Positions 1 to 64,000 of a stretch of DNA of 64,000 nucleotides are shown one piece after another. The notes under the pieces were generated by a model, which was given only the letters and a program-made list of their open reading frames with translations, was not told the DNA's origin and searched no databases. Position numbers and translations under genes: made by a program. Location: positions 159,403-223,402 of the forward strand of contig JBOEGF010000027.1 of NCBI GenBank assembly GCA_050633305.1, written 5' to 3'. Each line of letters starts with the position of its first letter. Position 1 is the stretch's first letter. This DNA is from Nannocystales bacterium. GTDB taxonomy: Bacteria; Myxococcota_A; Polyangia; Nannocystales; Nannocystaceae.

Positions 1-2
1 CG

Positions 3-617
3 GGCGCTCCGAACGACGGTAGCAGGGCGGCGGTGCAGCAAGACCTCGACGAGCGCATTGAGGCCTTGCTCGACCGCACAGGACACCGAGACGCTGTGCG
101 AGCGGTCGAGTTTCGGCATCACGAGGCACGGCTGGCGTGGGTCTCGGAGGACGCGTCGGGGGCGGAGTTGGAGCGCGGCGAAGACTGGATCGAGTTCGAC
201 GAGGACGGATTCCTATCGAGGATTCATATCCTCGCCGGGACGGGAGTCAACGCACCTCCGACCGCCCCTTTCCTCGCATGGCAACAAGCCTGGAACACGC
301 GTGACGACACCTCGCGGGCGCGTGCACTCAACGAAGCCGTCACTGAAGATGTCCGCTTCTCGGACGCCGTGACCGACACTCGAGGACGAGACGCGTTGGA
401 CATCGAGATCGCGCGTCAGCAGGAGCGCCTCGGCGGAGAACTACGCCTCGACGACCGCGTCGAGGTATTCGCGAGCGTGGAGGGCGAGCCCACGCTCGTT
501 CGTGTCTCCGCCGAGCTCGCCTTTCCTACCGGAGGCACGGTCCGTGTCGTCGACTATGTTCGCCTTCGCGACGGACACATCGAACGGCTGTCCGGATTCC
601 CGAGGCGGCCGCACTGA
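3..617 (+). CDS. SnoaL/NTF2-like domain protein, 5'-partial
   Basis: Frame open from the window edge; AWN...AVTEDVRFSD...RGRDAL and C-terminal RLRDGHIERLSGF resemble SnoaL-like folds. Confidence 0.55.
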   Translation, partial: GAPNDGSRAAVQQDLDERIEALLDRTGHRDAVRAVEFRHHEARLAWVSEDASGAELERGEDWIEFDEDGFLSRIHILAGTGVNAPPTAPFLAWQQAWNTRDDTSRARALNEAVTEDVRFSDAVTDTRGRDALDIEIARQQERLGGELRLDDRVEVFASVEGEPTLVRVSAELAFPTGGTVRVVDYVRLRDGHIERLSGFPRRPH

Positions 618-798
618 CGACCGCATTCAGGAGCTCGACGCCGCTCTGTGGGCAAGTGGGCGAGGGTGCATTGGTCACGGGGCCGTAGCCCCGTCTTTGT
701 ATCCCGCGGCTCGGTGAGCGATCGCCGGGCTTCCCCCTCCTTGGGAAGCCCTCCATTGGACAGCCCACCGTCCGTGGCGCAGATTGGCCCGGGTGGGG

Positions 799-1593
799 AT
801 GCTTGAGTTCGTCATCGTCGTCGTAGGAGCAGTCATCTCGGCCGTTCTCTTCGTGGCAGGAGGGGTTCTTGCATCGAAGAGCCCCCGCGAACCGGACGCC
901 CGTGCCAAGCTCCCGGTGGCTTGGCTGCTCGTCGGCGTCGCTGCGGCTGCGGTGGCCCCGGTCGTTGGCTGGGCCATGGCGCCGGGCTGGGTTGCACGGG
1001 TTGCTTCGGCCGTCCCGGGCGAAGTGGTGCTCACGGGCGCCGCAGACCCGGGGGCGGCAGAAGCGTACGCCGTTTTTGCCATCACCATCCTGGCCGGCGT
1101 GCCGGGCCTAGCGTTCGCAGGGTGGCTCGCCGCGTCGAGCCGAAGGTCACCCAGGACTGCCCTCGTCTTCGCCGCCTCGACCAGCCTATGCTGTGCTGTC
1201 GCGGTGATGCTCGCCTGGGAGTTGCACGATGCGATGCTCGCCTCGGTGGTCGACATCAGCTCCCTCGGGACTCTCCCAGACGGCGTTGTGCAGTTCACGC
1301 TCCGCGACGCGGTCCGCAGCAGTGCGAGTCTGAGCCTGGGCCTCGGCGTATGCGGGGCCGCGATCGGAGCCATGACCGTCACGGCCGCCTCCTCGGCGAT
1401 GGGCCTCCGCGTTGCGCTGTGGACAACGGCCGGCCTCCCCTTTGCTGCCGCCCTCATCGCCGCGGTCTCGACCCCCCCGGATCCCAGATCGCAGCTGACG
1501 TTCATGGTGTTCATCGTCGCGGCTTGGCTCCCGGGACTCGGCCTCGGCACCGCGGTTGGGCGTGCGATCTCAAGGCACACGGTTCCCGGCTGA
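799..1593 (+). CDS. Polytopic membrane protein, divergent TatC-like
   Basis: 6-7 hydrophobic segments; IAAVSTPPDPRSQ resembles the TatC TPPDxxSQ motif. Confidence 0.5.
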   Translation: MLEFVIVVVGAVISAVLFVAGGVLASKSPREPDARAKLPVAWLLVGVAAAAVAPVVGWAMAPGWVARVASAVPGEVVLTGAADPGAAEAYAVFAITILAGVPGLAFAGWLAASSRRSPRTALVFAASTSLCCAVAVMLAWELHDAMLASVVDISSLGTLPDGVVQFTLRDAVRSSASLSLGLGVCGAAIGAMTVTAASSAMGLRVALWTTAGLPFAAALIAAVSTPPDPRSQLTFMVFIVAAWLPGLGLGTAVGRAISRHTVPG

Positions 1594-1666
1594 CTCTGCG
1601 AACGATCGTCCCCAGCAGCGGTCCGGCTCACGGGGTGACACCGTGGGTCGGCGCTTCGAAAGCTGT

Positions 1667-2311
1667 TCAGGAGTCCTGCGAGTCGAGGTCGTGCTGGAGG
1701 CGCTGCTCGTACGCATCGTGCTCGACCGCGGCTGGATGTTCGGACAGAAACTCATCCCAACGCGCCTCGAGTTCAGCGGGACTCGGACGTCCCGCCTCCT
1801 GTTCCAAGGTGCGAAGGAACGCATCCCGCTCATCGGCCGAGACACCCGGGGGAAGTCGCAGCTCCACGACCTTTGCGACCCGGAGGCACTCTTTGACGCA
1901 TTCGGCGAATTCCTCTGGGGAGTGGAAGTCGCGAGCCTCAAGATGCAGCTCTCGACCGCCACGGGTCATCATCTGCAGCGTTTGCCCCCCGTCGATGAGA
2001 CGGGCTCCTCCAATGGGGGCCACATTCACGCCGACGAGCGTGGCTTCGTCGGCGAAGACTTCGACCCGACCACGCCTACGACCGAAGCGACCGACGCGCC
2101 ACCGTTTCCACTGACTCACGCCCGAGGCGACACCGACTACGATGAGGAGCCCGAACATGCGGTGGCCAGTGGCGCCGATGAGGACGACACCCATCAGAGC
2201 CATCACGGCACCGAACAACAACGAGACCGGAAACGGCCGTTGCTGCTGGAACCCAAAACAAGCGACCGGTTCCTCGGAAGGTCCACGATACGGGTGAGGC
2301 GACTTCTGCAT
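1667..2311 (-). CDS. Hypothetical membrane protein
   Basis: 214-aa ORF with two N-terminal TM segments and a soluble domain. Confidence 0.6.
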   Translation of the reverse strand: MQKSPHPYRGPSEEPVACFGFQQQRPFPVSLLFGAVMALMGVVLIGATGHRMFGLLIVVGVASGVSQWKRWRVGRFGRRRGRVEVFADEATLVGVNVAPIGGARLIDGGQTLQMMTRGGRELHLEARDFHSPEEFAECVKECLRVAKVVELRLPPGVSADERDAFLRTLEQEAGRPSPAELEARWDEFLSEHPAAVEHDAYEQRLQHDLDSQDS

Positions 2312-2546
2312 TCGGCGATACGGACCGCTCGTATCGTTCCGTCAAACACTACCCGTGTCTACCGGGCCCCGTTTCGGTCACATCGCGATCGGTCGGCGTA
2401 GCGTCGAACAATCCTGGAGCCAACACGGTCGTGGAGACGATCGATGTCCCCTGCGACGGGCTGCAAACGTTCGTCGTCAACGAAACGGGAAAAAGTCGCG
2501 CTACGGATCCAAGGTCTGCGCCTCACTCTCCTTGGACGACCTAGAC

Positions 2547-3401
2547 ATGCGCACAAGATCCATCATTTTCGGAGTTGCCGCCTGCATCTCGAGCCTCGTC
2601 GTAGCGTGCAGCGCGCAGGAACAAACCACGGAGTCTCGCGGGCAAACCTCGCTGGGGAAAGCGGACACGTTGGCAGGCTCGTGTGCTGGGACGCAGGCGC
2701 AAGCGCCCATGTGCGGAGGGGCCGGCAGTGGCCAGTGCTGGTGCGACGAGTTGTGTGCCGAGTATAGAGATTGCTGCGACGACGCGGCCCCCGAGTGTGG
2801 GGTGGACGAGTGTGCCGACGACCAGGACTGCGAGGTCGGCCGCTCGTGCGCTGAGGTGGATGGCGTGCTCGACTGCATCCTCATGCAAAGCTGCGCGGCC
2901 GGAGAGGGGACCATTGCGTGCCCCGCCGGATGGCGTCTGGCGCCCAATGGCACCGGCCAAGCCTTTTGCCTGCGCGAGAACGTGGACCCCGACCAGGCCG
3001 TGTCCGAGTGTGCGGCGATGGAGCTTCCCCCGCACGCCCAGCGCTACTGCGACGACGCGAGCGAGGGCTACTTCGGCTACGTCTGGGACGCATGCCCCGA
3101 GCCAACCGAGGCCGCAGTCGGTTCGCAAGGCGAGCAGCTGTGTGTCATGACCCCCGCCCTGCTCCCGCATGGCTCGCACCAGTACTGCCAGTACGTCGAA
3201 GACGGCTACTTCGGGTTCTACTGGACGCTGACGGACGACCCGGACTACGTGTGCCCCGAGGGCATGCGGCAGTCCGACAATGGAGCCGGCACCGGGTTCT
3301 GCACGATCGGTACCGAGACGATGCCCGGGCCGGTGTTGGCGGCATGCGAAGAGGACGGCGCACGCGTGGGGTTTGCATGGGGAGGTGGGTGCTCTGCGTG
3401 A
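2547..3401 (+). CDS. Cys-rich lipoprotein with somatomedin-B-like domain
   Basis: Signal peptide with lipobox VVAC; CGG..GQCWCDELCAEYRDCCDD; internal repeats. Confidence 0.7.
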   Translation: MRTRSIIFGVAACISSLVVACSAQEQTTESRGQTSLGKADTLAGSCAGTQAQAPMCGGAGSGQCWCDELCAEYRDCCDDAAPECGVDECADDQDCEVGRSCAEVDGVLDCILMQSCAAGEGTIACPAGWRLAPNGTGQAFCLRENVDPDQAVSECAAMELPPHAQRYCDDASEGYFGYVWDACPEPTEAAVGSQGEQLCVMTPALLPHGSHQYCQYVEDGYFGFYWTLTDDPDYVCPEGMRQSDNGAGTGFCTIGTETMPGPVLAACEEDGARVGFAWGGGCSA

Positions 3402-3440
3402 CTGCGAAGCACCTACCGAAGTGATGAGTGGAGCCTTCCG

Positions 3441-4496
3441 ATGAGAGTCATCGGCATTGCGGCGCTTGCCGGGCTGGCACTCAGCGGCCGGTGTCCTACG
3501 CAGGCGGAACAAAAACGCCCAGATCCCCCGAAGCTCGAGACGCCCACTGACGTCCCAGCTCCGCGGCTGCTCCAGGGGCAGGTTCGGCTGACGGGGCACG
3601 CCGAAGCGATCGACCGTGCAGAGATGGACCCGGTTTGTGGCACCGAGGCGTGCGGCAATGCGACGCGCGACACGTGCTTGGCCCGGCACCGGGGCTCCGA
3701 CATCGAGGTGTACGCCGTCGAACCCTGCGATGGGCCAGCACTTGGGGGCGCAAGCTGCGAAGACCTCGGATACCGAGGTGGAGCACTCACGTGTTCTGCC
3801 GACTGCGATTGGGGCTTGTCCGGCTGTGAGCTGTGCGCCCCCGGTGCGTGCACCATTCAGCCAACCGTTGGCGGGTTCGCCGAGGTTCAGGTGTTTTCCG
3901 TGACCCACGAGGAGCAGCGGATCCGCCTGAGCTGGGTCACACGGGAGCACCGCGGCGGGTTGATGCAGAGCTGCGCGTACAGTGCATTCGCGGATGAGCC
4001 CGTCGTGCCGAACGCCGAGACGTGTTCGGTCATCGGATGGCCGCTGTATCCCCACGACGTGGATGTGGACGGCGATGGCCAGTCGGACAAGACGCCAAGA
4101 TCTTGGGGGCGAGCGCAGTGGGGAGCAACGGCCGATGAAGAATGCCGCACCGTCGATATCGGTGCTGCCCAGCTACGCATCCTTCCGCGACAGCCAGCAC
4201 TCCGTGCGTCCGCCCCAACGCCTTTGCTCGGTATGTGGTTCGTCGACGACCAGCCCCACGGCGAGCCGGTTCGCATCGCCAACGACCCGCTGGCTTCCGG
4301 CTGCATCGAAGGCGTGCTCGCCAATCGCTCGTTGGTTGTCGTCTGGCACAGCCCCGCGCACGGATTGGTCACACGCCGACTCGCGCTCCCCGAACTGGCT
4401 CACGAGCAGACACCGGGGGAAGACCGTTCGGGACGGCCGAGCTGCGAGGAAGCTCCGAGCGTCTCGACCCACGCAGAGCAAGGTCGATGCCACTAG
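3441..4496 (+). CDS. Secreted Cys-rich hypothetical protein
   Basis: N-terminal signal; LGGASCEDLGYRGGALTCSADC myxobacterial-type Cys motif. Confidence 0.6.
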   Translation: MRVIGIAALAGLALSGRCPTQAEQKRPDPPKLETPTDVPAPRLLQGQVRLTGHAEAIDRAEMDPVCGTEACGNATRDTCLARHRGSDIEVYAVEPCDGPALGGASCEDLGYRGGALTCSADCDWGLSGCELCAPGACTIQPTVGGFAEVQVFSVTHEEQRIRLSWVTREHRGGLMQSCAYSAFADEPVVPNAETCSVIGWPLYPHDVDVDGDGQSDKTPRSWGRAQWGATADEECRTVDIGAAQLRILPRQPALRASAPTPLLGMWFVDDQPHGEPVRIANDPLASGCIEGVLANRSLVVVWHSPAHGLVTRRLALPELAHEQTPGEDRSGRPSCEEAPSVSTHAEQGRCH

Positions 4497-5167
4497 GTCG
4501 ACCCAAACGAAATCTCGATCCGGCTCTGCAGCGTCCGGAGGAGGCTGCGGCACTCATGCGCTGTCATCGAGGATTTCTCGGTCATCGACGAGACAGCATG
4601 CTCGAGGATGCGTTGACGCGCCGCGCCGATGCGGCGGGACAGGGTGACCCGGTGCACGTTGTAGAACCCAGTCAGCGCCTCGAGCGTGACGCCCTGTCGG
4701 TAGTGCATGTGAAGCAGGAGGCGGTCGCCCTCGGACAGCGCTCGGACGGCACCTCGGAACGCCTGACGGACATCGTCGAGGTAGATGTCCTTGATGGCGT
4801 CTTGCTCGGCCGTTGCGGCCGCAGCCCACCATGCGACCAGAGCGTCCTCCGGGGCTGTCGGCGACTCCGTCTTGCGCCGGTCGTAGTTGGCCAACCGCGC
4901 GCCGACGACCCGAAGCCACCCCCCCAGCGGCCCGCGTCCGTCGTAGGAGGCGAGTCGGCGGTGCCCCTGCGGGTCCGGGTCCAAGATGTGGGTCCAGATT
5001 CGGGCGACGCGCTCGGCAAGCTCGAGGTCGACCCAGCGGATTCGAGCGGCGACGTCCGCGATGAGGCGGTGCAGCGCGTCCTTGGCTGCCGAATCGCCTC
5101 GCAGGCAGGCCTTCGCAAGTCGAAGGTCTGCCTGCTCTCGGTCGGCCTCCGGCTGCTCGTCGCTCAC
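4493..5167 (-). CDS. ECF-type RNA polymerase sigma factor-like protein
   Basis: DLRLAKACLRGD, YDGRGPLGGWLRV (region 2); LSEGDRLLLHMHYRQGVTLEAL...VHRVTLSRRI (region 4); GTG start inferred. Confidence 0.75.
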   Translation of the reverse strand: MSDEQPEADREQADLRLAKACLRGDSAAKDALHRLIADVAARIRWVDLELAERVARIWTHILDPDPQGHRRLASYDGRGPLGGWLRVVGARLANYDRRKTESPTAPEDALVAWWAAAATAEQDAIKDIYLDDVRQAFRGAVRALSEGDRLLLHMHYRQGVTLEALTGFYNVHRVTLSRRIGAARQRILEHAVSSMTEKSSMTAHECRSLLRTLQSRIEISFGST

Positions 5168-5196
5168 CAACTGCAGTATGTTGGATCGGCTCCTCG

Positions 5197-7806
5197 ATGA
5201 CCATGGACCCACCTGATCTGGCCTCCGAAGACTGCCCGGGGGACAACACCTTGGCCGCGTTGGCCCACGGTCGTCAGGACGTGGATGCGACGTTGAGCGA
5301 GCACCTCGCACAATGCGAGTTGTGTCAGGCGCTGTTGGCCGAGCTGCTACGCGACGACTCGGACGAGGGGGGTCGCTACACGATTCTCGAACTGATCGGC
5401 GTCGGCGGGATGGGCCTGGTCGTTCGCGCCCGGGACACGTTGCTCGAGCGAGAGGTCGCACTGAAGGTCTTGCGCTCCGCAGACGGGGTGACGACCGACA
5501 CGCTTCTGTCCGAAGCCCGCGCGCTGGCGAGGATCGAGCATTCCAACATCGTCACGATCTATGACGCCGGGAGACTGCCACGCCTTGAGACGCCGTTCAT
5601 CGCGATGGAGCTGGTGCGCGGGGAGACGCTGCGGGACTGGTTGCAGCACCCGCGCGGCTGGCCAGAGATCCGAGACGTCTTCCTCGATGCCGCGCGGGGG
5701 TTGGCGGCCGCACATGCTGCAGGGATCGTCCACAGTGACTTCAAGCCCGCCAATGTCCTCATGCCCGAAGACGGGAGCCATGCCCGGGTTACGGATTTCG
5801 GGCTCGCGTTTCGGCCCACCGACACCTCGCCTCGCTTCGGCGGCACCCCTCGGTACATGGCGCCCGAGCAGCGGATCGGAGGGGCGAGCATGCTTGCCGA
5901 CCAGTACGCGTTCGGCGTAGCGCTCTACGAGGCGCTGTACGGCCGGCACCCCTGGCGCGTGGATGTGTGCCCGGCCCCCGGCGCCCCCGGCTCGACCCCG
6001 CGGTGGTTGCGTCGCCTCTGTCGGCGTTGCTTGCGGGACGATCCGGCCGCCCGCTATCCGGCGATGGAGGAGATCGTCCGGGCGATGGCGCGAACCCGGT
6101 TTTCACGAGCCGGCATCGGGCTGGCCGGTGTCTGTCTTGCGGCCATCCCCGTCACGCTCCAGGTTGCCGGAGACGAGTGCGCACGGGACATTGCGGAGCA
6201 TCGAGTTCGCTGGAATGAGCACATTCGGCCCGAGCTGGCGCAAGGACTGGAGGGGGACGATTGGGGGCGCGTACGACCTTCCGCCGACCGTTGGGTCGAG
6301 GGGTGGCTCGAGGCGAAGAGCGAAGCGTGCCGCGCGGAAGCTGCACCTGCGGTGCACCGGTGCCTCGCGGGTCGCTGGGCCACCCTGGAGGCACTCAGCC
6401 GCGATCTGAAGGAAGATGCGCCGCAGCGCCAAAGCACTTGGCAGCTCGCGATTCTGACGCTCCCTTCCGTTCGTGCGTGCCGGAGCGCGACCGGGGACGA
6501 CGCATCGGAAGGGCCGGAGGCGGAGCGACTCACACAGTGCGTGCTGTCCATTGCGGAAGGGCGGGCGAGCTTGCTGCTCGGCGACGCTGAAGGCGCCCAA
6601 CAAAGCCTAGAAGAGGCCGTCCTGCTCGCCGAGCGATATGGTTTTGTGGGGATGCAGGCCCGCGCTGAATTGGCGTTGGCCAAGGCGCATTGGCAGCGCG
6701 CCCAGCCCGACGCCGCATTCGAGGCATTCTCACGGGCGGCCGCGCACGCGATCGCTGCAGACCTCCCCAATGTCGGGGCTACCGCGTTGGCGGAGTCGGC
6801 TCGCTTCGTCGCGATATCCCGGCAGGACTTGGATCTGGCCTGGTCCATGCTCCGTCAGGCACGTGCGTTTCCCGGTCACTCGACCCTCACCGCGATCAAC
6901 CTCGACCGCGTAGAGGCGTGGCTTCTTCACTTGAGCGACGACAGTGAGAACGCGATCGCGCTGATGCGAAGCGTCGTCCATCGAACGGAGGCGGGCGCTC
7001 GAGCCCCGTCCCTTGCCAACGTAACCAATCGCGAAGACCTCGCGCTGGTACTCGACCGGGCCGGCCACTCCGACGCGGCGCTGCGGGAGCTCGCACTTGC
7101 CCTTGAGATGCGGGTTGCTCTGCTCGGGCCGCGACACGCCAGCGTCGCCCGAGCGACCGCGATCCGAGCACTGGTTCTGCAGGGGGAAGATCGGCTCGAG
7201 GAGGCGGTCGAGATGCTTGATACGGTTGTCGAGATTCTTCGGGCTTCACAGGGTCCCGACAGCGAGGCCGTTGCGAGCGTGTGCCTTCAGCGTGCCGACG
7301 TTCTCCTCGACCTGGGCCGAGTCCACGACGCCGCGGTCTCGCTCGAAACACCGCGGCGTGTGTACCTGGACGCTTCGGGTCGCGACGCGGTTCGGGCAAG
7401 CTTGACGCGACAGATCGGCGCGCGACTGGCCCGAATGAATGGCGAGCCAGAGCTTGCCCGGACGATGCTGCGTCAGCTCCTCCAAGAGCATCATCCTCCT
7501 CTCTCACCACAGCGCGAGGCGCTGGTACGAAGAGAGCTAGGCCTGGCTTCGCTGGACCTCGGCGAGCCGGGCGAGGCCGTCGAACACCTACGGCGCGCCC
7601 TGGAGGGCGCGGGGATTCGCGACCCCATCGCACGAGGAGAGGTCGCCTTCGCCCAAGCACAAGCGCTTGCGGCCGCGGACCCCTGCGGCACCGAGGCGAT
7701 TGGGATGGCGTTGGAGGCCCTGAAAACACTTCGTAGCGCGACGTCGAGCCGGGCGTCGGACAAGGCCGATGCGGTGTCGCGATGGCTCGAGACGTGCGGA
7801 GCCTGA
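5197..7806 (+). CDS. Ser/Thr protein kinase with TPR repeats and N-terminal HxxxCxxC motif
   Basis: IGVGGMG, VALK, HSDFKPAN, DFG, GTPRYMAPE; TM segment; TPR-like C-terminus. Confidence 0.9.
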   Translation: MTMDPPDLASEDCPGDNTLAALAHGRQDVDATLSEHLAQCELCQALLAELLRDDSDEGGRYTILELIGVGGMGLVVRARDTLLEREVALKVLRSADGVTTDTLLSEARALARIEHSNIVTIYDAGRLPRLETPFIAMELVRGETLRDWLQHPRGWPEIRDVFLDAARGLAAAHAAGIVHSDFKPANVLMPEDGSHARVTDFGLAFRPTDTSPRFGGTPRYMAPEQRIGGASMLADQYAFGVALYEALYGRHPWRVDVCPAPGAPGSTPRWLRRLCRRCLRDDPAARYPAMEEIVRAMARTRFSRAGIGLAGVCLAAIPVTLQVAGDECARDIAEHRVRWNEHIRPELAQGLEGDDWGRVRPSADRWVEGWLEAKSEACRAEAAPAVHRCLAGRWATLEALSRDLKEDAPQRQSTWQLAILTLPSVRACRSATGDDASEGPEAERLTQCVLSIAEGRASLLLGDAEGAQQSLEEAVLLAERYGFVGMQARAELALAKAHWQRAQPDAAFEAFSRAAAHAIAADLPNVGATALAESARFVAISRQDLDLAWSMLRQARAFPGHSTLTAINLDRVEAWLLHLSDDSENAIALMRSVVHRTEAGARAPSLANVTNREDLALVLDRAGHSDAALRELALALEMRVALLGPRHASVARATAIRALVLQGEDRLEEAVEMLDTVVEILRASQGPDSEAVASVCLQRADVLLDLGRVHDAAVSLETPRRVYLDASGRDAVRASLTRQIGARLARMNGEPELARTMLRQLLQEHHPPLSPQREALVRRELGLASLDLGEPGEAVEHLRRALEGAGIRDPIARGEVAFAQAQALAAADPCGTEAIGMALEALKTLRSATSSRASDKADAVSRWLETCGA

Positions 7807-7927
7807 GCGGCCCTCTTGGGGCAGGGTGCGGACGTAGAGGGAAGCCAAGCGCAGTCAACAAGACTGCGCGTAAGACTGGGCCAAATCGGAAATCAGTTTC
7901 CGATTTGGCGCCCCCCAAGCCTCGCCC

Positions 7928-8520
7928 TCATGACGCGCTCCAACCGACGCGCACCGTGTTGCAAAGCTTGTCGGTCGCTCGCGAGAGGAACTCAGTCGTC
8001 TTTTTGCGTCGTTCCGCTGCGGCATCGGGTGCAAGTCCCCAGTCGGGCATGGTCGCGAGGGCGGCGGCGGCGAGTTGGCCGTCGTGCCGGAGCAGGTTTC
8101 CAGGCCAGTCGTCACCGTGCAGGAGCAAGGTCCGGCAGCTCGAAGCTTTGCCCCACGTCGGCAGGGCGCCTCTCCACGAGTCGTTCTTGGGTCGGGACGG
8201 CAGGAAGTCGAGCGCCCCCTGCAACGGGTCTTCGCGCGCAGACAACGCGGGCAATGCGAGCGCAGCCACGTCGAGGTCGTGGAGCTGGCGAAGGAATCCT
8301 GCCGCCTGGTGTCGCGACGACTCGAGGTCCGCGGGCCCGATCGCAGTCGTACCAACGATGTGCTCCAAACAGCCGGCCCGAGTCACCACGACGGTGCGTG
8401 ACTCACCGTCGGGGAGCACGACCTCGAGCGCATCGAGATGAGCCGAGCTCGCGTGCCACCGTCCGAAGCTTGTGGTCGGCAGCGCCGAGCCCCGCAATCC
8501 CCGGCACCCAGACGACGACG
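7928..8520 (-). pseudogene. Degenerate aminoglycoside phosphotransferase (APH)-family gene
   Basis: LLHGDDWPGNLL Brenner-type motif, but the following D-W-E motif is absent; no clear start. Confidence 0.5.
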
Positions 8521-8600
8521 CGGGGGCCATCGGAGCCATCCGCTCGGCCGCCACGACCCACAGGTTGTGAACGGGACCCTCCCGGGGGGATACTCCGGTC

Positions 8601-9305
8601 GTGGACAAGACCTATCCGTCCCCTGAGGCAGCGGTCGAGGACATGACGGACGGCATCACCTTGATGTCGGGAGGCTTCGGCCTGTGCGGCAACCCGGAGC
8701 GTCTCATCGACGCCATCGCTGCCAAGGGCATCACCGCCCTGGACGTCATCTCCAACAACTGCGGCATCGACGACGTCGGCCTGGGCATCCTGCTCGCAAA
8801 AGGCCAGATCAAGAAGATGACCTCGTCATACGTCGGCGAGAACAAGACCTTCGCCGAGCAGTACCTTTCAGGGAAGCTCGAGGTCGAGTTGGTCCCGCAA
8901 GGCACCCTCGCCGAGCGCATCCGGGCCGCGGGCGCCGGCATTGGGGGGTTCTATACGCCGACCGGCTATGGGACTCCTGTCGCGGAGGGAAAGGAAGTGC
9001 GCGAGATCGATGGACGCATGTGCGTGCTCGAGCTTCCGCTGCGGGCCGACTTCGCGATCATCAAGGCCTGGAAGGGCGACACGCACGGCAACCTGGTGTT
9101 CGGCAAGACCGCCAACAACTTCAACCAGGCGATGGCGATGGGCGCCAAGGTCACCATCGCCGAGGTCGAAGAGCTCGTCCCCGCAGGAGAGCTCGACCCC
9201 AACCACATCCACACCCCCGGTATTTTCGTGCAGCGCATCGTCAAGGGCTCGCACTACGACAAACCCATCGAGTTCCGGACCGTCTCGGACCCGGCGTCGA
9301 ACTAG
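8601..9305 (+). CDS. scoA: 3-oxoacid CoA-transferase subunit A
   Basis: GGFGLCGNPE, SNNCG, SSYVGEN, PQGTLAERIRAAGAG. Confidence 0.93.
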   Translation: MDKTYPSPEAAVEDMTDGITLMSGGFGLCGNPERLIDAIAAKGITALDVISNNCGIDDVGLGILLAKGQIKKMTSSYVGENKTFAEQYLSGKLEVELVPQGTLAERIRAAGAGIGGFYTPTGYGTPVAEGKEVREIDGRMCVLELPLRADFAIIKAWKGDTHGNLVFGKTANNFNQAMAMGAKVTIAEVEELVPAGELDPNHIHTPGIFVQRIVKGSHYDKPIEFRTVSDPASN

Positions 9306-9320
9306 AAGGAGCACCGCGCC

Positions 9321-9977
<657 letters not shown>

Positions 9978-9996
9978 CACGCCCGTGCTCGCGGCG

Positions 9997-10632
9997 CTAC
10001 CCCTGCTGGGCGACGAGTTGCCCGCGCAGCCGCTTCGCCCAGCCATCCAGGTCGCTGGTGGTGGTTTGTAGACGGTCCGGGGAGTCCGCCAAGAGCACCA
10101 GTTGTGCGTCGAGCTTCTCGCGGGCCCGCCGTACTCGGCTCTTCACGGTCCCCTCGGGAATTCCCAGCAGGTCCGCCATCTCCTGACTCGTGAGCTTCTC
10201 CCAGTAAGTCAGCTCGAGGACCACCTGCAGGTCGAGCGGAATGTGCCGAAGTGCCTCCAGCAGTAGCCGTTGCTCCTGGTGTTTCGCGATGACCCGGCTG
10301 GGTGTCGGATCGAGATCGTAGACGGACGTCTTGTCAGCATCGAACTCCGTCTCTCGCCGACTCTTGCGACGGTAGTAGTGCAGCAACTCATAGCGTGCGA
10401 TCCCAAAGAGGAACGAGCGGAAACTGGCCGCGTTCTTGAGGCCGCCGACCTTCTCGAGACAGGCCGAAAATGTCGCCTGCACCAAGTCGCCCCGATCCCC
10501 GCTCACCTTGTTGCCGAAGAATCGTGCGATCGCGTCGTAGTAGCGGGCGAAGAGCACCTCGCCGCTGCGCGTGTCTCCCTCCTTCCACAGTCGCAGGAGT
10601 TCGGCATCAGTCGCGGGCGCCCGGTCAACCAC
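9997..10632 (-). CDS. ECF sigma-70 factor
   Basis: DLVQATF, FRSFLFGIAR, IPEGTVKSRVRRAR; start GTG 10632 or ATG 10638. Confidence 0.9.
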   Translation of the reverse strand: MVDRAPATDAELLRLWKEGDTRSGEVLFARYYDAIARFFGNKVSGDRGDLVQATFSACLEKVGGLKNAASFRSFLFGIARYELLHYYRRKSRRETEFDADKTSVYDLDPTPSRVIAKHQEQRLLLEALRHIPLDLQVVLELTYWEKLTSQEMADLLGIPEGTVKSRVRRAREKLDAQLVLLADSPDRLQTTTSDLDGWAKRLRGQLVAQQG

Positions 10633-10680
10633 GCCCATAGTCTAGGGCACGGCTCGGAGGCCGGCTTCCCGCGAAGAGGC

Positions 10681-11304
10681 TCACTCCGTCGACTCGCTCC
10701 ACTGCGCCCGCAGCTGAGCCGCCCACCCATCGAGGTCACTGGCCGTCGTCTCGAGCAGCGCCGCGGACTTCGCCAGGCGTCGAAGCTGTGCATCGAGTTT
10801 CTCGCGAGCTCGACGAACCCGGCTCTTCACCGTGCCCTCGGGGATCGCCAGAAGGTCCGCCATTTCAGCGCTCGTCAGCTTCTCCCAATACGTCAGCTCG
10901 AGCACGAGCTGTAGGTCGATCGGGATGTGGCGCAGCGCTTCGAGCAGCAACCGTTGCTCTTGGTGTTTCGCGATCACCCGACTGGGGGCGGGATCCATGT
11001 CGTACGCGGAGATGGTTTCGGGGTCGACCTCCGTCTCCCACCGACTCTTGCGCCGGTAGTGGTGCAGCAGTTCGAACCGCGCGATGCCGAAGAGAAACGA
11101 GCGAAAACTCGTCGCGTCCCTCAGGTTGCCGATCTTCTCCAGACAGGTCGAGAACGTGGTTTGCACGAGGTCAGCCCGACCGCGTGTGACCTTGTTGCCG
11201 AAGAACCGGGCAACCGCGTCGTAGTAGCGAGCAAAAAGAAGCTCGCCTCCGCCAATGTCGCCGTCCTTCCAACGCCGAAGAAGCTCCTCGTCGGAGTCCG
11301 CCAC
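10681..11304 (-). CDS. ECF sigma-70 factor, tandem paralog
   Basis: Long peptides identical to the neighbouring ECF; GTG start inferred. Confidence 0.9.
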   Translation of the reverse strand: MADSDEELLRRWKDGDIGGGELLFARYYDAVARFFGNKVTRGRADLVQTTFSTCLEKIGNLRDATSFRSFLFGIARFELLHHYRRKSRWETEVDPETISAYDMDPAPSRVIAKHQEQRLLLEALRHIPIDLQLVLELTYWEKLTSAEMADLLAIPEGTVKSRVRRAREKLDAQLRRLAKSAALLETTASDLDGWAAQLRAQWSESTE

Positions 11305-11351
11305 CGGACCAAGATACCCCGGGTGGCGGCCCCTCAGACGCCGAAGCGCAC

Positions 11352-11810
11352 CTACGTGGTCTGCGTGAGCGTGTAGGTCTTCCGCCGGAGTCGAACGTAC
11401 GGGTCCAGCGTCCACACGCCGTCGCCCGAAGGCCCCGTCCACCCCGACGGTGCATCGGTCGCGGGGTTGCTCTGGTCGCTAAGCTTGCACTTGACGGTGT
11501 ACGCGGAGTCACACTGCATGACGTCGCCGGGTTCTGAGAAATCCTGGGTGGCGGTTCGAGCCTTGGCATCCACAGTCCAGCCCTCGACCCAGACCTCGGA
11601 GATCTCGTCGTTCCACGTGATCACCACACGCCCTCTCATCTCGCTCCCGCGGTCGGCCGAGGACTCCAGGACGGCGGCCGTAGTGCTGTTGACGACAATT
11701 CCACCGTGGAACAACTGCGGGTAGTTTCCCGTTCGGTCGGAAACCGTTCGTAGCTCGAGGGTCTTGATGGGTTCGGAAGAGGAGGAGGGGTTGTCACGAT
11801 CAGTCGTCAT
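11352..11810 (-). CDS. Hypothetical protein
   Basis: 152-aa ORF whose ATG overlaps the kinase stop (ATGA). Confidence 0.7.
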   Translation of the reverse strand: MTTDRDNPSSSSEPIKTLELRTVSDRTGNYPQLFHGGIVVNSTTAAVLESSADRGSEMRGRVVITWNDEISEVWVEGWTVDAKARTATQDFSEPGDVMQCDSAYTVKCKLSDQSNPATDAPSGWTGPSGDGVWTLDPYVRLRRKTYTLTQTT

Positions 11811-14620
11811 GGTTCGTTTTGCTCGCGGAGTGAGTTCAACACACGTTGTGCCGAGTCGTCGTCAGAAGCAGCAAGAAATCCATCTCGGCTCGCCCGAGCC
11901 AGAGACTGTCCACGCTTGGACTCAACACCGAGAGCCCGGGCCAGCGCCCATTGGGTTTGCGCCAACAGGACGACATCGCCGGGGTGCTCCGTCGCGATCG
12001 CCAACGAGCGCTCGAGAAGCTCTGCTGCCCTGTCGTGATGCCCCTGGGCAACGAGCACGCGGCCGAGTCCCGTCAGTGGGTACGAAAGTCGGGGGTCAGT
12101 GGTGGAGACCTCCCCCTCCAAACGCTTCAGCGCGCTCGAGAAGCGAACGCGAGCTTCTCTGAGGCGGTCGAGTTCAAGCAAGCACTCTCCGAGGTTCGAG
12201 TGGTCCAGTGCCACCAGACCCGGGATCCGTTCGCTCGTGCTCTCGTGCGCCGCCAACACCCGCTCATAGATCTCGAGGGCTTTCTCGGGTTGCTTCAAGC
12301 GCAGGTAGAACGCCGCCAGCGCGCTCTCGTAGTCGGTGCGCTGCGAATCTCCGACCGGGTACGCATCGAGCAGCGTCTCGACGCGCTGCAAGGCACTCAG
12401 TTCGAGCTGCCCTCGCATCGAGTCGAGCTGAGCGCGAGCCAACAGCAGCTGAGCCTGCACCCTGGGCAACCTCCCCGTCTCGAGGATGGGAAGCGCCGCG
12501 TCGAAGTCTGCCGAGGCCGCATCCAGATGACCCACTCCCATGCGGAACAACCCGCGGTTCAACAACGCCGTCCCCACCGAAGGGTGGGACTCGCCGAGTA
12601 GGCGTCGAAAAGCCTGAAGAGCGCGACCGTGCTCGACCTCGGACTCATCGGGCGACCCCGTCCACTCCACGACCCGTGCGCGCGCCTCGAGGGCGTCCGC
12701 GCAAAGCAGGCTGTCCTCTCCAGCGGCCTCTGCACAGTCGCGGAGGGCCTCCTTGCTCGCGGCCTCGGCCGCGTCGAAGTCACCGACCACGAGTGCAAGC
12801 TCCGCATTCGCGTGTGCGAGTTGCGTCCGTCGCTTGGCGCCAGCGCCAGTCCGCTCGAGCTTGGCTTCGGCCACATCACGCCAGCGACGGGCCGCCTGAA
12901 GATCGTCTCTATCGAGCGACAAGAAAACGAGAAGGAGCGCAGCGTCGGCGGCCGCGGTGTCGCATGCGCTGGACTCCGCGAGCTTGAACGCATCCCTCAG
13001 CGACTGCCCCCCGCCATCGGCATCGCGCTGCCGACCGATCTCCGCACGACGAAGCCCGATATCGGCGAGCAACGGCGCGTGGCCAACCTTGGTCGCCAAC
13101 CGCTCCGCGGTCTCCACCAGCGCATCCGCTCGGTCGATGTCCCCCACTGTGAGAGACGCAACACTCTCATCGAGGAGGCTCTGCACGGTCGCGACGTCCG
13201 GCTGTGACGCAGGAGGCGGCTCACCTTGGCCCAGCACCGCCTCCGCCGAGCGACAGTCGTCCAACGATGGAAGGCGCCGGACCACGTCCGCGGCGTGATG
13301 CCGAGGCGCGTCGGTCCCCGCAAGCCCGTCCAGCAGGACATCCACCGTGTTCTCCCTGCGCTCCAAACATGCGCGCTGACGGGCGAGAACCATCTCCGTT
13401 GTCCGCCCGTCGACGCGGGCCGCTTTGCAGGTCGACGCATGCGCTTCGGACCAATCTCTCCCCCATCTGGAGACCGCTGCGTCCAGCGTTTCCCAGGCGG
13501 TGCTCCCCTCCATCGCGGTCTCGAGGGTTGAACGGCGCGGTGGGGACCAGATCCTCGTGGTGGGCGGCTCCGCACAAGGCTGCTCGGGAAGCAGCGCCGT
13601 CCCTGCGGTCGCCAACGCGAGCGCGCCGACGCCGGTCATCCACCATGCTCGACGTCGACGTCCGCGCGCGTTGGGGATCTCCTGCAACGCGTCGACCAAC
13701 GCGGCGAGGTCGGGCCAGCGATCGCTCGGCGACACCGCGAAGCCTCGCCCAACGATCCGCAGGACCGCCCTCGGCGTCCGGCCCGTCCCTCGTTGCACGT
13801 TCCCAGCCTCGATATTGCCGTGGATATCGACGATGCACTTGCCTGCGAACGGACGCACGCCCTCAAGGGCCTCGTACAACGCGACGCAGAACGAGAACTG
13901 GTCGCTGGAGGCGGACACGTCGCCACCGCGCAGCTGCTCAGGCGCCATGTATGCAGGGGTGCCGACCGTCGCCCCGGTCCGCGTCACCGAGACATCCAAC
14001 GAACTCACCGCCGGGAACGTCGCCGCGACATCTTCGTCGAGGAGGTCCGCGGCCCCCCGGGCGAGCCCGAAGTCCAGCACCCGCACCCGCCCCGACTCGC
14101 CGACGATGCAGTTGGATGGCTTGAAATCGCGGTGGACCAGGCCGGCCTCATGCGCCGCCTCGAGGCCGCGGCCCGCCTGGATGAACACGTCGAGTGTGGC
14201 CTCCCACGTTCGTTCCTCGGCCCGCAACCAGGCGTCCAGCGTCTCACCGCGGACCATCTCCATTGCGATGAAGAGTCGTCCGTCGAGGAGCCCGACCTCG
14301 TGCACGGTCACGACGTTGGGATGCGCGAGTTTGGCCAGAGCCAGCGCCTCCCGTCGAAAGCGGTGCTCTGCTTGCCCGACTTCCGCATCCCGCGAGATCA
14401 GCTTCACCGCAACCGTCCGCTGCAGCTCGTCGTCCCAAGCCTCGTAGACGACGCCCATCGCACCGTGGCCGAGGGTATCGGTGACCCGATAGCGCCCAAT
14501 CGTCTGGGGTCGCACAGCACCGCCAAACAGCGCGGCGGCCACCTGCCCCCGCTCACCGAGCAACGAGTCGTCTTCGTGCATCGGAGCCTCGAGGAACCCT
14601 GCGTCGTCCGTCGTGGTCAC
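11807..14620 (-). CDS. Ser/Thr protein kinase with TPR repeats
   Basis: LGHGAMG, VAVK, HRDFKPSN, DFG, GTPAYMAPE; TM; TPRs; start approximate. Confidence 0.9.
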   Translation of the reverse strand: MTTTDDAGFLEAPMHEDDSLLGERGQVAAALFGGAVRPQTIGRYRVTDTLGHGAMGVVYEAWDDELQRTVAVKLISRDAEVGQAEHRFRREALALAKLAHPNVVTVHEVGLLDGRLFIAMEMVRGETLDAWLRAEERTWEATLDVFIQAGRGLEAAHEAGLVHRDFKPSNCIVGESGRVRVLDFGLARGAADLLDEDVAATFPAVSSLDVSVTRTGATVGTPAYMAPEQLRGGDVSASSDQFSFCVALYEALEGVRPFAGKCIVDIHGNIEAGNVQRGTGRTPRAVLRIVGRGFAVSPSDRWPDLAALVDALQEIPNARGRRRRAWWMTGVGALALATAGTALLPEQPCAEPPTTRIWSPPRRSTLETAMEGSTAWETLDAAVSRWGRDWSEAHASTCKAARVDGRTTEMVLARQRACLERRENTVDVLLDGLAGTDAPRHHAADVVRRLPSLDDCRSAEAVLGQGEPPPASQPDVATVQSLLDESVASLTVGDIDRADALVETAERLATKVGHAPLLADIGLRRAEIGRQRDADGGGQSLRDAFKLAESSACDTAAADAALLLVFLSLDRDDLQAARRWRDVAEAKLERTGAGAKRRTQLAHANAELALVVGDFDAAEAASKEALRDCAEAAGEDSLLCADALEARARVVEWTGSPDESEVEHGRALQAFRRLLGESHPSVGTALLNRGLFRMGVGHLDAASADFDAALPILETGRLPRVQAQLLLARAQLDSMRGQLELSALQRVETLLDAYPVGDSQRTDYESALAAFYLRLKQPEKALEIYERVLAAHESTSERIPGLVALDHSNLGECLLELDRLREARVRFSSALKRLEGEVSTTDPRLSYPLTGLGRVLVAQGHHDRAAELLERSLAIATEHPGDVVLLAQTQWALARALGVESKRGQSLARASRDGFLAASDDDSAQRVLNSLREQNEP

Positions 14621-14812
14621 GACCCCCCCACGCTCCTTGTTCGCCGAGTTGTCCACTTCGATAAAGCCCGGTTCGGCGGCCTCGAGATCACAAAAAATCT
14701 CGAAGAGCACGCCTACGCGGATTCTAGGGCGTTTCGCGGAGGTCTGTTGCCGACAATCGAACCGGCCCCATGGCCGCCCTCGACCCCCGGCACGCGGTCT
14801 CACGGCCCCTGG

Positions 14813-16291
14813 TCAACCCGGAGCGCCGAAGTTTTGCGTCCAGTAGTGCGTGTAGGGACTACCCGGGGCGTTGTAATAGCCCACGCCCAACTCGGAGAAT
14901 GCGGCGTTCATCAGGTTCGAGCAGTGGCCGTCGCTGTCGAGCCAGCCCTGCACCACCGCCTCCGGCGACGATTGTCCGGCCGCGATGTTCTCGCCCCACG
15001 TGGAGTAGTCGTACTCGGCCAACTGGATCCGCGGGCCGGGCCCTTGGCCATCTAAGTTGGTGTGCGAGAAGTACCCGTTGTCCCCCATGTCCTTGGAGTG
15101 GTTCCGGGCCGCGCAGGTCAGGGCGGGTTCATACACGACGGGGTCTGTCGCCGGAAAGTTGCCTTCGGATCCGCAGTCGGTCGGCGTGGACCGGGCTTCG
15201 TTGACCAACGCGATCACGTCGAGCTCCCAGTCGACCCACCCGTCGTTCCAATCGTGCACAGGCATGCAGTACGCGTTGTCGGGTAGACCACCGTCGTTGG
15301 GAAGCTCGCAGCCATTGGTACAGCTGTCACCGTCGTTGTTGTTGCCATCGTCGCAGTCCTCGCCGGCCTGCACGTAGCCATCACCACACTCGGGGAGTTC
15401 GCACCCGTTGGTACAACCATCGAGGTTGCTCGCGTTGCCGTCATCGCACCCCTCGCCTTCGTTGGGCTGGAGGATTCCATCACCACACGTCGGCAATAGG
15501 CAGGCGTCGGTACAACCATCGTCGTCGTCGCCATTTTGCCCATCATCGCAGGCCTCACCACCCTCGACCTCACCGTTGCCACAGGTCTCGAACTGACACG
15601 TGGGGCTGCACCCATCGTCGGGAGCCGTGTTTCCGTCGTCGCAAGCCTCGTCCCCTCCTGGACCGTCGTGAACGAACCCATCTCCGCATGCTGCGGCCTC
15701 GCAAGAGGTCAAACACGCCCCATGGTCGCTGTTGCTCGCCCCGTCGTCGCACGCCTCGCCTGGTTGCACGAAGCCGTCACCGCATGACGCCAGCACGCAG
15801 GTGCTCGTGCACTCGTCGTCATCCACTGCGTTTCCGTCGTCGCAGGCTTCGCCCTCGTCCAGCGTCCCGTCTCCGCAGTTGGGCAACGCACAACTCGACG
15901 TGCAGGTGTCGCCGTCCTCGAGGTTGCCATCATCACAGCCTTCACCTGGGCCGAGCGCACCGTCGCCGCAGACGTTCTGCGAGCAGTCCGTCTTGCAGGA
16001 CCCGCTTTCCGAGTTCGCGGCGCCTTGGTCGCAGGATTCTCCCTCCTGCACGACCCCATCGCCGCAGGCTCCGTCCGCCCCCGGGACACCGTCTCCGCCG
16101 GAGCTTCCGCCATCACTGTCATAGTCGTCGTCGTCGCTCGAACCCCCGGCTCCGGTCCCCGACGCGCCTGGATCCGCATCGCTTCCGTCTGTCGCCTCGG
16201 GGTCCCAGGCTTCGGTGTCGACGCCCTCAGGCAACCCGACGTAGCAGCCGCCAAGCCAGCACAATGCGAGTCCGAGCCAGCGCGACCTCAT
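14813..16291 (-). CDS. Lipoprotein with Myxococcus Cys-rich (DUF4215-like) repeats and C-terminal CAP/SCP domain
   Basis: Lipobox LGGC; repeated CGDG...E.CDDGN..DGC; HSKDM..YFSH, GENIAAG, WLDSDGHCSN. Confidence 0.88.
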   Translation of the reverse strand: MRSRWLGLALCWLGGCYVGLPEGVDTEAWDPEATDGSDADPGASGTGAGGSSDDDDYDSDGGSSGGDGVPGADGACGDGVVQEGESCDQGAANSESGSCKTDCSQNVCGDGALGPGEGCDDGNLEDGDTCTSSCALPNCGDGTLDEGEACDDGNAVDDDECTSTCVLASCGDGFVQPGEACDDGASNSDHGACLTSCEAAACGDGFVHDGPGGDEACDDGNTAPDDGCSPTCQFETCGNGEVEGGEACDDGQNGDDDDGCTDACLLPTCGDGILQPNEGEGCDDGNASNLDGCTNGCELPECGDGYVQAGEDCDDGNNNDGDSCTNGCELPNDGGLPDNAYCMPVHDWNDGWVDWELDVIALVNEARSTPTDCGSEGNFPATDPVVYEPALTCAARNHSKDMGDNGYFSHTNLDGQGPGPRIQLAEYDYSTWGENIAAGQSSPEAVVQGWLDSDGHCSNLMNAAFSELGVGYYNAPGSPYTHYWTQNFGAPG

Positions 16292-16505
16292 GCCATAGAC
16301 TGTCTCCCGACAGTGCCGCTCTCCCAAGTGGGGACTTGGTGCCGGACACTACCAACCCCGCGCCTCAGACGGACCTGGCCCGGTAGGACATGTCGCTATC
16401 GAGGCTGTGGCGCCCCACCCATGGCGTGCGATGTGGACCCCGACACCCAGCAGAGATGGTCACGCCACCTACACGCAGCACGATCCGCGGGCGACCCCCG
16501 CCCGC

Positions 16506-17000
16506 TCACCGGCCGAGACCGCGGAGCATTCCCGGCGGGAGCATGGCGTGAAGCCGACCTCCGCCTCGCACCGCCCGGTCGATGGAGAGCGAGCAGAGCC
16601 CCGCTTTCTTCAACCGCAAAACCGAGCCATCGCACCCCACCACGTACGCGACCAGCGCATCCAGGCTCGGCGCATGACCGACGCACAACGGCGCGTCGAA
16701 CTTCTTCGCGACGATCGCCTTGAGCATCGTCGCCGGCTCCCCGTCGGAGACCAGCGAAGACACCTGCTTCAAGGGCACCTCCGGCGCGAGCGCATCGTGG
16801 ACAATGTCGGCGGTCTGCCGGGCGCGCAAGTACGGACTCGTCAGGATTCCGTCGATCTCCAGCCCGATCCGGCGCAGACCGGTGGCCACGGCACGCGTCC
16901 GTGCAACCCCCTTCTCGGTCAGGGGTCGTTGTGGGTCAGGCGGGCAGCGCGGGTCTTCGCGGTCGAACGCGATGCCATGGCGCAGCAGGTGAATCCACAC
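16506..17000 (-). CDS. sixA: Phosphohistidine phosphatase SixA
   Basis: LLRHG, RPLT..G, SPYLRARQTA, VGH.P. Confidence 0.85.
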   Translation of the reverse strand: MWIHLLRHGIAFDREDPRCPPDPQRPLTEKGVARTRAVATGLRRIGLEIDGILTSPYLRARQTADIVHDALAPEVPLKQVSSLVSDGEPATMLKAIVAKKFDAPLCVGHAPSLDALVAYVVGCDGSVLRLKKAGLCSLSIDRAVRGGGRLHAMLPPGMLRGLGR

Positions 17001-17094
17001 CGCAAAAGTTTACCAGCCCAGCGCAACTCTCATCACCCGGGCGTCGATTCCCCACTTGGCGGAACCTCATGTCCGGGAGTACACCTGCACAGAC

Positions 17095-18591
17095 ATGCCG
17101 GCACGCGCCAAGCAACTCGCGGCGGTCGACCTCGGGTCCAACAGCTTCCACATGATGATCGCGCGGGTTCGCAGCGGTCAGCTCGAGGTGATCGATCGCC
17201 TCAAGGAGCGTGTGCAGATGGCGGCCGGATTCGACGACGCAAACAACCTCACCGAAGACGCCATGACGCGTGGGTTGGCTTGCCTCGAACGCTTCGGCCA
17301 ACGCCTCGCCGACCTCGACAGCGTGGACGTCCGCGCGGTGGGCACAAACACGCTCCGCAAGGCCAAGAACTCCAGTGAGTTCCTCGATCGGGCCGAGGCC
17401 GCACTGGGACACCCCATCGACGTCATCTCGGGCCACGAGGAGGCGCGCATCATCTACCTCGGCGTCGCCCACTCCCTCGCGGACGACACCGGACGACGCC
17501 TGGTCATCGACATCGGCGGCGGCAGCACGGAGTTCATCATTGGCGAGCGCTTCGAACCTCGCCGAGTCCAGTCCGTCCACGTGGGTTGCGTGAGTCACAC
17601 GCTCCGATTCTTCCCCGAGGGCAAACTGCGGCGCGAGGCATTCCGCGAGGCCACCACTGCGGCCCGGGTGGAGATCGAGACGTTCGAACGCGAGTTTCGC
17701 CGAACGGGGTGGGTGAGCGCGGTCGGGAGCTCCGGCACGGTCACCGCGATCGACGAACTGCTACGCGCCAACGGCTGGAGCAACGACGGCATCACCCGCG
17801 CGGGTCTGCGTCAGCTTCGAGAGCACCTGATCGACGTCGGCCGCCTGTCGAAGGTCAGTCTCCCCGGACTCTCGCCCGAGCGAAAGCACGTGCTCCCCGC
17901 AGGTCTGGCGATCCTCCAAGGCGCGTTCAAGAGTCTGAAGATCGACCGCATGTCCGTCTCTCCGGGGGCGATGCGCGAAGGCCTGCTCTACGACACGATT
18001 GGCGGCAACACCCACGAGGACGTCCGCGTCCGGGCGATCGAGTCGCTGCTCGAGCGCTATGACGTCGACCGCCGTCACGCCAACTGTGTCGAATCCACGG
18101 CGCTGCGCTGCTTGGACCAAGTCGCCGCCCCCTGGTCCCTGCACCACCCCGAGCATCGCTGGATGCTCTCATGGGCTTGTCGGCTCCACGAAGTCGGCCT
18201 CAGCCTTTCGTACAGCGGCTACCACAAACACGGCGCGTACCTCGTCGCGAACTCGGACATGGCCGGGTTCTCCCGGGGTTCGCAACATCAGCTCGCCGGA
18301 CTCATCGAGTCCCACCGCCGCCGCATCAAACCGGCGTTGTTCGATCGCCTTCGCGAGTTGAGCGATGGGGACTCCGGTGCTCGTCTCGCCGTGTTGCTTC
18401 GGCTCGCCGTGACGCTCAATCGGAGCCGAGACCCGCAGCCTCTGCCACCGTTTCAGATCACGGCCGCCGGCCAAGCCATCGAACTCCGTTTCGGTCCAGC
18501 CTGGCTCGACAAGCGCCCGTTGACCCGAGCGGACCTGACCAACGAGCAAACCTACCTCCGCGCCGCGGGCTTCGAGCTCTCGTTCGAATAG
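17095..18591 (+). CDS. ppx: Exopolyphosphatase Ppx/GppA
   Basis: AAVDLGSNSFHM, ISGHEEAR, DIGGGSTE, C-terminal LHEVG HD-like domain. Confidence 0.92.
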   Translation: MPARAKQLAAVDLGSNSFHMMIARVRSGQLEVIDRLKERVQMAAGFDDANNLTEDAMTRGLACLERFGQRLADLDSVDVRAVGTNTLRKAKNSSEFLDRAEAALGHPIDVISGHEEARIIYLGVAHSLADDTGRRLVIDIGGGSTEFIIGERFEPRRVQSVHVGCVSHTLRFFPEGKLRREAFREATTAARVEIETFEREFRRTGWVSAVGSSGTVTAIDELLRANGWSNDGITRAGLRQLREHLIDVGRLSKVSLPGLSPERKHVLPAGLAILQGAFKSLKIDRMSVSPGAMREGLLYDTIGGNTHEDVRVRAIESLLERYDVDRRHANCVESTALRCLDQVAAPWSLHHPEHRWMLSWACRLHEVGLSLSYSGYHKHGAYLVANSDMAGFSRGSQHQLAGLIESHRRRIKPALFDRLRELSDGDSGARLAVLLRLAVTLNRSRDPQPLPPFQITAAGQAIELRFGPAWLDKRPLTRADLTNEQTYLRAAGFELSFE

Positions 18592-18641
18592 GGCGGCGCC
18601 AGGGGCCTCGACTCGCGAGGCTCCGCGGCTCGGCAGCGCGC

Positions 18642-19406
18642 CTACTTGCAGGCGGATTGCATGCCGCCTTCGCACGCTTGGGTGCGTAGCGCGGCGGCTT
18701 GCTTCCTGGATTTCTTCCCGCCCAGGCCCTTCTCCCACGCGAGCGCGAGGCCGTAACAGCCACCCATGTCACCGCCGTCGCAAGCCTGCTGGTACTTCGC
18801 GCGAGCGCCCTTGGGGTCCTTGTCGCCACCTTCGCCGAGGATCATCAGGCGGGCCAAGTTGCTGCAGCCGGGCATCTCCCCCGCATCGCAAGCTGCACCG
18901 TAGTGACCGCGGGCCTGCGCAGCATCGGCGTCGCCGCCCTTCCCTTGCTCAAACATGATCGCGGCGTTGAAACAGGCGCCCTCCAGCTTGGACTCGCAGG
19001 TCTTCGCGAACAGCGTCCGCGCCTTGTCGAGTTCGGGCGCTCCGCCGCGCTCGGTCTGCAGAAGGATCGCCAGGTTGTAGCAGCCCAGCTCATGCCCGCC
19101 TTCGCAGGCCGTGTCGTAGTAGCCCCGAGCCTTGGCCTCGTCCTTGGGACCTTCGCGACCTTGCTCCCACATCACGGCAAGCGCCGTACAGACTTCCGGC
19201 TTCTTCTCTTCTTCGCAGGCCCGGATGTGGTTCGCACGAGGATCGACGGGTTCCTCCGGCTCGGCGGGCGCCTCCGCCTCGACAGGCGCCGGCTCGGGCT
19301 CGGGGGCCACGGTCGCAGGTGCGGCATCCTCCGGGACGGTGGTGGGCGTGTCCTTGTTGCAAGCGCTCAGCGCCGCGAGGGAGCAGAGAAGCACGAGAGT
19401 TCGCAT
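18642..19406 (-). CDS. Sel1/Hcp-like repeat lipoprotein
   Basis: Lipobox LSAC; repeated AC..G...GC.NLA.....G.GG. Confidence 0.85.
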   Translation of the reverse strand: MRTLVLLCSLAALSACNKDTPTTVPEDAAPATVAPEPEPAPVEAEAPAEPEEPVDPRANHIRACEEEKKPEVCTALAVMWEQGREGPKDEAKARGYYDTACEGGHELGCYNLAILLQTERGGAPELDKARTLFAKTCESKLEGACFNAAIMFEQGKGGDADAAQARGHYGAACDAGEMPGCSNLARLMILGEGGDKDPKGARAKYQQACDGGDMGGCYGLALAWEKGLGGKKSRKQAAALRTQACEGGMQSACK

Positions 19407-19501
19407 GGTTGGCATCCTTAGCACGACCCCGCAGCGCGGAGAACACGTCGCGGGTTCGTTGCGGGGCCCAGTGCCATGGACTCCGCCCCTGGCCGGCCCC
19501 C

Positions 19502-21301
19502 TCAGTGTCTGGTGGGCGTACCGGGTGTGAGCTGGAGCTCCATCGCTGCGCCACCACGGTCGATCATGACCGGGATGGTCTCGCCGGGCACCAGCTCACC
19601 GAACGCCGCCATGTAGTCATCGATGCTGTGAATCTCGCGCGCGCCCATCTTCTGGATGATGTCGCCCTTTTGAAGTCCAGCCTGCTCCGCGGGCCCTCCC
19701 TCGCGAACCCCGGAGAGCTTCAGCCCATCAACCTCCGCGGCGTAGTCGGGGATCGTCCCAAGCGAGACCTTGAACGCACGGCGGCCCGCGGGCGCCTTGG
19801 TCTTGGTCTTCTGGAACTCGAACGCAACCTGCTCGTGCACGACATCGTCGACCACACCCAGCGCGAGGTCCGTGATCTTGGCCATGCCCTCGAAGTCGAG
19901 CTTGTCAATGTCGTCGGAAGGCTTGTGATAATCCGAGTGCGCCCCGGTGAAGAAGTGCAGCACCGGAATGCCATCGTCATAGAACGCGGCGTGATCCGAA
20001 GGACCCTGTCCGTCGACCTTCGTCGCGACGCTCAGGGAGGTCTCCTGTGCCTCCAGTAGCGGCACCCACTGCGGGGCCGTGCCCACACCCGCGACCACAA
20101 CCTCGTTATTCTCGAGGCGGCCGATCATGTCGAAGTTGACCATGGCGATGATGCTCTCGCGTCGCACATCGTCAAGGTTCTTCACGAAGTAGCGCGAACC
20201 GAGCAGTCCCATCTCCTCCGCCCCAAACGTGAGGCACAGAACGTCGAAAGGACGCTGGGCGTCGGGAAGTCGTGCGAGCGCGCCACACAGCTCCAAGACG
20301 CCCGCGACGCCCGAGGCGTTGTCGTCGGCGCCGTTGTGGACCGCAACCTCTCCGGGCGCCAGCGAGCTCGACGTGCCCATGCCCAGGTGGTCATGGTGCG
20401 CTCCGACGACGACCATCTTGGAGGACGTGCCGTTTCCAACGATCAAGCCCGCGACGTTGGCGGTCTCATGCACGACCCGCTCGACGTCGCTGCGCATCGA
20501 CGCGGGCTCCTTGCTTTTCGTCCCCAGCGTGATGCCTGGCGAATCGGGGTCGACCTTGGGCCCGGGTTTGCGCAGGCCAAACCCTGAGAGCAACGCGAGG
20601 TTGGCCTCGGACCCGACCGCGAGCGCAGGCATTCCGAGCGCGTCGGCCCGACCGTGGTTGGGGAACGCGGCGGCGGAGGTGGGGTCCCACAGGACGAACC
20701 CCACAGCCCCCCGATCCCGGGCGGCGATCATCTTGTTCTGCGGGCGCGTCGCGCCGGGAGGAAGGTGCGGGTTGTTCGAGGGGCCTCCGGCCAGCGCCAC
20801 AACGATGCTGCCCTCGACCGCAGCCTTGATGCCCTTGTAGTCTCCATCGCCGCCGCCCTGCTCGGTGATGCCGTACCCAACGAAGACCAACGGAGCCTCC
20901 GTCGCCCCCTTTGCGGCGGTCCCTTGCGCAAACGGGAGCAGGCTGTGAGGCACGGGTCGGCCCGCGACCACGAGACTGGACTGCCCCCCCTCCACCAGAC
21001 GGACACCGTCGACAACCTCGAACGCCTGGCGGAACGTCAGCCCGAAACCCGGCTCCAACCCCGCCGCTCTCATTTTGCTTTCGATGTAGTCCTGCGTTGC
21101 CTGGTCCCCGGCCGTTCCGGGCGCACGTCCGGCCTGCGCATCGTCGGCAAGAAAGTCGACATGCTGGGTGAGCACCGCAGCCGACACGCCCTCGGGGGCT
21201 AGTCGCTGCGCAGGCTCGGGAGGCTTGGGCGGCGGCGAGGGCTGCTGTTCACAACCAGCCACGAGCAAGCAGAACGCCAGAGTACGCGCGGTTCGGACCA
21301 C
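19502..21301 (-). CDS. M28 family peptidase with PA and PDZ domains, lipoprotein
   Basis: GAHHDHLG, GADDNASG, GAEEMGLLGS, SDH, DYHKPSD; C-terminal LGTIPD..GPAEQAGLQKGD. Confidence 0.9.
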   Translation of the reverse strand: MVRTARTLAFCLLVAGCEQQPSPPPKPPEPAQRLAPEGVSAAVLTQHVDFLADDAQAGRAPGTAGDQATQDYIESKMRAAGLEPGFGLTFRQAFEVVDGVRLVEGGQSSLVVAGRPVPHSLLPFAQGTAAKGATEAPLVFVGYGITEQGGGDGDYKGIKAAVEGSIVVALAGGPSNNPHLPPGATRPQNKMIAARDRGAVGFVLWDPTSAAAFPNHGRADALGMPALAVGSEANLALLSGFGLRKPGPKVDPDSPGITLGTKSKEPASMRSDVERVVHETANVAGLIVGNGTSSKMVVVGAHHDHLGMGTSSSLAPGEVAVHNGADDNASGVAGVLELCGALARLPDAQRPFDVLCLTFGAEEMGLLGSRYFVKNLDDVRRESIIAMVNFDMIGRLENNEVVVAGVGTAPQWVPLLEAQETSLSVATKVDGQGPSDHAAFYDDGIPVLHFFTGAHSDYHKPSDDIDKLDFEGMAKITDLALGVVDDVVHEQVAFEFQKTKTKAPAGRRAFKVSLGTIPDYAAEVDGLKLSGVREGGPAEQAGLQKGDIIQKMGAREIHSIDDYMAAFGELVPGETIPVMIDRGGAAMELQLTPGTPTRH

Positions 21302-21333
21302 GGTCGGAGGCTACTTCAGGCCCGTCTCGCCGG

Positions 21334-22707
21334 CTACCCGATCGCGAGATTGCCGAACATCCACAGCCCGCCTGCCGCCATCCAAACCGCGGCATATCCG
21401 ATGATGTCTCGCGCACGCACGCCTGTGATCGCCAACAGCGGTAGGGCCCAGAACGGCTGCAACATATTCGTCCACTGGTCCCCGTACGCCATCGCCATCA
21501 CGACCCGCCCCGGCTCGATCCCCGTCGCCACGGCTCCCTGCATGAGTACCGGTCCCTGGACAGCCCACTGACCGCCGCCGGAGGGGACGAATAGATTCAG
21601 CAGCCCGGCGGAGCCGAACGCGAGTGCTTCGAACGTCCCCGGGCCAACCTGAGAGAACGCCCCAGCCAGCGCAGCTGCGAGTCCCGCGGCCTTCATCACC
21701 CCCATCACGCCCGCGTACAGCGGGAACTGAACGATCACCCCACCGCAGCTCCGCGCTCCCTCCTCGCAGGCCCGCAAGAACCGGTCGGGCCGTCCGTGCA
21801 GCAGCAACGCGAACGCGAAGAGCGCGAGGTTCACGGTGTTGAAGGACAGCCGAAGCAAGCCCCCCTCGGCGAGCACCATCGCCAACGCAGCGCACAGCGG
21901 GAGCGCGAGCAACATCGAGAAGACCCCGGACCGCTCGACCCGCTCGACGAGCCCGTCCGGCGGAGCCTCCGGTGGCAGCCTCGCCCCAGGTGGCTCCGGC
22001 GCGGGTTGAGCATCGGGGTCGGTTGCCGGCGTCATCCCCATGAACACCAAGGGACCCAGCACCAGAAGACCCCCCGAAACCACCAGGTTGAGCGGACTGA
22101 GCAGCGTCGAGTGCAGGTCGAGGACACCCACCTGCTCGGCAAGCGCAGGACCCAGAACCTCGGCGAGGTCCTCGGCGGTCGTCACCTTCAAAGGAGCGCT
22201 CCCGCTGAGCCCACCATGCCAGGTCATCAGACCGCTGTACCCGGCCGCGCACAACAACGGGTAGTGGAGCGAGTAGCCGCGGAGGCGAGCGATCCGTCCC
22301 GCCTCTCGGGCCACGATCGCGCCACCGATCAGCCCCAAGCTCCAGTTCAGCAACGCGAGCCCGATGGCGATGAAGGCCGTCGCCCCCACCAGTTGGCGTG
22401 GAGACCTCACCCACCCGACCGATGCTGCGATGCCGCGCTGAACAGGCGAGGCGGTCGCCAGCGCCGTCCCCAACACCAACATCACGCACATCTGCATGGT
22501 GAAACTCAGCAGGGCCCACAGGCCCGCGCCGCCGCTCCACGCTCGCAGAACCTCCGCCGGAGGCGTGCCCACCGCGAGCGCCGTCACCAAGACCAGTGTG
22601 GTGAGCCCGACCGCGATCACGAAGGGCTCGGGAACGATGCGTCCGAATCCGATTCGAGCCCGAGCGCCCACGCGAACCAGGGGCCCTCCAGAGGTCCTTT
22701 TTTTCAT
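21334..22707 (-). CDS. atoE: Short-chain fatty acid transporter (AtoE family)
   Basis: FTMQM, WHGGLSGSAPL, QFPLYAG, VPSGGGQWAVQGP, GDQWTNMLQPFWALP. Confidence 0.88.
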   Translation of the reverse strand: MKKRTSGGPLVRVGARARIGFGRIVPEPFVIAVGLTTLVLVTALAVGTPPAEVLRAWSGGAGLWALLSFTMQMCVMLVLGTALATASPVQRGIAASVGWVRSPRQLVGATAFIAIGLALLNWSLGLIGGAIVAREAGRIARLRGYSLHYPLLCAAGYSGLMTWHGGLSGSAPLKVTTAEDLAEVLGPALAEQVGVLDLHSTLLSPLNLVVSGGLLVLGPLVFMGMTPATDPDAQPAPEPPGARLPPEAPPDGLVERVERSGVFSMLLALPLCAALAMVLAEGGLLRLSFNTVNLALFAFALLLHGRPDRFLRACEEGARSCGGVIVQFPLYAGVMGVMKAAGLAAALAGAFSQVGPGTFEALAFGSAGLLNLFVPSGGGQWAVQGPVLMQGAVATGIEPGRVVMAMAYGDQWTNMLQPFWALPLLAITGVRARDIIGYAAVWMAAGGLWMFGNLAIG

Positions 22708-25700
22708 TCCGAAAGCCCCCTCACCGGCGCCGGCCCAGACCAAGACACTGCGATCGTCTCGAGTTCTTCGAGGTCCTCGGCCGCCCCAGGGCCACTGCGT
22801 CGAAGTTCCACACGCGCCCTCGACAACGCGTCTCGGGCGGCCGCGTGGTCTCCCGAAGCCCACAATGCCTTGGCCAAACCCAGCCGTGTGGCGCCGAGCA
22901 TTCCCGGGCTCCGGCTGCTCATCTCGTACCGCTGAAGACCCTCCCGGTAGGCGCGTATCGCCTCAGTGAACGACTCCTGTTCCAGCTCCAGCCGTCCCAA
23001 AGAGACGAAGCTCGACGCCGCCGCCGTGTCCTCCAACCCGTGACGCTGCAGGACTCGAAACGCGTCGTCGAGTTCGGATCGTGCGCGCGTGTAGTTCTTC
23101 TGGTCGAGGGCGAGGTTGGCCCGACGCTGGTAGGTCGACACAAGCTTGGGGTGATCGTCGTCGAGCGCCTTGCGCTTGATGCTCAGCTCGCGGTCGAGAT
23201 GCTCCCACGCCTCCTCGAATCGCTCCGTCCGCCGATACAGCGACGCGATGTCCCCGTACGAGGACGCAACATCGAGGTGCTCGGGACCGAGCTCGGCCTG
23301 CCGCATCGCCAAAGCCTCCGCGTGGCGTTGCAGCGCGAGCTCGATGTTTCCGCTGCGCTTCTCCAGGTTCCCAAGGTTCGCAAGCACCATCGCTTCCATT
23401 TGCACACGCCCCCCCTTCCGGGCCAGCTCGAGCGCCCGTTCGTAGTCCGTCCGCGCCTCGTCAAGCCGACCTTGTTTCTTGCGCACCACACCGCGGGCCA
23501 GAAATGGTCGCGCGACCGCGAGATGGTCGTCACCAAGGATCGACAACAGCGCGATCGACCGGTTCAAGTGCGGCTCGGCGTCGGTGTACTTTCCGTTCTT
23601 GACCATGGCCTTCGCGACGTTGAGGTGGAGGGTTCCCAGCTTGGGGTGGTCCACGCCGAGCGCCTCTTCGCGAAGCGCAAGCGCGTCGACAAGCAACGCT
23701 TCTGCACGTCGGTCTTCCCCCTTTCGCATGTGCAGCAGCGCGAGGTTGTTCAAGCTGATCGAGTACGTGTACCGCTCCTGAACAGTCTGAGGAGCCTGCT
23801 CCGGCAAGGCCGCCTGCACAACCTCCAAGGCTTCGTCGTATCGCTGCTGTCGCGAGTAGAACGACATCGCGCTATGAGCGAGCTTGCGCTGCAAGTGCGC
23901 TGGGCGTCCGGCCCGATCCAGCATCGCGTCAGCGTAGGCCATCAGCCGCTCGGCCTCCTCAAAGCGCCGGAACGCGGTGCTGTACAGAAACACGAGGTCG
24001 GAAGCCACCGCCGCCGCGACCACGTCGTGTCCACACGCCTCGGCAGCTGCGAGCGCGTCCTCGTACACCTCCGCCGCTCGCTCACGATTCCCCTCCTCCG
24101 CCGCGACCTGCCCCTGAGCGTAACGAAGCTCAGCGACCAGAGGATCGAACCCCAACGACATGATACGAGGTGTGAGGTCCGCGAGGGCCTCCCTCGCCAG
24201 GCCGAACTTCCCCGCGCGACTCAGCTCAGACACCCTCGACAGCTCCACCCGAACGGCCTCCGCCTCCGCCTTTCGCGCGGGAGACTCAGGTAGAGGCCAC
24301 AGCACCCCGGCTTCGGCCAAAGCCTCATCGTCCGCACATGCCTCGATCGATTCGAGTTGGAGCAACAACTCGGGGACCCGAGCGGCGCGGGCTGAATCCG
24401 ACGCAGTGCCTGAGATCAACCGTTCGCGCTGCGTCACCCGACGACGCAGACACGACATCCGCCGATCGAACATCGCATCGTCGATCCGGGCCGTCGCGTA
24501 CGCGTCACAGCTGCTGAGATACGTCGCGTGCCAAGCCTCGACATCCGCGTCGAGGCGCCCGCGAAGTCTCGCGACAACATCCGCGCCCCGCGGCCCCAGC
24601 GATTCGAGAATCGAACTCGAAGTCAGGGCCTGAGCGTCCGCATCCCAGGCGCTGCCCATCCGCTGGGCTCCGCGGACACAGTCACTGTCCTGCGGTGTCG
24701 AGGCCGCCACCCCCACCACCGCAGCCGCAAGGCCGAGCGCTCCGACGGCGCCCCCCCACCGCGCCTTGACGCTTCGCCGCTGCAGCGATCGGAGCAGCGC
24801 ATCCATCGATGGCCAACGGTCGCGGGGCTCCGGTTGGAGTCCCCGAGTGAGCACCTTCTCGAGCCAACGCGGGACCGCAGAGCCCTCGGGACGGGTCTCG
24901 ATGCGACCCCGAGCTTTCGCGATCGCCATCTCGCGCGCGGTCCGACCTGCGAACACCCTCTTCCCTCCCCACAAGAGACGCAGAAAGGCGACGCAGAAGC
25001 TGTACTGGTCTGAGGCGGGACTGACCGGACGACCGACATGTTGCTCCGGAGACATGTAGACCGGCGTTCCCATCACGATCCCGATTTCGGTCAGCCGTCC
25101 CTCCACGCTCGACTCCCCGTGCGCCGGAGCAACGCTCGAAACCGACTCGAGGCCCGAGCTGGCGCCGCCGTGTTCGCCCACCAGCGCCAACCCGAAGTCG
25201 AGCACCCGGACGCGCCCGTCCTCATCCACCATCACGTTGTCGGGCTTGAAGTCCCGGTGCACGATCCCAGCGGCGTGGGCTGCCGCCAAGCCACGGCCGG
25301 CGGCGCCAAACACCTCGAGCAGCTCCTCGGGGGAGCGGGAGCCCTCCTGCGCCCAAGTCCGAAGCGTCTGCCCGCGGACATGCTCCATCACGACGTAGAC
25401 GGTCTTGCCGTCCTCGCATGTCCCGACCCCGTACACCCCCACCACGTTCGGGTGCGACAGGCGGGCCAGCGCTTGCGCCTCCCGGAGAAATCGTTCGGCC
25501 CCCCGCAGCTCGGTCCGTCGTCGACGGTTGCGGACCAGCTTGACCGCCACATGACGCTCCAGCTTTGGATCCCAAGCTTCGAACACGATGCCCAAGCCAC
25601 CCGCGCCCAGCATCCGACCCAACACATAGCGGTCGACTCGCTCGGGGGGAATGAACGCCGGCTCGGGATTCTCGGACGGAGCGTCGTCAGCGACGGTCCC

Positions 25701-25754
25701 CGACACGACGGCGGTTGGTGCATCCGCACCGCACTCCGAGCCCTCCGACGTCAC
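22704..25754 (-). CDS. Ser/Thr protein kinase with TPR repeats
   Basis: LGAGGLG, HRDFKPDN, DFG, GTPVYMSPE; LG.DHP-type TPRs; GTG after GGAG. Confidence 0.9.
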   Translation of the reverse strand: MTSEGSECGADAPTAVVSGTVADDAPSENPEPAFIPPERVDRYVLGRMLGAGGLGIVFEAWDPKLERHVAVKLVRNRRRRTELRGAERFLREAQALARLSHPNVVGVYGVGTCEDGKTVYVVMEHVRGQTLRTWAQEGSRSPEELLEVFGAAGRGLAAAHAAGIVHRDFKPDNVMVDEDGRVRVLDFGLALVGEHGGASSGLESVSSVAPAHGESSVEGRLTEIGIVMGTPVYMSPEQHVGRPVSPASDQYSFCVAFLRLLWGGKRVFAGRTAREMAIAKARGRIETRPEGSAVPRWLEKVLTRGLQPEPRDRWPSMDALLRSLQRRSVKARWGGAVGALGLAAAVVGVAASTPQDSDCVRGAQRMGSAWDADAQALTSSSILESLGPRGADVVARLRGRLDADVEAWHATYLSSCDAYATARIDDAMFDRRMSCLRRRVTQRERLISGTASDSARAARVPELLLQLESIEACADDEALAEAGVLWPLPESPARKAEAEAVRVELSRVSELSRAGKFGLAREALADLTPRIMSLGFDPLVAELRYAQGQVAAEEGNRERAAEVYEDALAAAEACGHDVVAAAVASDLVFLYSTAFRRFEEAERLMAYADAMLDRAGRPAHLQRKLAHSAMSFYSRQQRYDEALEVVQAALPEQAPQTVQERYTYSISLNNLALLHMRKGEDRRAEALLVDALALREEALGVDHPKLGTLHLNVAKAMVKNGKYTDAEPHLNRSIALLSILGDDHLAVARPFLARGVVRKKQGRLDEARTDYERALELARKGGRVQMEAMVLANLGNLEKRSGNIELALQRHAEALAMRQAELGPEHLDVASSYGDIASLYRRTERFEEAWEHLDRELSIKRKALDDDHPKLVSTYQRRANLALDQKNYTRARSELDDAFRVLQRHGLEDTAAASSFVSLGRLELEQESFTEAIRAYREGLQRYEMSSRSPGMLGATRLGLAKALWASGDHAAARDALSRARVELRRSGPGAAEDLEELETIAVSWSGPAPVRGLSE

Positions 25755-25856
25755 CGCTCCATGGTCCCGCGCCTCGCCTCGATGGCGCAATCGGGGCACG
25801 AGGCGGCCGTCCGTTCCGTTCGCACATCGTCAGGTGCGCTGTTACGGTGTTCTGGC

Positions 25857-26336
25857 ATGCGCCGCGGCCTCTTCGCCCTCGGGACCGCGGCCCTCGTCGC
25901 GTTCATCGGAGCACTCGTCCTGCTCGAGACCCGCGAGGATCCGAATCCTCCCCGCGCGACGACCCCCCTCGCTCGACCCAACGATGGTGCGCGAGAACCC
26001 ACAGAGGCGCCCACGCGACCCCCATCGCGAGACCCGGGCAAGGCCACTCCACCACCCGCCGGCTTCAAGCTTGGCAAGGCCAGCGGCCCGGATGCTCGTT
26101 CCAACGCGCAGGCGATTCTGGACAACACGCTCGTCGAACTCCGCCGGCTGGACACCTCACAGCAGACACTGGCGCGGGATGTCTACATGCGAGGGCATTC
26201 GGCCGCGGAGCGCGTCGAGGATGAACTCGGCGACGACGATGAGCCCGGTCGCGCCGCGCTTCGAGCCCACGAGGATGCGCTCAAGGCCGAGCTCCGCCGC
26301 ATCTACGGCGTGGACGAAGCTAGTCCGCGTCCATGA
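25857..26336 (+). CDS. Hypothetical membrane-anchored protein
   Basis: N-terminal TM, Pro-rich linker, helical domain. Confidence 0.6.
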   Translation: MRRGLFALGTAALVAFIGALVLLETREDPNPPRATTPLARPNDGAREPTEAPTRPPSRDPGKATPPPAGFKLGKASGPDARSNAQAILDNTLVELRRLDTSQQTLARDVYMRGHSAAERVEDELGDDDEPGRAALRAHEDALKAELRRIYGVDEASPRP

Positions 26337-26760
26337 ACGCCTGCATCGCGACGCGAAGATCGTCGGGCAGCGGCATCGACCGCCGGAATTGCTCGGAGTC
26401 CGGGTCGAGGTCCATCACCGCACACACCGTCGCCCCCGTCCCCCGGACGTCGTCGGGGTCGTCGGCCCCGCGGATTCGGTAGCCCAACCTCATCGAACTA
26501 CGGCCCAGGTGCTCGAGCCGGAGTTCGACGACAACCGACTCCCCGAACGCCGTCGGTTTCTGGAAGTCCGCTTCGGTATGCACCGAGGGAAAGCCTACCT
26601 TTCGACGGACGATGACGTCGTCGTACGGCGCTTCGAGGCAGGCTGAGAACCACGATTCCATCGCTTCGTGGAACATGTCGAAGAAGCGCGGGAAGTAGAC
26701 GATGCCCGCGGGGTCGCAGTGGCCCCAGTAGACCTGCAACCGGTGGTGATGGACGGCCAT
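26320..26760 (-). CDS. Acyl-CoA thioesterase (4-HBT, hotdog fold)
   Basis: HCDPAGIVYFPRFF. Confidence 0.88.
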   Translation of the reverse strand: MAVHHHRLQVYWGHCDPAGIVYFPRFFDMFHEAMESWFSACLEAPYDDVIVRRKVGFPSVHTEADFQKPTAFGESVVVELRLEHLGRSSMRLGYRIRGADDPDDVRGTGATVCAVMDLDPDSEQFRRSMPLPDDLRVAMQAFMDAD

Positions 26761-26850
26761 GCCGCCACCCTACCGGCTCGCGTATCTTCGGCGCCAGCAG
26801 CATCCGGAGGTTAGACTTGGCGCGTTGTCCGAAGCCGACGGTGAAGCCAC

Positions 26851-28140
26851 GTGAGTCTCAAGTCCACGCTCCAACCCTTCGTCGCAGCCGCGATCACGAC
26901 CCCCTTGCGGCGTGATGCCTTGCGGCGAGTTCGCGAGCGATGGAGACGCGTCCGAGGCAAGCCGCACCGCCTCACCGCGTTTATTCGGCTCGACGACCCC
27001 TACGCGCTGCTACTGCTGCACGCCCTGCAGACCGTACGAGAGCGCTTCGACGTCCAGCTCGAGCTGCGCGTGGTCGGGGCGACCCCATCGTCCATGGACC
27101 CAGCACCCGAAGCGTTGCGGGCATGGGCTCGACTCGACGCGGCCCGGGTCGCGGCGCTCTATGACCTGCAGGTCCCAGACTTCGACGCCCGGCGAGCGAG
27201 CGAGAGTGAGTCCGCGTCACTGGCCAGCCTCGAGTCGGCGCCCGACCCTCTCCTCGCCTTGCGCTCCGCGCTCGAGGGGTGGTGGCGAGGCGCACCAATT
27301 CCCGGATCGGCCAACGCCAAGCGGCTCGCGGAGAACAACCGCGAGCGCTCGTCCCGTGGCCACTACCTCAGCGCGATGGTCCACTATGAGGGGGAGTGGT
27401 ACTGGGGCATCGACCGGCTCAACCACCTGACCCAACGACTCGACACGCTCGGCCTGCGCACCGTCGAGGCACGGCCAGCGTTCGAGCGTCGGTTCGCGTT
27501 CCTCACGGAGCCCGCGCCCGAGACCGGGCCTTCCGCGGAGCTGGAGTTGTTCTGGTCCGGGCGTAGTCCGTACGCCTACCTCGCGCTCGAACGCGCCTAC
27601 CAGCTCGCCGACCACCACAGCGTCCCTTTGCGGATCCGTCCTGTGCTGCCGATGGTGATGCGGGACCTGACGGTTCCGCTTCCCAAGCGGCGATACATCC
27701 TCGGCGACGCCAAGCGGGAGGCCGATTGGCTGGGCATTCCACTGGGCTTCATCTGCGACCCGGTCGGCCTCGGTATCGAGCGGGGCTACGCCTTGCTCGA
27801 CGTCGCCCGGCAACACGATCGCCTCCGTGAGTACGTGCTCGCATTTTCGACCGCAGTGTGGAGCGAAGGGATCGACGCGGCAACCGAGGCGGGGTTGGAA
27901 CAGATCGCGACCAACGCCGGACTGCCGTGGGCCCCCTGCCGCGCCGCGATGCGCGGAGACCACTGGCGAGCCGAGGTCGAGGCCAACCGCTCCACACTTC
28001 TCGACGCAGGGCAGTGGGGCGTGCCCGTCCTACGATGCGGTGAGAGCGTAGTTTGGGGCCAAGACCGATTCTGGGTCCTCGACCGCGCCCTGCAAGAGCT
28101 CGCCGCGTCCCCGACCCCACCTGCGCCCGAACATGCGTAG
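26851..28140 (+). CDS. DsbA-fold HCCA isomerase/GST-kappa-like protein with two domains
   Basis: DDPYA...WYWGIDRL and SGRSPYAYL...GVP...VVWGQDR. Confidence 0.8.
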   Translation: MSLKSTLQPFVAAAITTPLRRDALRRVRERWRRVRGKPHRLTAFIRLDDPYALLLLHALQTVRERFDVQLELRVVGATPSSMDPAPEALRAWARLDAARVAALYDLQVPDFDARRASESESASLASLESAPDPLLALRSALEGWWRGAPIPGSANAKRLAENNRERSSRGHYLSAMVHYEGEWYWGIDRLNHLTQRLDTLGLRTVEARPAFERRFAFLTEPAPETGPSAELELFWSGRSPYAYLALERAYQLADHHSVPLRIRPVLPMVMRDLTVPLPKRRYILGDAKREADWLGIPLGFICDPVGLGIERGYALLDVARQHDRLREYVLAFSTAVWSEGIDAATEAGLEQIATNAGLPWAPCRAAMRGDHWRAEVEANRSTLLDAGQWGVPVLRCGESVVWGQDRFWVLDRALQELAASPTPPAPEHA

Positions 28141-28148
28141 GCCCGGCA

Positions 28149-29900
28149 CTACAGGGACGCCGACTCGGGCCGCCCGGCTCCGCGGGAGAGCCGAACCGCG
28201 ACCTCCAAGAGCTCCCCGGTCCGTACCGGTTTGACAACGAACGCGTCCGCTCCCGCATCGAGTGCAGCGGCTTCGGCATCCAAACTCCCGCTGAGCACCA
28301 GCACAGGCGGGGCGTCGACACTCGACATCGACGCGAGCACATCGACCCCGGTTCTCCCCGGCATCTCCAGATCCAGCACGACCAGGTCGAACGCCTCGCT
28401 GCGAAGTCTCTCCTCCGCCTCGCGGCCATCCGCAGCGGTCTCCACACGCGCTCCGACGTGCTCGAGCACTCGGGCAACCACTTCGCGCACGGTGGCGTCG
28501 TCGTCGACGACCAAGACACGTCGCCCGCGCAGCTCCCCCCGACGAGGCAGAGCCGGCTTGGACGGCTCCGATCGGGACTCCCGTGCCTTGGCATCCCAAG
28601 CAACTGTGGGACCCGCCAAGGCATCCATGCTCACCCGGAAGCAGAGGCGTGTCCCTTGCGGACTGGTTTCGTCGACCCAGATCGCGCCCCCCATCGCCTC
28701 CACAAAGTCGCGAGAGATCGACAGACCCAGCCCCACCCCCCCACCCACTGAAGCCTGCTCGCCTTGCTGCCAGGGCTCGAACACATCTCGGATGACGGTT
28801 GGAGCGATGCCCACGCCCGTATCCTCCACGGCGAACGACAACCCTCCCTGCTCGGCGGCACGGCCAACGGCGACCCGAACCTGGCCCTCGCGCGTGTGCT
28901 TCAGCGCATTGCCGAGCAAGTTGAGCAAGACCTGACGAAGCCGCGCACGGTCTCCGGACCAGCGGTCGGGGGTCTCGGACTCGACATCGACGACCAATCG
29001 GATCCGCGAACCATCCATTTGGGGCGAGACGACCTCAACCACATCGTCGAGCAACTTGGAGACTGAGAATTCCTCCCGTCGTTGGGGCAACACCCCATCC
29101 TCGAGCCGCACCAGGTCGAGAATGTCGTCGAGGGTTCGCAGCGTGGCCCGGGCGGTTCGCTGCAGCTGCCCCAGAGACTGTCCCCCACCCCCGGAATCGA
29201 CGTCGAGCATGTCCGCGGTCAACGCGAGGCTCGTCATCGGCGAGCGCAACTCGTGGCTCAGCATCGCGAGCAACCGGTGCCGTGCAACACGGTCCGTACG
29301 AGCTTGGGCCTCGGCCGCCTTCCGATCCCGGGTCTCCGCCTGCAAACGATGCATCGCTCGCTGCAGCGCCTGCTCTCGCCTCCTGCGCTCTCGATGGAAC
29401 GCGACCGCCAAGACCGCCGATAGACCCAGTACGGCGAAGAGGTTGGGTACCGACAACGGGTGCTGCCACATGGCATCGGCAGGATCCGCCCTCAATGCCG
29501 TCCACCCGACTGCAACCGCCGTCGCCGGCACCCACAAGAACAGATGCCGCGCACGACCCCACAACGTCGCCCAGGTTGGCACCAGCAGGAACCAGACGAC
29601 GCCGATGTTCGGCGTCCCCCTCGTCACGTCGAGGACGATGGTCTGGTAGACGAGGAAGCTTCCCGAAACGATGTGCAGGGCGAGGCTGCGCCCGATTCGC
29701 GGGCTGAGCAGGATCGCCGAGCCCATGATCAGGAGTTCGGCCGTCAGGAGCCAGGACTCCAGCGAGCTCGCGAACACACCGACAAGAACCGCAAACGCGA
29801 GCCCGAGGGCGCCAAACGACCCGCGCACCAGCGGCCACGAAGGCGTCGCACCGTCGATGAGCGCGCCCTCGTCGACCGCAGATGCCTCTGCCGACCCCAC
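28149..29900 (-). CDS. Membrane hybrid histidine kinase/response regulator
   Basis: SHELRSPM, NLLGNALKHT, DTGVG, GLGLSIS; receiver VLVVDDD...DLEMP; start inferred. Confidence 0.9.
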   Translation of the reverse strand: MGSAEASAVDEGALIDGATPSWPLVRGSFGALGLAFAVLVGVFASSLESWLLTAELLIMGSAILLSPRIGRSLALHIVSGSFLVYQTIVLDVTRGTPNIGVVWFLLVPTWATLWGRARHLFLWVPATAVAVGWTALRADPADAMWQHPLSVPNLFAVLGLSAVLAVAFHRERRRREQALQRAMHRLQAETRDRKAAEAQARTDRVARHRLLAMLSHELRSPMTSLALTADMLDVDSGGGGQSLGQLQRTARATLRTLDDILDLVRLEDGVLPQRREEFSVSKLLDDVVEVVSPQMDGSRIRLVVDVESETPDRWSGDRARLRQVLLNLLGNALKHTREGQVRVAVGRAAEQGGLSFAVEDTGVGIAPTVIRDVFEPWQQGEQASVGGGVGLGLSISRDFVEAMGGAIWVDETSPQGTRLCFRVSMDALAGPTVAWDAKARESRSEPSKPALPRRGELRGRRVLVVDDDATVREVVARVLEHVGARVETAADGREAEERLRSEAFDLVVLDLEMPGRTGVDVLASMSSVDAPPVLVLSGSLDAEAAALDAGADAFVVKPVRTGELLEVAVRLSRGAGRPESASL

Positions 29901-30011
29901 ACGCAGAGAATGCCAGCTGTCCTCGACACGCAGTGTGCGCAGCCGGCCCGATCTGGCCCACCTCGGGGAATACACCCCCTGTGCGGCCGAAAGGACCGAA
30001 GCGCGCGGAGT

Positions 30012-30371
30012 CTACTTGACCTGCTCGTCGCGACGATCGGGATGCTCGTTGTACCAAGTCTGCAGGGACTCATGGCTGATCTCGACCCGGAGATCGGCCT
30101 CCTGCACGACACACTGGCAGCCTAGCCGTGAACTCGGGCGGACATCAAAGCCCATGTCCAAACGGTCTTCCTCGGCCTCCTCCATCTCCTCGAGCGAGGC
30201 GAGCCCCTCCTTGATGTAGACGTGGCACGACGAGCACGCACAAACGCCCCCGCAGGCGGAGCCTAGTTTGACCCCATGCTCTTCGGCAATCTCGAGGAGG
30301 TTGGAAGACGAGGCTTTAACCTCGACTTCAGAGGTGGCGCCTTCAGGGTCGACGAACGTGATCTTGGGCAT
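30012..30371 (-). CDS. fdx: ISC 2Fe-2S ferredoxin
   Basis: ACGGVCACSSCHV, SRLGCQ; isc context. Confidence 0.92.
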   Translation of the reverse strand: MPKITFVDPEGATSEVEVKASSSNLLEIAEEHGVKLGSACGGVCACSSCHVYIKEGLASLEEMEEAEEDRLDMGFDVRPSSRLGCQCVVQEADLRVEISHESLQTWYNEHPDRRDEQVK

Positions 30372-30385
30372 CGTGGATCTCGCGA

Positions 30386-32356
30386 TCAGGTTTGCTGGGG
30401 GGTATGGCTTCCGCGTCGCTCTTCGAGCGTTTCCTCGGCGGCCAGGGTCGATTCAATTTCACCGAGGGACTTGCCCTCCATGCCGGACAACAACGCCCGT
30501 TCCATGCGACGGCGGGCGAATGCTTCGCTGACGCTCTCGAGATGCTCCCGAGCCTTCTTGAGCTCGGCAGGCGTCCCGGCAGGGTTGGCCATGGCTTCGT
30601 CGGTGGCGACGAGCGCGGCAACGATCAGCTCGCGCTCCTCCGCGGGCAGCAGGCTTTCGAGATGTCCGACCTCTTCAAGTGCCGTGCGGACCGCCAGCGA
30701 CACGCGGCCGGTCTCGACACGTCCCTCCGCGAGGTTGCGGGCTTCAAAGTCGGCCTCAGCGTTGTCCAGGCTCTCCATCACCAACGAGTCGACGGCGGCC
30801 TCGTCCAGGCCGTAGGTCGGCTTGACCTCGACGGTCTGTTTGACGCCCGTCATCAGCTCTTTGGCCGTGACGGTGAGCAACGCGTCTGCGTCCAGCTGAA
30901 ACGACACTTCGACGCGCGCCATGGACGGCGGCAGCTGAGGGATCCCTCGCAGCTCGAACTTGGCGAGCGAGCGACAATCGGACGCCAGCTCGCGCTCGCC
31001 CTGGACGACATGGAACACCATGCCGGTCTGCTGCTCGGAGTAGTTCGTGAAGACCTGCCGCGCGCCGATGGGGATCGTCGCGTTCCTCGGAATGAGCTGC
31101 TCCACGATGCCGCCCATCGTCTCGATGCCAAGGCTCAGCGGAACGACATCGAGCAGGGTGACGCCCTCGCGAGCGCTTCCCGACAGGATGTCCGCCTGAA
31201 TCGCCGCGCCGTAGGCCACGACGCGGTCCGGGTCCAGGTCGCACAGTGGCGGCCGCTTGAAGGTCTTCTCGACCACCTCCCGCACCTTCGGCACCCGGGT
31301 CGAGCCACCGACCAGCACAACCCCGTGCAAATCGTCTGCGGTGACGTCGGCATCCTTGAGCGTCTGCCGACACGCCTTGACGGTTCGACGCACGATCGGG
31401 CTGATCAACCCCTCGAATGCCTCGCGGGTGACCTCGAAACCAGTGAGGCTACAGGTGGGAACATCCACCGACACCGTTTCGGCATCGCTCAGGCGCTCCT
31501 TCGCGCTTCGAGCCACGGCCAACGCCTCTTCGCGTTGCCCAGCAGTCGCGGTTGAGACACCCGCGGCCTCGAGCAGATGGGATGCAAGCGCGTGGTCGAA
31601 GTCGTCACCGCCGAGCGCCGAGTCGCCCCCGGTCGCGAGCACCTGAAAGACCCCCTCGCGAAGGCGGAGGATACTGATGTCGAACGTTCCGCCACCGAGG
31701 TCGTAGATGGCAAACAGGCCTTGCTTGCCGCCGTCGTTTTGATCGAGTCCGTACGCGAGCGCCGCAGCGGTGGGCTCCGCGAGCAACCGATAGACCCTCA
31801 ACCCTGCGATCCGCCCAGCATCCTTGGTGGCTTGCCGCTGTGCGTCGTCGAAGTACGCGGGCACCGTGATCACGGCGCCATCGATCGGCTCACCGAGTTC
31901 GGCCTCGGCGCGAGTCTTGAGCACGCGAAGGATCTCGGCCGAGACCTCCATCGGCGTCACGGCCCGCTGGGCCCCCATGTCGAAACGAACGACTTGGTCC
32001 GCCTCGTCCTTGGGCGGCGCCATCGGATACGGGTGGGCACCGACCTCGTCCCGTCCACGTCCCATGAAGCGCTTGACCGAGCTGATGACCCGCGCCGGGT
32101 TGGCGACCTGCTCGGCACGAGCCTGCGCTCCAACCACGACGTCCTCTCCGACGTAGGAAACCACCGAGGGAAGAATGTCGTGGCCCTCGGCATCCTTGAC
32201 CTCGCGCGGCAGCTCACCGTGAGGTGCCAACGCGACCAGGCTGTGCGTCGTCCCCAGGTCGATGCCGATGCCACGGCCGGGCGCTCGCTTGGACGCCGCA
32301 GGAGCCGTCGGCTCCTCGATCTGGAAGAGGGCTCCGGGGTCGAAGTCGTCACTCAT
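30386..32356 (-). CDS. hscA: Fe-S assembly chaperone HscA
   Basis: [32 protein letters not shown]; isc context. Confidence 0.92.
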
Positions 32357-32359
32357 GAT

Positions 32360-32872
32360 TCAGCCTTCGTCAATCTCATCGATCTCGTCGATGAGGCGCT
32401 GCAGGTACCGACGGACCACCAGGTGCCGAGACGCGGCGTCTGTGTCTCCGTCGGCGATGGCGGTGACCGCCGCGGCGAGCGCATCCCCGAGTTGGCCGTC
32501 GATGTCTTCGCGCAAGTCGTCCAGGGCGTCGGCCCCCGCCGAGCGAGCCTCAGCGACGCGCTCGCGATGCTCGATCATCTCGATCAGAAACGCCTGCGGC
32601 ATCTTGGGGGCCCCCACCTCGGGGTCGGAGGAGTCGAGGTCTCGGCCACCGAGCTTCACCAAGTACTCCGCACGCTTCGCGGGGTCCCGAAGCGTCCTGT
32701 ACGCCTCGTTGATCGCGGCGCTGGCCTCCATCGCGGTGCGCTTGGCCGACGAGTCGTCCTGGTTGACCTTGTCCGGATGCGCGTTGGCTGCGCGCGCGAG
32801 GTACTCGGTCTCGAGGGTGTCGCGATCCAGCGCATGCTGGCGCGGCAGCCCCAGCCGTTCGAAATGATCCAT
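32360..32872 (-). CDS. hscB: Co-chaperone HscB
   Basis: J-domain HPD, INEAYRTLRDP..RAEYL. Confidence 0.9.
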   Translation of the reverse strand: MDHFERLGLPRQHALDRDTLETEYLARAANAHPDKVNQDDSSAKRTAMEASAAINEAYRTLRDPAKRAEYLVKLGGRDLDSSDPEVGAPKMPQAFLIEMIEHRERVAEARSAGADALDDLREDIDGQLGDALAAAVTAIADGDTDAASRHLVVRRYLQRLIDEIDEIDEG

Positions 32873-32944
32873 GTTGCAAGACTTCAGCGGGTCGCCCAAA
32901 GACGCCCGCTTTGCAGAGGGTTGCTGCCGATCGGAGCGCCGGCT

Positions 32945-33331
32945 CTAGAACGAGACCGACTCGCCGCAGCCGCAGGAGTCGTCGACGTTGGGGTTTTCGA
33001 AGCGGAAGCCGTGACCGCGGATTCCGGTTTCGAAGTCGAGGCGAGTGCCTTTGACCAGGACCATGCTCTTGGGGTCCACGTACACGCGGACACCGAAGGC
33101 TTCGACCACGTGATCGCTGGATCGCGGCTCACCGTCTTCGAACTGGAACATGTACGAGTACCCGGTACAGCCGCCCCCGCGAATGCCGAAGCGGATTGCG
33201 CCGCCCGGGGTTCCGCGCTTGTCGAGTTGGCCGCGCATGACCTTGGCAGCACGAGCCGTGACCACGACCGTGTTGGCCGCGGGCGCAGGAGCCTCGGTGG
33301 ACGGGGTTGGCGATGCGGGTGCTGCGTTCAC
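32945..33331 (-). CDS. iscA: Fe-S carrier IscA (HesB family)
   Basis: GGGCTGYSY, CGCGESVSF; GTG overlaps the iscU stop. Confidence 0.92.
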   Translation of the reverse strand: MNAAPASPTPSTEAPAPAANTVVVTARAAKVMRGQLDKRGTPGGAIRFGIRGGGCTGYSYMFQFEDGEPRSSDHVVEAFGVRVYVDPKSMVLVKGTRLDFETGIRGHGFRFENPNVDDSCGCGESVSF

Positions 33332-33717
33332 TGCGGCCCGTTCCCGTTCTTCTCTTGGTAGTCCTTGATCGCCGCCTTGATCGCATCTTCGGCGAGCACC
33401 GAGCAGTGAATCTTCACAGGAGGAAGCGCGAGTTCCTCGGCGATCTGGCTGTTCTGAATCGACCCCGCCTCCTCGATGCTCATGCCCTTGACCCACTCGG
33501 TCACGAGCGAGCTGCTTGCGATGGCCGACCCGCAGCCGTAGGTCTTGAACTTTGCGTCCTTGATGACGCCGTCCTCAACCTTGATCTGCAGCTTCATCAC
33601 GTCGCCACAAGCCGGAGCACCCACGATGCCCGTGCCCACGTCGTCGTCGCCCTTGTCGAGGCTGCCCACGTTGCGGGGGTTGTCGTAGTGTTCGATGACC
33701 TTTTCGCTGTACGCCAT
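33328..33717 (-). CDS. iscU: Fe-S scaffold IscU
   Basis: GAPACGDVM, GCGSAIAS, LPPVKIHCS. Confidence 0.96.
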   Translation of the reverse strand: MAYSEKVIEHYDNPRNVGSLDKGDDDVGTGIVGAPACGDVMKLQIKVEDGVIKDAKFKTYGCGSAIASSSLVTEWVKGMSIEEAGSIQNSQIAEELALPPVKIHCSVLAEDAIKAAIKDYQEKNGNGPQ

Positions 33718-33754
33718 GGTGTTGAATCCTTGAGGTTCGAGAGTGGGACGGAGC

Positions 33755-34975
33755 CTAGTGGTGTGCCCACTGGATAGAGTCGAGGTCGATGCCTTCCTGC
33801 ACCATCTCCCACAGGGGAGACATCTCGCGCAGTCGGCTGACGTGTGTGCGAAGCAGCCCGACGACGAAGTCGATCTCGGCTTTCGTCGTCATGCGGCCGA
33901 TCGTCATGCGGAGGCTGGAGTGCGCAAGCTCGTCGTTGAGGCCCATCGCCCGCAACACGTAGCTGGGCTCGAGGCTTGCCGAGGTGCATGCCGAACCCGA
34001 CGACAGCGCAACATCCTTGAGCGCCATCAGCAGCGACTCGCCTTCGATGTAGGCGAAGCTCAGGTTGAGGTGGCCGGGGAGCATGTGCTCGGGGTGGCCG
34101 TTGAGGATCACGTGCTCGATCGAACCGGTAAGCTCGGACTTCATGTAGTCCCGAAGCTCGCCGATGCGCTTCATGTCGTCGGCCATGTCCTCGCGGGCGA
34201 TGCGGGCGGCTTCCCCGAATCCTGCGATGTTCGGCACGGCCAAGGTGCCCGAGCGGTTGCCGCGTTCGTGGCCACCACCGTGGATCTGCGCGGCGAGACG
34301 GACGCGAGGCTTGCGGCGCCGAACGTAGAGCGCGCCCACGCCCTTGGGGCCGTAGATCTTGTGGGCCGAGATCGACATGAGGTCGATGCTCATCGCCTCG
34401 ACGTCGATGGGAAGCTTGCCAAACGTCTGCGTGGCATCGGTGTGGAACAACACCTTGTGCTCCCGACAGACCTTGCCGATCTCGGCGAGGGGCATGACCA
34501 CGCCCGTCTCGTTGTTGCCGTGCATGACCGAGACCAGGACGGTCTTCTCGGTGATCGCATCGGCGACCTGCTGCGGGGTGACAAGCCCGCCCTTGTCGAC
34601 CTCGAGGTACGTGACGTCCACGCCCCGTCGCTCCAGGAACTTGCAGGTGTCGAGCACGGCCTTGTGCTCGGTGTTCACCGTGATGATGTGGTTGCCCTTC
34701 TCGGCCAGGTACTCGGCCACGCCCTTGATGGCGAGGTTGTTGGACTCGGTCGCGCCGCTGGTCCACGTGACCTCTTTGGGGTCCGCACCGATCGTCTTGG
34801 CGATCTCTTCACGGGCGTTCTCGACGGCTTCTTCCGCTTCCCAGCCGAACGCGTGTGTCCGGCTGGCCGAGTTGCCGTACGCCTTGGTGAAGAACGGCAA
34901 CATCTTGTCGAGCACACGCTGGTCGACGGGACAGGTGGCGGCGTAGTCGAAGTAGACGGGGGTCTGGACGCTCAT
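33755..34975 (-). CDS. iscS: Cysteine desulfurase IscS
   Basis: [26 protein letters not shown]-terminal WAHH. Confidence 0.96.
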
Positions 34976-34982
34976 GGTGCGC

Positions 34983-35531
34983 TTACGGGGTGCTTGGATC
35001 CTGGAAGGATCGGATCTGGACGACGGCCGAGGTGCTCCGGCCCGTCGTAGGGGAATGAATGCCCGCGACCAGCGACGGTGCTTCGGTATCCGAGTGCACG
35101 CCGTCGCACGAGACACATCCATCGACGAGATGCTCGTGGCTGCACGCCCGGCATCCCTCGAGGTAGGCAAGGCTCTCGGAGAGGTCTCGCTCGAGCTGAA
35201 GAAGCTTCTCGACCTGGGCCCGGGTATCGGCGAGCCGGCCGCGGAAGTTCTCCCGGAGGCTCTGCATGGCATCGGGGCCGGACGAGGAGCTTTCCACCGT
35301 CTCGAGCAGGCCCTGAATCTGAGGCAACGAGAAACCGAGCGCCTGGAGCTTGGCGATCCAGTAAACGCGGGCGACCTCGTCGGCCCCGTAGAGGCGGTAG
35401 TTCCCCTCCGAGCGCTTCGGCTGGAGCAAGCCCATCTCTTCGTACAACCGCAGCGCACGGACGGTCTTGCCGGTCATCCGGGCAAGCTCGCCGACTTTCA
35501 TGCGATGCGAGATGTGTGCAGAGGTGGTCAT
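34983..35531 (-). CDS. MerR-family transcriptional regulator with CxxC-x8-CxxC tail
   Basis: [38 protein letters not shown]; coiled coil; [16 protein letters not shown]. Confidence 0.9.
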
Positions 35532-35570
35532 AGACTCTAACCCTTCCGTACGGGCCGGGTTGGCGGCGGG

Positions 35571-35599
35571 AGTCTGTAGGTACGCCAGGAGTCTGTCAA
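35571..35599 (-). promoter_or_regulatory. Putative sigma70 promoter of the merR-isc operon
   Basis: TTGACA-17 nt-CAGACT on the minus strand. Confidence 0.6.
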
Positions 35600-35619
35600 C
35601 CCCGCCCTCAGCCTCCAAA

Positions 35620-35641
35620 ACCCTACCCCTTACGGAAGGGT
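35620..35641. promoter_or_regulatory. MerR-type operator-like palindrome
   Basis: ACCCTACC-ccttac-GGAAGGGT, 7 of 8 arm positions complementary; related site at 35539-35561. Confidence 0.5.
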
Positions 35642-35683
35642 CAGGCAACCCGGCCCGCAAGCATCAGCGCGCTTGGCGCAGAA

Positions 35684-35720
35684 CGAGAAAACGCCGCCCA
35701 CGGGGACCCGGGGCGGCGTC
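35684..35720 (-). terminator. Rho-independent terminator
   Basis: ACGCCGCCC/GGGCGGCGT stem followed by TTTCTC on the minus strand, just after the stop at 35741. Confidence 0.7.
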
Positions 35721-35740
35721 GAAGCTGACGAGCGGAGCGC

Positions 35741-38053
35741 TCAGCCCTTCTTTTTCTTTTTCCCTTTCTTCTTCTTGCCCTTCTTCTTCTTGCCCTTCTT
35801 CTTCTTGCCCTTCTTCTTCTTGTCGGCATCATCGTCGACCGACGGCTTGGGCACGGGCGGCTTCTTGGGCTCTACGACAGGGCCGTCTTTCTTCTCGTCG
35901 GCTTTCTTCTCGTCAGCCTTCTTCCCGTCGGCTTTCTTTTCGTCAGCCTTCTTCTCGTCGGCCTTCTTCTCATCGGCCTTCTTCTCATCGGCCTTCTTCT
36001 CATCGGCCTTCTTCTCGTCGTCCGGCTCGACCGGCGTGTGCTCGGGTACGACAGGCTTGTGCTCCGGGATGATCTCCGGCTCGGGGTCCGACGGGTTCAC
36101 GCCCAGGTCCTGCGCCAGGGTCTCGTTGCCTAGGCCAGACACGGCGGCGTAGCCGATCGCACCCGCCACCGCCATCGCACCGACCCCACTGCCGACCAGG
36201 CTGCCGGGTCCCTCGCTGCCCGCCCGCGTGTGATACGCGAACGCCATCGCGGAACTCTCGTACTTGGTCGCCAAGGGCGCGAACGCTTCGGCGGGCGCTG
36301 TCCCCTCGGTGACCCGGTGCGCGGCGTCGAGCGCGGCGCGTCCCTCGTCCGTCGCGCGGTTTCCGATCCCTTGGATCGCGAGGTGAGCAACCGGCAGTGC
36401 GCTCCCGGCGGGCTTCTCGACCCACATCGAGCTGCTCGAGACCGGCGCCGTCAGGGCCAGACCCGCGATCACAGTCTCGGCATCAACGTCGGGGACGTTC
36501 TTGAGTGCCGCACGAAGGAGCTTGTGCAGGTGCTCGCCCTGCATGAAGTCCGCGGGGAGGTGCATCGCGAAAGCGACCTCCTCGCGCTTGAACCCTTCGG
36601 CCAGCGGTGCGGGCAGAGAGGCGAGCGTGTCGGCGCTGATTCCATCACCCGAGCCGTCGAGCAGCTTGCCCACGTTGGCGGTGTTGGGCCCGACCGCAAC
36701 GGTCAGTGCGTTGTTCGCCGCGAACGCCCAGCCGTCGAAATGTAGGCCCGCAAACGCCTTCACGATGTCGGCCTCGGGAATCCCGGTGAGCTCTACGTGG
36801 AGCGCATCCGCCATCGTCGTGCCGTGATTCACGGGCACCTTTTCGATCTTCAGCTCGCTCCCCTCGAGCTCTGGAATTGCCTTTGGAGCCTCTTTCGAGG
36901 CCTCGAGGGCAAGTTCCCATGCTTTGGAGAACGGCGCGACGTCCCGGATGCCGGCTTGCAGCACCAAGCCACCGGGGTCCACCGAGCCGGCGACCATGAA
37001 CTCACCGGTCATGGTCTCGAACATCTTGGCCACCTCGGGCGGAGCATCGCCGGCCGCTGCCGCCATCCCCACCCCCACCAGCGCAGAGTTGGCGCGACCC
37101 CACGCGAACCCAGCGCCAGGTTGCACGTTGGCCAAGGTGTGGGTCTCGCCCCCTTCGAGCGCTGCGAGCCCTTGCTCGACGTCCCTGTCGACCGGGAACA
37201 CGCCTGCGAGGTGGACGAGGCCGGGCAAGGTCGTCACCGCGAAGATCGCATCCTCGCTCGGCATGTGGACCAGCACGTTGGCATCGTCGAGCGCGACGGC
37301 TGCCAGCTTGTCTTGCAGCGCTTTTCGTACCGCACTCGGGTCCTCCGCCGGTTTGTAGGCGTCGAGCGTGGCCTGATCGTCGGCGCAGACGCTCCAACCC
37401 TCGTGGCCAGCGAGCGAGCCGCACGCCATGTCGTCGGCGTCGTCCTCTCCTAGGGCTTTCGCGAGATTCGCGACCGCGTTCGGATCGTCGGCCGCGAACA
37501 CCATGACGGGGTCCTTGTTGACGTTGATGATCGCCGCGCCATCTTTGAGGCGAAGGCCCGACGCACCCAGCGCCTCGATGACCTTCTTGCCCTTGGTGTC
37601 CATGACCTCATAGGCCTCGTTCACTTCCCGAAGGTCTGAGGAGGTCTCGGGGGACGCGGCCAGCTTCTTGAGCGGCGCGTCCACGAAACGCATCCCTTCC
37701 TCGTAGTAGTCGGCGAGGACCGAGGCGTCCCGGATGATGGCGAACTCGGCGTCGGCGTCGGGGACGAAGGAGAGCATCAGGTCGAGGCCCGTGTGCATCG
37801 GCTCGACGGGAATCGGCTCCGGCGGTGCGACCTTCGGCTCCTCATCGTCCTTCTTGGCCTCGGCTTCTTTGGACTCGTCCTTCGATTCCTCGCTGGGCTT
37901 GTCCTTGCCGGCATCTTTGTCCTCCTCGCCGCCAACCTTCGCGGCGATTTCCTCGGCCTTGTCGCACCCTCCGAGCGTGACGGAACTCGACAGGAACGCG
38001 ACGGCGAGCGGAATGGCCACGGTCGGTCGGTGGGGCGGTCTCCAAGATCGCAT
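35741..38053 (-). CDS. Large lipoprotein with EKKAD and KKKKG repeat tail
   Basis: Lipobox LGGC; 770 aa; low-complexity C-terminus. Confidence 0.8.
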   Translation of the reverse strand: MRSWRPPHRPTVAIPLAVAFLSSSVTLGGCDKAEEIAAKVGGEEDKDAGKDKPSEESKDESKEAEAKKDDEEPKVAPPEPIPVEPMHTGLDLMLSFVPDADAEFAIIRDASVLADYYEEGMRFVDAPLKKLAASPETSSDLREVNEAYEVMDTKGKKVIEALGASGLRLKDGAAIINVNKDPVMVFAADDPNAVANLAKALGEDDADDMACGSLAGHEGWSVCADDQATLDAYKPAEDPSAVRKALQDKLAAVALDDANVLVHMPSEDAIFAVTTLPGLVHLAGVFPVDRDVEQGLAALEGGETHTLANVQPGAGFAWGRANSALVGVGMAAAAGDAPPEVAKMFETMTGEFMVAGSVDPGGLVLQAGIRDVAPFSKAWELALEASKEAPKAIPELEGSELKIEKVPVNHGTTMADALHVELTGIPEADIVKAFAGLHFDGWAFAANNALTVAVGPNTANVGKLLDGSGDGISADTLASLPAPLAEGFKREEVAFAMHLPADFMQGEHLHKLLRAALKNVPDVDAETVIAGLALTAPVSSSSMWVEKPAGSALPVAHLAIQGIGNRATDEGRAALDAAHRVTEGTAPAEAFAPLATKYESSAMAFAYHTRAGSEGPGSLVGSGVGAMAVAGAIGYAAVSGLGNETLAQDLGVNPSDPEPEIIPEHKPVVPEHTPVEPDDEKKADEKKADEKKADEKKADEKKADEKKADGKKADEKKADEKKDGPVVEPKKPPVPKPSVDDDADKKKKGKKKKGKKKKGKKKKGKKKKKG
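35745..36018 (-). repeat. Two 15-bp coding tandem repeat arrays (KKKKG and EKKAD)
   Basis: Repeated cccttcttcttcttg and tcggccttcttctc(a/g) units on the plus strand. Confidence 0.85.
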
Positions 38054-38180
38054 GGGCGGAGCATACCGACCGCGGGACCGTCCTGTTCCGCACCAAACCA
38101 GCTGTAGGGCCGGAGATCTGCGCGCAGGGGGCCGTAGGTTGTGAGAGCTGCCCGCGCCGGGGTACCGTCATGTTCGGGTC

Positions 38181-38651
38181 ATGAGTTTTTCGGAGAAAAT
38201 GCGCGAGAGTCTGGGTGCGACGGGTGTACGGCTGCGGGTTACACCGTCGTCGGATCCGCTGACTCCCGGCGCGATGCTGACCGCACGGGTGGAACTCGAA
38301 GGAGGCACCTCGGCTGCCCATGTGGAGGCACTCGTGCTGCGGCTCATCGAGGCCGACCGACACTGGACCGCGGACGACGGCGGTCGATTCGAGGAGTCGG
38401 AGGCGGCGACGCTCGAGAACCGCGACCAGCTCACCGCTGCGTGGGATCGGCGCGCAGTCGCCGAGACCCGCATGTCTCTCGATGCTGACGTCGAGGCCTC
38501 GAGCGCCACGAGTGTGGAGATAGAGTTGTCGATTCCGCACGACTGCAAGCCCACGTCGACCAGCTGTGCGCACACGCTCAACGTTCAGGCCGACATTCGG
38601 GGGCAGATCGACCCCACGGCCAACGCGCGCGTCGTGCTCGCCAGCGGTTGA
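38181..38651 (+). CDS. Spo0M/arrestin-N-like protein
   Basis: MSFSEKMRESLGATG...PG..L.ARVELEGG resembles the Spo0M N-terminus. Confidence 0.55.
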   Translation: MSFSEKMRESLGATGVRLRVTPSSDPLTPGAMLTARVELEGGTSAAHVEALVLRLIEADRHWTADDGGRFEESEAATLENRDQLTAAWDRRAVAETRMSLDADVEASSATSVEIELSIPHDCKPTSTSCAHTLNVQADIRGQIDPTANARVVLASG

Positions 38652-38733
38652 ACGCAGAACGGGCCTCCCTCCAGGGTCCGAATGCGGGACCGATACTGGC
38701 GGATCAGGGCACGCCCCCGGTACGATGTCTCTC

Positions 38734-40086
38734 ATGGATCGGGTCGGGTCACTCAAGCGCGCCGCACCACTGTGCGCTGCGGCGCTCACACTCCTCGCGG
38801 CCACAGACGCCGCGGCCGAACGGGTGGTGTTCATCAACCTCGACCCCGTCACGCTCAACAGCGACGGGGGCCAGGATCCAACCGTCGACTCGTATACCAG
38901 CAACGGCTTCACCGCTGGCGCCGTCTCGGGGATGGCGCTGACCGCCGAGCAGCAGGAGCTGCTTCACTTCTATCTCAAGGAAGCGACGACTCCGTTCGAC
39001 GTCGAATACGTCTTCGAGCGGCCCGCCGTCGCGGGCTACGACATGGTGGTCTTCGGCTCGGAGGCCGATGCAAACGGGCGCTTCGCGGACAGCGACTGCC
39101 CACCGGCCATCGGATTGGGAGACTGCGGCGACGGCAGCGCGCAGAACATCTCGTTCGTCTTCCAAGGATGCCTGCCGGTCGCTCAGCAGACCGACATGCG
39201 GCGCATCGCCTACTACTCGCTGACCGGCCTCGGCTTCGGCTGGGGGCTGGAGAACGAGTCGACGGTGGGCCAGCTCATGGGCTCGTACAGTGTGTTCGGG
39301 CTTCAGTTCGGCAGCGAGTGTGTCGGCATCGTCGGGGGGACCTGCCCTGCCCATCCCGGCTGCCCCGCAGGCGAGCAGAACGCCACCGCAGACCTCACCG
39401 CCGTCGTCGGCGTGCGCGTCGATGACGGGCCTCCCTCGGTCACGATCACCGCGCCTGCGAACGGCGCGACGGTCGACCCCACGTTCTCGATCAGCGCGGA
39501 CGTGCTGGACGGCTTCGGAGGCCTGGACGTATCGCTGTCCGCCGACATCGACGGCACGCCGATCTCGGAAGATGCTGTTGAGCCGCCGTACGAATGGAAC
39601 TTCAATGGCGTGCCCGCGGGCACCTGGACGTTCGACGTGAACGCCACCGATGCCGACGGAGCCATGGTCACCGCGTCGGTCACCGTCACCGTCGAAGGTG
39701 CCGCGACCACCGGAGCCGATACGACCGGTGGCGATGACACGACCGGTGGTGATCCAACGCTCGACCCGACCGACGCCACGGTCGACCCCTCCACCTCGGG
39801 CGACCCGAGCGCAGGCACGGCCGATGGCACGGACACCGCCGACTCGTCCGAGACCGAGGACACGGCCACCAGCGCGCCTATCGACCCCACGATGCCTGTC
39901 GATCCGGCTGCGTTCGGCGTCGGTGGGACAGGATGCGAATGCCGCAGCGCTCCGGGCCGCGGCCGCTGGGGTGGCGTGGGCGCGCTCGCGTTGCTCGTGC
40001 TTGGCGTTACCGCCTCACGCCGGCGCGGACGAACGTCCACACGCCCATCCCGGACATCGAGCCACCGCGGCCGAACGTCCCGGTGA
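38734..40086 (+). CDS. Secreted Ig-like domain protein with MYXO-CTERM sorting signal
   Basis: Signal peptide; PPSVTITAPANGA; Thr/Asp linker; GCECR...ALALLVLGV..RRR. Confidence 0.82.
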   Translation: MDRVGSLKRAAPLCAAALTLLAATDAAAERVVFINLDPVTLNSDGGQDPTVDSYTSNGFTAGAVSGMALTAEQQELLHFYLKEATTPFDVEYVFERPAVAGYDMVVFGSEADANGRFADSDCPPAIGLGDCGDGSAQNISFVFQGCLPVAQQTDMRRIAYYSLTGLGFGWGLENESTVGQLMGSYSVFGLQFGSECVGIVGGTCPAHPGCPAGEQNATADLTAVVGVRVDDGPPSVTITAPANGATVDPTFSISADVLDGFGGLDVSLSADIDGTPISEDAVEPPYEWNFNGVPAGTWTFDVNATDADGAMVTASVTVTVEGAATTGADTTGGDDTTGGDPTLDPTDATVDPSTSGDPSAGTADGTDTADSSETEDTATSAPIDPTMPVDPAAFGVGGTGCECRSAPGRGRWGGVGALALLVLGVTASRRRGRTSTRPSRTSSHRGRTSR

Positions 40087-40498
40087 TCGTTGTGTCCTCG
40101 CGGTTGATCAGCAACCAGCCGCTGCCGACCGCACCACGGCCATCCTGCCACGTGAACGAGCACACGTTGGACGGCGCAGTCTCGCCCTCGCCCATCTCGG
40201 CTCGTGATTGCGTGAGCGAGAGGATGTATCGCTCGGGGCGCTTCCGGCCGCGGAAGTTCGCGTAGTAGCGCCCCTGTCCGAGTTGATCGATCCGAAGCTG
40301 CCCGGCGATTCCATCGACTTCGCCACGCCACGCTCCGGCGAAGTCGCTGGGCTTCTCGTACGCCTCGGGCGGAGGATGGGGCGGCTCGGACCCTGCATGG
40401 TCGCACCCCTCCGCCGCTGCCCAGCAGCCGGCAAGCCCGAGCAGACGCAGTCCGAAGCGTCGTCGTCCTTCGAGGGGTGCCAAAGCGGGGCGCACCAT
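40007..40498 (-). CDS. Hypothetical probable lipoprotein
   Basis: Hydrophobic stretch then GC; DFAGAWRGE beta-rich domain; start uncertain. Confidence 0.55.
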   Translation of the reverse strand: MVRPALAPLEGRRRFGLRLLGLAGCWAAAEGCDHAGSEPPHPPPEAYEKPSDFAGAWRGEVDGIAGQLRIDQLGQGRYYANFRGRKRPERYILSLTQSRAEMGEGETAPSNVCSFTWQDGRGAVGSGWLLINREDTTITGTFGRGGSMSGMGVWTFVRAGVRR

Positions 40499-40622
40499 AC
40501 ACAAAGAGAGACGTTGGTGCGCTGCCATCCATGCGATCGCAGTACGTCAACGTGACGAAAACGACGCTGCGTGCCTGCGGCGCTTTCACCCTGCCGTTCC
40601 ACCGTCTACACTCCGCCCGCCC

Positions 40623-41372
40623 ATGCCCCGTCGCCTCCACGCGCCAGGCTGCTTGTTCGCCGTGCTCAGCCTTGCCACGCCCCACGTGGTCCACGCCGAG
40701 CCTGTGTCGACGGATCCCGTCGCGGCGCCGACCGAACCCTCCCTCGACAAACCTGTCGACGAACCGCTCGACGAACCGGCAGAAGAGCCTGCGGACGATG
40801 CGCCGGCCGCCGCCTCCGACACGGCGCCGGCGGAGACCAATCCCGACGCCGACCGCGCCGAGCCCGAGCCCGAGCCCGAGCCCGAACCCGACGCCGAACC
40901 CGAGCCCGCCGATGACGCCGAGCCCGAGCCTGCCGACGACGTCGAGCTCGAAGGCCCGGAGCAAGATTCGGAGGTCGACGACGCGGTCGCTCCGAGTTCT
41001 TCGCTGCCGGACCGCCTCCCGCGACTCCAGCGGATCGGCTGGTACCACGTCCTCGGCGCGTTCACGCTCGGCACGACCGCGGGCGTGCTCGCCGGCCTCG
41101 CCGAGCGGGAAGAGGACAAGGCAACGCGAATCGCATCCGGATACGACGGGGAAACCGGCGCTTCGCTGCTCTACGCCGACCGCCAAGAGACCTACGAACG
41201 TCGCTTGGACCGCGGGCAGGCGTTCGAGACGAGTGCAATCGTCATCGGGGCAGCCGCTGGGGTCACCGCGATCGTCGCGATCACGCTGTTTGCGGTCGAC
41301 GCGAAGCGACGTCCCTCGACGACAGCCCGTCGCACTCGAATCGGTCCAGGGTCGCTGGAGGTTTCGTTCTGA
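40623..41372 (+). CDS. Hypothetical protein with EP repeats and two TM segments
   Basis: Signal peptide, (EP)n tract, TMs, terminal Phe. Confidence 0.7.
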   Translation: MPRRLHAPGCLFAVLSLATPHVVHAEPVSTDPVAAPTEPSLDKPVDEPLDEPAEEPADDAPAAASDTAPAETNPDADRAEPEPEPEPEPDAEPEPADDAEPEPADDVELEGPEQDSEVDDAVAPSSSLPDRLPRLQRIGWYHVLGAFTLGTTAGVLAGLAEREEDKATRIASGYDGETGASLLYADRQETYERRLDRGQAFETSAIVIGAAAGVTAIVAITLFAVDAKRRPSTTARRTRIGPGSLEVSF

Positions 41373-41782
41373 TGGGCACCACACTTCGCCTCGTTGCCGT
41401 CGGGGTCTTGGCCGCGGCATGGGGCTGCTTCAGCGCCCCCTCGGCCGACGTCCTGTTCGCCTGCGACCCGGCCAACGCGCCCGAATGCCCGCCGGAGTAC
41501 AGCTGCGAGGCCGATGGCTGCTGCCATCGAAACGGTTCGGATGTCGACGCCTCCCGGGGCGCGTGCAACTCCGCCGGAACCTCGGGGTTCGACCCGAACG
41601 CCACCGACGCTGGAACCGACACGGATCTGGGAACCGACACGGATCCCGACACAGATCCGGGGACCGACACAGATCCGGGGACCGACACGGGCACCGGCAC
41701 TGGCGGCGCTGAGGCGTCGACCGCTGCACCCGACACCGACGCGACCGCTTCTTCGAGTGGTAGCGCGACCTCCGGTCGCTAA
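41372..41782 (+). CDS. Small Cys-rich lipoprotein with GTDTDP repeats
   Basis: Lipobox AWGC; CPPEYSCEADGCC; 18-bp repeats; TGATG overlap with the upstream gene. Confidence 0.7.
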   Translation: MGTTLRLVAVGVLAAAWGCFSAPSADVLFACDPANAPECPPEYSCEADGCCHRNGSDVDASRGACNSAGTSGFDPNATDAGTDTDLGTDTDPDTDPGTDTDPGTDTGTGTGGAEASTAAPDTDATASSSGSATSGR

Positions 41783-42077
41783 CCAGCGAGCCCCGTCGCG
41801 AACTCGGATCACGCCCGCGGTACGGCGGCGGCTCCGCCCCTTTGCGTTGCACCCCGGCCCCAGCTCCCCAATCGCGGCGTTGGAGATCGGCCGGTTGTTG
41901 ACCGTGGCTCCGCGAGCCCGGAGTCGCGAGATGGCCCGCCCGGTGGGCTTCAACTTCGTGTGAGACATCCCCGCGGGCCTCGCGAGCCCGCCGTAGCCCC
42001 CGTGGGGGGGTCGCTGCGTTCGCGCCCATCGCGGCCTTGCCGCCCGGCTCCGCGGTGCGCTAAAGAAGCCGCGAACC

Positions 42078-42803
42078 GTGGGCCTCAAGGATCTATTCAG
42101 TAGTTCGGGACGCGCCAAGTCGCGGCTCGACAAGTGGACCAAGACGGCGACGAGCCCGTACACGCAGTCGGCCGAGCGGTACGCGGCGATGCAGAACATG
42201 ATCAAGGACGGCTCCGACGAGGCGCTGTTCTGCCTGTTCAAGCGGTTCACGGTCGTCTCGACCAAGAGCATCGAAGACGAGGAAGAGAAGAGCTGGGCCT
42301 ATCGGGAGCTGTCCGGCCTTGGGCCCAAGGTCCTCCCCGCCGCCAAGCGCTTCTGTATCGAGGCCGAGAGCGTTGCGTGGGCGCTGCGCATCATCGAAGA
42401 CGTCGCCGACGAGACCCAGGAATGGGAAATTCTCGACGAGCTGCTCAAGAACCATCCGCCCGGTTACGAGCGCGACGCGGCGAAGAAGCAGCAGATTCTC
42501 ACCCACCTCTCGGAGATCGACGACCCCAAGGTTGCCGAGCTTCTCGCGGGGTATCTCGAAGACCACGACGAGGGCGTGCGGTTCTTTAGCGTGGAACAGC
42601 TGGTCGACATCGCGGACGAGTCGGTCAAGCCCGCGATGCTCGCCCGCCTGCTGAACCCCGAAGAAGACTCGCTCCGCCTTCGGACGCGAATCCTCGAAGG
42701 ACTCGCGGAGCTGGAGTGGGATGTCTCCGAACAGACGGACGCCATCTCCAAAGTCATTGGTCAAGAACACGCCCTCCAGGGCGGAAAAATCGTCAGAAGG
42801 TAA
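42078..42803 (+). CDS. HEAT-repeat protein
   Basis: [24 protein letters not shown] helical repeats. Confidence 0.75.
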
Positions 42804-42814
42804 GGGATCGGGCA

Positions 42815-46084
<3,270 letters not shown>

Positions 46085-46120
46085 CGACTCTGGGCGCAAG
46101 CGCGCGTCCGAAGGCATCTC

Positions 46121-46609
46121 ATGGCCGACGAAACCTACCCGATGACTCCCGCGGGCCTGCAGACCCTCAAGGCTGAGCTCAAGCAGATCAAAGAGATCGA
46201 CCGGCCCCACAACGTGCAAGAGATCGAAGAGGCGCTCGAGCACGGCGACCTCCGCGAGAACGCGGAGTACCATGCGGCGAAGGATCGCCAGGCCGAACTC
46301 GACGCCCGCATGCGCTTCGCCGAGTACCGGATCAGCCGCTCCAAGGTCATCGACCCCAGCAAGATGAGCTCGCCGAAGGTCGCGTTCGGAGCCACGGTCA
46401 CCGTGCTCGACATGGACACCGACAAAGAGGACACCTACAGCATCGTCGGCGAGCACGAGTTCGACGTCGATCGTGGGCGCATCTCGTTCAAATCCCCGAT
46501 TGCCCGCGTCCTGATGGGCAAAGAAGAAGGCGACGAGGCGATCCTCAAGCTTCCCCGCGGCGACCGCGAGCTCGAAGTCGTCTCGATCGAATACAAGGCC
46601 CTCGAATGA
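46121..46609 (+). CDS. greA: Transcription elongation factor GreA
   Basis: HGDLRENAEYHAAK, ISFKSPIAR. Confidence 0.96.
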   Translation: MADETYPMTPAGLQTLKAELKQIKEIDRPHNVQEIEEALEHGDLRENAEYHAAKDRQAELDARMRFAEYRISRSKVIDPSKMSSPKVAFGATVTVLDMDTDKEDTYSIVGEHEFDVDRGRISFKSPIARVLMGKEEGDEAILKLPRGDRELEVVSIEYKALE

Positions 46610-47079
46610 CCAGCATCCGCGCTCTCGGGCTCGCAGCATTTGCGCTGCTCACCACCACCATCACCGCGTGTCGCCCCTCCGAAGGGGAGCGCTGCATCTG
46701 TGCGGGTGAGTGCGCAGGCGGACTGGTTTGCGCCGCCGACGGTGCCGTGCTTCGCGGCGGCCAATGTGTCGGCTCCGTGAGTAACGACCTGGAGTCAGGT
46801 GTTTGCGTCGACGCGGGCAACGTCGACTTCGGGGACGACGCCCTCACACCCCCGCCCAAGTTCGACGCCGGAGGGTGGGCGACCAGCGGCACGCTTCCGA
46901 TGACGACCGCGAGCAGCGCATCAGAGACAGAGGCCACGACCACCCCCGAGGAAACCTCATCCTCCAGCGGCGACACGTCCGGAAGTGAGAGTTCCTCGTC
47001 GAGCGATGCGTCGTCCGACACCTCGACCAGCACCGGGACCGCCGAGACCGGCGCGACCGACACCACGAGCACCATGTAA
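46606..47079 (+). CDS. Cys-rich lipoprotein with Ser/Thr tail
   Basis: Lipobox ITAC; ATGA overlap with greA. Confidence 0.7.
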   Translation: MTSIRALGLAAFALLTTTITACRPSEGERCICAGECAGGLVCAADGAVLRGGQCVGSVSNDLESGVCVDAGNVDFGDDALTPPPKFDAGGWATSGTLPMTTASSASETEATTTPEETSSSSGDTSGSESSSSSDASSDTSTSTGTAETGATDTTSTM

Positions 47080-47171
47080 GCGCGCTCGGGGCGGTTGGTT
47101 GTTCCCGTATGGAATGGGACCAACAGCCTCCGGGGGCGACGAATGCCCCCTCGACGGATATCGTGAGCGGC

Positions 47172-48002
47172 ATGCGCAGCTTCAGTTCGGTCGGACCCCT
47201 GTGGGCAAGCCTTTGTCTCGCAGGCTTGGCGGTCTTCGGTTGCCAGCGCATCGGGGACGGTGAGTCCGACGATGACAACGGCAACACACCGGTCGACACC
47301 GACATCGACGACGACGGTCTGTCCGGCGGGTCCTTGCTCGAGAGCGGAACCTTCGACGACACCGCGGACGACGACGACGGCGGCTCCGAAGTCAACTGCG
47401 ACCCGGTGACCAGTGCGGAGTGCGGTGACGACGAGAAGTGCACCGTGGTCCTGCAGGGGGCCGAGCCCAGCTTCACGTGTGTGGGCGAAGCCGGCTCGCT
47501 CGCCATCGGAGCGGACTGCACGGTCAGCCTCAGCGACGGGTTGGACGGCTGCGCCGCGGGGAGTGTCTGTCTGGGCGAGGACGCCGGGACCTGCCGGCCC
47601 TTGTGTGCCAACTCGTCCGACTGTAGCAGCGCGCTCTGTCTCGACGACCCGCTCTACGGCGTCCCCCACTGCGCACCGGACTGCTCCCCGTTTGAGCCGA
47701 CGTGCTCCAACTTGCTGCAATGCCGCCGCCAGAACGACCGATTCTCCTGCGTCGATGCGCTGCCGGGCGACGTCGGCGGTGCGGGTGAGCCTTGCACCCT
47801 GCAAGGCGACGCAGGCTGCGGACAAGGTCAGATGTGCGTGACCGGAGCCCTGGTTCCAGACTGCACCACCGCCGGCTGCTGTACTCCGCTGTGTGATCTC
47901 GACAGCTCGGTCGGGTGTGATGCGCCCGCGACCTGCACCCCCGCGCTCGAGAGTGCCGCGCCAGGATTCGAGTCCATCGGAGCCTGCTTCGTGCCAGCCT
48001 GA
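47172..48002 (+). CDS. Cys-rich lipoprotein
   Basis: Lipobox VFGC; CDP...C..DEKC and CCTPLCDL...GAC motifs. Confidence 0.8.
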   Translation: MRSFSSVGPLWASLCLAGLAVFGCQRIGDGESDDDNGNTPVDTDIDDDGLSGGSLLESGTFDDTADDDDGGSEVNCDPVTSAECGDDEKCTVVLQGAEPSFTCVGEAGSLAIGADCTVSLSDGLDGCAAGSVCLGEDAGTCRPLCANSSDCSSALCLDDPLYGVPHCAPDCSPFEPTCSNLLQCRRQNDRFSCVDALPGDVGGAGEPCTLQGDAGCGQGQMCVTGALVPDCTTAGCCTPLCDLDSSVGCDAPATCTPALESAAPGFESIGACFVPA

Positions 48003-48041
48003 GGGCGGCGGGCCATGCCGCTCCCCAACGCCGCGGCTGGG

Positions 48042-49094
48042 TCAGCCAAGCGTCGACGACGCCCGCCCCCCACCACCGGGCGTCCTGTACCCGCCCGCGC
48101 TCCTCGTCGCCCACGAGAGTTGCTCGAGCACGACCTGGGCTTCGCGTGGCTCGGTGGGCGGGAGCTCCACGCTCGAGAGTTCGAGGTCGCCTGGCCGCTG
48201 CCAATCCACGCGAACCTGACCCCGCTGCATCGAAACCGCCCGGATCGCGGACAGCGGGATGAGGAAGTCTGAGCGCGCGTCGCGACGGCGCAGCGCAAGG
48301 ACGTCCGCGCGAATCTCGAAGCGCTCGACCGGCTGATCGAGGTGGACCATCGCCGCCACCACGACGCCGAACAGCAGCAGTATTACGCTGACCGGTCCAC
48401 CAAGGCCCATCAACGCCACGGTCATGTCGTACACCGCTTCAAAGAAGCTGCCCTCCCACGCCCGCTCCCGGAACACCCGGACCGGAAGCGTCGGGTTCCC
48501 GACAAAGGGTCGCAAGACCCAGGACAACTGGGCACCGACAATTCCGTGGGTCAGCATCCAAGACCACAACACCCGCCGGGAAACTGCGGCGTCTGCGATG
48601 AGGGCGTCGAGGAGCCCGCGGAGTCGAGCGACCGCAACGATTCCTGCGCCCCCCATGATGAGCACGTGTCCGGTCAGCAGCCAGTGCGAGGTTGGGACCG
48701 ACTGCGCCCCTTCGGGCGGTCCGACCTGCATCGAAACGAATGCCGCGACGGGTGCCAAACTGCCCAAGATCGAGCCGAGGATCGCCATCGCCAACACCGA
48801 TGCGGTCAGAGCCTGAAGTGGCGCGATGCGGGCCCGGAGCAGGCCGGACAACACCACGTCCAACGCCGCGGTCAGGGCCGCAGTCGCCAAGAACATCAGC
48901 GGCAGTTTGATCGCGCCGCTGACGGCCTGAAGCGGGCTACGCCACAGGCCCATCGCAAACCCGTACGCGCCGCAGCCCACCGCAAGGATCGCCAGGGACG
49001 TTAGCAGGACGGGGCCGAGACGCTGAGCGTCGACCACCCGCCGCAGCAAGACCCCGTCCAGGCTGAGAACGCTCCGAAGCTGAGAACGCTTCAT
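48042..49094 (-). CDS. Polytopic membrane protein
   Basis: Multiple TMs; KLPL, VGAQLSWVLRPFVG; ATGA overlap with the upstream gene. Confidence 0.75.
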   Translation of the reverse strand: MKRSQLRSVLSLDGVLLRRVVDAQRLGPVLLTSLAILAVGCGAYGFAMGLWRSPLQAVSGAIKLPLMFLATAALTAALDVVLSGLLRARIAPLQALTASVLAMAILGSILGSLAPVAAFVSMQVGPPEGAQSVPTSHWLLTGHVLIMGGAGIVAVARLRGLLDALIADAAVSRRVLWSWMLTHGIVGAQLSWVLRPFVGNPTLPVRVFRERAWEGSFFEAVYDMTVALMGLGGPVSVILLLFGVVVAAMVHLDQPVERFEIRADVLALRRRDARSDFLIPLSAIRAVSMQRGQVRVDWQRPGDLELSSVELPPTEPREAQVVLEQLSWATRSAGGYRTPGGGGRASSTLG

Positions 49095-49831
49095 CGACGC
49101 GTCGCCGGGACGGAAGCCTGCACCCAGTGCTCGAGGAAGAACATGCGCTCGGAGTGCCACAGGCCGTCGAACTCGCCGACCAGCGGCCGGAGGGTGGTCG
49201 TCATCTGCAGCATCACCACGACGAACATGAGGCCCCACGCGCGTACGCCCGCGATCGTCCGGCCGTTGAGCGCCCGCATCACCTTCGACATCAGCCGAAC
49301 ACCGACCGTCGATGCGACGACGAGGGCGATCACATGCAGGCTCCCCATCACTCCGGGCGCATCCGTGCTCTGCGAAAACAGCCACGTCACAGGCGCAAGC
49401 GCGACCAACAGCACGCCAATGAGCGCGATGCCCATCGCCAGCGTTAGCGCGGTCTCACGCACCGACTGTCCCGCCCCCGCGACCGAGGAGAAGACGTAGA
49501 GGCTGGGAAAACACAGCAACGCGCAAACCGTGAGCCCGAGGCAGAGCTTCAGCGGGACGACGAACATCTGACTCCCGCCGGAGAACGACGCGACGACCAA
49601 CCCGACGATGACCATGGCCCCGAGCGTCAGCACGGCCAGGCGAAGCACGGGCCGCCTTCCAGGGCGGTTGGCCTCCGCGAGCAGATCGGCCGGAGTCTGC
49701 ACGAGCGCGGCAATGATCCCCGCGAACCCGGGCCCGACGGGCCCCCCCTTGCCTCGCAGCGATGGTTCGACGATCGGAGCGTGAACAGTTGAGGACGGTG
49801 TTGGGGGATCGGACTGCGAGCTCGGCACCAC
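49091..49831 (-). CDS. Polytopic membrane protein, paralog of the downstream gene
   Basis: PLKL, LCFPSLYVF, LQMTTTLRPLVG; C-terminal half of ORF 49091-50593, internal GTG start inferred. Confidence 0.7.
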   Translation of the reverse strand: MVPSSQSDPPTPSSTVHAPIVEPSLRGKGGPVGPGFAGIIAALVQTPADLLAEANRPGRRPVLRLAVLTLGAMVIVGLVVASFSGGSQMFVVPLKLCLGLTVCALLCFPSLYVFSSVAGAGQSVRETALTLAMGIALIGVLLVALAPVTWLFSQSTDAPGVMGSLHVIALVVASTVGVRLMSKVMRALNGRTIAGVRAWGLMFVVVMLQMTTTLRPLVGEFDGLWHSERMFFLEHWVQASVPATRR

Positions 49832-50593
49832 GGCCCAGGGGTAGCGCCGTGCGTACGCCCGACCCAGCTCAACCCGGGCGAGAGGATGGGGACGTGCACT
49901 CAACGGTCGTGGCGGGCGACTCAGTGGCGCCCGCCAACCCTCAGGGCAACCCGACCGGAAGGGGCTCGCAGCGGGCCCGCGCGACGGTAGACCCCCCGCG
50001 ATCGCCCCCTCGCGGTTCTGAAGCGAAACAGGCACGGGGACCGTCGCCGCACCCGGGAGGCGAGACTTCGCGAAGAGAGCCACGGCTCCATCGCAATCAA
50101 ATGGAGCAAGCGCGTGCGCAGGACCGAGGCTGATGCCGTCCTCGACCACCAGCTCCCCGGCTTCTTCCCAAAGGTCGACAAACCGGAGTTGCTCACCGAG
50201 AGCGATGCCGAGCCAAACCCCCGAGGGGACTTCGGACTCCGCGCCGCCGACCTCGACGACCAGCACCGGGCCGACCTGCGTCTCCACGCCGCGGACCCGA
50301 CACGGCAACGTCTCGCACGGAACCGGCATCTCCCCTGCGCTGCGCGACGGAGTCTTTGTGGAGTGAACGAGTTCCACGATGGTGTCCGTGGCCGGCCGAA
50401 GCGCCCACCCGCACACGGAGCCAGCAAACATCGTCAGCGCGCCGGACGGATCAGCATCGCCACAGGGAGACGCCGGGGCTTCATCGCGATCCTCCGGCGC
50501 TTCGGCCTCGGGTGTGCCTGGGGATCCGCCACCGCTGGTGCCGCAGCCGACGGCAAGCGCCAGCGCGACGAAAGCGATCGTGCGACGCATCAA
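49832..50593 (-). CDS. Hypothetical lipoprotein, in frame with the downstream membrane gene
   Basis: Lipobox AVGC; ATGA overlap with the upstream gene; no in-frame stop before the next gene, so the 3' end is uncertain. Confidence 0.55.
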
Positions 50594-51204
50594 CCGGCAG
50601 CGGCGTTGACCGTCAGAGCACCGCCATCACCGGGCGCACCCACGCCGGAGTCGGAGACTGTGCTGACCGTCCAGACCGTATCTCCGTCGGAGTTGTAGCC
50701 CCGGGTGCCGCCGACCTCGAGGCGGACGCGCGGTGCGAACCCGCCGTCGCATGCCGCGAGTTCCGCGTTGGGCAAGGGCCCGAACAGCAACACACGACCC
50801 TCGAGCGGGCCGGTGATGCTGTACGTGACCGTGAGTCGGCTGGAGTCGTCGAGCAGCTGCTGGTAGCCCACGATTTCGCACTCCGCACGTCCCGGAACAT
50901 CTTCCTGGCACAGCCGATCCATCCATCCCTCGCCGCCCGCCTCCAGGTCTCCAAAGACGAGCTCTCCGTCCTCGCCCTCGAGACCCCAGTTCGAGTTGGT
51001 CGCGTAGAAATCCTCGTAGCAGGACTCGTAGCTCATCTGAATCTCGACCTGCGTTGTTCCCGTGAAGGGACTCTCGGCCTCCGAGTCGGAGCGCGAGAAC
51101 TGGATCTTCACGAACCCGTGGGTGTCTTCGACTGGGGGGTCTCCGCAGCCGCTCAGAGCAAGCATCGGAGCCAGGACGAAAGCTGCTACGCAGGCGATCC
51201 TCAT
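50590..51204 (-). CDS. Hypothetical lipoprotein
   Basis: Lipobox LSGC; acidic beta-rich domain. Confidence 0.75.
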   Translation of the reverse strand: MRIACVAAFVLAPMLALSGCGDPPVEDTHGFVKIQFSRSDSEAESPFTGTTQVEIQMSYESCYEDFYATNSNWGLEGEDGELVFGDLEAGGEGWMDRLCQEDVPGRAECEIVGYQQLLDDSSRLTVTYSITGPLEGRVLLFGPLPNAELAACDGGFAPRVRLEVGGTRGYNSDGDTVWTVSTVSDSGVGAPGDGGALTVNAAAG

Positions 51205-51444
51205 CGCGCGGAGCATATCGCACCCTCCTAGGGCCGAGCCACGGGCAAGCTGCCCCGGCGTCGGTCGTGTGCGACCGCAAACGAAGGCGGCTCGCAGTAC
51301 CGGTGAGGTGACGCCGATCACAGGGGCCCCATGGTGCCAGGGACCGGCTCGAGGGGCGTGTTAAGGTCCGGCACCGGCGGTTGTGCGCGTTTTGCACACC
51401 GTTGGTTCGACCTTCGCTTCTCTTACCGTCCTGCGCATCTGGCC

Positions 51445-53391
51445 ATGCTCGACACGCCGCCCCCTTCTGCGTCGCCTTCGACTGTCGCTCCCGTCGCCGC
51501 CCTTGGCAGCCCGATCGAGCAAAGCCTCGGAATCGTTCAGCCGCTCGCGGCGTCGTGGCGAGCGCGAGTGGTCGACTCGATGGACACGACCAGTCCCGGA
51601 GAACGTTGGTTGGCCGCGGTGCCGGATGTCGGTCCAAGCTGCGAGGTGATCCTCGCGGACACGCTTCTGCACGATCTGGGCGCCGCCGAAAAAGCAGACC
51701 TGCTGCGATGGATTCGGGCGACACAAGACGCATCCGGGGCATGGCTCAGCACGGGGGGCAGTCCAGATCTCTCGCTGACGGTCCTCGGCTGGTGGGCGCG
51801 TCGCTGCGCTGGCGACGACCCGAGCGAGCCCTCGATGGTTCGTGCACAGAGGGTTGTGCACGCGCTTGGCGGTGCACAGCGAACAAACTTCGAGGTCCGG
51901 CTGTGGCTCGCGCTGTGCGGCGCTGTGCCCTGGGACTTCCTCCCCGCCATCCCTGGCGAGCTGTTCTTGCTGCCGCGCTCGATGTGGGTCTCGCCCAGCC
52001 GCGTGGCTCCTTGGGCCCGCGGCGTGCTGACGCCGTACTACGTCCTGGCTCGAGCCGGTGCCCGTCTGCGGCTGCCAGACCCCTCGCCGCTCATGCTGCG
52101 TCGCGATCCGGACGCATCCATGGTGTGCCCACGACTCACCCGGCCCGGCCTTGCGGGGGATCTGCTGCAGGCCTTCGACCGAACGGTGAAGCTGTCGCAG
52201 AAGCTCCCACGCGGTCCACTGCGGCGCCGCGCGGTCGCTCGCGCGGTCGCGTGGATCGAGGACACCAAACAGCGCCACGGAGGATGGTTCTCCACCCGAC
52301 CGACGCTGCTGTCGCTTCTGGCGCTGCGAGTCCAAGGCGCCACGGAAGACGACCCCCGCGTGGTCAGCGGCCTCGCTCACCTTCGGGCATCCCGAGGCAA
52401 CGCGGTCGTTCGCCGCGGCATCGGCCAGGGCGAGACAGCGCTGGCGCAGGGGCTCGGCGGCACACACGTCGCGACCGCAGCTCGCCTCGTGCTCGCCGAC
52501 GGCACGCCCTCCGACATCTCGACGCTGCTCCGCATGGAGCTGAGCACGCCCGGGCCGTGGCAGGACCGGGCCAACGCACTCGCGGGTGGCTGGCCCCACG
52601 AGCCGGGTGCCGAACACCACCTCGACCTGGACGCGACCTGCAACGTCCTCGCCGTGCTCGGCGGGATCGCCGAAGACAGCCCGCTGCGCACCCCGGCCTG
52701 GGCCGCCCGGCGGCGAGCCACCGACATTCTGCTCGCAATGCAGGAGGGCCCCGGCGGCTTCGCCCGCTTCGAACGCGGAGAAGCGTCCGTGTTCCTGAGG
52801 CGTTTTCCGTGGGCCGACGGCGACCTGCTGGCGATGGGGAACCCCCGCGACACCGACCGCGTCCGACTCGCCGCCCATGCCCTGGGCCACCTCGGCCGGA
52901 CCGGCTTCCGCATCGATGACGACCGAGTCGCCCGCGGGATCGCCTGGCTACGGAGCGTCACCTCCGATGCCTATGACACCCGTTCGATCGCGACGCTCTC
53001 GGGCCTGGCGGGTGCGGCGGTCGCAACCTGCCCTCCGTCACACCCGATGCGCCAAGAGATGGAACACCGGCTGCGCGCTCGCCAGCGCGAGGACGGAAGC
53101 TTCGGCGACCTCGTCGACACCGCCCAGGCCCTGTGCGCGCTGCTCGAACTCTCGGGCCCCTGCGTGCAGTGTCATCGCGCCGCTCGGCACCTCGCCGAAG
53201 CCGTGGCCCGCCACGGCGATGACCTCGAGCTCGCCAGTCAGGCCTCGTGCCAAGGACTGGGCCTCAGCGCCCGACTGGAGGACCCGTCAGCAACCGCGCG
53301 CGAAGTCTCGCTCGCCCTCCGTGCGTTCGTCCGGCAGACCAGCGGCGCACAACCCAACAAACGAACGGGCTCCCGTTCGTCCAACAGGTAG
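51445..53391 (+). CDS. Divergent squalene-hopene cyclase-like protein
   Basis: QW-like repeats (QDASGAW, QREDGSF, MQEGPGGF); RLWLALCG..PW...PAIPGELFLLP...WAR; GGW before DLDAT in place of DxDDT. Confidence 0.8.
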   Translation: MLDTPPPSASPSTVAPVAALGSPIEQSLGIVQPLAASWRARVVDSMDTTSPGERWLAAVPDVGPSCEVILADTLLHDLGAAEKADLLRWIRATQDASGAWLSTGGSPDLSLTVLGWWARRCAGDDPSEPSMVRAQRVVHALGGAQRTNFEVRLWLALCGAVPWDFLPAIPGELFLLPRSMWVSPSRVAPWARGVLTPYYVLARAGARLRLPDPSPLMLRRDPDASMVCPRLTRPGLAGDLLQAFDRTVKLSQKLPRGPLRRRAVARAVAWIEDTKQRHGGWFSTRPTLLSLLALRVQGATEDDPRVVSGLAHLRASRGNAVVRRGIGQGETALAQGLGGTHVATAARLVLADGTPSDISTLLRMELSTPGPWQDRANALAGGWPHEPGAEHHLDLDATCNVLAVLGGIAEDSPLRTPAWAARRRATDILLAMQEGPGGFARFERGEASVFLRRFPWADGDLLAMGNPRDTDRVRLAAHALGHLGRTGFRIDDDRVARGIAWLRSVTSDAYDTRSIATLSGLAGAAVATCPPSHPMRQEMEHRLRARQREDGSFGDLVDTAQALCALLELSGPCVQCHRAARHLAEAVARHGDDLELASQASCQGLGLSARLEDPSATAREVSLALRAFVRQTSGAQPNKRTGSRSSNR

Positions 53392-53393
53392 AC

Positions 53394-54851
53394 ATGACCG
53401 CCCCGACGAACCACTTCGACGTCGTGATCATCGGTGCTGGCCTCGCCGGCTGCGCCACGGCCCGCGCACTGCGAGCCGCCGACCCCACCGGACGCCGCCG
53501 GATCGCACTGATCGACAAGTGCACTGACGTGCACCCTCAGTTTTCCGGCGAGTTCATTCATCCGCGGGGCGCGGAGATCCTCGACAGCCTCGGCTTCTAC
53601 GAACCGCTGATCGAAGCCGGTGCCGTCGACGTCGACGGGTTTCTCGTCTTCGAGCACGCTGATGCTCAGCCGATCGAGCTCGAGTACAGCGACGTCCCCA
53701 ACCGGCGGGACCGGGGTCTGTCGGTACACCACAAGACCCTCGTCCGGACGATTCGCGGCGAGTTGCGAGCCGCCGGCGGCATCGATATGCGCGAAGGCTG
53801 GTCGCTGATCGATCTCGTTCGGGACGATTCAGGCCGGACCACCGGCGTTGTCCTGCTCGATCCCGACAAGACCCGCCACACCTTGAACTGTGACCTCGTC
53901 GTTGCGGCTGACGGCAAGAACAGCTCGGTCCGCAAGCTCGCGGGCATCGGCGATGGGGGACGCGAGACCATCGGCTTCACCGCAGGCGTGTCGGTCACCG
54001 ACGCAACGCTGACACGAGACACGTACGCCCACGTCTTGCTCGGAGCATGGGGCCCGGTGCTCGCGTACCCGATTCAGAACGAGCAGGACGGGACCGTCAC
54101 CACGCGGATCACCATCGACCTGCCCAAGGAGCTGCCCGCCAAGGGTGCGGCCCTCAAGGACCACCTCCTCGAGGCCTACATCCCTTTCCTGCCCGCACCC
54201 CTGTCGACCCAGGTCGCCGAGGCGATTCGCAAGCATCCGGGCAACCTCTACATGGCGCCCACGGTGAACCTCCCCGCCCCCGCCGCCGCACAGCCCGGCA
54301 TCGCGTTGGTCGGGGACGCAGGTGGCTGCTCGCATCCGATCACGGCGAGTGGAATGACGATGGGCCTCCGGGACGCGGAGACCCTGGGCGAGGAGGCGAG
54401 TCGCCGCGCGAATACGCCGACCGACGAAGTCTGGTTCGACACCGCCGCGCTCCGTCGCTACCGCGCGCAGCACGACCGCTACGTCCCCACCCGTCAGGCC
54501 CTTGCCGATGCGATCTACGAGGCCTTTCGCGGCGAGCGGGAAGGATCCCGGGCGATCCGGCGGGCGCTCTTCGAATACTGGGGAAGTGGACGGTCGGCGC
54601 GGAGCCGGTCGATGTCCCTCCTCTCGTGCAGTGAGGGCCGTCCGTCGGTGTTCCTGAGCGAGTACTTCAAGACCGCTCGACATGCGCTCAGCTCGAGCCT
54701 GGTCCCGCAGCACGCCCGCAGATACCCGGTTGCGGACCGGGTCCGCCGTGCGCGCGGTGCCGCCTCCCTCGCCAAAGACAAACTGGGGCTTGTTGCCGCA
54801 GTCATGTGGGCCCAGGTCCGCCCCAGTTGGATGCCCCACACGGCCCGATGA
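53394..54851 (+). CDS. Squalene epoxidase-like FAD monooxygenase
   Basis: GAGLAG, GEFIHPRG, ADGKNSSVR, GDAGGCSHPITASGMT. Confidence 0.8.
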   Translation: MTAPTNHFDVVIIGAGLAGCATARALRAADPTGRRRIALIDKCTDVHPQFSGEFIHPRGAEILDSLGFYEPLIEAGAVDVDGFLVFEHADAQPIELEYSDVPNRRDRGLSVHHKTLVRTIRGELRAAGGIDMREGWSLIDLVRDDSGRTTGVVLLDPDKTRHTLNCDLVVAADGKNSSVRKLAGIGDGGRETIGFTAGVSVTDATLTRDTYAHVLLGAWGPVLAYPIQNEQDGTVTTRITIDLPKELPAKGAALKDHLLEAYIPFLPAPLSTQVAEAIRKHPGNLYMAPTVNLPAPAAAQPGIALVGDAGGCSHPITASGMTMGLRDAETLGEEASRRANTPTDEVWFDTAALRRYRAQHDRYVPTRQALADAIYEAFRGEREGSRAIRRALFEYWGSGRSARSRSMSLLSCSEGRPSVFLSEYFKTARHALSSSLVPQHARRYPVADRVRRARGAASLAKDKLGLVAAVMWAQVRPSWMPHTAR

Positions 54852-54908
54852 CGGCCGCGTAGCGTCTTGGATTGACAAAGCTTTTCGCCGAGCCCTACGC
54901 TGAAACCA

Positions 54909-56039
54909 ATGGGAGCGCGGGTTCTGGTCGTCGACGACGACCCTTGGATTCTCCGCATGGTCACCGCGACGCTGCAAAAGCGTGACTACGTGGTGGACAC
55001 TGCGCGAGAAGGTCGACAAGCGCTTCAGCGCGCGAGTGCGAACCCGCCGGACGTGATCATCTCCGACGTGATGATGCCGGTCATGGACGGGTGGACCTTC
55101 GTCGAGCAACTCCGCCGCGACCCGAGGCTCTCGACCATCCCGGTCATCTTCCTCACCGCACTGGGCAAGGACGAGGCTCGCATCGCGGAGTTGGGCCTCA
55201 GCCCCGACGACTTTCTCGCGAAGCCGTTCCGGTTCGACGCGCTCGAGAAACGCGTCGCGGCTGCGCTCGCGAAGCCTGCGGCGGCACCGGTTCAGCCACA
55301 TCCGCAAGCGGCGATGCCGGCCCACCCAAACGCCAACCCAAACGCCAACCCACACGCCAACCCAAACGCTAACGTCGATCCGTATGCGCCTCCCCCAGGC
55401 TCGACGCCTGTCCCAGGTACATACGGTGGCCAGCCCGCCCCTGCCGCGCGTCCGGCCTACACCTCCCCGGGTGCGTACGGAGCCGCCGCCGCTCCTGCGC
55501 CGAGTCCTGGGTACGCAGCACCGCAAGCACCAGTGGCACCGGCTGCGCCCGAAGAGCCTCCCGTCGGCGGGTTCGCTCCAGACTTCCCGGCCCGTCAGGT
55601 CGAGGCTGTACCCCCACACCAAGAGCCTCTGCGCGCGCCCCCAAAAACCGCCGAGGTCCGGGCCGCGGCCGCGGGGACCGAGCCGCGGCGCACACGGAGA
55701 ACCACGGCCCTCAACGGTCGGCTCGAACAACTCCAGCTCTCGAGCCTGCTCGTGATGATGGAGATGGAACGCAAGGACGGTCTCCTGGCCCTCAAGGACA
55801 GTCGGACCGGTGTCGTCGGCCGCATCTTCCTCCGGCGAGGTCAGGTCATCTGCGCAAAGCTGGGTGACAACGACACGGGTAAAGAGTGTGTCTACGACAT
55901 GCTCGGGTGGAAGGCTGGCACATTCAGCTTCAACGCGATGGAAGTCGAAATGGAGGACACCATCAACTCCTCCACGACGCATCTCCTGATGGAGGGTGCT
56001 CGGTTGATCGACGAAGCCAATCGCGAAGAAGGGTTCTGA
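54909..56039 (+). CDS. Response regulator with Pro-rich linker and DUF4388-like domain
   Basis: VLVVDDD, SDVMMP; LNGRLEQLQLSSLL...GRIFL..GQV...W..GTFSF...LLMEGAR..DE. Confidence 0.85.
   Translation: MGARVLVVDDDPWILRMVTATLQKRDYVVDTAREGRQALQRASANPPDVIISDVMMPVMDGWTFVEQLRRDPRLSTIPVIFLTALGKDEARIAELGLSPDDFLAKPFRFDALEKRVAAALAKPAAAPVQPHPQAAMPAHPNANPNANPHANPNANVDPYAPPPGSTPVPGTYGGQPAPAARPAYTSPGAYGAAAAPAPSPGYAAPQAPVAPAAPEEPPVGGFAPDFPARQVEAVPPHQEPLRAPPKTAEVRAAAAGTEPRRTRRTTALNGRLEQLQLSSLLVMMEMERKDGLLALKDSRTGVVGRIFLRRGQVICAKLGDNDTGKECVYDMLGWKAGTFSFNAMEVEMEDTINSSTTHLLMEGARLIDEANREEGF
55325..55372 (+). repeat. 12-bp coding tandem repeat x4 (PNAN)
   Basis: cccaaacgccaa units with single substitutions. Confidence 0.85.
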
Positions 56040-56045
56040 GATTCG

Positions 56046-56576
56046 GTGGCCAACCCAAACGACGGCCACCCAGACGGCCAAACAGACAGCCAAGACGGGT
56101 GGAATGGGGAACCCGGCGAGGAACGGGCCGCCCCCACGATGGGTGGCGCAGACGAGCTGCTGGATGTCTTGCCGGATAGAAGCCCCGCCGAGGGTGCATT
56201 CGCAGGCTATGCGGGCTCACAAAAGGTCCGCTGGTTCATCGGCTCCGCGATGGCACTGGGTGCTGTCGGAGCGATCTGGGGCGGGTTCTGGTACGCAGAC
56301 TACGTTCGTCAGCAAGCGCGCCGCGGCATCAAGCCCGAGTACAGCACCCCACGCACCGACATCTCCACGGAGGACCGGACCATGCACTGGGACAGCGGCT
56401 CCGCACGGCTGGGCCTCGCGAGCGACGGGGTGAACCTCATCGTGTTGCCCGACCGAGAGCTCAGGCTCGCCGAGGGTTACGACAGCGCGCAGGTCAGCGT
56501 ACGCGTGGAAGACGGACGCACCGTGAAGCTTCGGATCCTGACCGGGCGCATTGACGTCACCCGCACGGACAAGTGA
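56046..56576 (+). CDS. Hypothetical single-TM protein
   Basis: 176-aa ORF directly after the regulator, one TM. Confidence 0.65.
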   Translation: MANPNDGHPDGQTDSQDGWNGEPGEERAAPTMGGADELLDVLPDRSPAEGAFAGYAGSQKVRWFIGSAMALGAVGAIWGGFWYADYVRQQARRGIKPEYSTPRTDISTEDRTMHWDSGSARLGLASDGVNLIVLPDRELRLAEGYDSAQVSVRVEDGRTVKLRILTGRIDVTRTDK

Positions 56577-56578
56577 CC

Positions 56579-57628
56579 TCAGAGCCCGTCGTCGTCGGGC
56601 AGTTGCACGATGTCGGCGAGCATCTTTGGCCAGGGCGCAGAGAACCGCATTCGCTCGCCAGACTCGGGGTGTGGAACCTCGAGCACGTGGGCGTGCAACG
56701 CCTGACGGGGCAACCCCACCGTCTCGGAGACCTCCTCCATGCTCAGCAGACCATCGGCCATCTCCCGAAAGAGTCGCTCGTCGACCCCATAGAGTTTGTC
56801 CCCCAGCAGCGGAGCGCCATGCAGTGCGAGGTGAACCCGAATCTGATGCTGGCGCCCGGTCAGCGGGACGCAACGAACCAGCGTGACCGGGTCACCGCGA
56901 AACGTTGCGTGCACCATGGGGACGACGTCGGTCTGTGCGTGGGCACCCCCGTCTTCGATCGACACCGCGCCCATCTTGATGTTGATGCTCGAGTGGGGAT
57001 CGAACGCCAGCGGAATATCGATCCGCACCGCCTCGTCGACGGTCCCCCGGGCGATCGCGAGGTACTCCTTGTGAACCTCCCGCCGTGCGAACGACCGCTT
57101 GAGGACACCGGCCGGAGACGGCGGGTCCCGGCGCGAACGCACCGCCGTGCCCCGGGCGAGCGCCAGCACGCCGGAGGTTTCTCGGTCGATGCGATGCGCC
57201 ATCTGCCAGGGGTGGTCCACCCCGAGCCGCGTCCGCATGACCGCGGTGAGGGTGTGACGGTGGTATCGAGCCGTGGGGTGGACCGGCAAACCCGAGGGCT
57301 TGTCGATGACCATCAAGGACGCATCGCGGTAGAGTTCCTCGTAGTGCAGCGGAACATCGGGTTCCTCGGGAGCCGGCCGACGCAGAATGAGCGTGTCTGC
57401 GGTGCGCACCCTATGCGAGGGCCGCGTGATGACCGCACCTCCCTCGACCCGAAGTTGTCCCAGCCCGATGATCGACTGAATCCGCGTGCGTGAGAGTCGG
57501 CGGATTCGGACCTGAAGGAACCGATCGACGCGATATCCGTTCAACCCCTCCTCGACCACGAACCGAATCTCGATCCAATCGGGGTCAGCAGCCTCCCTGG
57601 GCGGTTTGGGGTATAGTGTAGGCGTCAT
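56579..57628 (-). CDS. RluA-family pseudouridine synthase with S4 domain
   Basis: RVDRFL..LSRTRIQ, DKPSGLPVHP, HRIDRETSG, TGRQHQIRVH, QALHA; start uncertain. Confidence 0.92.
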   Translation of the reverse strand: MTPTLYPKPPREAADPDWIEIRFVVEEGLNGYRVDRFLQVRIRRLSRTRIQSIIGLGQLRVEGGAVITRPSHRVRTADTLILRRPAPEEPDVPLHYEELYRDASLMVIDKPSGLPVHPTARYHRHTLTAVMRTRLGVDHPWQMAHRIDRETSGVLALARGTAVRSRRDPPSPAGVLKRSFARREVHKEYLAIARGTVDEAVRIDIPLAFDPHSSINIKMGAVSIEDGGAHAQTDVVPMVHATFRGDPVTLVRCVPLTGRQHQIRVHLALHGAPLLGDKLYGVDERLFREMADGLLSMEEVSETVGLPRQALHAHVLEVPHPESGERMRFSAPWPKMLADIVQLPDDDGL

Positions 57629-58265
57629 GAGCACCAAAGCCGGCAAAGACAACAATCCCAACGCTTCCGGCCCCGGGGATGAAAGCAGCGAGGGAGGACT
57701 CGTTCCGGCGATTCTAGCCGGTGCTGGCATCCTCGCGTTGGTCGGTTTGCTTGTGTTCTGGCCCTCGGGTGACGACGACGCCCAGGGCTCGAAGAAGAAG
57801 GATGGGGCGGTCGCCGATGGACGCGGCAAGGGGTCCCGGACCAACGGCGGGAAGAACAAACCCGATGCACGCGGCGCTGGCGGCGTGGCGGCACGCAGCG
57901 TCGACGACGCGACCCCGGGTGGATCTGCCGCGGTCGGGAAGGTGAACCCTCGCATGCTGCCCAAAACGGTCGGTATGGCACCGGGCCTACCCGCCGAAGA
58001 GCCCCCGCCAAAGTTCAAGAACGTCGAGGACGAGATCGCCTGGTACGAGACCAAGCTCGATGCGGCGAACACCCAGGTTGAAGCGCGGCAGAAGAACGTC
58101 GCACGTCTCGCCAAGGTGAAGCAAAACGCCGAGGACAGCCCCGACACCGCGACTGCCCTGGCTCGCTACGAGAAGAGCAAGAAGATCGTCGAGGACAACC
58201 TCGCAAAAGCCGAAGCCAAGGTGACGACGATCGAGAAAAAGCTCGCGGACCTCCGCGGCGAGTAA
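57627..58265 (+). CDS. Membrane-anchored coiled-coil hypothetical protein
   Basis: One TM followed by a C-terminal coiled coil. Confidence 0.75.
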   Translation: MSTKAGKDNNPNASGPGDESSEGGLVPAILAGAGILALVGLLVFWPSGDDDAQGSKKKDGAVADGRGKGSRTNGGKNKPDARGAGGVAARSVDDATPGGSAAVGKVNPRMLPKTVGMAPGLPAEEPPPKFKNVEDEIAWYETKLDAANTQVEARQKNVARLAKVKQNAEDSPDTATALARYEKSKKIVEDNLAKAEAKVTTIEKKLADLRGE

Positions 58266-58329
58266 CCGCCGCACCTCCCGATCGCTCGGCGGCTTGTTCC
58301 CCTGCTTGTTCACAGGCAGGGTGCGAAGG

Positions 58330-60288
58330 ATGAAGCGAGCCAGGTTTCAATCGATCGGCTGCAGCGTCGGGTTGCTCGCACTGTCGATGCTGGGCTGCCG
58401 GCCGCAGACGGAGCCCGCGCCCCCCGTCGCCACCCCCCCGCTCGCCGAAGCGTCAGCCGAGTCGATCGCCGCCGCCGAGCCCGACGGCAAAGCAGCACTC
58501 GCCGAGTACATCGCAGCGAACTACGACAAACGCGAGTCGCAGGTCGCGATGCGCGACGGCGTGAAGCTCTTCACCACCGTCTACACCCCGAAGAGTCCAT
58601 CCGGGCCCGTCCCGGTCATGCTCAAGCGGACCCCCTATTCGGTCTCCCCGTATGGCGAGGGACAGATGCCGACCAGCATGGGTCCCAGCGAGGCAATCGC
58701 GCGCAAGGGCTGGATCTTCGTCTACCAGGACGTACGAGGACGGTTCATGTCCGAGGGACGGTTCCTCAACATGACGCCCCATGTCTCCGACGCCGATCCG
58801 AAGGCCGTCGACGAGAGCACGGATACCTACGACACCATCGCGTGGGTGCTCGACAACGTGCAGGGACACAATGGACGAGTGGGCCAGTGGGGCATCTCGT
58901 ACCCCGGATTCTACGCGGCGGCCGGCATGATCAATGCCCACCCTGCCCTGCGGGCCGTCTCTCCGCAGGCTCCGATCGCCGACTGGTTCTTCGACGACTT
59001 CCACCACCACGGCGCCTTCTTCCTTCCGCACGCGTTCAACTTCCTGGCCGTGTTCGGACAGAAACGACGCGGTGTGACCACGCAGTGGCCCCCGCGATTT
59101 CAGCACGGGACGACCGACGGCTATGCCTTCTTCGACGCCCTCGGACCCCTCAAGAACGCGAACGCTCGCTACCTGCACGGTGAGATCGCGTTCTGGAACG
59201 CAATCACGGAGCACCCGAACTACGACGAGTTTTGGAAGTCCCGCAACTTGCTCCCTCACCTGCACGACGTCGCACCCGCGGTGATGACCGTCGGGGGGTG
59301 GTTTGATGCGGAAGACCTCTACGGCCCACTCCACATCTACGAAGCGATCGAAGCGAAGAACTCAGACGCCGACAACATGCTCGTGATGGGACCCTGGCCC
59401 CATGGAGGCTGGGCCCGAACCTCGGGGCGACGCCTGGGCAACATCGATTTTGGCGCGGATACGTCGGTCTTCTACCAAGCCGAGATCGAGGCTCGATTCT
59501 TCGAGCATCATCTCGCTGACGGGCCGGATCCACAGTTGCCCGAAGCCTACGTTTTCGAGACCGGGCGCAATCGCTGGCGGCAGTTCGAGGCGTGGCCTCC
59601 CCGCACTGATGACCGCACGCTGTACTTCGCAGACGGCGTGCTCACGAGTGCCAAGCCGACCGCGAAGTCGGCGTCGGACGCCTACGTCAGCGACCCCGAG
59701 CATCCCGTCCCCTTCACCGAAGAGATCGCGGACCGGATGACCCGGGAGTACATGACGGACGACCAGCGCTTCGCCGCCCGACGCCCGGACGTGCTGACCT
59801 ACCGCAGCGAAGCTCTCACGGAGTCCGTCACGATCGCGGGACCGCTGTCTGCGACCCTTCACGTCTCCACAACGGGCCGCGACGCCGACTTCATCGTGAA
59901 GCTCATCGATGTCTTCCCCGACGACGCGACCATGCCCGACGCTGAAGGCACGCTCAAAGCGATTTCCGGCTACCAGATGATGGTGCGCTCCGAGGTCTTC
60001 CGCGCCCGGTTCCGCGACGACTATGCCGTGCCCAAGCCGATGAAACCCGGGCGTGTCGAGACCGTCGAGGTGCCCCTGCAGGATGTCCTGCACACCTTCG
60101 AACCCGGGCACCGCATCATGATCCAGGTCCAGAGCACCTGGTTCCCGCTGGTCGATCGCAACCCGCAGTCGTGGGTCGAGAACATCTTCGACGCCGACGA
60201 AGCGGACTTCATCCCCGCCACGCACACGCTGTGGCGGGATGCCGCGCACGCCTCGCACATCTCGTTCGGCGAGCTGCCTGCGGGCTGA
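58330..60288 (+). CDS. CocE/NonD family hydrolase, lipoprotein
   Basis: MRDGVKL, RTPY, QDVRGRFMSEG, nucleophile GISYPG, GPWPHG. Confidence 0.92.
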   Translation: MKRARFQSIGCSVGLLALSMLGCRPQTEPAPPVATPPLAEASAESIAAAEPDGKAALAEYIAANYDKRESQVAMRDGVKLFTTVYTPKSPSGPVPVMLKRTPYSVSPYGEGQMPTSMGPSEAIARKGWIFVYQDVRGRFMSEGRFLNMTPHVSDADPKAVDESTDTYDTIAWVLDNVQGHNGRVGQWGISYPGFYAAAGMINAHPALRAVSPQAPIADWFFDDFHHHGAFFLPHAFNFLAVFGQKRRGVTTQWPPRFQHGTTDGYAFFDALGPLKNANARYLHGEIAFWNAITEHPNYDEFWKSRNLLPHLHDVAPAVMTVGGWFDAEDLYGPLHIYEAIEAKNSDADNMLVMGPWPHGGWARTSGRRLGNIDFGADTSVFYQAEIEARFFEHHLADGPDPQLPEAYVFETGRNRWRQFEAWPPRTDDRTLYFADGVLTSAKPTAKSASDAYVSDPEHPVPFTEEIADRMTREYMTDDQRFAARRPDVLTYRSEALTESVTIAGPLSATLHVSTTGRDADFIVKLIDVFPDDATMPDAEGTLKAISGYQMMVRSEVFRARFRDDYAVPKPMKPGRVETVEVPLQDVLHTFEPGHRIMIQVQSTWFPLVDRNPQSWVENIFDADEADFIPATHTLWRDAAHASHISFGELPAG

Positions 60289-60311
60289 GCCGATATCCGG
60301 GCGAGCTCGAG

Positions 60312-61223
60312 TTAGACCCCGGGGAGCGCGGTCTGCATCAGCGCGTCGTAGACCTGCGCGCGCGGCGTTCCCCCATCCACCATCGCGCGAGCATGGGCGA
60401 GCTCTTCGTCGATCAGCTCCGCAAAGCTGTCGAAGGGTCGCGCGCCAGAGAGGAAACGGCCGTTGACGAAGAACGCAGGAGTTCCCCGGGCCCCCAACTT
60501 CTGCGACTGCGCCTGCTGGTCCTTGATCTTCTGCTTCAGCCCCTGGTCTCGAAGGTCCCGCTTGAACTGCTTGCGGTTGAGCCGCAGCTTCTTGGCGTAC
60601 CGAAGCAGGTCCTTCTCTTCGAGCTGCTTCTGATTGTCGAACAGCAGGTCGTGCATCTTCCAGAACTTCCCCTGTCGCCCCGCGGCCTCGCTCGCCATCG
60701 CTGCGGGCATCGCCGCCTGGTGGAACGCAAGTGGGTTGTGCTTGAAGACCAGCCGGACGTCCTGGCCGTATTCCTTGACGACCTTGTCCATCGTATCTGC
60801 CGCACGGGAGCAGTACGGACACTGGAAGTCCTCGAACATGACAATGGTGACCAACGCGTCGGAGGGCCCCTTGGTTTGGGCGTCGCCAACCGTCGCTGCG
60901 TAGCGAGCCGCGGGATCGGGACGTCCTTGCTGTGCCTTCTTGGAGGGCGCAGGCCTCTTGTCCACCTCGAGGTCGGTGACACGCGTCGAGAGGTCGTCGG
61001 TGACCCCGCGTGCTCGTCGTCGCTCGATGGCCGCAGTGTCGGCATCGGCCTGCATCGCGCGCTGCTCCGCTTCGACCAACTCGAGTTGAGCCACGAGCGC
61101 CTGGTGTTCCTGCTCCATCGCCGTCAGCCGAGACTCGAGGCTGTTCGCGTCAGACTTCGCGGGGCGACACGCTGCGAGCAGAACCAGCGAGAGACCGAAC
61201 GAAACGTAGGCGCCACGTACCAT
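60312..61223 (-). CDS. DsbA/thioredoxin-fold lipoprotein
   Basis: Lipobox LAAC; coiled coil; DFQCPYC, GTPAFFVNG. Confidence 0.9.
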   Translation of the reverse strand: MVRGAYVSFGLSLVLLAACRPAKSDANSLESRLTAMEQEHQALVAQLELVEAEQRAMQADADTAAIERRRARGVTDDLSTRVTDLEVDKRPAPSKKAQQGRPDPAARYAATVGDAQTKGPSDALVTIVMFEDFQCPYCSRAADTMDKVVKEYGQDVRLVFKHNPLAFHQAAMPAAMASEAAGRQGKFWKMHDLLFDNQKQLEEKDLLRYAKKLRLNRKQFKRDLRDQGLKQKIKDQQAQSQKLGARGTPAFFVNGRFLSGARPFDSFAELIDEELAHARAMVDGGTPRAQVYDALMQTALPGV

Positions 61224-61283
61224 GGCCCGGAGTCTACCCCCTGAGACGCCTTCGCTCCTCGCCGCACATGGGGCCAAACCAAT

Positions 61284-61321
61284 GACAACGCCACCTCCGG
61301 AAGGACCGGGGTGGCGTTGTC
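61284..61321 (-). terminator. Hairpin downstream of ahcY
   Basis: GACAACGCCACC/GGTGGCGTTGTC 12-bp perfect stem; weak U-tract. Confidence 0.6.
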
Positions 61322-61338
61322 GACACAGCGGTGCTCGC

Positions 61339-62661
<1,323 letters not shown>

Positions 62662-62690
62662 TGTCTTGTTCCTCGGCCCGCGTGGGGGCC

Positions 62691-63158
62691 CTAGCCGTTG
62701 GCGTCGGAGGCGTGCCGATAGTGCGGCACCCACCCCGAGCTGTCCTTGAACAACCTCACGCAGCGGATGTGCTTGCGAGAGGTCAGAAGAAAGCGATGGT
62801 GAAGGTTGGCGGGGACCACGAGCAGGTCCCCGGGTTCGACGGTGACGCGCATCCAGCGATCGTCCTGGGAACGCAGATCGAAGATGCCCTCCCCCTCGAG
62901 AACACAGCGCACCTCGTCGTCGGTGTGCAGGTGCTCGTCGACGAACTTGGCGCAGACCGCGTCGAGGTTCGGTGTCTCGGGGTTGAGCTCGATGATGTCC
63001 TGCTCGACGTACCCACGCTGAGCCTTGAGTTCATCGAGTGCGGGCTGGAACGCGTCCGAGTCCAACTCGAGCTGCTCGGCGAGAACGCCCACGGCCTCGA
63101 GGTCGGCGGAGGAGATCGGCTCCTGGGTATCGTTGGGCTCCAGCCACTGCAGTTTCAT
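62691..63158 (-). CDS. mtnD: Acireductone dioxygenase
   Basis: [26 protein letters not shown]. Confidence 0.92.
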
Positions 63159-63808
63159 GATGGGTCTCCAGCCAACCCGAGCCGATGCAGCTCGACGGTG
63201 GCGCGGAAAAGATAGTCCAAGCACTCGGCCTGCGTCTTCGCTTTCACCCACGTGTCTCCCCACACATAGACGCCGTGGCCCGCGACGATCACGGCGTCGA
63301 CGTCTCGGTGGGCTTCCATCGCTTCTGCCATCGACTCGGTGAGCTGCGCCTCGCGGGCTGTGTTCGCGATGATCGGGATACGTACCGTGTCAAAGCAGCC
63401 CTTTCCGCGCAGCCCTTTTTGCATCTCCAGGCCTGAAGTCACGAACTCGGAGGGCTCTCCCTGAGGTGAAAACAGCCTGGCGGCCAGTACGGCCCAGACC
63501 GAGTGACTGTGCAAGACGGCCCCCGCGCCTCGGGTCCGGAACGCGTTGAAGAACAGCGGCTGGCACTCGGAGACGCGCAGCTGCTCGTTCGCCGGCGCCT
63601 TCACCACCGAGCAACCGGACAGGTCGTGGCCGAGCACGAACACATCGGCCGGCGCGATGCGTTCTTTTTGGACGCCCGAGGGCGCCATGAAGATGCCGGC
63701 GTCCCCCTTGATCGAAATCCCGCCACCCGTTCCGGAGACCCAACCCAGGTCGTAGAACTGACGGCAGAGCTCGCAGATCAAGCTCGGGATGTCGGCGTCG
63801 GGCGTCAC
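63155..63808 (-). CDS. mtnB: Methylthioribulose-1-phosphate dehydratase
   Basis: GWVSGTGGGIS, APSGVQK, HSHS, HGVYVWG. Confidence 0.93.
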   Translation of the reverse strand: MTPDADIPSLICELCRQFYDLGWVSGTGGGISIKGDAGIFMAPSGVQKERIAPADVFVLGHDLSGCSVVKAPANEQLRVSECQPLFFNAFRTRGAGAVLHSHSVWAVLAARLFSPQGEPSEFVTSGLEMQKGLRGKGCFDTVRIPIIANTAREAQLTESMAEAMEAHRDVDAVIVAGHGVYVWGDTWVKAKTQAECLDYLFRATVELHRLGLAGDPS

Positions 63809-64000
63809 AGCGGCCGGACCCTAACGCGCAAACGCGGGCTTGTCTCGCGCCGCGTGGGTCCGGGTTCGGGACAGGAGGTCAGCTGGGCTGGCCCGGCCGA
63901 TGGTGCGGGCACTGGCGTACGGGGAGCGGGGGATACTTCGGCCAGCCCGAAGCCTGGTCGCTCATCCCGCAGCGCCAAAACGTGGACCCCTTCGCGCTGG

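What the first reader, a model, noticed from the sequence alone, without database searches (positions are those of the whole stretch)
30012..35531. isc Fe-S operon headed by a four-Cys MerR regulator instead of IscR
Seen: the gene ending 7 nt before iscS, in the usual iscR position, encodes a MerR-family HTH plus coiled coil ending in [16 protein letters not shown] (CxxC-x8-CxxC, about 35106-35153). No Rrf2 gene is in the operon. Established: isc operons are typically controlled by Rrf2 proteins (IscR), and the Fe-S-binding MerR protein SoxR uses a different spacing (Cx2CxCx5C). Inference: this may be a distinct Fe-S or metal-sensing MerR feedback regulator of cluster biogenesis.
Basis: partly seen in the sequence, partly recalled or inferred. 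Interest (0 to 1): 0.85.

Follow-up and report, generated by a model that had tools for sequence, protein, structure and literature searches.

The report
Four-cysteine MerR repressor of Fe-S assembly
The first gene of this myxobacterium's iron-sulfur-cluster assembly operon encodes a four-cysteine MerR-type regulator whose predicted DNA site also sits in front of other iron-sulfur and cysteine-supply genes in relatives, so it probably does the job that IscR does elsewhere, although what it senses is not yet shown.

Summary
Observation confirmed. A 182-aa MerR gene (C127xxC130-x8-C139xxC142) ends 7 nt before iscS of a complete iscSUA-hscBA-fdx operon. The genome has no sufB hit and no Rrf2 gene near isc. 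The link to iscS is conserved: 58 of 58 close loci, and 76 of 85 phylum-wide matches (the other 9 head an ECF sigma gene). A 24-bp palindrome (AACYCTNAC-N6-GTNAGRGTT) marks these promoters: 48 of 77 genomes with the regulator, 0 of 77 without. It lies over or beside a 17-bp-spaced promoter and never in the 19-20-bp activator geometry (0 of 130 loci), which suggests a repressor. The site also occurs away from the gene: before stand-alone sufB operons (9 of 11, controls 0 of 8), erpA (19 of 30 in the window's family) and cysM-moeZ operons, and it excludes Rrf2-led operons. Best reading: an Fe-S-binding feedback repressor replacing IscR/RisR (about 0.55-0.6); binding, repression and cofactor are all untested. 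Main rival: a Zn/thiol redox switch. I found no paper describing it. This scan reported the same family before on other DNA (8 notes).

The parts
35691..35719 (-). GC-rich hairpin followed by TTTT after the upstream lipoprotein-like gene; probable terminator separating it from the operon
   Evidence: inverted repeat I10 and sequence; not called by the terminator scan, so inferred
35619..35642 (.). Operator O2, upstream of the -35 hexamer
   Evidence: 21.6 bits, top hit in the 11-Mb genome; other hits fit permuted-matrix background
35594..35599 (-). Predicted -35 hexamer TTGACA
   Evidence: sequence; same hexamer in relatives
35571..35576 (-). Predicted weak -10 hexamer CAGACT, 17 nt after the -35
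   Evidence: at this unselected offset C 52/59, A 56/59, final T 40/59; the generic scan does not call it
35533..35556 (.). Operator O1 (degenerate), just downstream of the predicted start site, ending 2 nt before the ATG
   Evidence: 11.9 bits here; strong copies at the same offset in most relatives
34983..35531 (-). Four-Cys MerR-family regulator, 182 aa: winged HTH (about 11-81), coiled coil (85-129), Cys tail, conserved P-x-L-V-x-G motif
35106..35153 (-). CxxC-x8-CxxC motif (C127, C130, C139, C142)
33755..34975 (-). iscS cysteine desulfurase
   Evidence: TIGR02006 over cut-off
33328..33717 (-). iscU scaffold
   Evidence: TIGR01999 over cut-off
32945..33331 (-). iscA A-type carrier (start inferred: GTG overlapping the iscU stop)
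   Evidence: TIGR00049 over cut-off; frame
32360..32872 (-). hscB co-chaperone
   Evidence: TIGR00714 over cut-off
30386..32356 (-). hscA chaperone
   Evidence: TIGR01991 over cut-off
30012..30371 (-). fdx 2Fe-2S ferredoxin
   Evidence: Pfam Fer2; best NCBIfam hit fdx_isc, under cut-off

Best explanation
The protein is a dedicated feedback repressor of Fe-S cluster biogenesis built on the MerR scaffold. A dimer binds a 24-bp palindrome; at this locus two copies flank a 17-bp sigma70-type promoter (one over the start region, one upstream of -35) and hold down merR-iscSUA-hscBA-fdx. The four Cys at the end of the dimer helix bind an Fe-S cluster ([4Fe-4S] or [2Fe-2S]) supplied by ISC. When cluster supply falls (iron lack, oxidative or NO damage) the cluster is lost or not loaded, binding weakens, and isc is derepressed, together with suf, erpA and cysteine/sulfur-relay genes in lineages where these carry the site. 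Shown here: gene order, Cys conservation, operator conservation and placement, trans sites, exclusion from Rrf2-led operons. Inferred: that this protein binds the site (about 0.9), that it represses (about 0.8), that the ligand is an Fe-S cluster and the holo form represses (about 0.65-0.7).
For: iscS follows the gene in 58 of 58 close loci and 76 of 85 phylum matches; isc/suf-linked proteins form one branch sorted by host family (75 rows, SH-aLRT 99, quick tree). Operator >=15 bits in 72 of 85 held-out loci, 0 of 425 shuffles; strict pattern in 48 of 77 genomes with the regulator, 0 of 77 without. No activator geometry in 130 loci; 144 of 148 sites lie downstream of -10, upstream of -35 or overlap a hexamer. 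Trans sites: sufB 9 of 11 vs 0 of 8 control suf loci (8 of 8 Rrf2-led) and 0 of 20 control isc loci (10 Rrf2-led); erpA 19 of 30 in the window's family, 0 of 16 in genomes without the regulator; cysM-mec-moaD-moeZ in 2 genomes and the erpA/moeB divergon in 3. In G244 the regulator and operator head a hybrid iscS-iscA-sufBCD operon. C127 sits at the end of the long helix, where SoxR and CueR carry their ligand loop. A CX2CX7CX2C motif binds Fe-S clusters in anamorsin/Dre2 (PMC8251831, passages). Holo-RisR represses isc and suf in M. xanthus, a precedent for the logic (PMC9973013).
Against: No binding, expression or cofactor data exist. Paired CxxC motifs with variable spacing (x5 to x45, CxxxC variants) are equally typical of Zn or mononuclear-iron sites. 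A distant sister subfamily with the same tail sits before folE, not Fe-S genes. The operator also precedes ECF-sigma, RpoH-like and Crp-family genes, and 9 paralogs head an ECF sigma gene. The window's own O1 (11.9 bits) and erpA site (2 bits) are weak. The erpA site is rare in other families that have the regulator (1 of 16), and its 23-bp form was defined after seeing the data. The -10 is weak and the generic scan calls no promoter. Suf trans sites come from only 6 genera in 2 families.
Confidence: 0.57

Rival explanations
1. Same regulon and operator, but the four Cys hold a Zn ion acting as a thiol/redox switch (or as a structural site); oxidation or electrophiles release the repressor from Fe-S repair genes and stress sigma factors.
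For: Two CxxC pairs with flexible spacing. The same tail occurs in the folE-linked subfamily. ECF-sigma and RpoH-like genes carry the operator.
Against: Most targets are Fe-S assembly and sulfur supply genes, with no thioredoxin, peroxidase or Zn-transport gene among the 62 strict-pattern sites. The operator alternates with Rrf2 regulators at isc/suf, the slot held by Fe-S-binding proteins.
Confidence: 0.2
2. A sulfur-status sensor: the Cys tail is persulfidated or otherwise reads cysteine/sulfane-sulfur supply, possibly through IscS, in the manner of CymR or persulfide sensors.
For: The gene stays next to iscS even where iscU is lost (7 loci). The operator precedes cysM-mec-moaD-moeZ and rhodanese-moeB genes.
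Against: Scaffold and carrier genes (sufB, erpA) are the commoner trans targets. Four invariant Cys exceed the two that persulfide sensors usually need (own knowledge). This genome has a separate Rrf2 gene before a cysteine-synthase-like gene.
Confidence: 0.09
3. A mononuclear metal sensor: Fe(II) in a rubredoxin-like Cys4 site, or Cu/Ag/Zn/Cd as in CueR/ZntR/CadR, inducing Fe-S repair after metal damage.
For: Closest solved relatives are CadR, PbrR, MerR and CueR. Database labels read 'copper efflux regulator'. A His follows within 9 residues of Cys4 in 46 of 66 aligned members.
Against: All metal-MerR models score far under cut-off. There is no conserved Cys at the start of helix alpha5 (3 of 66). 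No efflux or iron-uptake gene is among the 62 strict-pattern sites.
Confidence: 0.08
4. A SoxR-like activator: it binds the operator constitutively and switches on isc when its cluster is oxidised.
For: The -10 hexamer is weak. MerR proteins are usually activators (PMC11672702, section 3.2.3). An earlier scan note describes a 19-bp spacer at a suf operon elsewhere.
Against: 0 of 130 loci show a site centred in a 19-20-bp spacer; the spacer is 17 bp and site position varies from far upstream to downstream of the start.
Confidence: 0.06

Closest known systems
IscR (Rrf2 family, [2Fe-2S]; E. coli and other Proteobacteria)
   Same: First gene of iscSUA-hscBA-fdx; probable autorepression; regulon reaching suf and erpA (IscR's erpA control is recalled; isc/suf roles from PMC9973013).
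   Different: MerR fold, not Rrf2; four Cys in two CxxC pairs instead of three Cys; a different operator; cofactor untested.
RisR (Rrf2, probable [4Fe-4S]; Myxococcus xanthus; PMC9973013)
   Same: Same phylum; one regulator with sites at both isc and suf; repression by promoter occlusion.
   Different: Different fold and box (GAC-N7-GTC is absent from this promoter). RisR is encoded with suf; this one with isc, mostly in genomes without a sufB hit (66 of 78).
SoxR (MerR family, [2Fe-2S]; TIGR01950; PDB 2zhg, 2zhh)
   Same: MerR fold (Z 12.1, rmsd 3.8 over 113 residues) with four Cys at the end of the dimer helix.
   Different: Cys spacing differs from CIGCGCLSxxC; score 50.6 against cut-off 116.9; SoxR activates from a 19-20-bp spacer, whereas this site flanks a 17-bp promoter; targets differ.
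CueR, ZntR, CadR, PbrR, MerR (metal-sensing MerR activators)
   Same: Closest by sequence and fold.
   Different: All under cut-off; no alpha5 Cys; no efflux targets; no spacer-centred operator.
SufR (ArsR-like/COG2345, [4Fe-4S]; cyanobacteria, actinobacteria)
   Same: A non-Rrf2 Fe-S protein recruited to repress Fe-S biogenesis (PMC9973013 discussion; bioRxiv 10.64898/2025.12.26.696629, search listing only).
   Different: Unrelated fold; linked to suf.
Repressor-type MerR proteins (GlnR, TnrA, CarA/CarH, HspR, LiuR)
   Same: Precedent for MerR folds acting by occlusion (own knowledge); TnrA and GlnR are top fold matches for the HTH part.
   Different: They have no four-Cys tail. The resemblance of the operator core to the LiuR box is recalled; one search did not confirm it.

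Membership tests
MerR superfamily | N-terminal winged HTH plus long dimerisation helix | tested here: met
   Pfam PF13411/PF00376/PF09278 over cut-off; model helix 85-129; fold matches
SoxR | CIGCGCLSxxC cluster motif | tested here: not met
   motif is Cx2-3C-x(5-45)-Cx2-3C, mostly x8; SoxR motif from PMC11672702
SoxR | TIGR01950 over cut-off | tested here: not met
   50.6 bits against 116.9
SoxR | Bound Fe-S cluster | not testable with these tools
   needs spectroscopy
Canonical MerR activators (SoxR, CueR, ZntR, MerR) | Operator inside a 19-20-bp -35/-10 spacer | tested here: not met
   0 of 130 loci with a site; 17-bp spacing
CueR/ZntR/CadR/PbrR/MerR metal sensors | Family HMM over cut-off | tested here: not met
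   best 60.6 bits against cut-offs of 143 or more
ZntR/CadR/PbrR/MerR divalent sensors | Cys at the N-terminal end of helix alpha5 | tested here: not met
   3 of 66 have any Cys in positions 76-92
CueR/ZntR/CadR/PbrR/MerR metal sensors | Control of metal efflux or detoxification genes | tested here: not met
   none among 62 strict-pattern sites in 77 genomes; weak sites were not surveyed gene by gene
IscR / RisR (Rrf2) | Rrf2 domain | tested here: not met
   no PF02082 hit on the protein
IscR-like Fe-S biogenesis regulators (functional class) | Encoded with isc/suf, with a conserved site on those promoters | tested here: met
IscR-like Fe-S biogenesis regulators (functional class) | Cluster-dependent repression | not testable with these tools
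   needs purified protein and mutants
ISC system | iscS-iscU-iscA-hscB-hscA-fdx in one operon | tested here: met

The most novel reading that the evidence does not exclude
A third, undescribed class of Fe-S homeostasis regulator beside Rrf2 (IscR/RisR) and SufR: a MerR-fold repressor with a CxxC-x8-CxxC cluster that is the commonest isc regulator in the sampled Myxococcota (67 of 92 iscU-positive genomes), follows the cell's switch from ISC to SUF by moving its operator to sufB, and couples cluster status to cysteine supply and to ECF/RpoH sigma factors.
Probability: 0.5. Interest if true: 0.82.

Novelty: new variant of a known kind. Interest (0 to 1): 0.7.

Why it matters
Known Fe-S biogenesis sensors are Rrf2 proteins or SufR, and SoxR is the one well-known Fe-S MerR protein, acting as an activator. 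A MerR-fold feedback repressor would be an independent solution to the same problem, with a new cluster-binding motif for this family. It appears to govern the only detected Fe-S machinery in many natural-product-rich myxobacteria. The predicted operator and regulon make it directly testable in cultured Nannocystis, Enhygromyxa or Paraliomyxa strains, or in a heterologous host.

Tried and rejected
Wider regulon in the window's own genome: two matrix scans found only the isc promoter above background; its erpA promoter keeps only a half-site. Generic promoter/terminator scan: no promoter called. RisR box in the promoter: none. tRNA after fdx as in M. xanthus: none. RNA evidence: no RNA holder listed, so no reads were laid. 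Metagenome search with the broad alignment could not run; the operator pattern was scanned instead: of the 80 loci examined, 45 lie beside this MerR gene (34 with iscS in view) and 35 are, by eye, telomere-like TTAGGG palindromes, terminator hairpins or chance. A 2-mismatch pattern in 67 genomes was at background level apart from the true sites, and 324 rows were not listed. Range outside Myxococcota: not tested; atlas clusters dominated by Spirochaetota and Bacillota look alike but I did not see their gene context, and a cluster look-up of 10 proteins gave no taxa. LiuR-box likeness: not confirmed. The fold searches barely test the Cys tail (pLDDT 45-70). The careful tree did not finish; the quick tree is quoted.
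Full report
Observation. [quoted passage not shown] The first gene encodes 182 aa with a MerR HTH, a long helix and C127xxC130-x8-C139xxC142; its stop is 7 nt before the iscS ATG. It scores far under the cut-off of every named MerR model, including SoxR, CueR, ZntR and CadR. The genome (11 Mb, 92% complete) gave no sufB hit, and its three clear Rrf2 genes lie elsewhere. Named relatives are Nannocystaceae and other Myxococcota.

The cysteines. In the best 120 of 481 homologs the four positions are Cys in 120, 119, 119 and 120. Of 149 new cluster representatives, 125 match Cx2-3C-x(4-45)-Cx2-3C; one more has the four Cys but was missed by my slicing, and most of the rest are short or run into another frame. 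Spacing is mostly x8 or x9. Alignment A2 (66 rows) was chosen for having the motif, so its invariant Cys are not independent evidence; it does show that the linker is variable and that a P-x-L-V-x-G motif follows. The AlphaFold model puts C127 at the end of the dimer helix; the tail is low-confidence. Fold matches are MerR proteins.

Gene context. All 58 loci from the species collection have iscS directly after the gene. In 301 sampled genomes of the phylum, 85 matches at E <= 1.6e-45 fall in 78 genomes, separated by a gap from the next hit at 1.4e-38. I fetched all 85: 76 precede an IscS-like gene and 9 an ECF sigma gene; 83 show the four-Cys motif. Comparing by hand: 67 of 92 iscU-positive genomes have the regulator; 66 of the 78 have no sufB hit; the 11 that lack iscU all have sufB. 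In G244 it heads iscS-iscA-sufB-sufC-sufD with a sufT-like gene further on. In a quick tree the 75 isc/suf-linked rows form one branch (SH-aLRT 99) sorted by host family, with ECF-linked and folE-linked rows outside (one frameshifted row left out). Kin are not independent and the sample is enriched for the window's class.

Operator and promoter. Upstream regions of 59 loci yield a 24-bp palindrome, AACYCTNAC-N6-GTNAGRGTT. Applied to 85 held-out loci it scores >=15 bits in 72, against 0 of 425 shuffles; 5 of the 13 misses belong to the distant folE-type subfamily. A strict pattern is present in 48 of 77 genomes with the regulator and 0 of 77 without; reversed-pattern controls gave 0 and 2. Starting from the pattern alone in metagenomes, 45 of 80 loci examined lie beside this gene. 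I picked the TTGAC hexamer by pattern, so its conservation is circular, but the CAnnnT hexamer exactly 17 nt later was not selected (C 52, A 56, T 40 of 59). The generic scan does not call this promoter. None of 130 loci with a site shows activator geometry. Of 148 sites in the 110 loci with a called promoter, 82 lie downstream of -10, 46 upstream of -35, 16 overlap a hexamer, 3 start in the spacer and 1 lies far downstream. Canonical MerR activators need a site within a 19-20-bp spacer (PMC11672702, section 3.2.3 read), so repression by occlusion is the simpler reading. In the window, O2 (35619-35642, 21.6 bits) is the best site in the genome and O1 (35533-35556, 11.9 bits) is degenerate.

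Regulon in trans. This is the strongest evidence that the site is about Fe-S supply and not only autoregulation. Of 11 suf loci in genomes that encode the regulator elsewhere, 9 have the site before sufB (one borderline at 15 bits; 6 genera, 2 families); one miss is led by an Rrf2 gene. None of 8 suf loci and none of 20 isc loci from genomes without the regulator has it; 8 of 8 and 10 of 20 are Rrf2-led. In five genomes the site is missing at merR-iscS but present at sufB. Of 62 strict-pattern sites, 53 are at the regulator's own promoter and 9 elsewhere: cysM-mec-moaD-moeZ (2), erpA/rhodanese-moeB divergon (1, plus 2 weaker in relatives), ECF sigma (2), RpoH-like sigma (1), Crp-family gene (1), unassigned repeated ORF (2). 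At erpA promoters in the window's family, 19 of 30 carry the 24-bp form or a 23-bp form over the -10 hexamer (shuffles 0 of 300 each); the 23-bp form was defined after seeing the data, and the window's own copy scores only 2 bits. Controls: 0 of 16 in genomes without the regulator, but also only 1 of 16 in other families that have it.

Mechanism. Shown: context, conserved Cys, operator, placement, trans sites, exclusion from Rrf2-led operons. Inferred: binding, repression and ligand. I favour an Fe-S cluster because the targets are cluster assembly, carrier and sulfur-supply genes, because the protein occupies the slot held elsewhere by cluster-binding Rrf2 proteins, and because a CX2CX7CX2C motif binds clusters in anamorsin/Dre2 (PMC8251831, passages). 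Against it: double CxxC motifs often bind Zn (own knowledge), the folE-linked subfamily has the same tail without Fe-S context, and sigma-factor targets hint at a broader stress role. Which holo state represses is assumed from IscR and RisR.

Comparison and novelty. It is a MerR-superfamily member, not SoxR, not a CueR/ZntR-type metal sensor and not an Rrf2 protein; it probably works like IscR/RisR. In PMC9973013 (abstract, first part of Results, section 8, first part of Discussion read; supplements not seen) M. xanthus uses RisR, and the search listing shows no occurrence of 'MerR' in that paper. PMC11138216 (passages) has no MerR or SoxR mention. Six full-text searches listed no paper on a MerR regulator of isc or suf; I judged these from titles and abstract starts, subscription journals are mostly absent, and supplementary regulon tables were not searched. 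Eight earlier notes of this scan report the same family on other DNA, some in other phyla; I had the synteny and operator before reading them, did not test their other-phylum claims, and do not count them as support.

Verdict. A real, widespread and apparently undescribed MerR subfamily that very likely regulates Fe-S biogenesis in many Myxococcota, most likely as an Fe-S-sensing repressor. New variant of a known kind; interest 0.7.

Noticed in passing
G000:C76:11415-11840; L152-L156: A distant sister MerR subfamily has the same four-Cys tail (ending P..LW) and sits before folE, also in this genome. It lacks this operator; one member (G004) heads iscS-iscU.
   Followed up: partly
L098, L100, L102, L104, L106, L108, L110, L111, L114; L200, L229: In family f36 a paralog with the same operator heads an ECF sigma gene, with queG nearby in several; in G105 and G115 the sigma gene keeps the operator without the paralog.
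   Followed up: partly
L099, L101, L103, L109, L119, L121, L135, L116: In genomes that have suf, the merR-isc operon lacks iscU and carries a diverged hscA; five have lost the operator at merR while sufB carries it. This looks like ISC decay after a switch to SUF.
   Followed up: partly
L214 (G244:C14:717893): Perfect operator before an RpoH-like sigma factor gene.
   Followed up: partly
L232 (G014:C50:9733); L231 (G206:C16:77442 and 78689): Operator before a Crp-family regulator in G014, and before tandem copies of an ORF with no Pfam or NCBIfam hit in G206.
   Followed up: partly
window 35741-38053 (-): 770-aa lipoprotein-like ORF with KKADE repeats and a Lys-rich tail, no Pfam hit, syntenic upstream of merR in most Nannocystaceae loci.
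   Followed up: no
window 28149-29975 (-): Hybrid histidine kinase whose longest ORF starts 36 nt after fdx; possible read-through from the isc operon.
   Followed up: no
window 35533-35556 and 35619-35642: Both operators differ from the consensus by the same symmetric change in the TTACGT/ACGTAA core, so repression may be weaker here than in close relatives such as L009.
   Followed up: no
L178-L183, L191, L192: isc operons of families f16 and f28 show neither Rrf2 nor this MerR directly upstream and no operator; their regulator is unidentified.
   Followed up: no
L133 (G094): A 1.8-Mb single-contig genome in family f2 still keeps merR-isc with the operator.
   Followed up: no
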